Below, in pieces: positions 1 to 64,000 of a stretch of 64,000 nucleotides of DNA. How positions within the stretch are numbered: position 1 is the stretch's first letter; the number at the start of each line of letters is the position of its first letter. Location of the stretch: contig CBDCCK010000002.1 of the NCBI GenBank assembly GCA_965214835.1, positions 800,001-864,000 on the forward strand, written 5' to 3'. The DNA is from Nitrosopumilaceae archaeon (GTDB lineage Archaea; Thermoproteota; Nitrososphaeria; Nitrososphaerales; Nitrosopumilaceae). A model generated the notes under the pieces. The model searched no databases. It was not told the origin of the DNA and saw only the letters and a list, made by a program, of their open reading frames with translations. Both the position numbers and the translations under genes were made by a program.

Positions 1-85
1 CCATAAAGGAGCAGATCAGGGCAACGGCGATCCCCGAAATCAGCGCCTTTTGAACAAATCCATAGGAGAGCGCCTCAAGAACCAT
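1..85 (-). CDS. znuB: Metal ABC transporter permease (ZnuB-like), 5' part; runs off the window
   Basis: Manual translation MVLEALSYGFVQKALISGIAVALICSL, directly downstream of the ABC ATPase. Confidence 0.8.
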   Translation of the reverse strand, partial: MVLEALSYGFVQKALISGIAVALICSFM

Positions 86-102
86 GCGTATCGCCTAAGA
101 CC

Positions 103-912
103 TCAATGCGCATCATGATGATGCATGTGCATTTGCATGGATGATTCCGTGTATGTCTTTAGGAGATCCTCGTCGGAGAAGAACGTCTCTTTTTGGCCGT
201 GGAAGAACAGCTTTTTGTTCATGCATGCGACCCTGTTTGCATATCTTGATATGGCATCAAGGTCATGGGACGACCAGATGACGGTGATTTTGTTTTCCTC
301 GTTTATTTTTTTGATGACGTTGTAGAATTTTGTCTGTGACTCGACATCTACACTGGTTACGGGCTCGTCAAGAATAAGCAGTAGGGGATCCTTTACGAGG
401 GATTTTGCAATAAAGACACGCTGCAGCTCCCCCCCGGACAACTCCCCGATTCTCCTGTTTCGCAGGGCCTCAAGTCCCACTGTTTTCAGAGCCTCGGTCA
501 CCTTGTCGTCATTGCTTCCAATTTTTTTGTACATCCTGTTCCAACAACAGCCGCACTGCTGAATCAGCTTGGCGCCCCTGACGAGCTTGCTATCGGATAT
601 TATTCCCATGGATACGACATCGTATACGGTGGCAGGAAAGTTTGGTTCAAATATCACCTTTTGTGGCACGTACCCAATCAGCGGCAGCAGCGAGCGGTGC
701 TTTGAGCTTTCAAATCCAAACAGCTTGATCTTCCCGGAATACTGCTGCAGTCCCAAAACTGCCCTGAACAGGGTGGTCTTGCCGGCCCCGTTGGGCCCGA
801 CAATTCCAAGCAGATCCCCTTCCTGCACGTCAAAGCTGATCCGGTCAACTGCCAGGTGGTTGTTATATCCTATACTAAGATCCCTTACTTCCAGTACGCT
901 TGTCATTGACAT
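103..912 (-). CDS. znuC: Zn/Mn ABC transporter ATP-binding protein
   Basis: Walker A GPNGAGKT, signature LSGGELQR, Walker B LILDEP, YVPQK, His-rich tail. Confidence 0.92.
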   Translation of the reverse strand: MSMTSVLEVRDLSIGYNNHLAVDRISFDVQEGDLLGIVGPNGAGKTTLFRAVLGLQQYSGKIKLFGFESSKHRSLLPLIGYVPQKVIFEPNFPATVYDVVSMGIISDSKLVRGAKLIQQCGCCWNRMYKKIGSNDDKVTEALKTVGLEALRNRRIGELSGGELQRVFIAKSLVKDPLLLILDEPVTSVDVESQTKFYNVIKKINEENKITVIWSSHDLDAISRYANRVACMNKKLFFHGQKETFFSDEDLLKTYTESSMQMHMHHHDAH

Positions 913-2362
913 TCCAAGGCAATCTTTAGGGCCGCCAGGTTCTGTTCCATCTTATCAATATACGTGACATCCTGCCCTACCTCGTCCTGGGATAGCGCCT
1001 CTATCGGGCTAAACAGCATTACTCTGGCACCGGCCTCGTCTGCAATCACCTCGGCTAGTCTCGGATCCACCAGCTCCTCGGAGAATATTACCTTGATGTC
1101 ATTGTCACGTACAAAGTCTACAAACTCTGCAATCTCCGCAGCCGAGGCCTCTGACTCTGGAGCAAGTCCGCCCAGTGGCATTATGTGGAGGTCATACCGC
1201 TCGGCAAGATACGTAAACGCGTTGTGGAACGGGACGAAGGTGTCCTGGTCACATGATGACAGGGACGTCCTGATGCTTGCGTCCAGGGCTTCTAGCTTTG
1301 CATTGTATTCTAGCGCGTTTTGCTCATAATGTTCCCTGTTCTCGGGATCCGCCTCTACAAGGCCGTCCCTGATGTTGTCCACCTGCTGTTGTGCCAGCAC
1401 TGGATCCAGCCAGATGTGCGGGTCAAACTCATAGTCGTGATCGTGTTCATCATGCTTGGCATCGTCGTCGTGTTCATCATGCTTGGCATCGTCGTCGTGT
1501 TCATCATGCTTGGCATCGTCGTCGTGTTCATCATGCTTGGCATCGTCGTCGTGTTCATCATGCTTGGCATCGTCGTCGTGTTCATCATGCTTGGCATCGT
1601 CGTCGTGTTCATCATGCTTGGCATCGTCGTCGTGTTCAACTTCTTCGTAGCTTCCAGAATGAAATGGTATATTTCCTCTATTCCCTGTTCGGCACTAAAA
1701 TGGCCGTCTTCTACCTCGTGTAACAGCTCCTCTATAGTCTCAATTGTTTGGTTGCCATGATCATGTCCATCGCCCTCGTGCTGGTGAAGGATTTCCTCTA
1801 TTTGTTCAAGCGTTTGTGACTCGGTTATATGCCCATGCGCGAATTCATCTATTACGGCATCTATCTCCCCAAGGAATTCTTTTGCATGCTCGCCATGTTC
1901 CTCCTCATGCTCGCCGTGTTCCTCCTCATGCCCATGCTCGTCATGATCTTCATCTGGTTTCACCAGCTCGACTGATTCTGATGCCTTGACAAAGGACACG
2001 TGCTCAAACTCCCCGGACTCCATCAGGTTATCAACATAAGGCTCCATTCCCAGTCCGTTGTATACAAAAACGTCTGCATCCTTGAGGGACTGGATCTCCA
2101 GCGCCCTTGGCTCCCAGTCATGTGCCTCTACCCCGGACGGGAGGTACTGCTCTACAATCGCATGCTCTCCGGCAACGTTTTTTGTAAATTCATAGTATGG
2201 ATAAAACGACGCAAAAACGAGAATTTTCTCTACATCAGCCGTGACCTCCACGGGAGTCGGGTCTACAGGCGCTGCGCCATCAAGTCCGCTTGCAGCAACG
2301 ACTCCGACTATTACCGCAACCGCGATTCCGATTCCAATTGATGCAACGACTGATTTCTTCAT
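903..2362 (-). CDS. znuA: Zn/Mn ABC substrate-binding protein with long His/Asp-rich loop; 1-nt frameshift near 1658 (pseudogene or sequencing error)
   Basis: N-half has EAHDWEP and YNGLGME; C-half has DPHIWLDP and FHNAFTYLA. The halves join if one T is added at 1658-1659. Confidence 0.88.
1441..1638. repeat. 27-bp tandem repeat x7.3 encoding (EHDDDAKHD)n
   Basis: Unit TCGTGTTCATCATGCTTGGCATCGTCG, seven perfect copies. Confidence 0.97.
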
Positions 2363-2380
2363 GCCCGTCTTCCATAATGG

Positions 2381-2508
2381 ATTATTAACAATATAATATA
2401 AACTTAATAAAAAATCTCAGAATCCCCGTGGTTGTTAATAATCAAATGGGCGCGATTTACCCTGAAATTATTAAAAAATCATACTAGGTTTAAATAATAA
2501 TTAATAAT
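2381..2508. promoter_or_regulatory. Divergent promoter region with ATTATTAA/TTAATAA(T) half-sites, candidate metal-regulator operators
   Basis: Half-sites at 2381, 2404, 2435, 2467 and 2501, between znuA and the NikR-like gene. Confidence 0.45.
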
Positions 2509-2518
2509 CAGCAGATCA

Positions 2519-2902
2519 ATGCCTGTCGTCTCAATATCGCTAAACGACGAGATGTTGGAGGAGCTTGACAAGCTGCAGAACCTGATGGGGTTTACCGGAA
2601 GATCCGAGATCATACGTGCAGGAATCAGGACGTTTGTGCAAGAGGAAAAGCAGAAGCAGGAGCTAAGGGGAAAGCAAAGTGCGGTTCTCATCGTGGTCCA
2701 CGCAGACGAGTTTGACGACCAGGTTGCACGGATAAAGCATGATTATGAGGATCTGATCAGGACCCATCTCCACAACAGGATAGGGGGAGACAGGTGCATG
2801 GAGATGTTTTTCCTGGACGGCGACTCAAAAAAAATCCAGTCGATAACCAATGGATTCCTTACCGATAGAAAGATGGATACGGTAAAGCTGGTTGCCCTGT
2901 GA
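2519..2902 (+). CDS. NikR/CopG-family ribbon-helix-helix metal-responsive regulator
   Basis: VVSISL..L.ELD...GFTGRSEIIR; C-terminal H-x-H...C metal site (THLHNRIGGDRC). Confidence 0.88.
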   Translation: MPVVSISLNDEMLEELDKLQNLMGFTGRSEIIRAGIRTFVQEEKQKQELRGKQSAVLIVVHADEFDDQVARIKHDYEDLIRTHLHNRIGGDRCMEMFFLDGDSKKIQSITNGFLTDRKMDTVKLVAL

Positions 2903-3030
2903 TTCATTTGGCTGGCGCCCCCTAGGTACATTTCGCTCCCTGCCTAAGATTCGCTCGCCGGTCTAGACGTCGCGTGTTGTGCGCCGGTCGGCCGCTCTTT
3001 TTTCCGAAGGACGGCACAGGAGGTGCGATG

Positions 3031-3160
3031 GAGGTTGTCGCCTAATTCCCCCTGCCTGACTCAATCTGCACACTTTTCTGAATTTCCACTTCCTTTGCAC
3101 GCCTAATCCAGACGACACCACATGGTTTTTAGGAATTCTGATGAATTAGGTGACAACCTC
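3031..3160. mobile_element. MITE family A (130 bp, IS256-like ends), copy 1
   Basis: TIR GAGGTTGTCGCCTAATTC / GAATTAGGTGACAACCTC; 9-bp TSD GGTGCGATG/GGTACGATG. Confidence 0.85.
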
Positions 3161-3714
3161 GGTACGATGTCACGTCTCTCCCGGCCAGGTGTGGAGGCCA
3201 TATCGGCATGCAGGTTCGTGCAAGTGCGGTCGGCCTCGTACGGCAAGGGCGGCAGTGGACAGCTCCGACAGGATGCACTGTCATACCCCCTGCCAAGCCT
3301 TCTCGTTGTGCTCCTTGATCCACTGCTTTACTAGCGGCAGCAGCCTGTCCACATCCATGTTTTTGGATTTCAGACTGATTGCAAAATTATTGTTGTGCGT
3401 GGAGGACGAGTCGTTTACCTCGATTTTGATCTCGTTTACGGTCTTGTCGCAAATCCCCAATTTCAGTCCCCCGTAATTCCTGTCATGTTAAGAGTGGAGA
3501 AAGATGTAAGACCGGCGGCGCCGGTTCCTACCTCTTCAATAGTGGATGGTATATACGCATTGCATGTCAGATTGCAGCGGATACTGTCGGAATGAAAGCC
3601 AAGAGTGCTCACTATTGCTATCAATGATAGTTTTTCCACACAATACTGTAGACATGGTTATTAAAAAATGTATGTTTTTTGATAAAAATTAATAATAAAC
3701 TCAATGTATTTAAT

Positions 3715-4014
3715 ATGACTGGGCATAGGATGTTGGGTGTGTCAAGACAGGAAAAAAGGATCAGTGGGGCGTACGTCCTGCTGAACTGCAAGAAGGGCGG
3801 CGAGGAAAAGATTGCCGAAACGCTCAAGCGGATCAGGGAGGTAAGGGAGGTGCAGTGCATCGAGGGCCCATACAACCTCATAATAAAACTAGAGTCAGAC
3901 TCTAGGGATGTGCTGCAGGAGATCATTACCTGGAGAATCCGAAGGCTGGATGACGTCAAGGCCACGTATACCCTCGGGTATGACGAGGATGCCGCCGCAT
4001 GCGAGGGGTTCTAA
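3715..4014 (+). CDS. Lrp/AsnC ligand-binding (RAM) domain protein
   Basis: AYVLLNC..G.E..I...L, GPYNLIIKLE, IRRLDDVKATYT. Confidence 0.85.
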   Translation: MTGHRMLGVSRQEKRISGAYVLLNCKKGGEEKIAETLKRIREVREVQCIEGPYNLIIKLESDSRDVLQEIITWRIRRLDDVKATYTLGYDEDAAACEGF

Positions 4015-4472
4015 TGGAGAGGATGTATGTCAGGACGGCAGAAGACGAGCATGTGGAGATGTATCTCAAGGCAATGTGCATCATAGAGGAGGAGGGGCGC
4101 CCGCTGAAGATCAGCACCATTGCAAGGGTGCTGGACATACAGCAGCCAAGCGTGATCCAGATGCTAAGAAAACTGGATGGTAAAAACCTCATCACATACA
4201 GCAAGCTGGGCATAGCAGTCAATGAGCAGGGGAGGAGAATCGGCCAGAACACGATACGAAAAGGCCGTCTGCTAGAGGCCATGATGACGGAGCTGCTAAG
4301 GATCAACGCCGATCCAAAGATCATTTGCGGCATCGAGCACCACATGAGCGACGAGTTTACAGACGCGCTGTCGGACCTGCTGGGAAATCCGGACAGGACT
4401 CCAAGTGGAAAAAGCATACCGCCGGGGGCTAGGAGCTGGCCTTTAGAATCCTCTGAAAGGCAGGCAGTGTGA
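4014..4472 (+). CDS. DtxR/MntR-family metal-dependent repressor
   Basis: EMYLKAM, IARVLDIQQPSVIQMLRKL, CGIEHHMS, NP..TPSGKSIP. Confidence 0.88.
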   Translation: MERMYVRTAEDEHVEMYLKAMCIIEEEGRPLKISTIARVLDIQQPSVIQMLRKLDGKNLITYSKLGIAVNEQGRRIGQNTIRKGRLLEAMMTELLRINADPKIICGIEHHMSDEFTDALSDLLGNPDRTPSGKSIPPGARSWPLESSERQAV

Positions 4473-5472
4473 CCATCTCCCCAAAGTCAGGGTCCCGGGC
4501 GACCTTGTGCAGGAAGCTTTCATGATCATGATCATGATCGTCCATCCTCGATATTTTCGAGACCAGCCTGCAGGCGGCTGCATAGTCGCCCATTTTTGCA
4601 GCACTTTTTGCCTTGTGGTAAAGCGCGTTTGCGTCATTGGGCTCTACTGCCAGCGCCTTGTCAAAGCAGGTCACCGCCCTGCGGTATTTGCCCATCAGGT
4701 GAAGTGAGTAGCCCTTGTTGATCAGGACGTCGGCGTTTTTCCTGTCGTTTCTCAGAACCCTGTCAAAGCAGCCGATGGCATCTAGGGGCATGTCCAGCTG
4801 GTTGCAGGCAATGCCCAGTCGAAAGACCGCATCGACGTCGCCCGGGGCGCCCGCCACGGCCCGGCGAAAGCAGTCATGGGCCTGCCCGAACCTCCCGGTC
4901 TCCAGCAGCGAGTTGCCAAGATTGCACAGGGTGTCGACGTCGCCCGGCGAGCAGTCCAGCGCCTTTTCAAAGTACGATATCGCCCTTTTGTGGTTTTTCT
5001 GTCCCGCATACACTATTCCGATGTTGTTCAGGATTTCGATGTCAGAGGGGGATTTCTTCAGTGCGCGCCTGTATGCGGATATCGCGTCCTTGTGCATCCC
5101 CAGCGCCACTAGCGAGTTTGCCTTGTTGCACAGGGCGTTGACGTCGCCTGGCCTTGACTCGAGCACGAGATCAAACACTGCGAGCGATTCCTCGTACCTG
5201 TCCATGTCATAAAGGGTGGTGGCCTTGTTGTACAGCACGTCGTGATCGCCGGGCCGGATTTTCAGCGCCTTGTCATACGCCCTCAGTGACTTTTGATACT
5301 CCCCGGCATGTACCAGGCAGGTGGCCCGGTTTGCAACTGCCTCAAAGTCGTCGGGCGCAAGCCGCAGTATCCTGTCAAGGCAGTCCAGCGCCTTTTGATA
5401 GTTCCTCCTCTTCAGGTGCCGCAGGGCATCATCGTGGTACCGCGCAACTGTCCTGGCAGGGTTGGGTTTCAT
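4429..5472 (-). CDS. Tetratricopeptide repeat protein
   Basis: About 9 TPR-like 34-aa repeats. Confidence 0.9.
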   Translation of the reverse strand: MKPNPARTVARYHDDALRHLKRRNYQKALDCLDRILRLAPDDFEAVANRATCLVHAGEYQKSLRAYDKALKIRPGDHDVLYNKATTLYDMDRYEESLAVFDLVLESRPGDVNALCNKANSLVALGMHKDAISAYRRALKKSPSDIEILNNIGIVYAGQKNHKRAISYFEKALDCSPGDVDTLCNLGNSLLETGRFGQAHDCFRRAVAGAPGDVDAVFRLGIACNQLDMPLDAIGCFDRVLRNDRKNADVLINKGYSLHLMGKYRRAVTCFDKALAVEPNDANALYHKAKSAAKMGDYAAACRLVSKISRMDDHDHDHESFLHKVARDPDFGEMVTLPAFQRILKASS

Positions 5473-5541
5473 CGTACTCCGACCGGGTTGATCGGATTTA
5501 TTCCATGCGAATCCGGCATTCCGGGCAGGGCTCCGCTGTCC

Positions 5542-6909
5542 CTAGCGCAGGCCCCAGCCGCGGGGGGACAGCCTCCTTCCAAGCAGGACTGCCGATGACA
5601 TTCCGGCAACCAGGACAAGCGACGCGATCACCCCGAACTCGGGGGCCACAACTATTCCAAACTCCGTCGACTTGCCGCTGCCACGAATGTCCTCGAACCT
5701 GATCACGGTCGGCCCGGTCTGATCCTCGCCAAACATATAGTCAACAAAGTCCCCCCCCACCTGGGCATTGCCGCCCTCCCTGTGGATCTCCTCGCCGTTT
5801 TGCAGGATTACAAAGTCAAAGGCGGAATTTCTGAGGGGCTCGTCGGTGGCGCCGTCCCGGATGGTAAACACGAACTTTGTCTCCTGCCCGGGGACGATCT
5901 CCAGCGGATCCCACGACAGGTCGATCTTGAACGACTCGTCCCGCGTCCAGGCCGAGACTGGAAGCTCCACAACGTCGTTTGTCTGCAGCGTGAAGACCAT
6001 CCTGTCGCCGATGGGCCCGCCTGACTGCTTGAGCTGGTTCTTGATGTATCTCAGGTGATCCTGCAGGAGTACAAAGTGCACGATGCGCTCGGATTCCTCG
6101 GTATAGTCGTCTACGACAACGGAGGACTTGAAGAGCTCCACCCCGTTGACCCGGCCGGAGTAGCCCGGGGCCAGAAACTCCAAAAACTCCTTTGGAAAGT
6201 GAACCTCCTCGTGAACCACCGGAATGTGGGATATCCTCTCCTCCTTCCAGTCAAACGGCATCTCAAACGTCACGGTCCTGGTTGCAGGATCATACTCAAA
6301 CGAGCCGATGGAGTCAAAATACGACTTTGTCCTGAACTTGACGTCATTTTCCTGCCCGTCCTTTTGGAAAAACTCCTCGGTTTCAACTATGGTAACGTCC
6401 GCGGTATATACCCCAAGATCCTCGATTACGTTTGTCGGCTCGTCTACGGTCCTGATTTCAATCTCAAAGGTGTACAGCCCCCCCGACTCAAAGACCGGGC
6501 CGGTTATCTCCAGGGGCTGCTCGGGAGTCGGGTGCCAGGCGCCCAGCAGGGAGTCCTGCCCGCCGTCAATGATAACTGCGTCCCCGTCGGAGTATTTGAC
6601 ATTCATTGAGACTGTCCCGTCCCCGCCAAAAAAGTAGTTTCTAAAGATCATCTCCCCGTCATGAAACAGGCCGACCAGGTACGTGACGTTTGGGACGCTT
6701 TCCCCCGACTGGCCGTCCGTTGCGCTGATTGTGACCTGGCGCTCGCCGGTCTCGTCATAGTAGGATGGAATCTCGACACTGACTGAGATTTCCCGCCCGT
6801 CAACTGCAATGGGGGGGGTTGTATCCAATCCGAGGCCGTGGCCGAACGCGTGGGGGGCATATACGGCAAGCAGTGCAAGGGCCGGTAAAATCAGAATCTG
6901 GCTGTTCAT
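5542..6909 (-). CDS. Secreted PEFG-CTERM sorting domain protein
   Basis: Signal peptide, HGLGLD start, C-terminal APEFG + TM helix + RR. Confidence 0.9.
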   Translation of the reverse strand: MNSQILILPALALLAVYAPHAFGHGLGLDTTPPIAVDGREISVSVEIPSYYDETGERQVTISATDGQSGESVPNVTYLVGLFHDGEMIFRNYFFGGDGTVSMNVKYSDGDAVIIDGGQDSLLGAWHPTPEQPLEITGPVFESGGLYTFEIEIRTVDEPTNVIEDLGVYTADVTIVETEEFFQKDGQENDVKFRTKSYFDSIGSFEYDPATRTVTFEMPFDWKEERISHIPVVHEEVHFPKEFLEFLAPGYSGRVNGVELFKSSVVVDDYTEESERIVHFVLLQDHLRYIKNQLKQSGGPIGDRMVFTLQTNDVVELPVSAWTRDESFKIDLSWDPLEIVPGQETKFVFTIRDGATDEPLRNSAFDFVILQNGEEIHREGGNAQVGGDFVDYMFGEDQTGPTVIRFEDIRGSGKSTEFGIVVAPEFGVIASLVLVAGMSSAVLLGRRLSPRGWGLR

Positions 6910-6952
6910 TGGCTCCACCTTCAAAAACGACTATGCTCCTAAAAAATCAATG

Positions 6953-7882
6953 CTAGAGTCCGCCTTCATTTAGTGCCAGACCCAGCAGTGCGGCCCTCGT
7001 ATACTTGCCATATTCGGCCTGCTGAAAGTACCTTGCGTGATCGGTAGAGTCGACCTCCGTGGAGACCTCATCGAGCCGGGGCAGGGGATGCAGGATGACC
7101 GCGTCATCCTTCATTTTCTTGACCATGTCCAGCCCGATGACATAGCTTCCCCTTACCTTGAGGTACTCCTCCTCGTCGGGGAACCTTTCCTTTTGAATTC
7201 TTGTGACATAGATCACGTCAAGCTCGTCAATGCAGTCCTCGATGTCAGCTGACTCGGTGAACGAAAGTTTCTGCTTGATGTCATAAACCGAGTCGGGGCG
7301 AATCCTCAGGGACTCTGGGGAGATAAGGTGCACGTCAACATCATAGTTTCCCAGGCCGTACAAAAGGGAGTATACGGTCCTTCCATATTTCAGATCGCCG
7401 ACGATGCCGATCCTCAACCCGTCAATCCTCCTTTTTTCCCTTTTTATTGTAAACAGATCCTGCAGCGCCTGCGTGGGGTGCTCCTCGGTGCCGCTTCCGC
7501 CATTGATGACCGGCTTGGATGAGACCTCGGCTGCAAACCTGCTAGAGCCGTCCAAGGGGTGACGCAGGACTAGGACGTCAGAGTATATCGACATGATTTT
7601 TACGGTATCGGAGAGGCTCTCGCCCTTCTGGGCAGATGACGAGGCGACATCGGAGATTCCCAGCGAGGTTCCCCCGATCAGTGCCATTGCAGACTCGAAG
7701 CTAAGCCGGGTCCTCGTACTTGGCTCAAAGAACAGGTAGCCCAGGGTTTTTCCGCGTCCGATTTCACGGCGCCGTCCGGGCTCCATGCCGATGATTTTCT
7801 CGGTGGCATCAAAGACACGGCCCAGCCTCTCCCTGTCAAAGTCCTTGATTGATATGACATCCCTGCCGAAGAACTCGCTCAT
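6953..7882 (-). CDS. pyrB: Aspartate carbamoyltransferase catalytic subunit
   Basis: FFEPSTRTRLSF, HPTQALQD, HPLPR. Confidence 0.97.
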   Translation of the reverse strand: MSEFFGRDVISIKDFDRERLGRVFDATEKIIGMEPGRRREIGRGKTLGYLFFEPSTRTRLSFESAMALIGGTSLGISDVASSSAQKGESLSDTVKIMSIYSDVLVLRHPLDGSSRFAAEVSSKPVINGGSGTEEHPTQALQDLFTIKREKRRIDGLRIGIVGDLKYGRTVYSLLYGLGNYDVDVHLISPESLRIRPDSVYDIKQKLSFTESADIEDCIDELDVIYVTRIQKERFPDEEEYLKVRGSYVIGLDMVKKMKDDAVILHPLPRLDEVSTEVDSTDHARYFQQAEYGKYTRAALLGLALNEGGL

Positions 7883-7924
7883 GCCTCTCAATCATATATA
7901 CGGGTGCATATACAAAGTATTCTG

Positions 7925-8389
7925 ATGCAGGAATCCGAGCTCATAGTAAGGCGGATCAGGGAGGGCACCGTAGTTGACCATATTGACGAGGGAAAGGGCC
8001 TGGCGGTGCTCAATGCCCTGAAGATCGACGGCCGGGACGGGGGCCTGATTACCATAGCGCTAAACGTTCCAAGCGGCAAGTTCAACAAAAAGGACATCAT
8101 CAAGGTGGAAAACAGGTTCCTGGTAGACGAGGATACCAGCAAGCTTGCAGTCATTGCGCCAAAGTCCACGGTCAACATCATCAAGGACTACAAGCTGGTC
8201 GAGAAGAGAAGGGTGTCGCTCCCAAGCGAGATAGACAAGATATTCCGGTGCTCAAATCCCGACTGCATTACTAACAGCTCCGAGCACATAGAGTCAATCA
8301 TGGACGTAGTCGACAAGGACAGCCTGATCCTAAGGTGCCGCTATTGCAGCAGGATCCTGGATGTCAACAAGCTAAACTACAACGCATGA
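7925..8389 (+). CDS. pyrI: Aspartate carbamoyltransferase regulatory subunit
   Basis: GTVVDHI, CSNPDCITN, CRYC. Confidence 0.96.
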   Translation: MQESELIVRRIREGTVVDHIDEGKGLAVLNALKIDGRDGGLITIALNVPSGKFNKKDIIKVENRFLVDEDTSKLAVIAPKSTVNIIKDYKLVEKRRVSLPSEIDKIFRCSNPDCITNSSEHIESIMDVVDKDSLILRCRYCSRILDVNKLNYNA

Positions 8390-8425
8390 GGGGCGCATGG
8401 TGCCTGTCTTCTGCCTAGGGCATGG

Positions 8426-9241
8426 GTGGACTTGTATGGACGCACGGGTTTAAACCTGTCAACCGCAAGTCTTTTGATTCCCCAAAACCAAGCAGGATCG
8501 CCGTTGATCAAAATCAAAAGGGAGCAGGATACCGCGTTTCTCTCTGCGTCCGTAGCGGACTTTGCAGACTCGCTTGGATACTGTGAATACAAGATACCCC
8601 TGTCGATTCGGGGGGTAAGGCCGAGGCGCTCCCGGTCCCTGATCATGGGCGCAAGGGCGCACCACGCAGAGGAGGCCTACGAGCGCGAGCACGTAAAACT
8701 GGAGCCGGTTACGGCCGAGGACATCGTAGACGAGCAGAGGGACATCGAGTTTGCGCGAGAAAACGTCTATTCTACGCTGTCTGTTCCCTTTGAGCTTCCC
8801 ACGGAAAACGCCCTAGTCACGCTCTCTGGCAGAATCGACAAGATCAGCAGGGTGGACGGAACGCTGATTGTCCAGGACGACAAGTTCGTGGCAGATCCGC
8901 ACAAGTATGACGGGATGGACAGGCCGTATCCGGGACAGATGCTGCAGGTCCTGGCGTACCTCAACTCCGTGTACTCCCCAAAGAGGGGCGGCAGTGCGGA
9001 GGACCTGTTTGAGATGCCGCACGCAAAAAAGAGGTGGGAGCTGAGAATATGCGATCGCATGACGAGGGAGCCCCACAGGGTGTTCTCAGAGTACCAGGAC
9101 GACTCCTCGCTTTCCTACCTGCATGCGTCCCTGAGGAGGTTCGCAGTAGTCGCGCTGGGTATCGCCGAACCCATGCATCACAACAGCCAGTCAAAATGCG
9201 ATGCATGCGGCCTCAGGGACGCCTGCTATTTCAGGATTTGA
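8426..9241 (+). CDS. Solo Cas4/Exo5-like PD-(D/E)xK Fe-S exonuclease (true start may be about 8475)
   Basis: N-terminal YCE, G...H, GRIDK...DDK, QVLAY, C-terminal CxxCxxxxxC. Confidence 0.75.
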   Translation: MDLYGRTGLNLSTASLLIPQNQAGSPLIKIKREQDTAFLSASVADFADSLGYCEYKIPLSIRGVRPRRSRSLIMGARAHHAEEAYEREHVKLEPVTAEDIVDEQRDIEFARENVYSTLSVPFELPTENALVTLSGRIDKISRVDGTLIVQDDKFVADPHKYDGMDRPYPGQMLQVLAYLNSVYSPKRGGSAEDLFEMPHAKKRWELRICDRMTREPHRVFSEYQDDSSLSYLHASLRRFAVVALGIAEPMHHNSQSKCDACGLRDACYFRI

Positions 9242-9399
9242 GCAGTCCGGGCCGGATCTTCGATTGTCCTGCAGATCCCCCTCTTAACACGGGGGTCGCC
9301 GCCTTTCCCACGCATCCCAAAAAGGCGCAGAGTCAAGGACGCGGGCATGTCCGGGCAGGGGACGCTTTTTTAAAAAACCGGAAAAGGTTGTCGGCCGGG

Positions 9400-9708
9400 C
9401 TATTGTCCCAGTATGATAAACATCATTACGATGCCGTAGATTGCAATCGACTCGACCATGCCTACGAAGATAAAGACCTTTGACTGCAGTGCAGGGTTCT
9501 CACTGATTACGGCAAGGCCTGCCGCGCCCACCTGGCCCAAACCTATGCCAGCACCGAATGCCGCCAGGCCGAATGCCAGGCCCGCACCTAGAATCTTGAG
9601 AGAGTCCGAACTTGCCGCCTCCTCGCCTTCTGCAGCGTATGCCACTCCGGTCAGACCCGTAGCAGAAACTGCAAGTGTTGCCAAAAGTAACAAGACTATG
9701 GGTTTCAT
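9400..9708 (-). CDS. atpK: A-type ATP synthase subunit c/K
   Basis: GAGIGLGQVG, GMVESIAIYG. Confidence 0.95.
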   Translation of the reverse strand: MKPIVLLLLATLAVSATGLTGVAYAAEGEEAASSDSLKILGAGLAFGLAAFGAGIGLGQVGAAGLAVISENPALQSKVFIFVGMVESIAIYGIVMMFIILGQ

Positions 9709-9760
9709 TGATATCCTCGCTCCCCAATGTCCATATTTAAATCATGATGATTTTTTTTGA

Positions 9761-9892
9761 TCAGATTTTGTCAAGGGTCTGCTTTTTGAAACTCTGCAGC
9801 TCGTCCCTGATGGCCTGCTTGGAATTTTTAAACTCCCGCTCTACTGCCTTTTTAGAGTCCTCGACTAGTTTTTTGATATCGTCTCTTGCCAT
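9761..9892 (-). CDS. Small 43-aa charged helical protein in the atp operon (subunit H/G-like)
   Basis: Manual translation MARDDIKKLVEDSKKAVEREFKNSKQAIRDELQSFKKQTLDKI; coupled to the atpD stop. Confidence 0.65.
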   Translation of the reverse strand: MARDDIKKLVEDSKKAVEREFKNSKQAIRDELQSFKKQTLDKI

Positions 9893-10524
9893 TACTTTCT
9901 CTTCTCCATGGCCGCCTTGACTTTTTTTAACTTTGCGAACTCCTCTCTTTCCCGCTCCTCAAGGGTTGCCAGGATGAACTTAATTCTTTGCTGATACTGG
10001 GGAATAATTACATTTTCTAGTGCGTTTAGAAGCTTTTGTGTTTTTTCTAGCGCCTTTGCAAGGCTAAATATGGAATTTTCATACTCTGCTGCCTTGCAGA
10101 TCTGTGGCAGGAGCACCTTGATCTGCTTTGCGGCCCTGTCAATCGAGGAGTTGGTATCGGCAAACCCGTAGGGCATCGATTTTGTGTCCCTTTCTGTCAC
10201 CTCCAGCGTAGGAATCTTGACGTCGACGACCCTTCTTACATGGACGTCCACCTCCATTACGGGCGGGGTGGATTCGGCAACAGAGTCGACCGTACTGCTC
10301 CCCAGCGCAAGATACGCCTCGTTTACCGACTTGTAGATGTCCTGCAGGGGATCCCAGATGCCGCCGCGGGCCCGGGATGCCTCGTCAATCATCTCCTCGA
10401 TATTTTTTAGCAGGACCTTTCTTTTGTCGTCTAGGATCTTCTGGACCATGGTTGCGACCTGGCTGGAGCGCTTGTACTTGAGAAGCTCAATCTTGGTTGC
10501 AGCAACGTTTTGTCCAAATGACAT
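9892..10524 (-). CDS. atpD: A-type ATP synthase subunit D
   Basis: ATKIELL, NALENVIIP, LEEREREEF. Confidence 0.95.
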   Translation of the reverse strand: MSFGQNVAATKIELLKYKRSSQVATMVQKILDDKRKVLLKNIEEMIDEASRARGGIWDPLQDIYKSVNEAYLALGSSTVDSVAESTPPVMEVDVHVRRVVDVKIPTLEVTERDTKSMPYGFADTNSSIDRAAKQIKVLLPQICKAAEYENSIFSLAKALEKTQKLLNALENVIIPQYQQRIKFILATLEEREREEFAKLKKVKAAMEKRK

Positions 10525-10528
10525 TTGG

Positions 10529-11914
10529 CTACTTTTCCTGGTAGTGCTGGTCTACGAACTTGTCTTTTACCTTGGTGAGCTCGTTTCTTGGCAGGTTTGA
10601 TACCACCTTCCAGAGAATCGCCAGCGACTCCTCGATGTTTCTGTTCTCGTCTATGGCCTGTGACAGGAACTCCCTCTCGAAGGTATCGCCCACGTCCATG
10701 TATTTCAGGTCAATATCAGTCAGTCCGGCCTTGCCTACGATGCCTGCAAGCGCCCTTACCTCCTGTGCCCTGGAGTAGGCGTCATAGTTCTGGTTTGAAA
10801 TCTCGCCGTGATCATCACGGGTCCTTCCCTCGCCGATTCCGTCCTTCATCAGCCTGCTAAGACTCATCAGGATGTTGACCGGCGGGTAGACCCCCTGCCT
10901 GAAGAGATCCCGTCCAAGCACGATCTGCCCCTCTGTGATGTATCCGGTAAGATCCGGAATCGGGTGGGTAATGTCGTCAGATGGCATGGATAGTATCGGA
11001 ACCTGTGTCACGCTGCCTTTTTTGCCAATGAGCTTTCCTGCCCTCTCATATATCGTTGAGAGGTCCGTATAGAGATATCCGGGATAGCCCTTTCTTCCAG
11101 GCACCTCCTCCCTTGCCGCGCTGATCTCCCTGAGCGCCTCTGCATAGTTTGTCATGTCAGTCAGGATAACTAGAACGTGCATGCCAAGATCGAATGCCAG
11201 GTACTCTGCAACCGTCAGTGCAACACGGGGGGTGATGATCCTCTCGATTGCGGGATCATCTGCCAGGTTCAAGAACAGGACGCTTCTCTTGAGCGCGCCG
11301 GATTCCTCCAGGCTTCTTTTAAAGTACTCTGCCTCGCTGTACTGCACGCCTATTGCCGCAAATACCACCGCAAAGTCGTCACCGGTGCCGACCACCGAGG
11401 CCTGTCTTGCAATCTGCGCGGCCAGGATGTTATGGGACATGCCGGAGCCCGAAAAGATCGGCAGCTTTTGGCCCCTTACCAGCGTAATCATGCCGTCAAT
11501 GACTGAGACGCCTGTTTGAATAAAGTCCTTTGGATACTCCCTTTGTTCGGGGTTCATCGGCTCGCCGTTAATGTCGATGAACTTGTCGGCGATGGGATCC
11601 GGCAGGCCGTCCTTTGGCCTTCCCAGTCCGTCAAAAACCCTGCCAAGCACCTCCCGGGATACCGGCATCTCCATTACCTTGCCTACGAACTTTGCCTTGG
11701 TTCCTGCTACCGACAGTCCGGTAGTGCCCTCGAATACCTGGACGATTGCCTTGCCGTTTCCGACCTCGAGTACCTTTCCCAGCCTGCGCTCCCCGTCCCT
11801 GGTTTCAACCTCGACTAGCTCGTCAAATGCCGCGCTCTCAACGTCGTCTACGATTACCAGAGGACCCTTGATCTCTGCAATCTTGCTGTACTGAATGCCG
11901 CCTTCTGCCGTCAA
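10529..11914 (-). CDS. atpB: A-type ATP synthase subunit B
   Basis: [25 protein letters not shown]. Confidence 0.97.
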
Positions 11915-13689
11915 CTGCTGACCTTTACTCCCGTAATGCTTTTGAACTGCTCATCCATGTCCCTTGCCAGCTGATCGAGCTTGTCCATCTCGTCGTCCTT
12001 TACCTCCATCCTTGCCTTGAGCAGCGAGGAGATGACTGACATTGCGCGGATGTCTGCCAGGTCTGCACCCTCCTTGAGTGCCAGGTTGCCGCGCTTGTAA
12101 AAGTCCACCAGCAGCTTTAGCAGCCTGAACTGCTTTTCCGTGCTGCAGTAGGTATCGACATCATCAAACGAGTTCTGCTGCAAGAGGCCGATCTTTACCA
12201 TTCTTGCGACCTCCAGTATCAGCTTTTCCTCGTCTGGCAGAGCCTCGGGGCCGAGAAGTCTGACGATTTCCTTGAGCGTATCCTCCCTCTGCAAGACGCC
12301 GTATGCCTCGCTCCTGAGGCCAAACCACTCGTCACTGACATTTTCGCCCCACCATTTTGCAATGTCTGCAAGATAGCCAGAATAGCTGTTCATCCAGTTA
12401 ATCGACGGATAATGCCTAGAGTATGCAAGCTTTGCATCTAGGGCCCAGAAGGTCTTGATGAACCTCATCGTGTGTGTTGTAACCGGCTCTGTAAAGTCTC
12501 CGCCGGACGGGGACACGGCACCGACAAGGGTCACCGAGCCGTCCCTGTCGGGACTGCCGACGGCACGTACGCGTCCTGCCCTCTCGTAGAATTCCGCCAG
12601 CCTAGATGCGAGATACGACGGATAGCCCTCCTCTGCAGGCATCTCCTCAAGGCGGCCGCTCATCTCCCTGAGCGCCTCTGCCCACCTGCTTGTAGAGTCC
12701 GCCACAAGGACGACGTCCTTGCCCATGTCCCTGTAGTATTCTGCAATTGTCACGCCTGTATAGATGCTCGCCTCCCTTGCCGCCACCGGCATGTTGCTTG
12801 TGTTTGCCACAAGGACGGTCCTGTCCATGAGCGGCTTGCCGGTTCTCGGATCCTTGAGCTCCGGGAACTCTACGAGTACCTCCGTCATCTCGTTTCCGCG
12901 CTCACCGCAGCCTATGTATACGACAACCTGCGAGTCTGCCCACTTTGCAATCTGGTGCAGTGTTACCGTCTTGCCGGTTCCAAACGCCCCGGGAATCGAG
13001 CCGGTGCCGCCCTTTGCGATAGGGAAGAACGTGTCGATGACCCGCTGCCCCGTGATGAGCGGAACCGTGGGATCATAGCGCGTCTTGTACGGACGGGGCT
13101 TTCTTACCGGCCATTTTTGATACATCTTGATGACGGCAGACCGTCCGTCCCTCTCGGTCGTTGCCAGATCAGTCTCCAGGTCATAGTCCCCCTCGGGAAC
13201 GATGCTGGTGACCCTTCCGCCCGGATGATCAGGGGACGCCATGATGCTGTGATCGATCAGGTCGGTCTCCTGGACCGTCCCAATTACGTTTCCCGGCTGG
13301 ACTTGATCGCCCACGCTGACGCTTGGTGTAAAGTGATATTTTTTGGTCATGTCGATCGGGGTCGTGGTAATGCCCCTCCCAATGAAGGAGCCAGACGCCT
13401 TGGACAGCTCCTTGAGCGGCCTTTGGATTCCGTCGTAGATTTGGCCGATGATGCCCGGCCCCAGCGTGACGCTCAGCGGGTTGCCGGTGCCAACCACGGG
13501 CTCGCCCGGCTTTAGGCCGCTGGTTGACTCGTAGACCTGGATGAATGCCACGTCCCCGGTAAGCCTGATGACCTCGCCTACCAGTTTTGAATCCCCGACA
13601 ATGACAGTCTCGTACATTTTGGCCTCAGACATTCCGTCTGCCTTGACTGCAGGACCACTGACCCAAACAATTCTGCCTTGTGCCGCCAT
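11911..13689 (-). CDS. atpA: A-type ATP synthase subunit A
   Basis: [26 protein letters not shown]; no intein. Confidence 0.97.
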
Positions 13690-13690
13690 G

Positions 13691-14290
13691 TTAATTTCCT
13701 AATCCGAATTTGGATGCGATTTCCTTCCTTATTAAAGGCTTCAGACGATCAAGTCTGGCATCCAGTGTGTTGTCAAAGGTCATCGATCCGTCCTTTGAGC
13801 TTGCCTGGACTCCCCCCATGCAGTCGATTGTTTCAGATGACAGTTCTGCGCCGGGGAGCCCGGACAGTGCGGACTGGACCACCTGCCTGTCTCTGTCGTT
13901 GCACAGAATCGTGACGTCTGACGTGCCCAAGATTTTGACCGATTCGTCCAAAAGGGCGCCAATTAGTTTGGAATAATCGTCATTTCTTTCCGTATTTTTT
14001 ATCTGATCGACTGCTTTTGCAAAGGCCTTGCCGACTGACTCTTCGATTAGTACAAGCTGCTTGTTGCGCGCATCTAGGTCGGCACTGCCGATGATCTGCT
14101 TTTCGATCTTTTCTGCCTCCTTTTTGCCGTCTGCTATGATCTTGTCATACTCGTCACCCAGCGAGGCTACTGCATCGTCAAGGGATCTGCTGCAGCCATC
14201 AAGTGTTTCCTGCAGCTTGGAGACGATGTTGCCTTCGGTTTCGTCAAGGATTTTGCCTATGGTGCGTTCCAAGGCAGCATCTGAGGTCAA
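13691..14290 (-). CDS. atpE: A-type ATP synthase subunit E
   Basis: Coiled-coil N-terminus, MGGV...DG...FDNTLDARL. Confidence 0.92.
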
Positions 14291-14376
14291 TAGTTGGCAG
14301 TCCCTGCATAATGGATTTTAATGTTTGGGAGTTTCAGAGTGGTTTTGGAAAGATATTAAAATCTGAGAAAAAACGG

Positions 14377-16488
14377 ATGGATATCTTGGCAGTGGCGGAT
14401 CTCAGACTCGGAAGCGTGATTTTACCAAGAAGCGAGTCCCCGCAGGCAATCTCCAGGCTGGCAGAGTTCGAGTGGTTTCACAAGATCGACGGCGAGGGCG
14501 ACCTGGTCACCCCGGAGGTCGACGACCTGCTCCTCAGGGCACAGCAGACCTTTCAGGACATCGACGAGGTAGTAAGGGGCCTAGGGATCCCGCCGACCGT
14601 TGGAATCCTCGAGATCCTGTTCAAGGGGACGGTAATCAAGAAAAAGGACTATGAGGTCGACGAGGTCGAAGGCATGGTCTTGGACTTGGAGAAAAGGGCC
14701 CCCGGAGTCATTGAAAGGCCGGCAAAGCTGCTGGCCGAGGAGGCAGACACAAGGCGCGGACTGGAGGAATACACCTCCCTGAGGGACACCTTGGGAGTCG
14801 CCAAGAGGCTCAGCATCGACCTGTCGGGATTTGGCCTCATGAGGTATTTTTATACCAACCTGTTCGTGGTTGCCAGGTCGGACTTTGAAGAGATCAGGAG
14901 GACGCTGGATGACATCACGCTATACAAGTATGACCTGGACGGCAAGGAAAGCTCTGCCGTACTGGTAATCTCAGCAACCCAGGACTCCGAGAGGGTCCTC
15001 AAGGTGATGAGGAGCTTCAATGCAGGCCCGTTTGTCATTCCCGAGGGCATGCCGCAGGTTCCAAGCGAGGCATACGCGCTGGCAGAGTCCAAGATCAAGG
15101 AGCTGGCCGCCAGGCAGAAATCAATCGCAAAGGAGCTGCGCGGGATCGCCAAGGGAATCAGAAGGGACATCCTGTCGATTCACGAGGCCGCCGCGGTGGC
15201 AAAGGACGTCCTAGAGACGGTAAGAAAGCCGGGCGGGACCAGCAACTTTGCGGTAATCCAGGGCTACATTCCAAGGTCGATGGAGGCCGAGTTCAAAAAG
15301 GCGACCAGCAAGTGGACCTCGATTTCCGAGGAGATTACCGACGCCAAGCTGCTGGAGGATGCGCCGACGCTGTTTGATAACAAGCGATTTGTCAGGACGT
15401 TTGAGGTGATAACCCAGAGCCAGGGCATCCCGAAGAAGGGGGAGGCGGATCCCACCCCGATGATTGCACTGATGTGGCCGATCTTTTACGGCATAATGTT
15501 TGCAGACGTGGGCCACGGACTGCTGCTCATGGGAATGGGGCTCTTGTTCAAGGTCAAGGGACAGGGCGTCCTTTCAAGATGGGGGATGCTCATTGCGATC
15601 TCCGGTGCGGCGTCTGCGATAGCGGGGGTCGGTGCGGGGGAGGCCTTTGGATACCACATCGATCACCTGCAGCCGTTTGAGGCGCTGCTGGAGGCAGGGG
15701 GGCCCCTGCATCCGGTAAGCTGGATAGTCGGAATGATCAGCGTGGCAGAGCTGACGTTTGAGCAGGTAATCGACATACTCAAGGTATCGCTGTTCCTCGG
15801 AATCATCCACCTGGTCTGGGCGATGGTCCTCAGAATCAGGGTCCTGCTAAGACACGGCCACAGGTTCGTGGCGTTCACGGAGGCAGTTCCAAACATCGCG
15901 CTTTATGGCGGAATCGTCGTCATCATGATGTGTGCCATCGGCTCAAACTATGACGTGATGAACATGTACTCCAAGGTCCACCAGGAGGACGTTCCATGGG
16001 TTACAATGTTCCTGGGCGACTGGGCGAAGGTATGGATTGTCACAAGAATCGCAGTCGTTATAGTGCTGGCCTCGATGGTCCTGATGATGATCGGCGGGGT
16101 AATGCATGCAAAGAGGCATCCAGAGGAGGGTGGCAGTGCCGCAAACGTCATCATGGAGGTCCTGCTGGGAAAGACCGTGGAGAGTCTTGCGCATACGATC
16201 AGTTATGCGCGGCTTGGAATCATGCTGCTGGTGCACGCGGCCCTGCTGCTTACGGTAAACAACGCATACGGCTCACTGGGCGGCATCGAATCCCCGGGCG
16301 CATGGGCCATGATCATCGGGGGAAACCTGGGAATCATGATGATCGAGGGGCTGATCGTGTACATCCAGTCCCTCAGGCTGCACCTGTACGAGTTCTTTAC
16401 GAAATGGTACGCGGGCGGCGCACGGCCGTTCAGGCAGATTCGGCCGGAGCTGATCTACAACCAGTTCCGCTGGAAGCCGGCAGGCTAG
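14377..16488 (+). CDS. atpI: A-type ATP synthase subunit a/I
   Basis: DPTP, FYGIMFADVGHG, SYARL, LRLHLYEFF. Confidence 0.95.
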   Translation: MDILAVADLRLGSVILPRSESPQAISRLAEFEWFHKIDGEGDLVTPEVDDLLLRAQQTFQDIDEVVRGLGIPPTVGILEILFKGTVIKKKDYEVDEVEGMVLDLEKRAPGVIERPAKLLAEEADTRRGLEEYTSLRDTLGVAKRLSIDLSGFGLMRYFYTNLFVVARSDFEEIRRTLDDITLYKYDLDGKESSAVLVISATQDSERVLKVMRSFNAGPFVIPEGMPQVPSEAYALAESKIKELAARQKSIAKELRGIAKGIRRDILSIHEAAAVAKDVLETVRKPGGTSNFAVIQGYIPRSMEAEFKKATSKWTSISEEITDAKLLEDAPTLFDNKRFVRTFEVITQSQGIPKKGEADPTPMIALMWPIFYGIMFADVGHGLLLMGMGLLFKVKGQGVLSRWGMLIAISGAASAIAGVGAGEAFGYHIDHLQPFEALLEAGGPLHPVSWIVGMISVAELTFEQVIDILKVSLFLGIIHLVWAMVLRIRVLLRHGHRFVAFTEAVPNIALYGGIVVIMMCAIGSNYDVMNMYSKVHQEDVPWVTMFLGDWAKVWIVTRIAVVIVLASMVLMMIGGVMHAKRHPEEGGSAANVIMEVLLGKTVESLAHTISYARLGIMLLVHAALLLTVNNAYGSLGGIESPGAWAMIIGGNLGIMMIEGLIVYIQSLRLHLYEFFTKWYAGGARPFRQIRPELIYNQFRWKPAG

Positions 16489-16579
16489 GCTCTTTTTTGG
16501 CACGCCGGACCAGAGATTGCGCCCCGAGAGGTAACATCTCTGGCTTAGAGATCTGGCCACCAAACCAAGGAAAATCCGA

Positions 16580-16710
16580 ATCCGGCGAAGTTCCATATCC
16601 CCAATTTCACACAGAACCAAAAACCGGAACAGTCCAATGGAAATAATGGGTAATGGTGACTAGGGTCGGAGAATATCCATGTTTCAGGTCTCGAAGATTA
16701 CACAGAACCA
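16580..16710 (-). mobile_element. Two IS6-like terminal repeats (…ACACAGAACC)
   Basis: Match the GGTTCTGTGTAA ends at about 38624, 47626, 47698 and 54421; a GGTTCTGT start is typical of IS6. Confidence 0.6.
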
Positions 16711-16753
16711 AACAGAAATAAATTTAATTAGCATGCTATAATTGGTGAGCTAG

Positions 16754-16873
16754 ATGACTACAATTTCTAAAGTAAAACATGGCTTGGGCCGAAAACAAAA
16801 AGGGGAGGATGTAATTGCATGCACCTACCAAAACGCTGATAAAGCAGTAGCGGCAATTCTAAAACGACTCTAA
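16754..16873 (+). CDS. Putative 39-aa antitoxin
   Basis: MTTISKVKHGLGRKQKGEDVIACTYQNADKAVAAILKRL; stop abuts the TTG of the next gene. Confidence 0.45.
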   Translation: MTTISKVKHGLGRKQKGEDVIACTYQNADKAVAAILKRL

Positions 16874-17141
16874 TTGACCTTTCAAGTTTTCCCTTTCTAA
16901 ACTTTTTAACGATCATGTGGCATACCTAAAAGAATCAGAAGATCCTATTACTTACAAGCGTGTAGCACAAAACATCAAAACAACCGTTAAAAATTTAGAG
17001 AAATTAGAAAAGTCTGGAAGTACGGTGCATGAAATGAGTATGAGAAATGACGTTCCAACGACTAAATACACAGTTGTTTACAAAGTAAAAGTTAATCCCA
17101 AGAAAAAAGTAGTTGTTAAAAAAATACTAAAGCGCCGATAA
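16874..17141 (+). pseudogene. RelE/ParE-like toxin with +1 frameshift near 16895
   Basis: Restored MTFQVFPSKLFNDHVAYLK…YTVVYKVKVNPKKKVVVKKILKRR; very basic, RelE-like C-terminus. Confidence 0.5.
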
Positions 17142-17243
17142 ACAGGTTATTTGTAACCATATGTGTCTCAAAAACAAAATTCAGATGGTGTCAAGATAAA
17201 CTGCAATGTAAATATACAGATTATTGTAAAAAAGAGGATACGC

Positions 17244-17505
17244 ATGAAATCAAAGGGGGTGCAGCAGTATGTCTGCCCGGACGTGAACAAGGAGTCCATC
17301 CAGGTTGCAGTGATAAACAAGGACGGCAGGGTGCTGAGGAACGCAAGAATCAGCAACAAGGACGGCGAGATAAGAGAGATGTTTGCAAAGATTCCGAAGA
17401 ACGCTAGGTGCATCATGGAGTCTTCCTCCGTGTGGTACGGGCTGTTCAGACTCATTGCCGACGATCTCAAAAGAGACGTGATCCTCTCAAACCCCTTTAA
17501 CAGTA
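17244..17505 (+). pseudogene. IS110-family transposase N-terminal fragment
   Basis: YV..DV.KESIQVAVIN, CIMESSSVWY, VILSNP. Confidence 0.85.
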
Positions 17506-17654
17506 GACGGAAATGTACCCCATCCCCAACCTCCAGCAGGCAGCATAAAAGAATCCACCCAAAGCGTGAGTAAATCTAGATCCAATGATCTATCTGCAAG
17601 GCGCCCCTACCCGTCATAATGCGCAAACAAAAAAACTGGCAAAAACACCGTATC

Positions 17655-18130
17655 TGTGTTATATGGAAATAATGTCCGCTATTCATTGATGTCTCTCTCC
17701 ATCCATCTGGGGTCAGATTTCCTGATCGCGTCCGTGGCCGTCTTGGCCGAGAACGCCATGATGGGCGTCCGGCGGTTGGCTATGTCCAATCCAAAGTGCA
17801 GCCTGCGCTCGTTATAGTACTTGACGTATGCGGCCAAGCTCTCATGGTAGCGGATTTCCCTCCCCATGCTGCCGTGGAGCCATTCCAGCAGCTCGGCCTC
17901 AGGCCATCGGCTTCCACGCCCCCCGGGCATGCTCTTCTTGCTGCGGCCGCCGTTGAAGCACCTGCCGTTGTCAGACAGTATGGATGCAGGCGTGCCAAAT
18001 TTGTCTATGACCTCCCCGAGTGTTGCAACCACGTTCTCGGAGGTGGACTAGGCAAACGTCCGCGCCGCCGCTATACACCGCGGGAGGAATCGTCCAGAAA
18101 CGTGACCAGTTTGAGCCCTCAGGTGTGGGC
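17655..18130 (-). mobile_element. IS481-family remnant (3' half and right end)
   Basis: FLDDSSR, ILSDNGRCF, YYNERRLH; terminal TGT/ACA. Confidence 0.85.
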
Positions 18131-18260
18131 CAGGACACCTCCCTGCCTTTCTCCAGATCTCAGGCGAGTCTAGTTTTCCGTACGATATACTCTACCGTCT
18201 GGATCAAACGTGTGGTTTTTTTTAAAAATCCCGCGAATGCAGGATTTTGCAGCCAAGGGA

Positions 18261-19049
18261 TCAGATCGGCGGCTTTCTGTCAACCGGAAGCCCGGGACGG
18301 TTCCCCCACTCCCCCCAGGAGCCCAGGTAAACCCTGACATTTGTGAATCCGATTTTTCTGAGCGCCAGAAACGAGCTGGCGGCACGATATGCCCCGTGGC
18401 AGTAGGTCACAATCTGAGAGTCCCTCTGCATCTTGTACAGCCCGCGCAGTTCTGCGTCCTCCCTGACGGTCCCGTCATCGCTGAGGTTTTCGCGCCAGTC
18501 GATGTTGATGGCCCCCGGGATGTGGCCCGGGTTTGCGGCCCTGATCGTGGTGCCGCTGTACTCGCCCTCGGAGCGGGCATCGATTATGGTGAGGCTGCCA
18601 AGATTGTCCACGATCTCCTCGTATCCGATTATGATGCCGGGGTTGACCTTTCCTGAAAACTCGGATGGGGAAAACCCGTTGGGCCGGGTCTCGGTTGGAA
18701 GGCCTTGGGATCTCCATTTTCTGATGCCCCCGTCCAGCATGGACGCGTCAGGATGTGAAAAATATATCAGCATCCAGACGCCCCTGGCCGCCAGCATTCC
18801 GGATACGTCGTCGTAGAACACCACCTTTTTTGAGGAATCGACTCCGGCAAAGGACAGCAGCTGCCTTGCCTGATCATTGAATGCCTCGATTCCCGCAGGC
18901 GTGGTATCAAGCCAGTGAAAGGCAAACAGATCCAGGTTTACCGCCCCCGGCAGATGTCCCTCGGAATAGTCCCCAAACGACCTGCAGTCGACCAGTACAA
19001 GGCCGGGGTCGCCTAGAATCCCCTCAAGCTCCGAGGCCCGGATGAGCAT
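18261..19049 (-). CDS. Tandem rhodanese sulfurtransferase
   Basis: GHLPGA, GHIPGA, YCHGAYRA, YLGSWGEW. Confidence 0.93.
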   Translation of the reverse strand: MLIRASELEGILGDPGLVLVDCRSFGDYSEGHLPGAVNLDLFAFHWLDTTPAGIEAFNDQARQLLSFAGVDSSKKVVFYDDVSGMLAARGVWMLIYFSHPDASMLDGGIRKWRSQGLPTETRPNGFSPSEFSGKVNPGIIIGYEEIVDNLGSLTIIDARSEGEYSGTTIRAANPGHIPGAINIDWRENLSDDGTVREDAELRGLYKMQRDSQIVTYCHGAYRAASSFLALRKIGFTNVRVYLGSWGEWGNRPGLPVDRKPPI

Positions 19050-19126
19050 GTCTTTTCTGGGGATCGGGGCCGTATATCACTTGTCTTGAGGATTTCAAAG
19101 ATAAAAAGGAAAAGAAAGGAGGTTTT

Positions 19127-20686
19127 CTATTCGTTGACGTATGCTCTTTCGCCGTGTTGTGCGAGGTCGAGGCCAATCTCCTCTTCTTTGGGAGTGACTC
19201 TTATTCCACCAGGCCAAACAACATCCATTACTTTGAGTATTACAATCGTAATACCAAACGCATAGCCTATTGAGATGGCAGCTGCGACAATACTGAGACC
19301 CTGTGTCTCGTATCCCTCCGGAGTGCCGGTCCACGCACCAATACCGTCTCCGGTATCCCAGATGTGCGGACTAGCCAGTGTGCCAGTCAAGATTGCACCG
19401 GTGAGACCACCCATTCCGTGTACTCCCCACACGTCGAGTGCGTCGTCCCATTTACGGGCGTTCTTGAATGCAACACATCCATAACAGACTGTACCTGCTG
19501 CGATACCCATGATGATAGCGGCCATTGGCCCAACCCAACCAGAAGCTGGCGTGATTGTGACAAGTCCTGCTATCGTACCGGTTGCAGCGCCGACTATACT
19601 TGGCTTACCTGTATGAGCCCAGCTCATCAATACCCAAGTAACTGTAGCCATACCGGTAGCAATGTTGGTTACTACCCAAGCACTGACAGTAATTCCGTCT
19701 ACCATCACTTCACTGCCTGCGTTGAAGCCGAACCAACCGAACCATAAAATGGATGCACCGAGTACAACCATTGGTACGTTGTGTGGCTCCATTGGAACCT
19801 TGCCATAACCGAGTCTTCGGCCAAGCAGTAAGGCTCCTGCCAACGCAGAGAATCCTGAAGAGATGTGAACGACGGTACCGCCAGCAAAGTCAAGCGCACC
19901 AGACGGACTCAGATTTGGATCCAAGTCAAGCTGGCCAATCAGTCCACCACCCCATACCCAGTGGGCAATCGGATCGTAGACAAATGTTCCCCACAGGAGA
20001 ACAAAGATTACCAGTGCGCTGAATTTGATTCTGTCAATTAGTCCACCAACGATTAAGATTGGTGTGATAATTGCGAATGTGCCCTGGAATGCCATGAATA
20101 GTTGGTGTGGAACGGTACCTGGCCAATCTTGACTGCATATTTCATCTTCGTGGAAGACCTGCATCTGGTATGCAGCAGACCATGTATCAGTACAAGGACC
20201 TGCAGCACCAAGAGGTGCATAGTGAGAAACCATGTTGAGGCCGGCATAATCCAAGCCACCCATGTACAGGTTTCCTGCTTCGTCATCGTTTGGACCAAAG
20301 GCCAGTGAGTATCCAAAGACGGCCCATTGGGCTGCCATCAGACCCATGACGACTAGACACATACCAATTGCGTTTACAGCGTTCTTTGATCTGGCTAGGC
20401 CGCCATAGAAGAATGCTACACCGGGACTCATGAAGAGTACCATTGATGTTGCCATGAGCATCCATGCCGTATCTCCCGTATCAATTCTACAGGGAAGCAT
20501 GTTGCCTTCGCCATCATCAAACCAGCACTCGTTTGGGTTTCCTGTGTAAATTCCACTGGTTCCTAAAACATATCCGTCCATTCCATCGCTAACCTGCTGT
20601 GCAAATGCCTGTGACATTGCACCGGTTGCGGTAACGGCTACGGCTGCCACAAGTAATAGAGCATACTTGTGGTTCCTAGAATTCAT
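19127..20686 (-). CDS. amt: Ammonium transporter
   Basis: DFAGGTVVH, WFGWFGFNAGS, DDALDVWGVHG. Confidence 0.97.
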   Translation of the reverse strand: MNSRNHKYALLLVAAVAVTATGAMSQAFAQQVSDGMDGYVLGTSGIYTGNPNECWFDDGEGNMLPCRIDTGDTAWMLMATSMVLFMSPGVAFFYGGLARSKNAVNAIGMCLVVMGLMAAQWAVFGYSLAFGPNDDEAGNLYMGGLDYAGLNMVSHYAPLGAAGPCTDTWSAAYQMQVFHEDEICSQDWPGTVPHQLFMAFQGTFAIITPILIVGGLIDRIKFSALVIFVLLWGTFVYDPIAHWVWGGGLIGQLDLDPNLSPSGALDFAGGTVVHISSGFSALAGALLLGRRLGYGKVPMEPHNVPMVVLGASILWFGWFGFNAGSEVMVDGITVSAWVVTNIATGMATVTWVLMSWAHTGKPSIVGAATGTIAGLVTITPASGWVGPMAAIIMGIAAGTVCYGCVAFKNARKWDDALDVWGVHGMGGLTGAILTGTLASPHIWDTGDGIGAWTGTPEGYETQGLSIVAAAISIGYAFGITIVILKVMDVVWPGGIRVTPKEEEIGLDLAQHGERAYVNE

Positions 20687-20940
20687 TGATCAATCCAATT
20701 TTTGAAATTATATAAGCATAAAGATTTTAGAATCACAGAAAATGTAAATTGTTATATTTCAGTAAATTAAGATAGTATCATAAATTGAGGAAATTATGCT
20801 ATTCTAGAGGCGCGAAATCATGAGGTATGAGAAGAAAAAGGCAGACGACGCAAACTATGGGGATGGCGGCTATTTCTATGCTAGTGATGATTTCCATGGC
20901 GTAGACGGCAGCTCATCCCGGAACGTCTGCTGAAATACTG

Positions 20941-21612
20941 ATGGGTACCATGGCCAAATCCGATAAGACTGCAAGGCTGTCGATCTTTGATACCTTCAAG
21001 ACAAAAACCAACCAGCTGACAGGGGAGGCCACGAGGCAGAGATCCATTATCTCAATTCTGGCATCAAACAGCAATCCCACAGAGAATACCAGAACCGCGA
21101 TTGCCCAAACCATTGCAGGGAGGAACAGGATTCCCTGGAAGAACATCTATTCGGGAATTTTTAGGGATTTTGATGAGATCCTGATTCCATTGGAGCTGGT
21201 CAGGGAGGAGGGCAGGCTGCCGCTAAAGCGGGGACCTAGGGCACTGCAGGAAAAAGGCGTCCCATACTATGAATTGACGGAAAAGGGCAGGATTGTAGCG
21301 CTGTCATTTGACTCTGGGAGAAGAGACGCCATGCTCGGGCAGTTTCTCAGTAACAACAAAGACGATGCCCAGATCAGGGCCCTAGCAGAGCTGAGTAGAT
21401 TCTCACCAAGGTTTGTCTTTTCAATATTTGAGAACTATGTGAGGGGGTACTGCAACTCGACGATCAAAAGCCTGACCCCGTTTTCCTCAGACAAGATCAG
21501 GCAGACTCAGAGGGATGTCCTAGTAGTATACAAGGAACTGCTAGAGGGGGTCTCAAAGATGGACAAGGCCAACGGACGAGCATTCTCGGACTTTCTAGAC
21601 TCTGCAACCTAG
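20941..21612 (+). CDS. Winged-helix-like protein divergent from amt
   Basis: HTH-like TRTAIAQ…, wing YYELTEKG. Confidence 0.7.
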   Translation: MGTMAKSDKTARLSIFDTFKTKTNQLTGEATRQRSIISILASNSNPTENTRTAIAQTIAGRNRIPWKNIYSGIFRDFDEILIPLELVREEGRLPLKRGPRALQEKGVPYYELTEKGRIVALSFDSGRRDAMLGQFLSNNKDDAQIRALAELSRFSPRFVFSIFENYVRGYCNSTIKSLTPFSSDKIRQTQRDVLVVYKELLEGVSKMDKANGRAFSDFLDSAT

Positions 21613-21814
21613 GGCGGACGCAGCAGATCTGGGTCATTGCAGCATGACGCGGGTTTTGCTGCACGGGGGACTTGCATGACTGAAGGTTGGACAGTAGTGC
21701 ACGCATCAAAAATTGCAACATAATTTTGACATATCATAAACAGACAAAATTCATAGCATCAGGATGGTCAGGCCAGCCATTTTGTGACTGGCAACGATTC
21801 CATGCACAGGATGC

Positions 21815-22174
21815 TCACTTGCTGCTCAAAATTTTGAGTAGAATTTCAATGATGTTTGCAAATGTCTTTTTGTCAATAACCCCGATGGTGGTTTTAATGA
21901 GATTTTTATCTACACTGAATATTCTGTCTGCCTTGACCTTACTATCAACAATCAAAGTCCCCTTTTCAAGATTCTCATTTGAAATCAAAAGAGCATGATC
22001 ACTGGTTTTCAAATTTGAGGTTAGTGGAACGGCAATCAAATCTCCTGATTTTTTATTATACTTGTTATTTGACATGATAATTGCGGGTCTGACCTTGGAA
22101 TCTTTTTGATTTGAAAACGGAAATGGCAACAAGACAATACTTCTTTGTATGGTCATTTTAGATATTGACTCCAT
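21815..22174 (-). CDS. mazF: MazF/PemK toxin
   Basis: IVLLPFPFS, KVRPAIIMS, AVPLTS. Confidence 0.9.
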   Translation of the reverse strand: MESISKMTIQRSIVLLPFPFSNQKDSKVRPAIIMSNNKYNKKSGDLIAVPLTSNLKTSDHALLISNENLEKGTLIVDSKVKADRIFSVDKNLIKTTIGVIDKKTFANIIEILLKILSSK

Positions 22175-22419
22175 ATTTCATCTGACTCGTTATTCCATAG
22201 TTTCTCTAAGGAGTTTTCAGAATATCTGACAATGTCCTCAAAGTCATCTTCAACAATTTTTTCAATATTTGCAGATTTTTGAATCAAAAGTTTCTTGTTT
22301 TTGGTAACAAGTGCAAGTTTATCGCCTTTCTTGATTTCCAATAAAAGTTGAATTTCACGAGGTATGGTAATTTGTCCTTTATCAGATACGCTGATTATTT
22401 TCAGGATTGCGTCATTCAC
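22153..22419 (-). CDS. AbrB/MazE antitoxin
   Basis: VSDKGQITIPREIQ..L.IKKGD; LWNNESDEIW tail; GTG start. Confidence 0.88.
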   Translation of the reverse strand: MNDAILKIISVSDKGQITIPREIQLLLEIKKGDKLALVTKNKKLLIQKSANIEKIVEDDFEDIVRYSENSLEKLWNNESDEIWSQYLK

Positions 22420-22490
22420 AACACAAGTAAGAAATTTCTTACTTAAATAATATGTGGAAATTATTATTGTATGTTGTGCGAAAATTAGGC

Positions 22491-22582
22491 GCAAGAGTTT
22501 ACCCCACTAGGCTACACTGCTGGCCAGAGCTCCCATGATCACGCCTGCTACGCCGTATCTCGGGGGAGAGGTAAGCTCTTAC
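22491..22582. mobile_element. 92-bp MITE with G(C/T)AAGAG ends
   Basis: TIR GCAAGAGTTTACC / GGTAAGCTCTTAC; flanking direct repeat AAATTAGGC. Confidence 0.7.
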
Positions 22583-22706
22583 AAATTAGGCCGCATTAAT
22601 TTGAGAGGGGTTGCAAGGGATTGCTTTAGGCTTTACCGATCAAGAAAACCGATGGTTGCAAGGCTCAAGGCAAAGCAGATCAGATACGCAGTGATGCAGT
22701 GTGCCA

Positions 22707-22846
22707 TAGTGCACACATCAAAAATTGCAACATAATTGTACGAGGTCACCTGCCCCACCAGTCAGGCACGAATTAGCATGAATGATTGTGATCTTTGTAC
22801 CCAGTTAGCAAAGGGATGTGACCACATATTTCAACTGTGCTCACTA
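22707..22846. mobile_element. MITE family D (TA-flanked, IS630-like) with a family C MITE nested at 22738-22829
   Basis: TAGTGCACA…TGTGCTCACTA, homologous to 37585-37672 and 21695-21734; inner GTACGAGGTCAC…GTGACCACATAT. Confidence 0.7.
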
Positions 22847-23319
22847 CGGCGCGGACGTTTGCCTAGTCCACCTCCGAGAACGTGGTTGCAACACTCGGGG
22901 AGGTCATAGACAAATTTGGCACACCGGCTACCATACTGTCTGACAACTGCAGGTGCTTCAACGGCGGCCGCGGCAAGAAGGGAATCCCCAAGGGGACGTG
23001 GAGGCCGACGGCCTTTGATGCCGGGCTGCTGGATGGGGGCATCGGGCTGATAAACTCCATGCCCCACCACCCAGAGACCAACGGCAAGCTGGAGCGGCTT
23101 CATGGTACCATCTAGAAGGAAATCCACCATCATGAGAGCCTGTCTGCGTACGTGGAGTACTATAACGAGCGCAGCTGCACTTCGCTGGATATCGACGGAT
23201 GTGAGACGCCGCTGCATGCCTTCTCGGCAAGAGCGGCCACAGAAGCGAGCAGGAAAAACGACCCAAAATGGATGGAGGGGGACATCAATGACTAACGAAC
23301 CTAATTTTCACACAACACA
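22847..23319 (+). mobile_element. IS481-family remnant
   Basis: ILSDNCRCF, PETNGKLERLH; right end …ACAACACA. Confidence 0.85.
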
Positions 23320-23372
23320 GAGGACTGGGGCTCGACAAACATTAAAATCCGTTACCGCCCGAGGCTGAGCAA

Positions 23373-24407
23373 ATGGGCAAAAATGTCTATGCCTCCGTAA
23401 AGTCATACAGCCAGCGCGGAAAGCTGCTTGCCAGAGGCGATCTTCAGACCCTGGCAGAGTCCAGGGATCTGGAGGAGCTGATCACCAGAATCAAGAATAC
23501 CGTTTACTCAGACGCGGTAGCAAAGCTGGCAAAACCATACTCCTCGCAGCAGGTTGAAAATGCCCTGAGAAGCCACCTGGCAGACATCCAGTACGCCATT
23601 GCCAGGACGGCAGGAGACTCTGCAATCCTTGATGCATACTATCTCAGGCACATCACCTCAAACCTCAAGCTAATTCTAAAGGGCAAGGTTCTTGGAAAGA
23701 CCCAGGAGGAGATTGAGTCCCATCTTAACCTTCACGCAGAGGAGTTGATCAAGCAGAGGGACGTCATCATCAAGGCACTCGTTTCAAAGGATCTCGAGGA
23801 GACGGTTGCCAGCTTGAACTCGGTCTCCATGGGGGAGGACATAGCAAAGGCGGTGGCGCTGTACAACGAAAGAGGCAACATGCAGATATTTGACACGTAT
23901 TTTGACAAGATCCTGTACGGGCATCTGGGCCGTGCTATACGGGGCAGCAAGGACAGGGACGTCATCAGGCTGGTCGGAATGGACATTGATTTTTACAATG
24001 TTCTTAGCACCATCAGGGGAAGGTTCTGGGGGCTAGACGAGCAGCAGATTCAGGACTTGATTGTTGCAACCACCCCGACGGCGCCAAGGGAGCTGCTTTC
24101 CAGGATGGCCGGGGCAGCGTCGGTCAGGGATGCATTCAACGAGCTTGCATCCACCCGCTACAAGGAGATCATCCCGCAGACAGAAAACGAGCTGGATGCA
24201 CTGGCAGAGTTTGAGAGGGCCTTTGAGATGAGGATCTACGGGGCCGCAAACAGGTCGTTTTCAAAGATGTTCAGCTTTGCAACAATCGTCGCGATCACAA
24301 AACTCAATGCCTACGAGGTCAGGAATCTGGCAGCAATCGCGTTTGCAGTAGAACAGGGAATTCCAACGGAGACTACCATGTCAAAGCTGATCGTCAGGGA
24401 AGAATAG
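23373..24407 (+). CDS. atpC: A-type ATP synthase subunit C
   Basis: YASVKS…RGKLL, D.YN, YEVRNLAAIA. Confidence 0.9.
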   Translation: MGKNVYASVKSYSQRGKLLARGDLQTLAESRDLEELITRIKNTVYSDAVAKLAKPYSSQQVENALRSHLADIQYAIARTAGDSAILDAYYLRHITSNLKLILKGKVLGKTQEEIESHLNLHAEELIKQRDVIIKALVSKDLEETVASLNSVSMGEDIAKAVALYNERGNMQIFDTYFDKILYGHLGRAIRGSKDRDVIRLVGMDIDFYNVLSTIRGRFWGLDEQQIQDLIVATTPTAPRELLSRMAGAASVRDAFNELASTRYKEIIPQTENELDALAEFERAFEMRIYGAANRSFSKMFSFATIVAITKLNAYEVRNLAAIAFAVEQGIPTETTMSKLIVREE

Positions 24408-24653
24408 ATGGGATCCATGATAAGACTCCCAGGCAAGAAAAACGACATCCCTGCAGAGGCCATGATTAACACCATATGGGTCAGTACCTTTATGGGCATG
24501 ATTTTTGCACTGCCGCCGCTGGGAATCTTCTTGGGGATTTATTTCGGAGCCGGAAATCTGGCCGCGGGGGCAATCTTGGGATTTGGCGCTCATTTTGTCA
24601 CTCTGGCTTTTGCGGGAAGAATTTCAAAGTTCCTGACCCGGGCAACAAGCTAA
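24408..24653 (+). CDS. Small 2-TM membrane protein
   Basis: Hydrophobic ORF coupled to atpC. Confidence 0.7.
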   Translation: MGSMIRLPGKKNDIPAEAMINTIWVSTFMGMIFALPPLGIFLGIYFGAGNLAAGAILGFGAHFVTLAFAGRISKFLTRATS

Positions 24654-24686
24654 CCTATAAGGAACCGGCAAGCAGATGGATCTACC

Positions 24687-25337
24687 ATGATGGGAGACAG
24701 GGACTTTAGGACGGTCATTACCGCAGCAGTAGACTCGATAGGAAGGGAGCTGGACGTCAAGATCGACGACGACGACGTCAAGACCATACACCTGCACGAG
24801 GTGGTCAGATGCCTGAGACGCTCTTACTATGACAGGACAGAGCCCAAGGACGTCAAACGCAGTGGATTCAACGAGCTGTTAAGCGGGCTGTTGCAAAAAT
24901 ATGGATACGGCAGCGAGCCGAAGGATTTCGAGGTCGACGGCATAAGGCTCAGGGGGAGGGCGGACATGATTGTCGATGATGCGATCGTACTTTTCAGGTC
25001 TGCTGAGGCCCTGCCGAGGGATCCAAAGGCGGGGGACGTGCTGTTCCTAAACGCGTGCCTGTGGATTTACAACAAGTTTGATGGGGTCATAGTCTACATA
25101 TCAGGAGACAGGCAGGAGGCCTCGTTCTCAGTTACGCGGAACAAAAAGGTGTTTGAGGAGACGATAAGGCGTGTCAGGGTGCTAAACGACCTCCTTGAGC
25201 AAAAAAAGCTGCCGATCCTGGAGCCGGCAACCGAATGCGAGGCATGTCAGTACTACGAGAGGTGCTTTATGAAGGAAAAGGTCGGAAGGTCGTTCAACCT
25301 CAAGGAGATGATCGGCATGGACTCTAAGGAAGAATAG
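24687..25337 (+). CDS. Solo Cas4-like protein with degenerate nuclease motif
   Basis: RCLRRSYY, GRAD, C-terminal CEACQYYERC. Confidence 0.75.
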   Translation: MMGDRDFRTVITAAVDSIGRELDVKIDDDDVKTIHLHEVVRCLRRSYYDRTEPKDVKRSGFNELLSGLLQKYGYGSEPKDFEVDGIRLRGRADMIVDDAIVLFRSAEALPRDPKAGDVLFLNACLWIYNKFDGVIVYISGDRQEASFSVTRNKKVFEETIRRVRVLNDLLEQKKLPILEPATECEACQYYERCFMKEKVGRSFNLKEMIGMDSKEE

Positions 25338-25572
25338 AAAAAGATTGTGAAGGATGAGATCTCCTTAATCTAATGGTTCTGGGTGTCCCTTGCCCCGCAG
25401 TGCAAAGCAGACTACTGCCAGTGCAATTGATACGCCGATTGCTGAGCCAAATGCGGCCATTGATGCTTCTGCCATTCTGAAGTTGAGGAACATCCAGATC
25501 ATATATAATTTTGTTAAATTTTTTCCTCTGAAAACAAATAATCATGATTTTCATATTCTGTGATACAACTGG

Positions 25573-26145
25573 CTATGGTTTTAGCTCAAAGGTAAAATTT
25601 TGCTCTGCGCCGGCAGTCATTGAGCTCAGGTTAAAGAATCCCTCCCCCGTCACCCTCCAGTCGATGTCATCTCCGGACAGGGTCTCCCAGAGCCCAGGTA
25701 CGTTTCCCGTATTTCGGATCACTATGGTCTCAGACAGTATCGTATGCGAGCCTGAAAGGACGGTATAAAAGTTGGATCCCTCCACAAACCCCTCAAACCT
25801 GTCACCGATTTGTCCTGCATGAATCCTCAGATCATCCTCATAGACCTGGTACTTTACCAGCTGCAGGATTACGGAACGCTGGTTGGGATTTGACACCTTG
25901 AACTTGATGTCTATGTATGCTGCCCGATCATCAATCTCGGCCACCTCCAGCTTTTCCAGGGTGGTGACCAGCGGGAGAATCGGCATGGGGGGGTTTTCCG
26001 GGGATGCAAGCAGGCCGCGATCAGACGTATCATCGATGATCCCCTGGCCCGAGAACGCAATGGCGCCGATGACGACGGCCACCGCGACCACTGCGGCTCC
26101 AACGAAGATCCTCGGATTCAATGATGGGGATTGGGGGCCCGTCAT
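25573..26145 (-). CDS. Membrane-anchored LEA_2/WHy-like protein
   Basis: N-terminal TM helix, FKVSNPN motif. Confidence 0.6.
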   Translation of the reverse strand: MTGPQSPSLNPRIFVGAAVVAVAVVIGAIAFSGQGIIDDTSDRGLLASPENPPMPILPLVTTLEKLEVAEIDDRAAYIDIKFKVSNPNQRSVILQLVKYQVYEDDLRIHAGQIGDRFEGFVEGSNFYTVLSGSHTILSETIVIRNTGNVPGLWETLSGDDIDWRVTGEGFFNLSSMTAGAEQNFTFELKP

Positions 26146-26277
26146 CTTAAGTGTTTAAGATAGTTAATTATAGTGACAAGCCGGAGATGGCTCGTGCAGT
26201 ATTTCCAGGCGGTGCAGGCAGGCAAAAGGCGGGCGGGGCAGTCGCAGGCAAGGCTGTTCAAGGTTGCCGGATTTGCG

Positions 26278-26547
26278 ATGCTTACTCTGACTACAAAGAA
26301 GGTAGACGGAAAGTTCATGCCCGTCGGGGAGGAGGATCTTGCGGCAATCATACGGAGCCGGGACGGGTTCATCACGCTGGTTGTTGATGAGGACGGCTTT
26401 ACAAAGGCGCAGACAAAGCCCCTGGAGAGGAACGAGTCACTGGAGATCTACAGGAGGCTGCGCCAGTCAGGAATGAAGGAGTATCCCGGAGAGAAAATCG
26501 AGATCTGGACCGAGAGCTATCCGGCCATTCAGAATACTATAGGGTGA
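26278..26547 (+). CDS. Hypothetical protein
   Basis: ORF with core-like codon usage. Confidence 0.6.
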
Positions 26548-27214
26548 TCTCGGTTCCGACAGGCGAGGTTCCGCGTATTGCCTTTTCGAGCGTCTTGAGA
26601 TCGGCCTTTAGGATCCTGGTCTTTATCCTAGAGCGCTCTATGATTTTCAGGGCCACTATATCCATCAGGTCATAGCCGCCGGCAACGGAGTCCTCATGGA
26701 CCAGCATGCTTCGCAGGGACTTTAGCTCGATTCGCTTGAACCTTTTTGCGGTCTTGTACCTGTTGGGATCCCTGTCATAGACGCCGTCGACGTCAGTAGC
26801 ATTGAGAAACTGCTCTGCCTTGATCTTCTCGGCAATCAGGGCGGCCGTTCCATTAGTGCTCTGCCCGGGGTGAAGCCCCCCGGTCACGACAATCAGCCCG
26901 CTGTCCACTGCATGCTTTGTCTCCTGAAGGTTGGTGGGCGGGTGGGAGTACGCCTTGCCCTTGAGGGCATAGATGAGCAGCTTTGCGTTTAGCCTTGAGA
27001 TTTCAATGCCCAGCTCGTCAAGGGTGGACTCGTCTGCGCCCGAGGATCGTGCATGCGATATGTAGTGCCGCGATATGGTTCCTCCCCCTGCCACGATCAC
27101 GGGCTGGCAGTATCTGCTGACTTTGACAAAGAATCTCGCGTAATCCTTGAGGGCCTTTACGTTATCCATGCCAAAAACCCTGCCGGAAATCTTGATTACG
27201 ATGCGCCTCTTCAT
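26537..27214 (-). CDS. pyrH: UMP kinase
   Basis: [24 protein letters not shown]. Confidence 0.95.
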
Positions 27215-28455
27215 TGTCCCGTACCACCAAGGATTGAATGGGCGGCCATTTCAACTTTTTTTCTGTTTTTCTCAGACGTGTATATCCTCAGGATATCCAT
27301 GAATCCGGACAGGGTGGAGACTAGAATCCGGGAGATCGGGATTTCTTGCGCCTGGGACTTGCCATTTTTTGAGGAGATGAGGATTACTGATTTTGACTCC
27401 TTTTTTGAGGGCGTGAGGGGGATCGACGGGGTAGTTGAGCTGTCCACAAAGATGTCATTTTCGGGGACTCGGGACTTTTTTGAGATCTGGGCCCTGATCG
27501 TGTCGAATCTCCTTTTTGAAATGTCCGGCTTTTTTGTAAAGATCTGCTCGTATACGCATTTTAGCAGGTTGCGATCCTGGTAGTTCCGCGCCAGCTGCCT
27601 TGCGCGCTTTAGCTGCGGATCATCTGATGTTATAGACAAAAGATCCGATATTATGACATCGTCTGTGAGCCGGACATAGTCATCCAGGGTCAGCGAATCA
27701 AGCCCAATCTGGTCGTATGCAAGACGTATTGCCTCAAGCAGCATCACCTCGACGGAGCGGACGGACTTGTGAAAGTATACCGCCTTGAACATCTGGTACC
27801 TAGAGTGCATCATTGACTCAAAGGAGTATAGCGCAGATCTGTCAAGGGCCAACTTTTTCCTGTACACGCTCAGAGACCGGATCATGCGAATGTGATCGGT
27901 TTTTGCGTGCTCGGCACCCGTATAATATCCGTCCCGCAGCAGATAGTCCATCATGTCTGCACTGAGGGCCCCGGAGATTATCTCGTTCATGAATTGGTGT
28001 CTGGATTCGCCAAAGGCCAGCCTTGCAATGAAGTTTTTGTCAAGCCCCGATCTTGATAGCACGTCGCCGATCTCGGTTTTTTGAATGATGTTTTTCCCCA
28101 TGCCCTCGTGTGAGATCCGGGAGTTGTCCCGTACCACCTCCTCAAACAGGTGTGAGAACGGTCCATGGCCGATATCATGGAGCAGTCCTGCCATGCGGAG
28201 TGCGGCAACGTCGTCTTTTTTGATTGCCCCCTTTTCCCGCAGTGCATTGCCTGCCAGCCCCGCAATGTGCAGAACCCCCAGGGAATGCTCAAATCGCGTG
28301 TGTTGCGCGCCCGGATAGGTAAGGTGGGCGCCTGAAAGCTGCTTGATTCTTCTCAGCCGCTGGAAGGCCGGATTGTCGATAATCTCCAGCTCAGAGCCGT
28401 AAATGCGAACAAAGCTGTGAATGGGATCAATGATGTCCAGGTTGGCCTTTTTCAT
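27211..28455 (-). CDS. HD-domain phosphohydrolase (SAMHD1-like), core copy
   Basis: [29 protein letters not shown]; lies between tmk and pyrH. Confidence 0.9.
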
Positions 28456-29033
28456 GATAAGACCTTCTTGCCAAGTATCTTCATGATGTCCTGGTGAACC
28501 TCCTCCCTTGTTCTTGAGGCGTTGACGATTTTCCAATGCTGTTTTTTTGCGGCCCTTCTGTAAGCGGAGGCCACCTTTCTAACGAACTCTTTGTTCTTTT
28601 CAAACCTGTCCCGGTTTGATTTTTTGCGACTAAACGATTCGGCTGGCGCGACATCCAGGAGGATTACAAGGTCGGCCTTTGGCATCCCCCTGTCCAGGTT
28701 TTCAAGCCAGGCGGCCTTCATTCCATTGACCAGCCCGTATACGACATTGGACTGGTAGTACCTGTTCATGATCAAGACGGAGTTTTTTTCATGCGCCCTT
28801 TGTATGTCGTATAGCCTCTCCCACCTGTTGGCTGCCAGAAGGCAGTGGATGGCCTGTGGCGGAAATTTACGCCCCCCTGACAGATACCTGTCGATCTCTT
28901 TTCCGACCGGGGTGGAATAGTCAGGAAAGCTGAACGTTCTGGTTTTGATTTTGGCGCTCTTTAATGCCTTTTCAAGCATGACAGCCTGTGTTTTTTTTCC
29001 CGCCTGATCCCCGCCCTCGATAGCTATAATCAA
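28452..29033 (-). CDS. tmk: Thymidylate kinase
   Basis: IEGGDQAGKKTQ, FPDY, NRYYQS. Confidence 0.93.
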   Translation of the reverse strand: MIIAIEGGDQAGKKTQAVMLEKALKSAKIKTRTFSFPDYSTPVGKEIDRYLSGGRKFPPQAIHCLLAANRWERLYDIQRAHEKNSVLIMNRYYQSNVVYGLVNGMKAAWLENLDRGMPKADLVILLDVAPAESFSRKKSNRDRFEKNKEFVRKVASAYRRAAKKQHWKIVNASRTREEVHQDIMKILGKKVLS

Positions 29034-29232
29034 GATACTGAAACTGCAAGGCTAGTAATTAAAAATGCATGGATAATCAGGGGACTGCGTAATCGGCGCA
29101 GAATAAAAAACCGGGCAGCCTTTACGTCATTTTTGGCAAATACGCACAGGATCCAGTGTCGTCTAGGGGGCAAGCCCTTGCAGCTGGTACTGCTTGAAGA
29201 CTTATAACCAAAAATGATCGACATTTCACAGG

Positions 29233-29625
29233 TTGGGACTTGTAAAATCAATGGCAGATGAAATGATAAGGGAGATCGGCAACAGATCAAAAGAGTTCTA
29301 TGAGTTTGTTCTACCTCCCGTTGATATGCAGGTGCAGGAGGACAGGATTACAGTCACAATTGATCTGCCAGGCTTTGACAAAAAGGACATAGAGCTGCGC
29401 CTTGATGCAAACATTCTTTCCATAAGCGCAGAAAAGCCAAAAAAGGAGGAAAGAGACGAATCGATGGTCTGCAATCAGAGGCCCGGCATAATCGACAAGA
29501 AGATCAGGCTTCCCATAAACATCAGGAAGGGAGAGGAATCAGTAGAGTCGGCAAGATTTGAAAATGGCGTCCTGACGGTGGTCATCGCCTTTGCAAGATC
29601 TGGCAAAGACATCCCAATAGAATAG
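29233..29625 (+). CDS. Hsp20 small heat-shock protein
   Basis: DLPGF.KKDI, ARFENGVLTV. Confidence 0.92.
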   Translation: MGLVKSMADEMIREIGNRSKEFYEFVLPPVDMQVQEDRITVTIDLPGFDKKDIELRLDANILSISAEKPKKEERDESMVCNQRPGIIDKKIRLPINIRKGEESVESARFENGVLTVVIAFARSGKDIPIE

Positions 29626-30127
29626 ACCCTGTGCGTGAGCAAGGCCTAGCAGTTTTGCCTCTTGGTTCTTGCAAACGAGGAGGATGGGGCAGCGCAAGAA
29701 GAGGATCAAAGGAGGATGGGGCAGCTGAGGCATCAAAAGTCCGAGCGCCAAGTGTGGCCTGCATCCGGGGACGACGACGGCAGGGCCGCAGCCAGGTGCA
29801 CGATGAACATGAAGGCAGTACAAGCGGGTGTGCGACCCGTATGATGGGACTGCTGAAGAGTTTGAACGGGAGTTACAGGTGGTCTCCGGGCTTGTCAACC
29901 TTAGGCTGCTGTTGGACTAGAAGGGAGAGCTCAAGCACGGATTCTGATATTGCAAAGCATGGCGTACTGCGGCGCCGCACGGTACCGCGGCTTTTTGCAG
30001 CCCGACGGATCCGCAATCACACAGCACGCGGACTGCCGCCTCCATGTCATGTGGTGCTGCCTGCTCTGCAAGGCATACATGTGATCGGAATATTTTGATC
30101 ACGGCTGCTGCGCACACAGCCTGATGA

Positions 30128-31678
30128 TTACCTCCCTCTGAGTGCGGCAGAGACTGCCATGACTGCGATCGAGCCTGCCATTCCTGCGATTCCTGCCGGC
30201 TCGTTGGAGGAATAAAGCAGTGCAGAGCCGACAAAGATGGCAGACGACAGAATGCTTCCGGCCAGCAGCGTGCTAGGTTCCGGCTTTGCCTGCCGCAGAT
30301 GAAGTGAATGACTGTCATCAAGATATCTTTTGAGCGCAGGCGCAATGGATATCGCAGCATCAACTGACTTTGCAAGCCTAGTAACCGAGTACTTTAGCTC
30401 CTCAACATATGCATCCCTGATCAGATGCTCCTCCTCCAGTATCTCCTTGAGCACCCTGACAAACTTAAAGTCAACGTCATGCGTCTTGTAGATTCCCTCG
30501 ATGATCGAGGCCATCCTCATGTACAACGCAAGGTGCTTAGGCAGGACAAACGGAAACCTGCTCATCGTCCGGTTGGCGATCTCCATCAGGCTGTTTATCT
30601 CCATTTCAGACGGCTTGCGACCGTGCAGGGCCCGGACCGTCAGCTCAATTGCCTGCTCGATGACAGAGCGGTTAAAATCCGGGGTGAGCATTCCCAGCTC
30701 GCTCATGGCGTTTACCGTTCTTGACGGGTTTTTCTCGACAAGCGCAAGATACAGCCTGACCAGGCGCCTTCGTGACTCGTCATCCAGCCGTCCGACCATT
30801 CCATAGTCATACAGGATCAGCCTCCCCTCGTCGGTCACGGAGATGTTTCCGGGGTGGGGATCTGCGTGAAAAATGGAGTGGCGCAGGAGCATGGTAAAGA
30901 ACACCTTGTGCACGTCAATGACGAGCTTTGTCCTGTCGATGTTTTTGTCGTCCAGTGCCTCGATGTCGGTGACCTTGATTCCCGGAATGTACTCCATGGT
31001 AAGGATGTTTCCCGAGGAATACTCGTCATAGACCCGGGGGATGAGGACCGGCGAGTTCCTCATGTTGTCCCTGATCTGCTTCAGGTTTGAGGACTCGATC
31101 CTATAGTCCAGCTCCTCGTGTACCGTCTCGACAAACTGGGACAGCATCGCCCTTGCGGAAAACCGGAGGTTGGGATCGACGAACCGCAGTCCCACCGGCA
31201 GTATTTTTTTGAGAACCTCAAGATCCTTCCTGACGGTCTCCTCGATTCCGGGGCGCCTTACCTTGACTACGATCTCCTGGTTTTTTAGCCTGGCTCGATA
31301 GACCTGTCCCAGCGACGCGCCAGACAGGGCGTCGGATTCGAACTCGTCAAACGCCGAGTCCACGGGCCCGAACTCCTTTTCGATTATCGGCCTTACCTCA
31401 TCAAACGGAACGACGGGTACGCTGTCCTGCAGCTTTGCGAGCTCCTCAAGATACGGCTGCGGCAGGATATCCGCACGGGAGGAGAGCCACTGCCCCAGCT
31501 TGATGTAGACCGGTCCCAGTGCCAGGAAGGCATTCAGTGCCCGCCGCGCGTTTTTTCGATACTTCTCCACGTCGATGTTTCTGGCTTCCTGGCTTGACCA
31601 CTCCCTTCGATCCCTCCTCAGGGCCATCGCCGAGGGAAGCAGCCTGAAGAGAACCTGCAGGGTTCGAACCAGCGTCAT
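30128..31678 (-). CDS. ABC1/UbiB/AarF-family kinase
   Basis: GPVYIKLGQ, ASLGQVY, HADPHPGN, DYGMVG. Confidence 0.93.
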   Translation of the reverse strand: MTLVRTLQVLFRLLPSAMALRRDRREWSSQEARNIDVEKYRKNARRALNAFLALGPVYIKLGQWLSSRADILPQPYLEELAKLQDSVPVVPFDEVRPIIEKEFGPVDSAFDEFESDALSGASLGQVYRARLKNQEIVVKVRRPGIEETVRKDLEVLKKILPVGLRFVDPNLRFSARAMLSQFVETVHEELDYRIESSNLKQIRDNMRNSPVLIPRVYDEYSSGNILTMEYIPGIKVTDIEALDDKNIDRTKLVIDVHKVFFTMLLRHSIFHADPHPGNISVTDEGRLILYDYGMVGRLDDESRRRLVRLYLALVEKNPSRTVNAMSELGMLTPDFNRSVIEQAIELTVRALHGRKPSEMEINSLMEIANRTMSRFPFVLPKHLALYMRMASIIEGIYKTHDVDFKFVRVLKEILEEEHLIRDAYVEELKYSVTRLAKSVDAAISIAPALKRYLDDSHSLHLRQAKPEPSTLLAGSILSSAIFVGSALLYSSNEPAGIAGMAGSIAVMAVSAALRGR

Positions 31679-31682
31679 CTTA

Positions 31683-32069
31683 TCACTCTAGGTTTTTTTT
31701 GACGGCCCTGGTCAGCAGGTATCCCGCACAGCCTAGCGGGACGGCGGAAGCCAGTCCCGCAAGCGATGAGAGCCCCCGCGAGTTGGAATTTTTCTGGACA
31801 AGGGAGGCCGCCTTCCTCCCGCCCAGGACCGCACACGCAAGACCCACCAGGACCTCGGGCGCGTCATGAATCAGATGCCCCAGCGGATCCTGCCTGGGAT
31901 CCACCCTGTCGGTATGAACTAGGTACCTGTCGTCGTACTCCCGGATGTGTAGGTTTCCATACCTGTACTGCCTGCTTGCCCCGTTTTTGTGCCCCAGTCG
32001 GGTCTCCTCTGCGCCCTCCGGCATGAACTGGCGCAGTTCCTTTGGAACCTCGATTTCCTTGCCTTGCAC
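31683..32069 (-). CDS. Conserved hypothetical protein
   Basis: LHIREY…H.D.VDP..DPLGHL. Confidence 0.7.
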   Translation of the reverse strand: MQGKEIEVPKELRQFMPEGAEETRLGHKNGASRQYRYGNLHIREYDDRYLVHTDRVDPRQDPLGHLIHDAPEVLVGLACAVLGGRKAASLVQKNSNSRGLSSLAGLASAVPLGCAGYLLTRAVKKNLE

Positions 32070-32293
32070 GATCGCAAGATCGGGTGATCGCTTATAATCC
32101 TAGCCCGCAGCGAAAATGCAGCCCTGCCGTTTTTCATGCCTAGGCGCACAGCTCAGGACTTGATCCATTGCAGGCTGTTCCGGGGCATTCTGGGCCAAAC
32201 CCCGCCTCCCGGGGGCTTTGCGGGCCGTATCTTGCCTGATCCGCCACGTGTTCTAGTCCCTACCTGCATTGAAAATTTAAACCGGGCCGTATC

Positions 32294-33532
32294 TTGCAAG
32301 TTGTGCTCAAGATAGGCCAGTTCATCTATCCATGGGGTGGCGGACACTACTCGCGAATGATGAGGCTGGATGACGAGCTGCCAGACTTTATCAGGGACGA
32401 TTTCGAGGTTCATTACTGCAGCAAGGATCACGTGTATCAAAAGCTGCTGGACAGGTTTCCCTCCAAGCGGGACAGGATCCACGAGATTCTGATGCCGACC
32501 CCGATTGACGGGGATTTTGGTCCGAGCATTACGCTGTCGATGATGAACCTGCTGGTGCCGGTATCAAACCAGCCGCCGCTCGTAAAGCAGATTGCAAGCT
32601 ACCTGAAAAAGGAGGGGAAGCTGTACGACAGGGAAAAATTCGACCTGGCCATCAATGACGGGGATATGGGCTCCAACATACTGGCAGACAGGAGGGGCAT
32701 CCCGAGCATGTTTGTGACAAACCAGTTCAAGCCAAGGCTGCACAAGTCAAGGGTTTGTTTTTATCCGTCGCTGGTATTCATTGCAAAGCAGATTTCACGC
32801 GCGACAAGGATCATCGTCGCAGACTCCCCGCCGCCATACACGATGTGCGAGTACAACCTGAACTTTACAAGAAGTGTCGAGGACAAGGTGGAGTATGTCG
32901 GTCATTTTACCGCAAAGAGGAGAAAAAACATCCGGCAGACCAGTCTTGGAAGGCTCATCGACGGGGAGGATTTCGGTTACTGGATGAGGACCGGAAACAG
33001 GTCAACAAACGATGCAACGGGGAGGAGATACGCGGATGTCTTCCGGCAGGATGAGATGCGCAGGGAGAAGAGGATCGTCTCGCACGCAAGGGATGATCCC
33101 TCGATAAACAGGGTGATGGGGGCAGATGGGGGGTCGTATTCCGTAGACGAGGCCCTGGAGAGAAAAATCGACTGGATTCAGATAGACGTTGGCTTTTTGA
33201 GCGATGATGAAAAGGATGCCGTCCTCTCGGGGTGCAAGTATGCGGTGGTAAACGGCTCGCATACCGTAATGGGCGAGATCATGGGCGACAAGTCCAAGCC
33301 CATAATCGGACTGCCGGTCTACGACGAGCACGTCAACCAGATCAGGTGGGCCCAGGAAAAAAACCTGGGCATGCTTGCAAACGACACGGGGCAGGTGCTT
33401 GCGGCAATATCAAGGATCAGGGAAGAGTATTCGGCGTTCGGGGACTCCCTGAGGGACTTTTCGAGGAATTTTGTGGGGGACGGGGCCCGCAACGCGGCCA
33501 GGATTGCCGCACAGATGCTGGACAAGACATAA
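32294..33532 (+). CDS. GT-B glycosyltransferase (GT28/MurG-like)
   Basis: GGGHYSR, NGSHTVMGE, EHVNQ. Confidence 0.8.
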   Translation: MQVVLKIGQFIYPWGGGHYSRMMRLDDELPDFIRDDFEVHYCSKDHVYQKLLDRFPSKRDRIHEILMPTPIDGDFGPSITLSMMNLLVPVSNQPPLVKQIASYLKKEGKLYDREKFDLAINDGDMGSNILADRRGIPSMFVTNQFKPRLHKSRVCFYPSLVFIAKQISRATRIIVADSPPPYTMCEYNLNFTRSVEDKVEYVGHFTAKRRKNIRQTSLGRLIDGEDFGYWMRTGNRSTNDATGRRYADVFRQDEMRREKRIVSHARDDPSINRVMGADGGSYSVDEALERKIDWIQIDVGFLSDDEKDAVLSGCKYAVVNGSHTVMGEIMGDKSKPIIGLPVYDEHVNQIRWAQEKNLGMLANDTGQVLAAISRIREEYSAFGDSLRDFSRNFVGDGARNAARIAAQMLDKT

Positions 33533-33764
33533 TAGATTTGATCCAGGTCTGGTATCTGTCTGGCATGCGGTGTTCGATGGGCGAACTGACCGAAAGGGAT
33601 GACGATACAATCCGTATGCCGGACGTGCCTGTTTTGTGCGAGGGTCCGGGCCCTCTCCCCGAGATGCGGCTCGAAAAGCACGGCCATAAAGGCCCCGATC
33701 GGCGGTGCCGCCCGGGGGTAAGATCCCGCTTGTCGTGGGAACGCTTTTATGGAAAAAATCTTGC

Positions 33765-34082
33765 ATGTCATCATTGCCTAACTGCCCGGAGTGTACGATG
33801 CGCGAAAAGAAAAAGGTTCAAGCAAGATACGAGGAGGACGTCCCCGATGAGGATCGGAGCAGGGATGATCTGTTCAAGCTGTTCGACGAGATAGAGTACC
33901 CGATGGAAATGGACAAGAGGACAAAGCACTTTATCTGCAAAAAGTGCGGCCTGTACGCGACAAGGGAGCAGGTGGGGGACATCAGGGAGAGGCTCAACAG
34001 AAGGGAGAGGACCAGGGAGGACAAGCATGACGACTATCTGAACTGGTGGCAGAAAAGCAAGAAAGACAAGATCGAAAACTAA
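33765..34082 (+). CDS. Zn-finger-like hypothetical protein
   Basis: CPEC…CKKC. Confidence 0.75.
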   Translation: MSSLPNCPECTMREKKKVQARYEEDVPDEDRSRDDLFKLFDEIEYPMEMDKRTKHFICKKCGLYATREQVGDIRERLNRRERTREDKHDDYLNWWQKSKKDKIEN

Positions 34083-34094
34083 CCGTGATTTTTT

Positions 34095-34484
34095 ATGGCC
34101 AAGAAGAAAGACGAGATTCCAGACTGGGTTTCCGACGAGATACAAAACGCAAAGTTTGAGAGTCCGAGGACGGAGACGAGAACCGGGTATATCCTGGAAA
34201 TCTACGAGCCTGACGGCAAGATGGACGTCCAGCTGTACGAGCCCGTGGAGGACGGGCGGCACATCGTGACGGTGGATCTCAAGGACGTCAGGCCCGGGGA
34301 CCTGCAGAGGGGGGTCGTCTATGCGTTCACCTTTGATCAGCTGAGGGCGCCGCTCGGCGACAGGGTAGTCGAGTACCTGCAAAGGGAGAAGGAGATCGAC
34401 ATGCAGGCGATCTATCAGTTCGAGCTGAGGGGCCTGGAGCTCATAGACGAGGGCTCGGACCAGGCCGCATCCGGCGGCAAATGA
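34095..34484 (+). CDS. Hypothetical protein
   Basis: ORF directly following the previous gene. Confidence 0.75.
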   Translation: MAKKKDEIPDWVSDEIQNAKFESPRTETRTGYILEIYEPDGKMDVQLYEPVEDGRHIVTVDLKDVRPGDLQRGVVYAFTFDQLRAPLGDRVVEYLQREKEIDMQAIYQFELRGLELIDEGSDQAASGGK

Positions 34485-35279
34485 TCACCCGGATTCCTCC
34501 AGCTGTCTTCGAAACGACCTTCCCATGAGGTGATTGACGGCAAACGGTACGGTGTGCTTTAGCCACACCGCCCCCCTGACCGCAGACGGTACGATGATTT
34601 CCAGGCGGGGCGACGATGCCGCCCTCACCACTGCCCTTGCAACGGTCTCGGGACTGAGCGATGCGGGGGAGTATCTCGGCATCCCTTCAAACGACGGGCC
34701 GTCAAAGAACTCGGTCCTGACCATTATCGGACTGACCACCGTCACCCCCACGCCGGTCCCGTGCAGCTCGTGCTTTAGCCCCTCGGAGAATCCGAGCATT
34801 GCAAACTTTGATGCGCAGTATGGGGCGATTCCGGGCAGTCCGAAGCTTGCGGCCACGGACGCCACGTTGACGATGTGGCCGGAGTTCTGCCCAAGGAGCG
34901 CGGGAAGGAAGTTCTTGGTACAGTATACCATTCCGAGGTAGTTTGTGTCCATCTGGGACTCGATGTCCTCGATTGACATGTCCGATACGGGGCCGTATAC
35001 CGCAAAACCCGCATTGTTTACCAGGACGTCTATGCCCCCGAATCTCTCGAGGACCTGATCGCTCATGAACCTCACCTGCGCCTTGTCTGAGACATCGCAG
35101 GGGACGGCCAGGACCTCTATACCGTACCTGCCAAGCTCCCCCTCAACCCGTGCAAGCCTCTCCCCCCTCCTGGCAACCAGCACCAGCCTGGAGCCTCTCC
35201 TGGCAAACTCGACTGCAGCCGCCCTTCCGATTCCGCTTGAGGCGCCGGTTATGACGACGACCTTGTTTTTAAAATCCAA
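34485..35279 (-). CDS. Short-chain dehydrogenase/reductase
   Basis: TGASSGIG, NNAG, YCASK. Confidence 0.95.
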   Translation of the reverse strand: MDFKNKVVVITGASSGIGRAAAVEFARRGSRLVLVARRGERLARVEGELGRYGIEVLAVPCDVSDKAQVRFMSDQVLERFGGIDVLVNNAGFAVYGPVSDMSIEDIESQMDTNYLGMVYCTKNFLPALLGQNSGHIVNVASVAASFGLPGIAPYCASKFAMLGFSEGLKHELHGTGVGVTVVSPIMVRTEFFDGPSFEGMPRYSPASLSPETVARAVVRAASSPRLEIIVPSAVRGAVWLKHTVPFAVNHLMGRSFRRQLEESG

Positions 35280-35288
35280 GACCTCCCC

Positions 35289-36305
35289 CTACGCCACCGG
35301 CTCCCTGTCGTATCTTGTCAGTGCCAGCCTTATCAGGAGGAACCAAGTCACGCCTATCGGGACGTAGTATGTCGCAATCCTCCACGCGATTACGGCGTTC
35401 CACTCGATCGTCCGCTCCACCGCGCCAAAGTCAAACGGGTTGAGGTCGTTCAGATAGGCCACGATTCCAAACTCGGCCAGGCCCGAGCCGCCCACGGTAA
35501 TCGGCAGGTTCCCAATCGCGTTGGCGCCCATGACGGCCATGACGGAGTCAAACGCGCCGATGTGGTATCCGATTCCCGATGCTATGATCATAAACGAGAT
35601 TCCGTAGAATATCCACGAGGCCATGGACATTGCAAAGCTCTTGGCAAAGACGTCCTTGGACTCTCTTTTGTGGAGGTTCTCCCTGCTCATCGTACAGATC
35701 TCCTCCATCCACATGTTTGACTGCTCGATGTACCTCCTGCCCTTCTCCTTGCCGAACCTTTCGGTCAGGCCCGCGATCACCCCCGGAACCTGGAACGTCC
35801 GCTTTGAGGACAGGAAGAACAGCGCCATCCAGAGGGTGGTGACAAACACGCTCGTTCCCAGGATTACTATGCCGACTACATATGCGCCGTGGACCAGCGC
35901 AATGACTCCGGCGATTATCGACAGGATTCCCCCGGCCAGTACCTCAGTCACGATGTCCAAGATTGCGACCCACATGGCCTTTGAGGGCTGGATCCCCTTC
36001 TTGTGCATCCAGTAGATCACGACGAATTCGGCACCTACAAACATCGGGGTTGTAAACTTGATGAACTCGCTGCCCACCCTGACGCCCGCCATCCTCCACA
36101 CGGAGTCTATGCCCCCAAGGTAGTGCCTGGCTATATAGCTGAACTTGAAGCCCTGGATTGCAAGCTTTGCCATCATTGCAAAGACCGCCGCGGCAAACGG
36201 AACGGCGCCGATTGCAAACACGTCCTCGGCCCGGATGTCAAACTGGATCGCGATGATTATGATCGGTATCATGCTTGCAGGGATGGCCGCTATTCTCCAG
36301 TTCAT
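35289..36305 (-). CDS. UPF0104/flippase-like membrane protein
   Basis: TP…GAE, PITVGGSGLAE, WRIATYY. Confidence 0.85.
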   Translation of the reverse strand: MNWRIAAIPASMIPIIIIAIQFDIRAEDVFAIGAVPFAAAVFAMMAKLAIQGFKFSYIARHYLGGIDSVWRMAGVRVGSEFIKFTTPMFVGAEFVVIYWMHKKGIQPSKAMWVAILDIVTEVLAGGILSIIAGVIALVHGAYVVGIVILGTSVFVTTLWMALFFLSSKRTFQVPGVIAGLTERFGKEKGRRYIEQSNMWMEEICTMSRENLHKRESKDVFAKSFAMSMASWIFYGISFMIIASGIGYHIGAFDSVMAVMGANAIGNLPITVGGSGLAEFGIVAYLNDLNPFDFGAVERTIEWNAVIAWRIATYYVPIGVTWFLLIRLALTRYDREPVA

Positions 36306-36790
36306 TTACCATCTTTTCATGGATTCAAATATGAAAGTTGGCCAAATTTTATTGGTTTAGCTCCGGCTAAATTTTTTTAACTCTAAACGGGATCGTGCCT
36401 AAATCAGGCGGCGGGTTGTTTCAAGGTCGCCGTTAGATGCCCGGGTATTGAAGGCGCAATCTTCCCCAAACGTACCTGGCTCACGGCAGTGCATACGGCG
36501 ACATGCGGATTTGCAAGCGGCCTGATTTGAATTGTTTCGAAATTTGGAGCCGTTTTATTGTGTACTTTCGGGAAGACTGAACATCGCGCTCACTACGTGT
36601 AAACGCGCAGGACAGACTACATTGGCTAGACCCACACTGTTTTAGGAACAAAATTGGTTTCAGATTTTATTCAGCAGTGTAATTGAGTTGAATAATTAGC
36701 TCCAAAATTTAATGAAAATAAAAAACAAAAATTAAAAATAGTCGACACCATGTTGATCATATCATGCAATTAGCTTTTGATGACCATTAC

Positions 36791-37310
36791 ATGAGAACAC
36801 TGCCTGATCTTGTACAACCCGGAATGAAAGCTGTATTCGTCGGAACAAATCCCGGCGAAGTCAGCGCAAATAGGACATTATTTTGCAGGTAATAGCAACA
36901 TGTTTTGGAAATTATTATACGAATCCAATCTGACGGAAGAGCGACTAACAACAGAATCAGATAGAATGCTGGCTGCATGTGGTTACGGGCTAACAGATGT
37001 AGTAAAACAGCCTACACGTTCAACATCAGATCTACGAAGAGACGATGGAAATGGCGCAAGAAGTCGTCTGGATTCCATAATAGCGAAAAATAAGCCTGAA
37101 ATAGTTGCATTTGTTGGCAAAACCGGTTTCAGATGCTATCTTGATGAAAATGACAAGCCTGTCAAGTATGGCATACAAAAACTTAAAATTGCAGAATCTT
37201 CCGTATATCTTCTTCCATCTACCAGTGGTCAGAGTTACGCAGATACAAGATATAAAGAAAAATTATTTTGGTATAGAAAATTAAAAAACTACATCATGAA
37301 TATCCTCTAA
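36791..37310 (+). pseudogene. Mug/TDG-family uracil-DNA glycosylase, frameshift near 36870
   Basis: LPD…VFVGTNPG | GHYFAG.SNMFW, GLTDVVK, LPSTSG. Confidence 0.85.
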
Positions 37311-37584
37311 ATTGAGGGAGTTCTTGGTACAGCGACAAAATGTTTTGTGAGAGTTTGTTCTGCCATGCCAGTAAAAAATCCGAATAAACAAAATGTGAAG
37401 CCAATCATTAGGACGCCAGGGTTGTCCAACTTTTGCCAGACGGTGCCCGTCCGCCTCGCCTCGTCCCCCGGATGTGGGCGGTTCCGGACGCCGTACGGGA
37501 TGTTTTTGGACGTTGGGCGGTCTCCGACGGCCGGAACAGTACAAACAGCAATGCAAATATCCATGTGAGCCATACCTTGCGGTA

Positions 37585-37672
37585 TAGTACATGCATCAAA
37601 AATTGCAACATAATTTTGACATATCGTGCCTATTTCGATAAGAAAATATCCCATTTTCAACTGTGCGCATTA
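37585..37672. mobile_element. MITE family D (TA-flanked)
   Basis: TAGTACATGCATCAAAAATTGCAAC…ATTTTCAACTGTGCGCATTA. Confidence 0.65.
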
Positions 37673-37843
37673 CATCAAGTACTATAACGAACGTAGGCTG
37701 CACTTTGGGCCGGACATAGCCAACCGCCAGACGCCCATCATGGCGTTCTCGGACAAGACGGCCACGGATGCGATCAGGAAATCCGACCCAAAATGGAGGG
37801 GAGGGACACCAATGACTAGCGAACCTAATTTTCATATAACACA
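37673..37843 (+). mobile_element. IS481 right-end remnant
   Basis: YYNERRLH; …CATATAACACA. Confidence 0.8.
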
Positions 37844-37854
37844 TTACACTAAAG

Positions 37855-37947
37855 GTACGGGGTCACCTACCCTCATCAGCCAGGCACGAATCAGCATGCA
37901 TGATTGTGATTTTCGTGCCTAGATAGCAGGGGGACGTGACCACATAC
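37855..37947. mobile_element. MITE family C (GTA…TAC ends)
   Basis: TIR GTACGGGGTCAC / GTGACCACATAC; perfect 8-bp TSD CACTAAAG. Confidence 0.9.
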
Positions 37948-37996
37948 CACTAAAGGCCTCAAGGCTTTTTATACCACCACTCGTTATGTTAACAAG

Positions 37997-38476
37997 TTGA
38001 CCCTGCCTGGCAAACTAGCAGTTTTGTTCCAGACAATAGGTAAAGATCCATCCATGAAACAATTTGATGACAAGCTCAAGGTTCAGAAGATCGTTTATCT
38101 CGCCCAAGAATATGGTGTTGATTTTGGATATGCGTTTGCATGGAATAGAAGGGGACCGTATTGCAAGCAGGTATCAGAACACGCACATACGATCTTGGAT
38201 TCTGATGTCGGTATTGACGCTCAGTTCGAAAATGAAAATAAAGAAAAGCTGCAAAAATTTGTAGCAGTAATGAAGCCTTACCTTGATGAGACTGATTGGC
38301 TGGAGATTGCAGCATCATTAGTATATCTGCGAAAGGATAGCTATGAAGGCATGGAGCTAGATCGGATAATTGGGTATCTTATCGAAGACTTGACATACGG
38401 ATATAAGAACTTCAATGAGACACTAGTAAGAGGCGTGATTGCTGAAATGTTAAGCATGGGGATTTTTACGCGATAA
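37997..38476 (+). CDS. YwgA/DUF4065(Panacea)-like protein
   Basis: KVQKIVYLAQ, Y.F.W..RGPYC, WLEIAASLVYL. Confidence 0.75.
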   Translation: MTLPGKLAVLFQTIGKDPSMKQFDDKLKVQKIVYLAQEYGVDFGYAFAWNRRGPYCKQVSEHAHTILDSDVGIDAQFENENKEKLQKFVAVMKPYLDETDWLEIAASLVYLRKDSYEGMELDRIIGYLIEDLTYGYKNFNETLVRGVIAEMLSMGIFTR

Positions 38477-39039
38477 GAATATGAGATCGCCTCCCCCAAC
38501 AGTCTTCCCAGAGGTTCCCTACAAAGCGGCTTCAAACTCGAAGCGGTCCAAGCAAAGCTGCCTACAGATCCGCATATGATCGTCTGCACCCCCACGAGTC
38601 GGTTACTGGGAAGACTGCGATAAGGGTTCTGTGTAAAATTGGGGATATGGAATTTCACCGTCTCTGGATCATGTCGATGGTTCGGGGCTTGACGGTGAAG
38701 AGGTGCTCCCTGACACGTATCGCATTGCGTCAGAACACAGGAGCGGCAATGCGCTATGCCGGATCTCGCTGTACAGACTACCGCGCTGCGTCCAAATGCC
38801 AAGTATGCGACTGTTTTCAGTCTGCTGATTTGGAACCGGGATCTGTTCTTGCAGTATCTGACATGGCAGGGCCCAAGGCCGAGCTGGTACGGCCGGAATG
38901 TGACCTGGGATCTGTTGGTGGTTTGGAAGAAAACCCAGATCTCGTGAATTTAACGGCGAAAATCCCATGGTCACGTATTCTCAAGCGTCAGAATTGTTAG
39001 TTTGAAATATAGGCCAATAATGAACAATATGGCAGTAGA

Positions 39040-39798
39040 TTGAAGTCAATTTTTGTAACCGGGACGGCAGGCTCGGGAAAATCACTCCTGTCCTCAAAGC
39101 TCCACGAGTATTATACCAAAAACGGCGCATTTTCTGCCGTACTGAACCTGGATCCCGGCGTTGAGAGCCTGCCCTACACCCCGGACGTTGACGTAAGGGA
39201 TCATGTTGACCTAGTCTCGATAATGAAGCAGTATGACCTAGGGCCCAACGGCGCATTAATCATGGCAAGTGACCTGATTGCGTCAAAGTTTGACGGCATA
39301 CACGACCAGGTACAGGGCGTGAATCCGGACTATCTGATTGTGGATACGCCCGGACAGATTGAACTGTTTGCATACAGATCAAGCGGCCCCTTCATTCTGG
39401 ACAGCATAATGTCAGATGAGAGGACGTCGGTCTTTCTTTTCGACGGGGCGCTGATCACTGCGCCGGTAAACTTTGTCTCAGTTGCACTGCTTGCAACATC
39501 AATCAGGCTGAGGCTGAACTTGCCGACAATCAATGCGGTTACAAAATCGGATCTCATCGGAGATAGGCTAGGTGAGATTCTAAGGTGGACGACGAACCTC
39601 AGGGCACTGGAGGATGCAATTTCCGAGCATGCCGACGGTGATACCTATACCCTGACTACAAGTATTTTGAGGGGAATGAACCTGGGAGGTTTTGCACAGG
39701 GGCTGATTCCGATATCAAATGTTACCGGCGAGGGCATGACTAACCTAGAGGGCGCACTAAGCAGAACCATAAATCTAGGCGAGGAGGTGGAAGACTGA
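39040..39798 (+). CDS. GPN-loop GTPase
   Basis: GTAGSGKS, NLDPG, LGPNGAL, DTPGQIELF. Confidence 0.95.
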   Translation: MKSIFVTGTAGSGKSLLSSKLHEYYTKNGAFSAVLNLDPGVESLPYTPDVDVRDHVDLVSIMKQYDLGPNGALIMASDLIASKFDGIHDQVQGVNPDYLIVDTPGQIELFAYRSSGPFILDSIMSDERTSVFLFDGALITAPVNFVSVALLATSIRLRLNLPTINAVTKSDLIGDRLGEILRWTTNLRALEDAISEHADGDTYTLTTSILRGMNLGGFAQGLIPISNVTGEGMTNLEGALSRTINLGEEVED

Positions 39799-40727
39799 TG
39801 GCAGACAGCATTACGACAAGGGCCCCGTCATCTACTGCAAACCTGGGTCCCGGCTTTGACGTGTTCGGCCTTGCCGTAAATGCGTTTTATGACACCGTAA
39901 CTGTTACAAAGAAAGGGCGAGGGGGAATCACGATCATGTCGGGGGATGACGTGCCTTCCGCAGTATCAAAAAACACCGCCGGGCTGGTAGCCCGGAGCAT
40001 CGCAAAAAAATTCAGGATCAGGTCAGGCTTGGAAATTAAAATCAAGAAGGGGGTTCCCGCCGGACTTGGCATGGGCAGCAGCGCCGCATCTGCTGCCGCA
40101 GCTGCCGTGGCCATGAACGGGTTATTCGGGTTGAAAATGTCCGATAACGAGCTGGTGGAGTCTGCAGGAACGGGTGAAAAGGCCTCGGCAGGCGCGATTC
40201 ATTACGACAATGTCGCAGCCTCTGTGCTAGGAGGCTTTGTAATTGTAAGGACAGACCCGCTGGACGTAATCAAGGTTCGGCCGCCGCCTGACTTGGTAAT
40301 GTGCGTGGCCATGCCAAAACTCGAGGTTCCCAAGAGAAAGACCATGGTCTCAAGAGGCGCAATCCCGTCCAGGGTGCCGCTGAGGGACTCGATAGCCAAC
40401 CTCTCAAATGCAAGCTCGATCGTTGCAGGATTTCTCAGAAAAGACCCTGTAATCATAGGAAGCTCGGTTCGGGACGTGATCGTAGAGCCGGCAAGAAAAC
40501 ACATGATTCCGGGATTTGACAGGGTAAAGAAAAACGCGATAAAGGCCGGGGCCCTGGGGGCAACGATCAGCGGGGCGGGGCCCTCGGTCATCGCGTTTTG
40601 CGGGCCCAAGTCAAGCACAGAAAAAATTGCCAGGGCGATGGAGCTCGGATTTGATTCGGCAGGAACAGAGTCCCGGGCGGTGATCTGCAGGCCCAGCACG
40701 GGTGCCAAGATAGTCAGACGGGGGTAG
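39798..40727 (+). CDS. thrB: Homoserine kinase
   Basis: ANLGPGFD, GMGSSAAS, HYDNVA, SGAGPS. Confidence 0.96.
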   Translation: MADSITTRAPSSTANLGPGFDVFGLAVNAFYDTVTVTKKGRGGITIMSGDDVPSAVSKNTAGLVARSIAKKFRIRSGLEIKIKKGVPAGLGMGSSAASAAAAAVAMNGLFGLKMSDNELVESAGTGEKASAGAIHYDNVAASVLGGFVIVRTDPLDVIKVRPPPDLVMCVAMPKLEVPKRKTMVSRGAIPSRVPLRDSIANLSNASSIVAGFLRKDPVIIGSSVRDVIVEPARKHMIPGFDRVKKNAIKAGALGATISGAGPSVIAFCGPKSSTEKIARAMELGFDSAGTESRAVICRPSTGAKIVRRG

Positions 40728-40737
40728 GTTTTGCGAG

Positions 40738-41415
40738 TTGGTCAGAAGGGCGGTAATCATATTCAGCGGGGGAATGGACTCGGCCTGCTATGCCTCGCAG
40801 CTGGGGAAAAAATACGACCTGTACGGGATCACGTTTTCCTACGGGCAAAAGGCAGGCCAGGAGATCAGGACTGCAAAAAGATTTGCAAAAAAGATCGGGT
40901 TAAAAAGGCACAGGGTTGTGGATATCGGGTTCATGAAAGAGCTCTACGGGGATACGAACGTCCTGACGGGCCCCAGCAGGAAAATTCCCGGAAAATTCGA
41001 GTATTCCATAGTGGTTCCGATCCGAAACGCCATATTCCTCACGATTGCGGCTGCATGGGCATATACGCTCAATGCGTCAATAGTAGCATATGGCGCGCAT
41101 ACCGGGGATGCCCATTATCCGGACTGCAGGCCGGGATTTGCAGCAAAGATCCAGGACGCGCTAAACGAGGGGGAGGTTGACGGGATCAAGATGGGAATCA
41201 GGCGGCCGGTCAAGGTTCTGTCCCCCTATATTGAAGGGTATTCAAAGAGCGACCTGATAAGACTAGGATACGGGAACCTGGGGGACGGGATTTTCAAGAC
41301 GTGGAGCTGCTATGCGGATAAAAGCGCGCATTGTGGCAGGTGTGAATCGTGCAACAACAGAAAAAGCGCCTTTAAGAGCCTGGATCTCGTTGACAAGACG
41401 GCATACTTGGGCTAG
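40738..41415 (+). CDS. queC: 7-cyano-7-deazaguanine synthase
   Basis: SGGMDS, VPIRN, YPDCR, CGRCESC. Confidence 0.95.
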   Translation: MVRRAVIIFSGGMDSACYASQLGKKYDLYGITFSYGQKAGQEIRTAKRFAKKIGLKRHRVVDIGFMKELYGDTNVLTGPSRKIPGKFEYSIVVPIRNAIFLTIAAAWAYTLNASIVAYGAHTGDAHYPDCRPGFAAKIQDALNEGEVDGIKMGIRRPVKVLSPYIEGYSKSDLIRLGYGNLGDGIFKTWSCYADKSAHCGRCESCNNRKSAFKSLDLVDKTAYLG

Positions 41416-41669
41416 CCCGCATAGCGGTTTCCAAGAATCGGTTTTTTGAAGACTAGTGCGCGCAGGATCAGATACCATCCGATGAATATCCCGCCGACGA
41501 TTCCAAAGAACACCCAGTTTTGCACGTCGGGGGCAAGTCCCTCGATGGAGCCTACGATCTCCCGTGAGACCAGCATGGAGACTGCCAGTACGATTCCAAA
41601 CTCGATTGCATACCAGGTCCAGACCGGCCAGGATTCCTTTGGGATGTGAACGTTGTTGTGTGCCCCCAT
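41412..41669 (-). CDS. Small membrane protein
   Basis: Two TM segments. Confidence 0.7.
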   Translation of the reverse strand: MGAHNNVHIPKESWPVWTWYAIEFGIVLAVSMLVSREIVGSIEGLAPDVQNWVFFGIVGGIFIGWYLILRALVFKKPILGNRYAG

Positions 41670-41710
41670 TGGTCTTGCTCTAAGAAAAAGGGTATTTAAT
41701 TTTTGACTGC

Positions 41711-42262
41711 CTAGATCGGGGCATTAGGCTTGCGGATCATTGCCAATACGCCCTCCTTCTCCTCCCGGTTCTCATAAATGCCTCGAAACGCCGACGAGGT
41801 CATCCTAGCGTCGTTTCTGACGCCGCGCATCTTCATGCACAGGTGCTCTGCATCGGCGACTACGACCACGCCCTTTACGCCCTGGCCGTAAAGCTCGTCT
41901 GCAATGTTTTTTGTCAGACGCTCTTGGATTTGCAGTCTTTTTGCATATTTTTCCACTAGGCGTACGAGTTTTGATATTCCAAATACCCTGCCGTTTGGGG
42001 AGTATGCGATGTGGATTTTTCCAAAGAAGGGCAGCATGTGGTGCTCGCACATTGAGTAAAACTGTATGTCCTTTGCCACCACGACGTCGGAATCCTCGGA
42101 GAACTGGACGGACAGCTCAGAGTCAGACTCGTATCCGCTAAAGATCTCGTTATACATGCTGGCCATGCGCCGGGGCGTTTCGCGCAGCCCCTCACGGGTC
42201 GGATCCTCGCCCAGCTCAATGATTAGCTCCCTGACGAGTTTTTTGACCCTGTCCTCATCCAT
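41711..42262 (-). CDS. folE: GTP cyclohydrolase I
   Basis: CEHHMLPF, QIQERLT, HLCMKMRG. Confidence 0.96.
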   Translation of the reverse strand: MDEDRVKKLVRELIIELGEDPTREGLRETPRRMASMYNEIFSGYESDSELSVQFSEDSDVVVAKDIQFYSMCEHHMLPFFGKIHIAYSPNGRVFGISKLVRLVEKYAKRLQIQERLTKNIADELYGQGVKGVVVVADAEHLCMKMRGVRNDARMTSSAFRGIYENREEKEGVLAMIRKPNAPI

Positions 42263-42320
42263 GTGATCTATTCAGGATTCCGGTGCTATTTGAAGCTAAG
42301 CCGCCTCTTGCACGGGTGCC

Positions 42321-43031
42321 CTAGGGGGCGCCAATGAGCTTGTGCAGCTGCGGAACAATGCGCACGTCGGGATATCTCGGGTATGCCAAATCATAAAACT
42401 CCATCAGCTGTCCAAGCGGGGGCTCCTCTGTCCCGTACGTGGGCTGTATGACAAAGCCCGAGATGCCGCCTGTCGTGACGTCAAAGACCCTGCCTGCAAG
42501 ATCCTCAAAGTCATCTGGGGTGGTTCTGGCGCTCACGACAATCTTGACGTAGGTCCGCTTTTGGGAGGATATTGCGCTCCTGAGGCACGCTACGGCGTTT
42601 TCTATCAGGCCGTCATAATGCCTGTCGTCTGCAAATTCAGAGTCGCGTGTCTTCAGCTCGATTTTTGCAATGTCGATAAACGGCAGCACGTGATCAAACC
42701 TTGCAGAGTCAAAGCATGAGGATTCAAGGTAGGTTGGAACCCCCCTGGACTGTACGTGTCTGGCCAGCTCTGCCACGGCCCGGTGCTGCAGCAGCGGATC
42801 GCCCCCGGTGAAGTTCACCTTGAACGTGTTTTGTACAAGGCTGTCATCGATGAGCCTGCAGGCCGAATCCACGTCATACTCGGTGCCAGAGTCAGGAGGC
42901 AGGGCCTCGGCAGTATCGCAGTAAAAGCACGTGAACGGACATCCTGCCAGCCTTACAAAAAGCGTCTTGGTTCCGTAAAACAGCCCCTCGCCCTCGACGG
43001 ACGTGAATACCTCAAACAGTCTGACCTTCAA
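42321..43031 (-). CDS. queE: 7-carboxy-7-deazaguanine synthase (radical SAM)
   Basis: EGEG, CPFTCFYCD, TGGDPL, PQLHK. Confidence 0.94.
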   Translation of the reverse strand: MKVRLFEVFTSVEGEGLFYGTKTLFVRLAGCPFTCFYCDTAEALPPDSGTEYDVDSACRLIDDSLVQNTFKVNFTGGDPLLQHRAVAELARHVQSRGVPTYLESSCFDSARFDHVLPFIDIAKIELKTRDSEFADDRHYDGLIENAVACLRSAISSQKRTYVKIVVSARTTPDDFEDLAGRVFDVTTGGISGFVIQPTYGTEEPPLGQLMEFYDLAYPRYPDVRIVPQLHKLIGAP

Positions 43032-43072
43032 GCAGCTTGTATGGGACTCCTCGTTATTTATTCAGTGGTTTT

Positions 43073-43267
43073 CTAGTGCATCACGGGTTCCTTGGTATAG
43101 AACAGTCCCGCAATAAAGAAGACGACTCCCAGAATTCCAATCAGGCTGCCAACGAATTCCACCGTCGAGCCCATCTCAGGCTCGGCTGGCGCCCACAGCA
43201 TCGCCATGAGTGCGCCAACGGCAATCATCGGAATGCCCACGCCGGCAGTAATGGGCTTGGAGGCCAT
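43073..43267 (-). CDS. Small 2-TM protein
   Basis: Hydrophobic 64-aa ORF. Confidence 0.7.
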   Translation of the reverse strand: MASKPITAGVGIPMIAVGALMAMLWAPAEPEMGSTVEFVGSLIGILGVVFFIAGLFYTKEPVMH

Positions 43268-43306
43268 GCTCAGGGTCTCTGGAAAATGTATATGAAGCTT
43301 GTGACG

Positions 43307-44131
43307 TCAGCTCGCGGAGCTTTCGATTTGTCTTGCCAGCTGGATCAGCTCGCGGAGGAGTCTCTTGGCGTCCTCAATCTCGCCTCCCGCCATCATGGTT
43401 CTGATTTCATCGATCAGTCCGCGTGCCTCCCCGATCTGCGATGGATCGGCGCCGGCATCTGATGCCCCGGTGATCCTTTCGTCAATTCCGCCAAGCTGCC
43501 TTTCAACGAACTGCCTTGCCCTGTCCGAGGCGCTGCTTGAGGCATGCTCGCGAATGTCCTTTTTTATGTCCTGAATCAGGCTCCTGATCTGGTCGACGGT
43601 TGCAGCCGGATTTCCCGTTCCATGTGTGATCTCAGAGCGGGCCCGATCTATTAGCGAATCAATCCCGCCAAAGCTGATTCCGGTATCATGCCTGTCAGAT
43701 ACCTGCCTGAGGCTGTCTACGTACCTGACCAGCCTGTTGAGCTCGCTCAGGGGATCACGATCTGCTGCCTGGGCGGGGGATGCCGTTCCCTCCTCGGCTG
43801 CCCGGGGGGCAATCATCCTGGTAATCTCCTTGAAATGCCTCATTGCAGAGAGGAAATGGCCTCTGGCCTCCTCGACATCGGAGGATTCCAGGGATTCCCC
43901 GAGCAGCACGACCTGTTGGCCTCCCAGCTCAAATTCCTCTTTGACCTGGGGGGGTGCTGCATCATAGCCGTCGTAGGTTCCCCGGATCTGGTCTTCGATC
44001 TGGGCTTGGGCCTCCTCTGCAATGCGCTTGAGGATGTCCGGATCATTTTGGGCAAAGGCGCCATCAGTCAGGGATGTGAAAAGGGCTCCTGCCGCCAATG
44101 CGGAGACTGCAAGCAGTGCCAGCGTCCTCAT
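43307..44131 (-). CDS. Secreted helical hypothetical protein
   Basis: Signal peptide ending AFA; coupled to the upstream gene. Confidence 0.75.
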   Translation of the reverse strand: MRTLALLAVSALAAGALFTSLTDGAFAQNDPDILKRIAEEAQAQIEDQIRGTYDGYDAAPPQVKEEFELGGQQVVLLGESLESSDVEEARGHFLSAMRHFKEITRMIAPRAAEEGTASPAQAADRDPLSELNRLVRYVDSLRQVSDRHDTGISFGGIDSLIDRARSEITHGTGNPAATVDQIRSLIQDIKKDIREHASSSASDRARQFVERQLGGIDERITGASDAGADPSQIGEARGLIDEIRTMMAGGEIEDAKRLLRELIQLARQIESSAS

Positions 44132-45045
44132 TCCCCTTCCCCCGTGTTTTTACGCAGCTTTACCAGGTTTTGCATGTTTTTCTTTTCTGTTTCTACGATG
44201 CCACTTCGCTCTAGCCGCCTGACTGCACGCCACATTGTAGTTCTTGGCTGGAGGAATTTTTTACGCAATTCGCTTTCAAGTGCTTGGCCCCCGTTATCAG
44301 AGATAAACTTCACTATCTCTTTATCATCATCACGAATGTCAGGCCTCGCCTTGAGGACTGCCTCGATGTCGGCAGTCTCGGATTTTGCGGTTGTTTTGGC
44401 CGCCTGAGGCCCGGTTGTCGGTGCAGATGGTTTTTGCCTCTTTGAAACTGCAATGATTCCAGCTGCTGCGGCCGCACCGCCAATCATTCCATACAGCACG
44501 ATGTCCGGGATTGCGGGGCCGGTGGCCTCGGTGGCCTCGGGTGTAGAGCTGAACAGATAGTCAATTTCGGAGTCTCCTGCAGGCAGTGTCAGCTGGTTTT
44601 GATTGTTGACTATTTCCATGTTGATTGGGAGGTTGGTCATGCCAACGATGGCGGAATTTTTGGGCAGGAGCAGTGTAAAATCAGCCGGGGAGTCAAGCGA
44701 GAACGTCCAGATTCTTCCAGTTTTTGAGACTAGGTCGTGGATGTCATATTTTACGGTAATTGTAGATGAGCCAAACGTCTCGATTAGCGCCTTGCTTCCA
44801 ATAATCTCAGAGTGCAGCAGGAATCCGTTTTCTCCCACGGCTACAAGATTATCCACGGTTGAACCATGCAGTTCTAGCTCGTGGCTGGCATCAAGCGGGT
44901 CCACATCGATCTCCGCGGAGACGTACACAGACCCGTCAGGATAAACTATCAGATCCAGCGTCCGTGTGGAGCTGAACGAGGGCTGAATCGGCATTATCGC
45001 AGCCACAATTATCACGCTGGCTACTAGCAGCGGTGCCTTGACCAT
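44128..45045 (-). CDS. Membrane-anchored protein with C-terminal wHTH
   Basis: Signal peptide, TM helix, ESELRK…PRTTMWRAVRRLE. Confidence 0.8.
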   Translation of the reverse strand: MVKAPLLVASVIIVAAIMPIQPSFSSTRTLDLIVYPDGSVYVSAEIDVDPLDASHELELHGSTVDNLVAVGENGFLLHSEIIGSKALIETFGSSTITVKYDIHDLVSKTGRIWTFSLDSPADFTLLLPKNSAIVGMTNLPINMEIVNNQNQLTLPAGDSEIDYLFSSTPEATEATGPAIPDIVLYGMIGGAAAAAGIIAVSKRQKPSAPTTGPQAAKTTAKSETADIEAVLKARPDIRDDDKEIVKFISDNGGQALESELRKKFLQPRTTMWRAVRRLERSGIVETEKKNMQNLVKLRKNTGEGE

Positions 45046-45137
45046 TGTTTCGGAAATACCATCAGTCCTTACAAAAAGCATTCTGTCTTCGGGGAGCTCT
45101 TCCTGTCCGGGGTACGGTACGGCTTTCAGATCCACGG

Positions 45138-45425
45138 TCAGTACCTCAGATTCATGCCTTCGACGAGGGTCCGGAACCTCTTAAACTCCCGGAAAAACTC
45201 CAGGCCCTTTGAGGTAATCAAGAAGACCCTGTTTCGGTCATTTTTGACGGATTCTACCAGGCCGGCAGAAACTAGTTGTTCACATTTGTCCAGGACAGCA
45301 TAGTGAGAAAGATTGGCTCTCCTAGATATTGCAGACACAATGACTCCGTTGCGCCCGCCTTCAACGGTGACATCCAGGATATCACCCATTATGCCCATTT
45401 CGGACCTGTATTGTTGCTTTGACAT
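45138..45425 (-). CDS. Winged-helix transcriptional regulator
   Basis: YRSEM.I..DIL, ANLSH, FLITSKG. Confidence 0.85.
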   Translation of the reverse strand: MSKQQYRSEMGIMGDILDVTVEGGRNGVIVSAISRRANLSHYAVLDKCEQLVSAGLVESVKNDRNRVFLITSKGLEFFREFKRFRTLVEGMNLRY

Positions 45426-45687
45426 GGCATGCTGTGCGGTGCCCCGGTTTATCAGGGATGTCTTGAAACCCCGTGGCGGAACGCAAGGCGGAACGGCCGT
45501 TCCGGGCCGGAATTTGGGCGTTTTTTGGGGCCTTTTTGTGCGCGGGCAAGATGGGGGATTTTGCTGGTTTTTGAACCCAGAATTTAGTTTTTCAGAGTAT
45601 TGGAGGTTGCGACGTCATCAGTTGGATCCAGGTCCCTCCAGAACCGGTCAAAGGACAAAATGCCATGTATCTAGATTCCAGGTGCTG

Positions 45688-46657
45688 TCACGACAGTTCG
45701 GGTATGCCTATGTCGCGAAGATAGGCATATGTCTTATCATAGAATGCGGGAAGCCGTGTATGATCGTTTATGTCTCCATGAGGTAAAAAGATCACCAGTC
45801 CTTGCCTTGCTCGCGTCAGCAAAACCCGATACGCGTTTTTCAGGTATGACATCCTAGCATCCTTTCTGATATGGGTCCATTTTGATCCCCTAAACTCGCG
45901 ATATATCCAGTCCTTGGCAGAGCTATATCTAAGGTTGGCATCCCATGCAACACATGCCCAGTCAAGCTCAAGCCCCTGTACATGAAACTCCGTAGCAGCG
46001 TATTCAAGACTGTACGATGAGCGGTGATCATTACGCTCGTTAAGAAACCATTTTGTGGCATCGACTGTAAGCTCGACGTATATTCCGTGCGGCTGCAGTC
46101 TGTACGATTTTGCGCTTGCCACTATTCCGAACCTCTCGCTTCCACGTGCCTTCTCGCGCAGCCACTGCTTTGCGCGCTCAAAGTCCCGCGTCATTACTAT
46201 CGGATACCGATCCAGCATCCCCAATACATTTCGTGCGTCTTCTGTATTGCAATCCAAAAGCACCTTCACAAATTCTGACACACGCTCGCTACGAAACGAC
46301 CTGATTGATGTGCTCAGATGCAGATCTGGAACAGACGTACACTTTGTGTCGCCTACAAGATCGATCATGTTCTGATTACCTGTGTATTCGGCGTCTGTTA
46401 TCTTTGTGGATATGTAGACGTTCCAGTCCGGGTAGTGGTTGCGAATACTATCAAACCACTCTGTCAGCCCTGCCTCGCCGGTGTTGATCTCCTGGCCTCC
46501 TCCTACTAGGCACACGATCACCGCCCATCCCTCGTGCCTGTCTAGGACACTGATCAGAAACTGGGGTTCGGACATGTTAAAGTTCTTTATTCTCTTCTTG
46601 CTTGCCATAAAACGGGTCGTTTGTTCCTTGTTCCATGCCCGTTGTGCCTCGTCAAAT
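45688..46657 (-). pseudogene. DUF2075 (Schlafen group 3-like) helicase copy 2, C-terminal half
   Basis: FDEAQRAW, VGGGQEINTGE, SIRSFR, QGLELDW, YRVLLTRARQG; no Walker A. Confidence 0.88.
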
Positions 46658-46718
46658 GAGACTGGTAAGTTAGCGGGAGCTGATTTCTTCTGGAAGCATC
46701 GGGAGCTGCTATGGGCAT

Positions 46719-46800
46719 TAGACCTTATGCATAATCGGTTCAGAACTAGGATTATTACGAACAAATTCATCACATTCAGGTCGATTACGCATAAAGCCTA
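46719..46800. mobile_element. About 80-bp inverted-repeat MITE
   Basis: AGACCTTATGCATAATCG … CGATTACGCATAAAGCCT; similar end at about 47777. Confidence 0.5.
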
Positions 46801-46831
46801 CCGGACCGTAGCATCGGGCTGACAAGCTCTA

Positions 46832-47091
46832 GGCCATACCGCCCGGAGACCAACAGCAAGCTAGCAAGATTTCACGGTAGTATAGAGGCCAAAATCCACC
46901 ACTATGCGAGTCTGGCTGTATACGTGGAATACTATAACGAGCGCAGGCTACACTTTGCAATGGATATCGACAACTGTGAGACGCCGTTGCAGGCCTTCTC
47001 GGCAGAGGCCACAGAAGCGATCAGAAAAAGCAACCCAAAATGGATGGGGAGGGACATCAATGACTAGCGAACCTAATTTTCATATAACACA
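46832..47091 (+). mobile_element. IS481 3' remnant
   Basis: PETNSKL, YYNERRLH; …CATATAACACA. Confidence 0.8.
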
Positions 47092-47834
47092 ACTCCAAAT
47101 CCCTGTTGGTGAGAAGATCATACTATTCTGGAACCATACAGGAGTTCTTGGCGGCCGACGGAGGCAAGATACTAGACGAGATCCGTGAGAATGACACCTT
47201 CAAGCCAGACAGGAATCAGACTGATGCGTGGAGGGAGCAGATCCTCATACTGAAGGATCAGCTCAGGGATCTTGGGCGTGGCCATGTCATCTTCGAGTAT
47301 ACCATTCCTAGGATGGGCAAGAGGGTAGACACCGTGGTGATCCACTCTGACTTTGTATTTGTCATGGAGTTCAAGGTCAACAAGAAGAGATTCGAAAGGC
47401 AGGACGAGGATCAGTGCACCGACTATGCGCTGGATCTGAAGAACTTCCACGAGGACAGCCATTGCGCCTCGATAGTGCCGATCCTCGTATCCACGGAGGC
47501 AGACAGCCCGGATCATGAGACGCCAGAAAAGTACAACTTCAGGTCCTATTTATACTGACTAGGGAACTTTTTGCCCGGAACTTTTTGATCCTTCCGCATC
47601 CGTTGTGACAGACCCGTTGCATCACGGTTCTGTGTAATCTTGGTGATATGAAATTTCATCGGGATCAGGAATGCCCGACAATCTGACCTTTCAGGTTGTT
47701 CTGTGTAATCTTAGGCACCTGAGGCTGGATCTTCTGATTGAAATGATGATGTTCTGGACACAATGCGTCATAGTCAGACCTTATGTGTAATCGGCACTGA
47801 TCAAAAAAACCAGGCAGCTTTTACGTAATTTTTG

Positions 47835-48120
47835 GAAAACTCCGTCTGTTCCAGGGTCTTGGCAGCCCGGCCCTTGATGGTTGCCACGCACGTCTTTTTA
47901 TGAACGTCTATTCCTATGTTGATCATTATATCACCTCCCTGTTGATCAAAGTGTGTGTGCCCAACTGTGCGGAAAACTCCCATTCGCCCTCGATGTGGCA
48001 TTTCGTTGTCCGCCTACTCTGAGCCAGTCTCTTACGCGCTCTCATATGTGGCAAGTTTACTTCGGCTCTTGGGCCCAACATGGATAGTATGGCATCCGCT
48101 ACAGATAAGATTTGATATAA
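47835..48120 (-). mobile_element. IS110 left non-coding end and transposase stub
   Basis: MINIGIDVHKKTCVATI from 47926, preceded by a GGAGGTGA Shine-Dalgarno. Confidence 0.75.
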
Positions 48121-48437
48121 CGTCTCTTACCAGTTGGGTGTATTTCCGCGACGATAATATCGCGGCCCATTGAAGTTTGGGAGCACCAGTACGGGATTCG
48201 ACTGTAAGATGTTGCTTTCCGCGACGTTGTTGCGATCCCATTCAAGCAAAGGCTTTAGGATTTTCAGGATCTCGTTGGCGGCACTGCCGATCAGGATCTT
48301 CATTACCATGCCTCCTGTGCAGTATCCGCTGGATCGGGTAAACCTTCACCCGGCATCCTCCTCCTGGCACCGTCTGTACCGTCGTGAACCAGGCGCATTT
48401 GGGATGACTGAAAACGAATCATTATAAGATACTTGGT

Positions 48438-49052
48438 ATGAGTATCTTCATGCCGGCCAACAAGCTGAAGAGGATTGTAGGGGATGAATTTTTTTCACAG
48501 TTCGAACATGATTTGGAAAAACTGATTGAATCCGGACCAAAAACGTGGGACATGCTGTTTTCTGTATATGAAGACATGGAACATCACCAGCAGTACAACT
48601 TTTTGTTGAAGAAAAAATGTGCGGCGCATGGAGGATCATACGACGACATAGTGCGGTTGTCTTCACCATTTCGCTATCTCATACGGCTGATGTTGAACGG
48701 AATATTGGAGAAAAACGACATCAGGAATGCCATCCTGGACAGCACAGACCACTCAAATGTAGACGCGTTTTGCGATGAGCTGGCTTCCAAGTTTGATTCA
48801 TGTCGTGATAAACTCAAGGTGGCCAATGCTGTCGGAATGGCATTTAATCATGACATATCCCTGCTGGAAGACATTAGGGTCGATACTGGAGTGAGAAGCG
48901 TAGTGGTGGATTCTAGCACAGTTAAAAAGCCAATAATAACAATAAGCCTGGATGAAGTTGTGTTTAACTGCACCAAGGGAGATGTACACATTTTAATTGA
49001 CATTTTAAAAAACGCATGTAAGGTGATAGAGGATGAGTACGAGAAAAACTAG
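48438..49052 (+). CDS. Hypothetical 204-aa protein, candidate COMMD-like
   Basis: Helical N-terminus; C-terminal strand-strand-strand-helix pattern LEDIRVDTGVRSV…KPIITISL…VVFNCT..DVHILIDIL. Confidence 0.55.
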   Translation: MSIFMPANKLKRIVGDEFFSQFEHDLEKLIESGPKTWDMLFSVYEDMEHHQQYNFLLKKKCAAHGGSYDDIVRLSSPFRYLIRLMLNGILEKNDIRNAILDSTDHSNVDAFCDELASKFDSCRDKLKVANAVGMAFNHDISLLEDIRVDTGVRSVVVDSSTVKKPIITISLDEVVFNCTKGDVHILIDILKNACKVIEDEYEKN

Positions 49053-49404
49053 GCTGAAGAATGCTCACGGCAGGCTGTCGTATGAACCCGGTGGCGGCCT
49101 GATTAAAATCAGGACGAATGAGGAATCACGTGAAATGAGGTTGGAGTTTCCAAACAAGGAGATGTATGTCAAATTTTATGATTTTGCAACAGAAAACTAT
49201 GACAGGTACAGGATATATCAAGATCACCAGGGTTTCAGCTTCCCCAAAAAATCCGCCGCATTCGTCGGCACCAGCATAGCTGCAAGCCTGGGCCTGATTA
49301 TGCTGGTTGCGCACCCGCTAGGTATCATATCCGCATCCGCGTTCATATGCCCGGGGTACATGCATGGAAAGTCAATTTACAACTGGTTTAGAAACCGCAG
49401 ATGA
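49033..49404 (+). CDS. Hypothetical protein with C-terminal TM hairpin
   Basis: Overlaps the upstream gene; hydrophobic C-terminus. Confidence 0.6.
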   Translation: MSTRKTRLKNAHGRLSYEPGGGLIKIRTNEESREMRLEFPNKEMYVKFYDFATENYDRYRIYQDHQGFSFPKKSAAFVGTSIAASLGLIMLVAHPLGIISASAFICPGYMHGKSIYNWFRNRR

Positions 49405-49622
49405 ACCAAAGACAGTTTTTAACCTGTTTTATTGGAACTGTGGGTACAATGGCATTTACCACGTATGCCGTCACATTTGACATGAATGATATGGAGACCG
49501 AAATCACGCTGGAAAAACTGAAGATAACAACGCCGCTGGATCTGGTCCTCCCGTTCATGGTCTTGTGCGCAGGCACGATAGGATGTATAATCCGGAGTGA
49601 TGCTGGGCCGTCGGCCAAGTGA
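49401..49622 (+). CDS. Small 2-TM protein
   Basis: ATGA overlap; two hydrophobic segments. Confidence 0.55.
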   Translation: MNQRQFLTCFIGTVGTMAFTTYAVTFDMNDMETEITLEKLKITTPLDLVLPFMVLCAGTIGCIIRSDAGPSAK

Positions 49623-49636
49623 AATGTATAGTGACG

Positions 49637-49766
49637 GGGGTTGTCGCCTAATTCCATTTATCTGGCTCTACCTGCACATTTTTCTGAATTTCCGCCCTTT
49701 TACACGCCTGATCCATATGGCAACTCAATAGTTTTCAGGAATTCTAATGAATTAGGCGACAACCCC
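49637..49766. mobile_element. MITE family A, copy 2
   Basis: GGGGTTGTCGCCTAATTC…GAATTAGGCGACAACCCC, 130 bp; no TSD. Confidence 0.85.
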
Positions 49767-51381
49767 CATCTGATCATAAGATGCTGCCCAGGAAATGCCT
49801 GCCTGTCAGTATAAAAAGGACCTGAAGTTGTACCCAGAAAAGTATGTCGACTGCGTATATCACACGATCCGCGCAAACAAGGACGAGATACGCGATACCA
49901 TGAGGCGCGTCTCCTCCTCAGACGAGGCCGGATGCCGCGTGACGGCCACAAAGTGGGAGGATTCAATGTACCGCCCTACACCTACGATAACTGAGGCCGC
50001 CACCGCGCTGTGCGGCGGCATCTCGGGCATTGACGACCTGATGCACTCTGATGCAGGCAAGATAAACTTGGACGTTACTGCAGGTGCCATAAGCGGGATA
50101 ATCGAGAAATCAAAACGCAATGGCTCCAAGTCCATCTGCTTTGTAACCGGGGTTCCGGGATCCGGCAAGACGCTTGCGGCGCTGAACCTGGTGTGCGGTG
50201 CCCATCGCGAGAAGGACGGGCGGGCCGTGTTACTGTCCGGAAATCAGACACTGGTGAATGTACTCAAAGAGTCACTCGTACGGGGAGGCGGATGCATAAC
50301 AGAATACGAGGGCAAGGCAGCAGCATCGCTGATACAGCACATACCCAAGTTCAGAAATAACATCAGCCCCGACAAGCCGTCATTGGAGAGGATTATGGTG
50401 TTTGACGAGGCGCAGCGGGCATGGTCTGCCGAGAAGCTTGCAAAATCACAGAAAACCAAGAACCTTGACTATCACGGAATGTCGGATCCGGAGCTGTTGA
50501 TAGGGTCGATGGCCAGGCACAAGGGGTGGGCCGTGATAGTGTGCCTGATAGGGGAGGGCCAGGAGATCTACGACGGTGAGGTCGGTCTATCCGGGTGGCT
50601 GGAGGCCATAAGGAACAGGTACCCCAAATGGAATGTATACCATTCGGCGAGGATCGATGATCCACGCTACGGCAAGGATGTACCGGCCCTGCTTGAGGGA
50701 ACTCGACACGATGCGGTGAAGGGACTGCATCTGGACACGTCAATCAGGTCATTCCGTGCCGAGAGCCTGTCGATGCTCGTATCCAGAATCCTAGATCGCG
50801 ACGCGGAGGGCGCACAGGAGGTCTGGAGAGGCATCAGCGACAGGTATCCCATTGCCATCACGCGCGACATCAACAAGGCAAAAAAGTGGGTAAGGGGGAG
50901 GGCGCGCGGAACCGAAAGGTACGGCATCGTGGCAAGCTCGGAGGGATACCGACTTGGGCCGCATGGGATATTCGTAAAGTCCGACATCAAGCCCGTCCAT
51001 TGGTTCATGGCAGGCAAGGACGATATACGCTCGTCGTATTATATGGAGAAAGTAGCCACCGAGTTTTACATACAGGGGCTGGAGCTTGATTGGGTGTGCC
51101 TTGCATGGGATGCAAACTTGAGGTATATAGACGGGGACTGGCAGGCGCACAGGTTCCGCGGGAGCAGCTGGGGATCCATAAAGACTGAGAAGGCTCGCGA
51201 GTACCTGCTGAACTCGTACCGCGTGCTACTCACCAGGGCCCGTCAGGGGATGGTGATATTCGTCCCGGAGGGAGACGACCACGACGCCACTAGGAACCCG
51301 GAGTTCTACGACGGTACGTACGAGTATCTCAAAGGCATCGGGTTTGAGGAGATATGATCCGAGTCTGGAATTCCTGTTTGG

Positions 51382-51630
51382 GAGGCTGTCGTCTAATTCC
51401 CTTTGCTTGACTCAATCTGCACGTTTTTCTGAATCTCCACGCCCTTTGCACGCCTAATCCAGACGACACCTCATAGTTTTCAGGTAACAGCTCGGACTTT
51501 GGAAGTGACTTGTGATTTTAGGCACGAATTACATCTGCGGAGGCCTCTTTGGTGGTAAAATTCATGCCTGAACTTCCAGAGCCCGACCTGTTACGTTTTC
51601 AGGAATTTTGATGAATTAGGCGACAATCTC
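51382..51630. mobile_element. MITE family A, copy 3, with a family B MITE nested at 51484-51594
   Basis: Outer 9-bp TSD CCTGTTTGG/CCTGTCTGG; inner GTAACAG…CTGTTAC with 8-bp TSD GTTTTCAG. Confidence 0.92.
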
Positions 51631-51971
51631 CCTGTCTGGAGACTGCAGAAAGCCCTCGAGTCTGTTTGCGTTCTTGGAGGTGGAGGCTCCATTTCAGGCA
51701 TCTTGAATACGATGGGCGTATTGAACTTTTTTTGTACACATCTATGAAAGCATCAACATATGAGAAAACACTGAAAATTCAAAAAAATCTTAAGGGCATC
51801 AAGTCCAAAGAATATCATCAAAAAATATGACATGGTTGTTCAGGATCAAGGCGATTCTGTAGGATTATTTTCCCATAGCCTCAAGCCAGAAAATTTGACT
51901 CTTGAAATGGCTTTTCAGATACGAAGATGGGTAGTTAGAACCAAAAGGACAATCATAACAAAAGTTTTGAC

Positions 51972-52082
51972 GTAACTGATCGGGTTCTGGAAGCTGTTTC
52001 TGATTTTAGGCACAAATTCTGTTTGATCGGCATTCATTAACGATAAAATTCATGCCTGAACTTCCAGAGTCCGACCTGTTAC
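51972..52082. mobile_element. MITE family B (111 bp, IS66-like GTAA ends)
   Basis: Homologous to 51484 and 55116; no TSD. Confidence 0.85.
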
Positions 52083-52163
52083 CTCTGTCGTTTATCTTTT
52101 GAGCAATAGTTGAAAAGGTGCACGGTTGATGGTGAAGGTTAAGAAAACCAAATTTCTGGCAAG

Positions 52164-53483
52164 CTATTCGATTGGGGCTATTTTTGAAAGATCTACGTCA
52201 AACCTGTCTGATATCTGCGATGCGATTTTCTTCCTGATTTCTTTATCTGCAGGTCCATATATCAAAAACTTGTCTACATCCCTGCCTGAAATTGGCGAGA
52301 ACGTATCAAAGTCATAAACATCATCACCGACCCTAAACAATATCTCCCCTTTTTTGAACAGCTTGTTCTTTATTGTTGATTTAAAGAAAATCACCTCATG
52401 TGGCTCTAAATTAAGAGAATTGCTTATTTCAAGCGCAATTTCGTTAAAATCACCTGACTTCATTTTCATAAACCTTCCCTCTACATCTGCTGCGTTTTCT
52501 AGATCCTTTGGAGCAAACTCACAGGCACGTTTGAGCAATTTTCTCTTCCTGATGTTGACGAGAATCAGCTTGGATGTTTTTGCATCATCGCTATCAATGA
52601 TTTTGTTGTAGGTTGAATAATCATCAAGGGAGGTGTAAAATTTCAAAAATTCTGGGTTGTCTTTATCTGGGTTGAATTTTAGTAGATTTTCATCAAAAAT
52701 CTTTTCATCGTAAATTGCAATTTCAAGTGCCTTGAGAAACATCTGGTCTGCGGCCAGCCTTGCATGGTGCGTATAGACTTGAACATGCATCAAGTATCGT
52801 GCCAGCCTGTAATTTTCAAGTGCGTCCTTTCCTTTCTTGCTGATGCAAATTCTAGAACCTTTTGGTGTTGAAGTAAGCGTGTGTAAAATTCGGTTAAAGT
52901 CAAACTGCCCATATGCAACACCAATATGGTATGAATCTCGCCTGAGATAGTCTAACTTGTCTGCATCAATACCGCTTGAAATAATGTCTGCCTGAAGTGG
53001 CTTTTCGGATTCTTTGTAGGATTCCTTTTTTTCTAGCAATTCTATGATTTCGTTTTTCTTTTCGCCTAGAATTGAGTCTAATTCTGAGTCTTCTTTAATT
53101 ATGATTCTTGAAATTTTTTCATGGGATTCTGAAATCGTAGGATTAGCCTTCTCTATTACTGCCTCAAACAAGTGAGAGAATGGACCATGGCCAAGATCAT
53201 GCATTAGGCACGAACATCTGATTCTTTCAATATCGTCTCGTTTGGTAAATCCCAGCTCGCGTGCCATTATGTTTGATACATATAATGCCCCTATGGAATG
53301 CTCAAATCTGGTATGTACTGATGACGGATATGCAACATATGCATGGGAAAGCTGTTTGATAAACTGTAATCTTCTAAAGACTTCTGCGTCTATGATTTTG
53401 GTTTCTAGTTCTGAAAGATCAACAAATCCGTAGAGAGGATCTCTGATTGCTTTGGCTCTAAAATAGCTGTTAGGCATAGACAA
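52164..53483 (-). CDS. SAMHD1/YwfO-like HD dNTP hydrolase, accessory low-GC copy
   Basis: RDPLYG, HTRFEHSIG, HDLGHGPFSH, DADKLDYLRRD. Confidence 0.9.
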   Translation of the reverse strand: MSMPNSYFRAKAIRDPLYGFVDLSELETKIIDAEVFRRLQFIKQLSHAYVAYPSSVHTRFEHSIGALYVSNIMARELGFTKRDDIERIRCSCLMHDLGHGPFSHLFEAVIEKANPTISESHEKISRIIIKEDSELDSILGEKKNEIIELLEKKESYKESEKPLQADIISSGIDADKLDYLRRDSYHIGVAYGQFDFNRILHTLTSTPKGSRICISKKGKDALENYRLARYLMHVQVYTHHARLAADQMFLKALEIAIYDEKIFDENLLKFNPDKDNPEFLKFYTSLDDYSTYNKIIDSDDAKTSKLILVNIRKRKLLKRACEFAPKDLENAADVEGRFMKMKSGDFNEIALEISNSLNLEPHEVIFFKSTIKNKLFKKGEILFRVGDDVYDFDTFSPISGRDVDKFLIYGPADKEIRKKIASQISDRFDVDLSKIAPIE

Positions 53484-54021
53484 GGTTCAGATTTTGAAGT
53501 AGTTCGAGTCCAGTCATTGCATCCTCTTGAGAAATATTCCAGTCAAAGTCTTTTGCAATTGTTTTTACGTCTTCTGCTGAAAACTTGTCTTTGAGTCGGG
53601 ATTCTGAATTTATCAAAATGTAGTGGGCCTTTGCTGCATATGATAGCGGTGTTGGCCTTAGTTTGCAGTGTTCTTTGCATACGCGGACGGTTTTAGAAAT
53701 TGTTTCGTATTCTTTTGGGTATTTTCTCATTGCAGTTTCGGCGTATTTGATTCCGTCTTCTGTTAACTTGTAATTGTAGGTTTCATAGTAGCCTGAAATG
53801 ATGTTTTGATCAATGTATGAAAATTCAGACATGTCTTCCAGTGCGACTGATACTTCCCTGCTGAACGGACCATAGAAATAATGAGTATAGCCTGAAATGT
53901 CCAGATTCTTGATCGTAACTGTATGAAAGTAGACCAGTTTCTGAATTGCTGTTCTGCCTGCCATTTTGTCACCATTTGCATGAATAGTCAGTGCAATAGC
54001 GTCAAAAACATCCAATCCCAT
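53470..54021 (-). CDS. YwgA/DUF4065-like protein
   Basis: GRTAIQKLVYF, HYFYGPFSREV, YKLTEDG. Confidence 0.78.
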   Translation of the reverse strand: MGLDVFDAIALTIHANGDKMAGRTAIQKLVYFHTVTIKNLDISGYTHYFYGPFSREVSVALEDMSEFSYIDQNIISGYYETYNYKLTEDGIKYAETAMRKYPKEYETISKTVRVCKEHCKLRPTPLSYAAKAHYILINSESRLKDKFSAEDVKTIAKDFDWNISQEDAMTGLELLQNLNLVYA

Positions 54022-54474
54022 GCAACATCAAAAAGAATTGTGCGGATTTAAGACTATTGATGGCTTTTTATTTGATATGAATGTAACCGCAGATTGACAA
54101 AGCATGGGTCATATTTCTAGGTGGGACTGATGCCGGCGATGTTCTCTTATGCAAAAACTAGATCCGCCTAAAACCAAGATGATGATCGCCAAATGCCTGA
54201 GACCGTATTGATCGCGCAAAGACGCGGTATGGAGAATGACGGCCAAGGGGCCAATACGCCGTGCGTGGCAATGAATTGGAAAGAGCGTCAGAAAGAGTCA
54301 TCCTACAACCTGCTCTAGGACTTTTCCCCAATGAATGCATTCATCCCAGTCTTCTTTGGCTCCCGGTCTTCCGTTTTTGCCAGATTTTTCAGCACATTTT
54401 GCCTTTAACTGAATCATTGGGGTTCTGTGTAATCTTCGTGATATGGATCTTCTGAATTGAGCCTAACCTGTTCT

Positions 54475-54583
54475 CTTGGGTACTCTGGTAAATCTCCGGG
54501 GTTTTTCAGCACGTAAATGACATTGAGGGCATATTCTACTACAGAGCTTGGGTACTCTGGTAAATCTCCGGGGTTTTTCAGCA
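54475..54583. repeat. Two identical 37-bp repeats separated by 35 bp (CRISPR-like dimensions)
   Basis: CTTGGGTACTCTGGTAAATCTCCGGGGTTTTTCAGCA at 54475 and 54547. Confidence 0.9.
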
Positions 54584-55552
54584 GGGTATTAAGTTAGGGG
54601 TTTGTAGCGTTGACTTAGGGAGCTGTATGTGACTCGGCCGTGGACTCGTCCCCAAACAGCCGTTTCTGCCCAGATCCGTCAAGGGTGTTCTGGAGCCCGG
54701 ATTTCCTTCTGTTCTTTTTTGCGACTTTTGCTTTTTAGGATGCTTGGATTTTCTCGCTTGTGGTTTTTTCTCTGTCTTGCCAATGCTGGCATCTGACTTG
54801 CCAAGGTATGACTCGGACTGTTTTCCCCAGGGCATTCGTTCAAGATCTCGGCGCAACCTCATCGTCTCTACAGAGACCGTGTTCACCCTTTGGAGTAGGT
54901 CTATGACGTGCTCCTTATGATCGGCAAATTTGTACGTGTTGAATTCTTCTCGGACGCTAGGATCATCACAGGATTTTCCAGATATGACGTTTTTTGGTTC
55001 TTTGTAAAACTCTAGGATCCATTCCAGTGCGCATTTTGAGTTGAATTTGTATTGCAACGCTTCTTTTGGCACTCCTTCAAGCATCGTATTATCATCAATC
55101 ATTATGGCAAAATTCGTAACAGCTCGGGCTCTGGAAGTGATTTATGATTTTAGGCACAAATTACATCTGCGAAGATCCCTTTGGCGATAAAATTCATGCC
55201 TGAACTTCCAGAGCCCGAGCTGTTACCAAAATTCTGAGAGTTGTCTTCTTCTTTCGGTTTTTTCAGCATGAGTCGGGTTTGATTTTTTGCAGTCTTTTTG
55301 TCTGCTCGCTTCAATGGATACTTTTTGGCACATTCAAAGTTGACATGGAGATCATACAGTTTCCTGCCTATCTTCACCCAATCATCGAAATCCTCAGCTA
55401 GTGGAATTCTTAGGAATCTGCGTTGCAGATCATACTTGTATTTTTCTTAGTATTTGGGATCGCTGAAAATGGCATAGGTGTAATAGAATATGTCCTCGTC
55501 TGCTATCGCTTTGTTCCTGTAGTGTTTTTGAAATAACTCCAAACCAAAGTCA
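54578..55552 (-). pseudogene. Type ISP restriction-modification enzyme, C-terminal remnant
   Basis: EDIFYYTYA…P.Y, LRIPL, GRKL.DLH.NFE, ALEWIL; frameshifted and interrupted by a MITE. Confidence 0.8.
55116..55226. mobile_element. MITE family B
   Basis: Perfect TIR GTAACAGCTCGGGCTCTGGAAGT; 8-bp TSD CAAAATTC. Confidence 0.93.
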
Positions 55553-55681
55553 ATAGTTCCTCGATGTACTTTTGCAGGCACGATAATTACGCATTGCCGA
55601 TGCGGCCGACTCGTTTGTAAACGATCGCGGAAAGTAGCAGTGGTGCCGTGCCGGGTCTGCAAAAGTACATCTAGGAAGTAC
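55553..55681. mobile_element. 129-bp GTA-ended MITE joining the DUF2075 and type ISP fragments
   Basis: About 25-bp TIR GTACTTCCTAGATGTACTTTTGCAG, left copy decayed; no TSD. Confidence 0.75.
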
Positions 55682-56013
55682 TGACATTGGACTATGTCAC
55701 TTTGTAGGTATTGCTTTTCGCCTACCTTGAACTCTATAACAAACACAATGTCTGAGAAGATCAGTATGACATCTGCCCGCTTTCCCATTCTGGGAATGGA
55801 GTACTCAAAAATGATGCTTCCTGAATCCATGCCCCGTAGCTGCTGCTTTAGGATGTCGATCTCGGACATCCACGCATCCACCTAATTTGAGTCCAGATTC
55901 TTATGCTCGTTCCTTGATGTTAGGATGCCAAGTATCTTGCGTGCATCGCCGTCGTTGCCATCACCTAGAAATCTTTTCAGTTCAATAGAATGGTATGATC
56001 TGTTTGCTCTCAA
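55682..56013 (-). pseudogene. DUF2075 copy 2, N-terminal fragment with internal TAG
   Basis: RSY…N*VDAW..EI.ILK, EYSIPRMGKRAD, EFKVG. Confidence 0.85.
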
Positions 56014-56327
56014 TCGAAACAAGGTTCTTGGCATGTTGCACAAAAATAAGTCTATTGATAATCCCGACAGTTCCGATTGTGTCTAAAAACACAGCAAAAT
56101 GACACATTTGGTGATTAGCTGTCCCATAGGCAACAGGTAGGGTATAAACCCCAAAAAACCGTCCTGATCCGCTAAGGAAATATCTGCTGAGATGGCATAG
56201 TCAGAACTGCTGTCTGTACCAATATCGGTAGCCTTCTTTTTGTCAAAAGATGTGAAAAAGTACGCTATATTGTTAGCTTTGTGCTTTAGTCTAGCTTTTT
56301 ATTCAGATAGCAACTAGTAATTGTCAG

Positions 56328-56834
56328 ATGTTTGATAGGTTCAAGCGCAATGAAGAGGAAGGAGTAGAGATGACTACCGAAAGAGAGGAAATCCCAGGTG
56401 TCCAGGACACACAGTCCGGGGCGGCATCCGAAGAGGCCGCACCAGAGAGGGTTCCAGACTCGGAGATCGGGATTGTAGGCCTTATTGACAAGAGAGCCAA
56501 GCTCGAAGAGGCCATCGATTATGTCGGCTTGATGATCAAGAGTCTCAAGGACAAGAGGACCAATTTGGAAAAAGAGATCGAGGAGGAATCCGTAGATATC
56601 AAAAACCTCAAGGAAAAGCTAGAGAAGGTAAGTGCCTACATTGAGGAAGAGAACAGGGGAATTCAAGACTTGGCAACAAAGCGCTCAAATGTTGAACAGG
56701 AGGCAGACGAGGTTGCCACTCTGATTAATGGATTAAAAAACCGGCTTTCTGGAATCGACCAGGTAATTGACTCAGAAAAGGCCAATATAAAGAAACTAAA
56801 AGACTCTAAAGAGAATTCAGAGTCGGCATTCTAG
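56328..56834 (+). CDS. Coiled-coil protein
   Basis: Long heptad pattern; convergent on cdvB. Confidence 0.8.
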   Translation: MFDRFKRNEEEGVEMTTEREEIPGVQDTQSGAASEEAAPERVPDSEIGIVGLIDKRAKLEEAIDYVGLMIKSLKDKRTNLEKEIEEESVDIKNLKEKLEKVSAYIEEENRGIQDLATKRSNVEQEADEVATLINGLKNRLSGIDQVIDSEKANIKKLKDSKENSESAF

Positions 56835-57466
56835 AAGACCTTGCTATCGATGGATGGCGATGCCGGCATGTCAGGAAACTTGTCGCTGACAGAGTTTTCT
56901 GCAATGGCTGCTGCCTCCCTAAGAATTCTGTCGGTCTCCTCGTTGCTTGGCGTGTCAACGCCAAATGATGCCTCGCCGGAGAACGTGTCAACCATGAATC
57001 CTCCCAGCATCTCTGCCATGCTGTTGATCTCCTGATCCGCGCCCGGCATGAATTTTGCCAGTGATGACTTCATGCTCTTCATCAGGCCGATTGTCGGCAT
57101 GATTGTCGTGACCGTATCGCCAAGATCGTGGTAGGTGGTCAGCCTCAACTCAATCTGCTCTAATGCCATTCTTGCATTGCCTAAAATTTTAGTGACCTTT
57201 CTGATTTCAGCTAGTTCATTTGATAGAACCTTGCTGGTATGAGCATCATGCTGCTGTGTCGCCTCGACAATTCTTTGAAATATTTTAGAGTCCCTTTCCT
57301 GCAGCTTGTTTAACATGGAATCTAACTTTGAAATTTGCTTTTGCAGCCTCTGTATTGCATTCTGGACTCTGGGCTTGAGCGCGCCCTTTGGTTTGATAAC
57401 ATCTGCAATCTTGTCAGATACAGATGGGGAGGGCGTCTTGGACCACTTGTTCTGGATTCCAGTCAT
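56831..57466 (-). CDS. cdvB: CdvB/ESCRT-III (Snf7-family) paralogue
   Basis: LSNELAEIRK, ALEQIELRL.T…GD, EE…IL.EAA. Confidence 0.88.
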   Translation of the reverse strand: MTGIQNKWSKTPSPSVSDKIADVIKPKGALKPRVQNAIQRLQKQISKLDSMLNKLQERDSKIFQRIVEATQQHDAHTSKVLSNELAEIRKVTKILGNARMALEQIELRLTTYHDLGDTVTTIMPTIGLMKSMKSSLAKFMPGADQEINSMAEMLGGFMVDTFSGEASFGVDTPSNEETDRILREAAAIAENSVSDKFPDMPASPSIDSKVF

Positions 57467-57634
57467 GCCTGATGTTTTTGAAATTTGTACTTAATTTCCG
57501 GTGTCAAAGATGGTTCACCGCACATAAAATTTGGCTAACCACGCCTAAATCCAGCTAAGTGAAAAGTACCCCAGCCAGGCAGAAAATCAAGAAATTTAGG
57601 CCATCCTGACAAAACCGGCAGATGCAAACGGATC

Positions 57635-57726
57635 GTATGAGGTCACCTACCCCTGTCAATCAGGCACGAATTGATATCTATGACATGATTTTCACGCCTA
57701 GTCAACAGGGGGACGTGGCCACATAC
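57635..57726. mobile_element. MITE family C
   Basis: GTATGAGGTCAC…GTGGCCACATAC. Confidence 0.85.
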
Positions 57727-57817
57727 GAAAAATTTGTTTACATCCCTATTTGTTCACGCCTGATGAATTAAAAAACAGATCAGAAGAGTTTAAAGAAATA
57801 CAAGGTATTCTAATTAT

Positions 57818-58030
57818 ATGAACACACAAGATAAAACATACACTGTAATCATAGAACAAGATGAAGATGGCATGTATATAGCAAAGGTTCCAGACATCTC
57901 AGGTTGTTACACACAGGGAAAAACAGTGACAGAAGTAACAGAAAGAATCAGAGAAGCTATATCAGCTTGTAGTAAAGATGAAAATATTCAACCATTAAAA
58001 TTTGTAGGGCTACAGCAGATTCAAGCATAA
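57818..58030 (+). CDS. hicB: HicB antitoxin (short)
   Basis: YTVIIEQDEDG.Y…PD..GCYTQG.T..E. Confidence 0.9.
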   Translation: MNTQDKTYTVIIEQDEDGMYIAKVPDISGCYTQGKTVTEVTERIREAISACSKDENIQPLKFVGLQQIQA

Positions 58031-58259
58031 TGAAACTAAATCTTTATCTGGTAAAGATATGTGTAAAATTGTGGAGAAAGTAGGCTTTACAAAAATTCAT
58101 CAAACAGAAAGTCACATAAGATATGTTCATCCTGATGGTCGTAAGACAGTGATTCCAGTACACGGTAATGAAATGCTAGGCAGAGGCTTGATTAACGAAA
58201 TTCTCAGACAAATCAGATTATCTAGAGAAGAATATGAAAAACTCAGACAAAAAATGTAA
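58030..58259 (+). pseudogene. hicA: HicA toxin with 5' frameshift
   Basis: MKL|SLSGKDM…GF…SH…HPDGR..VIPVH; one base missing near 58040. Confidence 0.8.
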
Positions 58260-58528
58260 CTCATTAAAAAATCTAAACTATTCAAAGTATTCTTCGTCAA
58301 TCTTCTTAATCTTTGTGTTCTTCCAGTTTTCTCAAAAGTCCATCACAGGACGGCTCCAAACCCGAAACAATTCAGGTTAGGCTGCCTGCAGATCCACACG
58401 TCACCATCTGCACCGCCACAAGTCGGATTACATCTAGGAAGACTAACCGTTCACCAACCAGGGAATTGGTTAAAAGCGTGCCTGGAGATCAGGGATCTGT
58501 TTACAGGCAGACTGTGTGACGTATATGC

Positions 58529-59005
58529 ATGTACGACAGGCCGATGCCGTCAAACCAAGACATAATGGACGAGGCAGTCAGGAGGCTGATGGATAAAAGC
58601 CCGAGCACGATGTCCGACGAGTCGATCCGCTCCAATTTTTCACATTCCGTCGAGACGCTCTTTAACACCGCATACGAGATATACCGATGGTACGCCCAAA
58701 GGGAGAAGGAGGCCACAATATCCAAAAAGGTAGACAATCTGAGGAAGGACAAGTATGCCGGGGACGAGGTAAAGGCCTTGCTCAGAGAGACGATGGTGGA
58801 CGCGGCCAAGCTGGAGATAAGTCACGAGCAGTCAAGGGAGTCAAGGGCCGACAAGTTATTTGAGATCATAGTAAAGTACCTCCTTGACCGGCTGGGCATA
58901 CCAAGCGAGAGTGTGACGAGGGAGGACAAGGGGTTGGATCTGCGCCACACAGATCTAGTCATCCCCGACAGGGCTGACTTCATCAATTGCTGGCTACAGG
59001 ATTGA
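58529..59005 (+). pseudogene. Truncated EcoRII-C/SsoII-like type II restriction endonuclease
   Basis: QSRESRA..LFE…DLVIP; ends before the expected K…(R)ER motif. Confidence 0.65.
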
Positions 59006-59259
59006 ATATGTCGGGGAAACCCTATTCTTATGTCCGGGCGGGTGAGCTCCCTAGCAAGTGCATCCAGAAGGTGTATTGATTTAGAGATTCCCAGTTACCT
59101 AAGGGAAGGTGACCCATACGGAATATCGGCAATCGCTTTTGGTAAAACTAAACGGCGTGAGAGACATGGTCACTAGGTTCTTATCGGCAGTGCCATCTGG
59201 GAGGCAGGTTCTTGCCCGAATCCGGCTAAATTTATTATGGATTCGGATCAATCAGGACT

Positions 59260-59688
59260 ATGAGGGGGAAAATTGCCGTGGCGGCAGGCATACTGGCAGT
59301 CATCGTCGCATTTGTAGGCATCACATCCCTGGATGACGAGGCAAAAGAGGCGCCTCCGTTCCACGTGACCCTGGCAGACCCCACGCTTTATGTCAACGGG
59401 GAATATACGGAGGAGATCAGGCTGGATCAGGGCAGCTACAGGTTCGGATTTGTCCCAAACGGGGACAGTCCGCAGACCCTTTCAATCAGGATTTCAGGAG
59501 AGTCGTTTTCATTCGAGGAGGACTTTGAGCTCAGGGGCACCCTTCATGATACGGGGATCTCGCAGTATCATACCTGGGAATACCTGGGGCAGGATCGGAT
59601 AGAGGTCTCACAGTCCCAGACCCTGCAGATCACAGTCAATCCAAACGGGAACCTGCTAGGCGCAGTATCAGTCAGCCTGATGAGATAA
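59260..59688 (+). CDS. Membrane-anchored hypothetical protein
   Basis: N-terminal TM helix, FHVTLADP. Confidence 0.75.
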   Translation: MRGKIAVAAGILAVIVAFVGITSLDDEAKEAPPFHVTLADPTLYVNGEYTEEIRLDQGSYRFGFVPNGDSPQTLSIRISGESFSFEEDFELRGTLHDTGISQYHTWEYLGQDRIEVSQSQTLQITVNPNGNLLGAVSVSLMR

Positions 59689-59797
59689 AAGGTGGGCGTG
59701 ACCCCCCATACAGAACCTCCAGAGATTGCCTCTGATGCAGGATTTCATACCTGCGCCCGTTTTCGTTCTGCGGGATCACGCAGTTTTAGTCGATAGG
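59687..59797 (-). ncRNA. Candidate structured small RNA
   Basis: GC-rich four-helix fold between convergent genes; G-U pairs favour the minus strand; AT-rich region upstream, T-run at the 3' end. Confidence 0.55.
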
Positions 59798-59956
59798 AAT
59801 TATATCCATCGGCATTATTTATTATAGAAAATATAACTATTTAACATTTAACCTGATATCTCATATATTATAGCTGGGTTTCTTGTAAAATTTTGGTCTT
59901 AAAACCAAGTTTGTTGAATTTGGAGTAAAAGAAAGTGAAAATTTCACGCCTTTTGA

Positions 59957-60469
59957 TTATTTGACGGTTACCACGCCGACGCGCCATGGATGCAGGGTAC
60001 AAAAGTAGTTGTACACTCCCTCGTCCTCAAAGGGATGCGCGAATCTATCACCGGTCTCAAGAACATCGCTGTTGAAAAAACCGACGACGTTTCCCTTGCC
60101 GTCCTGGCTCTGTACGGTGTGCTCGACCACGTCATCGTTTATCCAGATTACGGTTGTTCCGGCGGCAACCTCCAGGTTCAATGGAAGATAAAATCCCGCG
60201 TTGCCCATGCCGGAGTTTCCATTCGGGATTGTAACGGTGGCGGTCTTGGACTTTGGACTGTCCTGCATGTCTATCACGATCACCCCATGCTCGATCAGGT
60301 ACTTTATGGCGGCAAGAAACTCAGCCTCCGATATGATTCCGTCCCCGTATGCCTTGGCAGTATCCCTGAAAAAATCAGGTACGGACTCGGCAGATATCGC
60401 ATAAGACGTGCCCGTAATCAGGACGGCGCATGCCACAATGACGGTAATTTTGAGGGCATTATTCACCAT
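59957..60469 (-). CDS. Cupredoxin (plastocyanin/azurin-family) protein
   Basis: HTV…YFCTLHPWR; N-terminal G.IS..EFL.AI.YLI module. Confidence 0.88.
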   Translation of the reverse strand: MVNNALKITVIVACAVLITGTSYAISAESVPDFFRDTAKAYGDGIISEAEFLAAIKYLIEHGVIVIDMQDSPKSKTATVTIPNGNSGMGNAGFYLPLNLEVAAGTTVIWINDDVVEHTVQSQDGKGNVVGFFNSDVLETGDRFAHPFEDEGVYNYFCTLHPWRVGVVTVK

Positions 60470-60805
60470 GGTTGCTGCTGCATCACGGGATGGATCAAAT
60501 TAGTATGTTTCGCACCATACAGCTAGAAATGTTCTGAAAAATCGGACAAAAACAACAGCTGGGAAAGAAACACGGCGCCTCAAATAAGCCCAGTAACAAG
60601 ACAGAAGCAACAACCCCGTTTACATTTCACTGAGTTGCTATACAGCTAGGCCGGGCGTGTAAGCCCGATGCCGGGCGGGCCCCGCAGGGGATCCGTCCGG
60701 CCGCCTGCACGCCTCCCTGAATTTCTGACTCCGGCCAGTACGCGCCCCGCTTGGTTGTGATGGGATGAAGCCTTGTTTCAGAGGGCCGGCTTTTCTGACC
60801 CATCA

Positions 60806-61078
60806 TTGGCAAAATATCCCAGAAGGATTATCGCGTTAAGAAAGACGGCATCCGCTGAAATTCCTGCACTGTTCCGTCAAAAACCACAGACTCTCGGACT
60901 CATTTACAGCGCAGTCAGGAAAAGGCATCCAGAGAACTGTGATGATTCTGTGACTTGCACTTGTGGCAGCAAAGCACAAAAGCCAGAATGGAGGCATCAG
61001 ATACGATGGGCGCTGTAGGATCTGAGGTGTGCCAGAAAAATCAATTACAATAAGGAAACAGGGGAATACTCGGCATGA
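60806..61078 (+). pseudogene. Small Mrr_N-like wHTH with in-frame TAG at 61016
   Basis: IY..V…C…C.C…PEWRHQIRWAL*DL…GEY. Confidence 0.55.
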
Positions 61079-61362
61079 GGGATCATGTTCCCCCTGCCGG
61101 CTGGGCATGAAAATCACGGCCGTATGCAGTCCGTGCCTGGCTGCCAAGGGGGTGACCCCGCATTCCTCGAGGATCGAAGCTGAATGCAGGATTTGAAGAG
61201 CCTGCAGCAGGCATGAAGGCGGCCCTCGGGCAGCACGGAGTCAGAGCATGCGGCACTGTCCGCTTGCAGGCGGCCGATACGCGCACCGGACGGATCCCCC
61301 TGCAGGGCCCGCCAGGCATCCGGCCTAGCTGCAAATTAATAGCCTGTCAGAGAAAAGGAACC

Positions 61363-61581
61363 ATGGGATCAGGACGCAGGAGCAAGGCAAGGCTGATAGT
61401 CCTGCTTGCAGTGATCTGGTTTGTCATAACCCTGCCGCTGCCGTTTATCATAAACAACCCGGACGTCTCAGAAAGGCAGTTTTACACAATCATGGGAATC
61501 ATTGCCATAATGTCGGTTCCGTTTATAGTCCTCGGCACGGTATGGACCATAAGGCCGGAGCTGACCAGGGAAAAGGCATGA
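61363..61581 (+). CDS. Small 2-TM protein
   Basis: Hydrophobic; overlaps the cysQ start. Confidence 0.7.
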   Translation: MGSGRRSKARLIVLLAVIWFVITLPLPFIINNPDVSERQFYTIMGIIAIMSVPFIVLGTVWTIRPELTREKA

Positions 61582-62390
61582 AAACCCCGATCTCAAATCC
61601 AAGGCCGGAGCTGCAGCTGGCGATCGATGCGGCATTAAGGGCGGGGGATGCCATACTGGAGGTATATTCAGGGGAGTTTGCGACAAAGACAAAGGCAGAC
61701 GAATCCCCGATTACGGAGGCAGACGTTAGGAGCAACAGGATCATCAAGGAGGTGCTGGGCCGGTCAGGACACCGGATTCTTTCCGAGGAGGACAGCGACG
61801 ACAGGTCCAGGCTCGGACAGGATTTCGTCTGGATAGTTGATCCGCTTGACGGGACCAGCGACTTTGTAAAACGAACCGGCGAGTTTACCGTGATGATATC
61901 GCTGGTTGAAAGGAACATCCCGGTCATCGGCGTCATATACTGGCCTGCTGAGAATACCGTGTTTGTAGCACAAAAAGGCTCGGGTGCATACAGAAGGGCC
62001 GTAGGTGTCTGGAAGAGGATCCGGGTTACCAGGGAGGCGGAGCTGGAAAACTGCAGGGCCGTAGGCAGTAGAATGCACCTGTCAGAGGGGGAAAAGTCCC
62101 TGCTGCAGGGACTGCGGGTAAGGGAGTTCACCGGCATAGGCAGCTCGTTGAAGGTGGGAAAGATAAGCAGCGGCGAGGCCGAGATTTACATCACTACAAC
62201 CGACAGGATGAAGGAGTGGGACACGTGCGCGTCATTTTGCATAATTACCGAGGCCGGGGGCAGGATGACAGACATCCTGGGAAACGTGCTGACATACAAC
62301 AATGAGACGGTCAGCCATCCCAACGGGGTTGTGGCCACCAACGGCGTAATCCATGACAAGGTAATACAGGGCATGAAAAAATCAAAGTAG
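61578..62390 (+). CDS. cysQ: 3'(2'),5'-bisphosphate nucleotidase
   Basis: SEE, VDPLDGTSDF, GEFTV.I, EWDT.A. Confidence 0.9.
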   Translation: MKTPISNPRPELQLAIDAALRAGDAILEVYSGEFATKTKADESPITEADVRSNRIIKEVLGRSGHRILSEEDSDDRSRLGQDFVWIVDPLDGTSDFVKRTGEFTVMISLVERNIPVIGVIYWPAENTVFVAQKGSGAYRRAVGVWKRIRVTREAELENCRAVGSRMHLSEGEKSLLQGLRVREFTGIGSSLKVGKISSGEAEIYITTTDRMKEWDTCASFCIITEAGGRMTDILGNVLTYNNETVSHPNGVVATNGVIHDKVIQGMKKSK

Positions 62391-62894
62391 GTTTTTGGAT
62401 TTAAGATGGTCCAGGATTCTAGCCACGCTCTCATCCAGTGACTCCCCCTCTGTATCTACGACAAGGTCGGGGTTTTCCGGCACCTCGTACGGATCGTCCA
62501 GTCCGGTAAAGTTCTTGATCTCGCCTGCCCTTGCCTTTTTGTACATTCCCTTGACATCACGCTCCTCGCATCGATCCAGGGAGCACTTGACATAGACCTC
62601 CAAGAACCGGTCGCCTGCATCGATGATCCTCCGTACATTTTCCCGATTTGCAGCGTACGGACTGACCAGGGATACGCCGACCGGGACCTTGTGCCTGAGG
62701 AGTAGCTTTGCGACATGCGCGACCTTTTTGTTGTGCTCGTCACGGGCCTCCCTGGAAAAGTCCTTGGGGGACAGCCACTCCCTTAACTCGTCGCCGTCCA
62801 GCATGGCAAGGTTTGGAACACTTTCCTGCATTTTTCTCAGGATCGTGGTTTTTCCAGAGCACGGCAGTCCGGTCATCCAAACTACAAAGCTCAT
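62382..62894 (-). CDS. cysC: Adenylyl-sulfate kinase
   Basis: TGLPCSGKTT, LDGD, RDVKGMY, FTGLDDPYE. Confidence 0.95.
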   Translation of the reverse strand: MSFVVWMTGLPCSGKTTILRKMQESVPNLAMLDGDELREWLSPKDFSREARDEHNKKVAHVAKLLLRHKVPVGVSLVSPYAANRENVRRIIDAGDRFLEVYVKCSLDRCEERDVKGMYKKARAGEIKNFTGLDDPYEVPENPDLVVDTEGESLDESVARILDHLKSKNLL

Positions 62895-62936
62895 TTCATT
62901 TCATAGGCTTTAAGGGCGGTTTTAAAGAGCTTGCGA

Positions 62937-63485
62937 TCACAGTCTTCCCCTGTACCATGGCCGGCTCTCCAGGAATTCTATCTCCTTGATCATCTCTGCC
63001 ACCGTCTTTGTTTCCGTCATTACGGATCGGAACTGCTCGTACATCTGGGCCTCCTCCTCGGGGGAGAGGACGTTTTTTTCGGCCTCGTCAAAGAACGCGT
63101 CCTCCTTTGCCAGGTGATCGGTGAGATAGACGTGATACGTACGCATGAACCTGGATACGGGCTCGCGCGAGTCCCTGCCCGACTTCCACTCCTGCAGGTG
63201 CCTTGAGATGTTTCTTGCAACCCTCCTTCCAAACTCATGCTCGATCAGAAACCGCCTGATTTCCTCGTTGAGCCCGCCATAGCCTGCGACACACGCAAAA
63301 TAAGAGTTCTCCTCGCGCTCATAATGGATGGAATCCAGGAACTCTGAGATTACCAGGGTGATTTTGTCCATGTCAGAAAACGGGATGTCGCGTCCCTCCT
63401 CCAGGCAGGTATAGCACCTAAGGACTATCCTGCCCAGCCTCCTGACCTGCCTGTGATCGTTGCGAAGAGTCTCTGTTCCGCTCAC
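62937..63485 (-). CDS. Hemerythrin-domain protein
   Basis: H…EE, EHE, HL.KED. Confidence 0.88.
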   Translation of the reverse strand: MSGTETLRNDHRQVRRLGRIVLRCYTCLEEGRDIPFSDMDKITLVISEFLDSIHYEREENSYFACVAGYGGLNEEIRRFLIEHEFGRRVARNISRHLQEWKSGRDSREPVSRFMRTYHVYLTDHLAKEDAFFDEAEKNVLSPEEEAQMYEQFRSVMTETKTVAEMIKEIEFLESRPWYRGRL

Positions 63486-63586
63486 AGTCCTGATTGGGCT
63501 TGCGCATTAATTACTATTCACTAGGTGATTTTGTGAACAGGTCTTGACAGCTTTGCCTTTTATCTGTCGATTTGGAGGTTCAGTCA

Positions 63587-64000
63587 GTGATACCCGTATT
63601 TCTGAGCCTGTTGGATGTGATCAGGGACCATTTTGGCCAAGGCGCGCCTCCGGTCAGGACGCAGGACATGGGCTTCAACTCGCTGGTGGGGGGCCTTGTT
63701 GACCTGTGGGAGGCAGTCGTCGGCCTGTCGTCTGAGGCCGCGCCCATTGCAGAGGCGCACGTGGTCCTGCTGGCAGCCGGAACCGTGATCTTTTTAGGGG
63801 TTGCCGGGGAGGCCTTTTTCAAAAAGACCGGGATACCGGATATTGCGTTTTTGATGGTCTTGGGGGTCATAATCGGCCCCCTGCTGGGAATCATCCAGGC
63901 CGAGGTCGTGGTTCAGATCGTTCCGTTCTTTGCGGCAATTGCGCTGATTATCATCATGTTTGACGGCGGACTGAACCTCGACTTTAAGCACATGGCAAGA
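63587..64000 (+). CDS. CPA1/NhaP cation:proton antiporter, 5' part
   Basis: Manual translation FFKKTGIPD…LGVIIGP…ALIIIMFDGGLNL. Confidence 0.85.
   Translation, partial: MIPVFLSLLDVIRDHFGQGAPPVRTQDMGFNSLVGGLVDLWEAVVGLSSEAAPIAEAHVVLLAAGTVIFLGVAGEAFFKKTGIPDIAFLMVLGVIIGPLLGIIQAEVVVQIVPFFAAIALIIIMFDGGLNLDFKHMAR

Follow-up and report, generated by a model that had tools for sequence, protein, structure and literature searches.

Within a 64,000-nucleotide stretch of a Nitrosopumilaceae genome (hereafter, the window), three small, overlapping open reading frames (ORFs) lie among transposon remnants, and a first-pass annotation made from the letters alone proposed that the first encodes an archaeal relative of the eukaryotic COMMD proteins and the other two small membrane proteins. 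The locus raises the questions of what the first protein is, whether the three genes belong together, and how they are related to the inserted element in which they reside. The features of the locus, with positions counted from the first nucleotide of the window, are as follows.

47106-47530, plus strand: N-terminal piece of a candidate defence gene, PDC-S41 / DUF2075 (Schlafen group 3 helicase-like); PADLOC PDC-S41 E 1.2e-46, profile positions 2-140 of 657
47523-47530, no strand: left 8-bp target-site duplication, CCAGAAAA; the same 8-mer immediately borders each inverted repeat on its outer side
47531-47625, plus strand: IS66-family left end, 95 bp including the terminal inverted repeat (TIR) 47531-47559; recurs at 12 other places with 87-96% identity
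47626-47766, no strand: unrelated short repeat in the shell; 91% identical over 141 nt to G000:C2:2989301-2989441
47776-48130, minus strand: IS110-family 5′ fragment (end sequence and first transposase codons); 47832-48130 recurs at 8 other places with 87-98% identity
48421-48428, plus strand: TATA-like box, ATTATAAG, about 22 nt upstream of the ATG at 48450; from sequence
48438-49052, plus strand: ORF1, 204 aa, or 200 aa from the ATG at 48450; predicted COMMD-like, with a helical HN domain at about residues 9-136 and a COMM-type domain at 146-203 in the AlphaFold2 model
49033-49404, plus strand: ORF2, 123 aa, basic; cytoplasmic N-terminal part and C-terminal hydrophobic hairpin (74-107), as predicted
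49401-49622, plus strand: ORF3, 73 aa, two hydrophobic segments; start overlaps the ORF2 stop (ATGA)
49634-49767, no strand: MITE, 133 bp with 22-nt terminal inverted repeats; more than 30 genome copies at 85-93% identity
49768-49833, plus strand: IS66-family right end, 66 bp including TIR 49805-49833; recurs at 16 other places with 87-100% identity
49834-49841, no strand: right 8-bp target-site duplication, CCAGAAAA, matching the left copy
49842-51357, plus strand: C-terminal piece of the PDC-S41 / DUF2075 gene; PADLOC PDC-S41 E 9e-188, profile positions 139-653 of 657; Pfam SLFN-g3_helicase E 1.6e-71

Results

The cassette is a passenger of a transposase-less IS66-family shell

The two 29-nt TIRs that bound the element (47531-47559 and 49805-49833) are 97% complementary, and removal of the element in silico, together with one of the duplicated 8-mers, restores a 646-codon ORF for PDC-S41. 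Judged from the sequence, the insertion left the 8-bp duplication and inactivated the PDC-S41 candidate defence gene. The description of the ORFs as lying amid debris within a TIR element is borne out, as an IS110 5′ fragment, a second repeat, and the 133-bp MITE surround them. A copy of the IS110 fragment at another locus (L002) continues into an ORF of 389 aa in which DEDD_Tnp_IS110 (E 1.8e-25) and Transposase_20 domains are recognised. Full-length IS66-family copies in the genome are about 2.05 kb long and encode a protein of 520-526 aa with the Pfam domain DDE_Tnp_IS66 (E 8.3e-17), and no such transposase ORF was found within the shell by ORF list and Pfam. The element thus shows the features of a non-autonomous IS66 derivative: TIRs as in the autonomous copies, a target duplication, and no internal transposase.

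Mobile insertion cassettes (MICs) are non-autonomous insertion-sequence derivatives that carry passenger genes. The element in the window resembles them in that its TIRs match those of autonomous IS66 copies, it is flanked by an 8-bp duplication, and it holds unrelated passengers and no transposase. Unlike MICs, its loaded shell is single copy, its interior is pieced together from IS110 fragment, repeat, cassette, and MITE, and it could have been assembled on site instead of having transposed whole. Transposition of the loaded element would be marked by more than one copy or by an empty site in relatives; the 1.5-kb interior is single copy in the genome, and four sequencing runs yielded no contig across an empty site. 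Contigs from three other studies cover the cassette only in short fragments, whose sequence is that of the window. The operon had at first been called mobile: the IS66-type TIR shell and the 8-bp target duplication uphold this, whereas movement as a unit has no direct support, with one copy in the genome. The cassette is a passenger of a transposase-less IS66-family shell, similar to a MIC, and this shell either landed as a unit in the PDC-S41 gene or had its interior replaced after landing.

Three coupled genes whose order recurs in a second genus

The cassette consists of three plus-strand ORFs with overlaps of 20 nt (ORF1/ORF2) and 4 nt (ORF2/ORF3) in the ORF list, and all three (204, 123, and 73 aa) are intact and placed as first reported. 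The database gene call for ORF1 starts at the second ATG, 48450, and gives 200 aa. The TATA-like ATTATAAG is a putative promoter element, and its position makes 48450 a likelier start for ORF1 than 48438.

We compared the gene order at three loci: the window, a second Nitrosopumilaceae genus (G044), and a genome from the same genus as the window (G080). The order ORF1-ORF2-ORF3 recurs in G044, where the ORFs (185, 129, and 76 aa) are all intact and ordered and spaced as in the window, with 25% identity for ORF1. G080 retains the end of ORF1 together with ORF2 and ORF3 in decayed form, at 77% identity; this copy is frameshifted and truncated, and the module can therefore be lost. The three genes do co-occur elsewhere, in one intact and one decayed copy, contrary to what had been named as grounds for abandoning the operon. 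All three loci lie within insertion-sequence DNA. The G044 cassette lies between the arms of a perfect inverted repeat of 16 nt. This repeat was considered as the cassette ends, but this was rejected, since the motif occurs 47, 32, and 15 times in G044, the window genome (G000), and G080, respectively, against 0-1 times for a reversed control. It also adjoins a DDE_3 (IS630-type) ORF, and this together with its recurrence indicates that it marks the ends of flanking insertion sequences, outside the module.

Pairwise similarity between the window genome and G044 is weak for ORF2 and ORF3 (E 0.057 and 0.017), ORF3 having a positional counterpart there. Relatives of ORF2 are P0013, P0015 (E 1.8e-29), and P0016 (E 9.4e-27), and ORF3 is 73% identical to its relative P0018. 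The dN/dS ratio is 0.42 in frame against 0.75-0.77 out of frame for ORF2, and 0.24 against 0.56-0.68 for ORF3. Both genes are under purifying selection.

These results bear on whether the cassette is simply inert cargo, the leftover of an earlier element that is decaying among insertion sequences and has no function in the window genome. The fragments of IS66, IS110, and MITE around it, the truncated and frameshifted copy within the same genus, its absence from 399 of 401 family genomes, and its GC content of 46%, compared with a genome mean of 52.6%, would all fit such a leftover. Against this, three frames have stayed intact in both the window and G044 despite the low identity of ORF1, the start/stop overlaps are kept, and dN/dS lies below 0.5 in the annotated frames even when measured against the pseudogene copy. 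We therefore regard inert cargo as unlikely, and the three genes as quite probably a real co-functional operon.

The module is accessory and rare. ORF1 has six relatives of 184-199 aa, with 22-31% identity and 13 invariant columns; five of the six are metagenomic, their longest contigs measuring 4,962, 4,646, 3,512, 1,049,427, and 1,522 bp. An intact homologue occurs in 2 of 401 genomes of the family; the order-level sample has one in 1 of 401 genomes, namely the window's own, and the relatives of G044 have one in 1 of 61. A word-indexed protein search with ORF1 returned no protein beyond ORF1 itself, scans of genome, metagenome, and viral contigs with ORF1 or family alignments found no relative, and plasmids and phages gave no match by tblastn. 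Three large proteins, P0005 (2221 aa), P0008 (858 aa), and P0010 (1019 aa), were set aside as relatives for having short local matches only, as were loci in G023 and G031 and a second G044 locus, where the matches were weak and short (E 0.003-0.008).

ORF1 is predicted to have a COMMD-like fold

The AlphaFold2 model of ORF1, built from a 7-sequence alignment, has a pLDDT of 87 and a pTM of 0.73, with helices in residues 9-136, strands at 146-157, 160-171, and 174-178, and a final helix at 180-203. The helical N-terminal part followed by three strands and a helix, which had been picked out by eye, is thus reproduced in the model. In a Foldseek search of the PDB, the best 11 matches shown for the model are all COMMD or COMMD-like chains, with E-values of 3.6e-4 for 8f2r_G and 3.2e-3 for the bacterial octamer 9q6a_B. 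Whole-chain TM-scores against these matches are low (0.28-0.40, rmsd 8-17 Å) because the relative orientation of the domains differs. A VIA-align scan of 48,161 representative chains likewise placed COMMD or COMMD-like chains in its top seven rows (8f2r_D, Z 10.1; 8p0w_E, Z 9.2; 9q6a_A, Z 7.8), the next fold being Cpn0803 (Z 5.1). Each domain also matches separately: the COMM domain alone aligns with 6bp6_A (Z 6.6, rmsd 2.7, 67 of 78 residues) and 8esd_F (Z 6.6, VIA-align), and the HN domain alone with 4oe9_B, the HN domain of COMMD9 (Z 6.3, rmsd 3.9, 111 of 116 residues), and with 9zn0_A (Z 5.5), where per-domain values of 6.3-6.6 fall in the middling range by the tool's own note. The model therefore combines an HN domain of COMMD topology, a three-stranded antiparallel sheet with an extended helix, and a ranking in which COMMD chains come before other folds. 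On the basis of this predicted structure, ORF1 very probably has a COMMD-like fold, and the fold call made from the letters alone holds in both structural searches.

Sequence profiles do not make this connection. With Pfam at E up to 1, none of the seven ORF1 family members matched PF07258, nor did six-frame translations of the window genome and G044 at E up to 10, and a PDB profile search at E up to 10 returned no COMMD chain. ORF1 itself had no match in Pfam, PADLOC, or PHROGs, and none was found among the BFVD viral structures at E up to 0.001. As there is no significant match to PF07258, the eukaryotic COMMD family, ORF1 is not filed under it. A language-model search of the ESM Atlas placed ORF1 nearest to clusters of bacterial hypothetical proteins in which 23-47% of members carry PF07258, with a score of 0.86 and 189-190 of 256 features in common.

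It could be argued that the COMMD likeness arose by convergence, or results from an alignment of too few sequences, and that ORF1 is instead an unrelated protein, similar to Pur-alpha/PC4/Whirly or to CT584/Cpn0803, perhaps a nucleic-acid-binding accessory of insertion sequences. No sequence method ties ORF1 to COMM, all three loci are in insertion-sequence DNA, and the C-terminal domain does resemble other folds: residues 139-201 can be superposed on Pur-alpha repeats (Z 4.7-4.9, rmsd 1.8-2.1 across 50-51 residues), PC4 reaches Z 4.5-4.7, and Cpn0803/CT584 of Chlamydiales (3q9d, 4mlk) shares with ORF1 a helical N-terminal part and a small sheet-and-helix C-terminal part at the Z of 5.1 given above. 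All of these scores are below those for COMMD chains, which rank first in both searches and alone cover both domains in the right order, and the language-model neighbours, which are independent of the structure model, are COMM_domain clusters. Furthermore, Pur-alpha has four strands and basic surfaces, whereas the domain of ORF1 is three-stranded and carries a net negative charge in 6 of the 7 family members, which sets it apart from basic nucleic-acid binders. The ORF1 relatives as a whole are acidic or neutral (pI 4.8-6.9). An unrelated origin for ORF1 therefore seems improbable.

A second possibility is that ORF1 is a eukaryote-like mimic of host COMMDs, produced by a host-associated archaeon and directed at endosomal trafficking in the host. 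The G044 homologue is recorded from a sponge-associated 'Cenarchaeum symbiont', and human COMMD chains give the top Z-scores (10.1 and 9.2, compared with 7.8 for the bacterial protein). Set against these points, identity to the human chains is 10-16%, the nearest language-model clusters are bacterial rather than eukaryotic, a signal-like hydrophobic segment at the N terminus was seen by hydropathy in none of the seven family members, and the coupling to the archaeon's own two membrane proteins points to an intracellular job. We consider a host-directed role very improbable.

ORF2 and ORF3 are candidate membrane proteins

By hydropathy, ORF2 has one 34-residue hydrophobic stretch (74-107), present in 4 of 4 family members, and ORF3 a clear C-terminal hydrophobic segment (40-66) with a weaker N-terminal one. 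The transmembrane hairpins first assigned to both proteins are thus plausible, on the basis of hydropathy only. The relatives of ORF2 are basic (pI 9.1-9.9). Structure prediction for ORF2 gave a pLDDT of 50 and a model that is not interpretable, an ESM Atlas search with it gave no usable match, and a prediction of a complex of two ORF1 copies with ORF2, run without controls, scored 0.01, a value that speaks neither for nor against binding.

Small membrane proteins act as effectors in several known defence systems, and the cassette had been proposed as a possible membrane-acting defence module. Under this proposal, it would serve in anti-virus defence or abortive infection, with the COMMD-like ring sensing or scaffolding and the membrane proteins damaging the membrane. 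Like many defence cassettes, it is a small and rare unit of patchy occurrence (2 of 401 genomes in the family) that insertion-sequence DNA carries, and PADLOC places candidate defence genes nearby: two PDC-S41 copies, a dGTPase-like HD protein, and a DarG/LmuC-like protein. However, this adjacency stems from a transposon landing that destroyed one of these genes, so that the element disrupts a candidate defence gene instead of adding to one. No PADLOC-DB 2.0 family matched ORF1, ORF2, or ORF3 at E up to 0.1, and PHROGs gave no match for 12 of 13 proteins, including these three, the other (P0006) having one weak match (E 0.0062). No sensor or enzymatic domain was detected, and the G044 and G080 copies have no recognisable defence genes among the flanking ORFs listed. 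The defence proposal is accordingly not sustained, and we consider such a role unlikely.

Discussion

[quoted passage not shown] The first-pass annotation had raised the possibility that the module is of an undescribed kind. This does not stand, as COMMD-like proteins from both archaea and bacteria have been published (Liu et al., Nat Commun 2026, PMC13392464; Asgard homologues, PMC12962969). The examples in PMC13392464 include MBK5214510 of a Flavobacteriaceae bacterium (PDB 9q6a/9q6c) and the Sorangium proteins S4XVP2 and S4Y171, and its catalogue, with 111 COMMD-like genes from archaea, has three Bathyarchaeota entries and one 'Nitrososphaerales archaeon' entry; the kind is therefore not new. 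The Nitrososphaerales entry, A0A7J2YAG3, could be a member of the ORF1 subfamily or of another. Among the papers listed, our literature search found none joining COMMD with Thaumarchaeota, Nitrososphaerota, Nitrosopumilus, or Thermoproteota, and the main text of PMC13392464 makes no mention of Thaumarchaeota/Nitroso- taxa, Thermoproteota, transposons, or mobile elements, although its supplementary files may include tables on genomic context that have a bearing on novelty.

ORF1 shares with the proteins described in PMC13392464 a length of about 200 residues, a helical HN domain and then a COMM domain built from three strands and one long helix, and the lack of detectable sequence similarity to eukaryotic COMMDs, and it aligns with 9q6a over 178-179 residues (Z 7.8). 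It differs from the proteins as portrayed there in being coupled to two small membrane-protein genes, in an order kept in a second genus and within insertion-sequence DNA; that study reports one or two COMMD-like genes per genome and, for Myxococcota, Chlamydia, and Haloarcula, no predicted partner among neighbours. Its discussion separates Pur-alpha/Whirly and CT584, which forms hexamers via its HN-like domain, from COMMD-like proteins on the grounds that are used here. The best overall structural matches to ORF1 are eukaryotic COMMD1-10 of Commander/CCC (8f2r, 8f2u, 8p0w, 8esd, 6bp6, 4oe9), from which it differs in its identity of 6-16%, the absence of a PF07258 match, and its occurrence as a single gene rather than ten paralogues.

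In PMC13392464, octameric and decameric rings are established by experiment for prokaryotic COMMD-like proteins, whereas ORF1 is known from its sequence and a predicted monomer. By analogy with the solved bacterial homologues, the COMM domains of ORF1 would pair into dimers and these into rings of 8 or 10 subunits. The basic ORF2, anchored by its hairpin, might then keep the acidic ring on the cytoplasmic side of the membrane, with ORF3 pairing with ORF2 in the bilayer, and our best guess is that a ring tethered in this manner would act as a membrane-associated scaffold or sorting platform, not as an enzyme or effector. That ORF1 forms a membrane-tethered ring is a possibility that we rate somewhat below even, and we offer the reading of ORF2 and ORF3 as the dedicated membrane anchors of a COMMD-like ring more tentatively still, as rather doubtful.

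What is new at this locus is the recurrence of the gene order in a second genus, with a further, decayed copy within the window's genus, the selection on ORF2 and ORF3, and the IS66-shell context that splits the PDC-S41 gene, and the finding thereby extends an already published COMMD-like family by a divergent subfamily and by a setting within a mobile element. If ORF2 and ORF3 do act as anchors, they would be the first partner set for any prokaryotic COMMD-like protein, the docking of COMMD rings to membranes would predate eukaryotes, and the three genes would offer a portable module with which to study it. Assembly of the three proteins into a ring complex on the membrane would link prokaryotic COMMD-like proteins to the membrane role of the eukaryotic Commander.

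A three-gene cassette encoding a probable COMMD-like protein

The cassette consists of three intact, overlapping genes, which the ORF listing places at exactly the coordinates proposed in the first-pass annotation, with overlaps of 20 nt between ORF1 and ORF2 and 4 nt between ORF2 and ORF3:

48438-49052, + strand: ORF1, 204 aa
49033-49404, + strand: ORF2, 123 aa
49401-49622, + strand: ORF3, 73 aa

The database gene call for ORF1 begins at the second ATG, at 48450 (200 aa), and because a TATA-like ATTATAAG lies ~22 nt upstream of this codon, we infer that 48450 is the real start.

ORF1 belongs to no family in Pfam, PADLOC, or PHROGs, and none of the PDB chains retrieved by profile search at E up to 10 is a COMMD. 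Searched exhaustively at E up to 0.001, the representative proteins yielded 10 entries. One is ORF1, six are relatives 184-199 aa in length (22-31% identity), and the other three, long proteins matching over short stretches, were left out. The resulting seven-sequence alignment has 13 invariant columns. The relatives lack hydrophobic segments by hydropathy, and their pI values (4.8-6.9) run from acidic to nearly neutral. Pfam PF07258 matched none of the seven members at E up to 1, nor anything at E up to 10 in six-frame translations of the window's own genome or of G044, a Nitrosopumilaceae genome from a second genus.

The AlphaFold2 model of ORF1 from the seven-sequence alignment (pLDDT 87, pTM 0.73) places helices within residues 9-136, strands at 146-157, 160-171, and 174-178, and a helix at 180-203. 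The best 11 of the Foldseek matches listed from the PDB are all COMMD or COMMD-like chains, two of them at E 0.001 or better. They come from the human CCC complex, a COMMD tetramer, and a COMMD ring, among others, and also from a Flavobacteriaceae bacterium whose COMMD-like protein is octameric (9q6a, 9q6c).

VIA-align comparison of the ORF1 model with chains from the Foldseek list (per-domain Z values lie in the middling range of the tool's scale, and the ORF1 alignment is thin)
8f2r_D, human COMMD chain, whole: Z 10.1, rmsd 13.5 A, 183 residues aligned
9q6a_B, bacterial COMMD-like protein, whole: Z 7.8, rmsd 9.3 A, 178 residues aligned
6bp6_A, COMMD9 COMM (C-terminal) domain: Z 6.6, rmsd 2.7 A, 67 residues aligned
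4oe9_B, COMMD9 HN (N-terminal helical) domain: Z 6.3, rmsd 3.9 A, 111 residues aligned

Whole-chain TM-scores of the model were low, at 0.28-0.40. In a VIA scan of 48,161 representative chains, independent of Foldseek, the top seven rows were again COMMD or COMMD-like chains, followed by Cpn0803 (Z 5.1) and Pur-alpha (4.8). The likeness might instead reflect convergence on a fold such as that of Pur-alpha/PC4 or the CT584-like proteins, but these score below the COMMD chains and have the wrong strand number, and the ORF1 domain is acidic. A protein language-model search, independent of the AlphaFold2 model, placed ORF1 nearest to clusters of bacterial hypothetical proteins, 23-47% with PF07258, at a score of 0.86 that the tool itself rates as a lead only. 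These bacterial neighbors, together with the lack of an evident export signal, argue against a eukaryote-like protein directed at a host. All these results together, the low TM-scores included, make it very probable that ORF1 has a COMMD-like fold, as had been proposed from its sequence pattern.

Proteins of this kind are already known, including from this phylum. PMC13392464 (Nat Commun 2026) describes prokaryotic COMMD-like proteins with <20% identity to eukaryotic COMMDs and homo-octameric and decameric rings determined by crystallography and cryo-EM; it assigns them no function and reports that neighboring gene products in Myxococcota, Chlamydia or Haloarcula were not predicted to form a complex with the COMMD-like protein; PMC12962969 (Nat Microbiol 2026) describes Asgard COMMD homologues and homomultimer models. 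Neither the kind nor its occurrence in the phylum is new, because nine taxids resolved from the supplement of PMC13392464 include 'Nitrososphaerales archaeon' (A0A7J2YAG3) and Bathyarchaeota (three entries). The module had been put forward as possibly undescribed, a suggestion overtaken by both papers as far as the fold in prokaryotes is concerned.

Conservation of gene order

Among 201 Nitrosopumilaceae genomes searched in six frames, relatives of ORF1 occur in G044 (E 6.1e-19; protein source name 'Cenarchaeum symbiont') and in G080, a genome from the window's own genus (35 residues, E 2.5e-8); three more weak matches were left out. A search with the family profile detected intact homologues of ORF1 in only 2 of 401 genomes of the family and 1 of 401 of the order. 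The G044 cassette comprises ORFs of 185, 129, and 76 aa in the same order as in the window, the first pair 3 nt apart and the second overlapping by 11 nt. Its ORF1 is 25% identical to that of the window over 163 residues (E 5e-23), and its ORF2 and ORF3 counterparts have weak pairwise similarity (E 0.057 and 0.017) but are like the window ORFs in length and hydrophobic layout and have several invariant positions in common with them. By profile search, two more relatives were recovered for ORF2 (E 1.8e-29 and 9.4e-27) and, for ORF3, one at 73% identity. The ORF2 relatives are basic (pI 9.1-9.9), with one hydrophobic stretch of 30-odd residues near the C-terminus. The G080 copy is 77% identical over 665 nt, with frame-breaking gaps and an ORF1 cut off beside an IS110-type end. 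The three gene families are small but real, and the gene order is the same at two intact loci and one decayed locus, so that the proposed set does recur elsewhere, intact in G044 and decayed in G080.

dN/dS against the G080 copy (small samples; values without significance test)
ORF2: in frame 0.42; two shifted frames 0.75-0.77
ORF3: in frame 0.24; two shifted frames 0.56-0.68

ORF2 and ORF3 are under coding constraint. The decay of the G080 copy would suit inert cargo on its way to loss; against this stand reading frames that are intact in two genera and dN/dS values <0.5.

The G044 cassette is bracketed by a 16-nt motif in perfect inverted repeat (8109-8124 and 9333-9348 of its locus, L019). 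At ≤2 mismatches the motif occurs 47 times in G044, 32 in the window's genome, and 15 in G080 (reversed control, 0-1), often paired ~1.4 kb apart, in these three genomes of two genera, and it probably marks the ends of an IS630-type element common to the family.

The IS66-family shell and the interrupted PDC-S41 gene

The cassette resides in an IS66-family shell that interrupts PDC-S41, a candidate defence gene (Pfam SLFN-g3_helicase, DUF2075) found by PADLOC in two pieces:

47106-47558: N-terminal piece, profile positions 2-140 of 657
47531-49833: IS66-family shell, 2,303 bp, with 29-nt terminal inverted repeats, between the pieces
49795-51357: C-terminal piece, profile positions 139-653 of 657

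The IS66 family generates an 8-bp target duplication, and identical 8-mers, CCAGAAAA, lie on both sides of the shell. The inactivation looks recent and in principle reversible, because removal of the shell and one 8-mer yields a single 646-codon PDC-S41 frame. Elsewhere in the genome, the first 95 bp of the shell occur at 12 sites and its last 66 bp at 16; full copies are ~2.05 kb and encode a 520-526 aa protein (Pfam DDE_Tnp_IS66, E 8.3e-17). The window copy lacks a transposase and has an interior pieced together from a short repeat, an IS110-family 5' end, a 1.5-kb stretch that is single-copy in the genome and contains all three ORFs, and a 133-bp MITE. The first-pass description of an inverted-repeat element filled with debris was thus correct, and the element is an IS66-family shell with passenger genes.

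The genome (3.2 Mb; others of the family are mostly 0.8-2.3 Mb) is rich in insertion sequences, with a dozen or more 2.05-kb IS66-family copies, each with one transposase gene (520-526 aa), some broken (for example locus L021, contig G000:C2, 1877775-1879825), and at least eight IS110-family copies. The MITE (49634-49767, 133 bp, 22-nt terminal inverted repeats) has >30 genome copies at 85-93% identity, and a related copy lies at 51381-51631. Other features of the surroundings are as follows:

45688-46773, - strand: second PDC-S41 copy, N-terminally truncated (profile positions 316-653, E 6e-148), 3 kb upstream and inverted, with stretches 74-79% complementary to the interrupted copy
46900-47100, between the PDC-S41 copies: repeat DNA and an integrase-like ORF fragment
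51475-51594 and 51963-82: two direct repeats 488 bp apart, just 3' of the PDC-S41 gene (56 nt at 77% identity, 39 nt at 97%)
52164-53483, - strand: HD-domain protein (HD, HD_assoc_2; PADLOC dGTPase E 1e-10)
53470-54021, - strand: 183-aa protein whose matches, DarG-like at E 2.4e-8 and LmuC-like at E 0.0014, are weak
54578-55102, - strand: 174-aa ORF, probably a gene fragment, matching a Type ISP restriction-enzyme C-terminal specificity domain over the last 60 positions of that domain only (E 6e-6)

The HD-domain and 183-aa genes overlap, lie where GC content is low (38%), and may form a further defence pair. The rarity and mobility of the cassette would fit a defence or abortive-infection module, but PADLOC has no model matching it and its defence-gene surroundings are an accident of insertion, so the defence role first suggested finds no backing here.

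A candidate membrane scaffold

By analogy with its solved relatives, ORF1 would form COMM-mediated rings, which the basic N-terminal part and hairpin of ORF2 could anchor at the cytoplasmic face of the membrane, with ORF3 pairing with ORF2 within the bilayer. The module would then serve as an accessory scaffold at the membrane, self-contained and spreading along with insertion sequences. What is new, and sets ORF1 apart from the published COMMD-like proteins, is a divergent candidate subfamily whose gene is followed in constant order by those for two small membrane proteins, all carried on insertion-sequence DNA. With ORF2 and ORF3, a prokaryotic COMMD-like protein for the first time has candidate partners open to testing.
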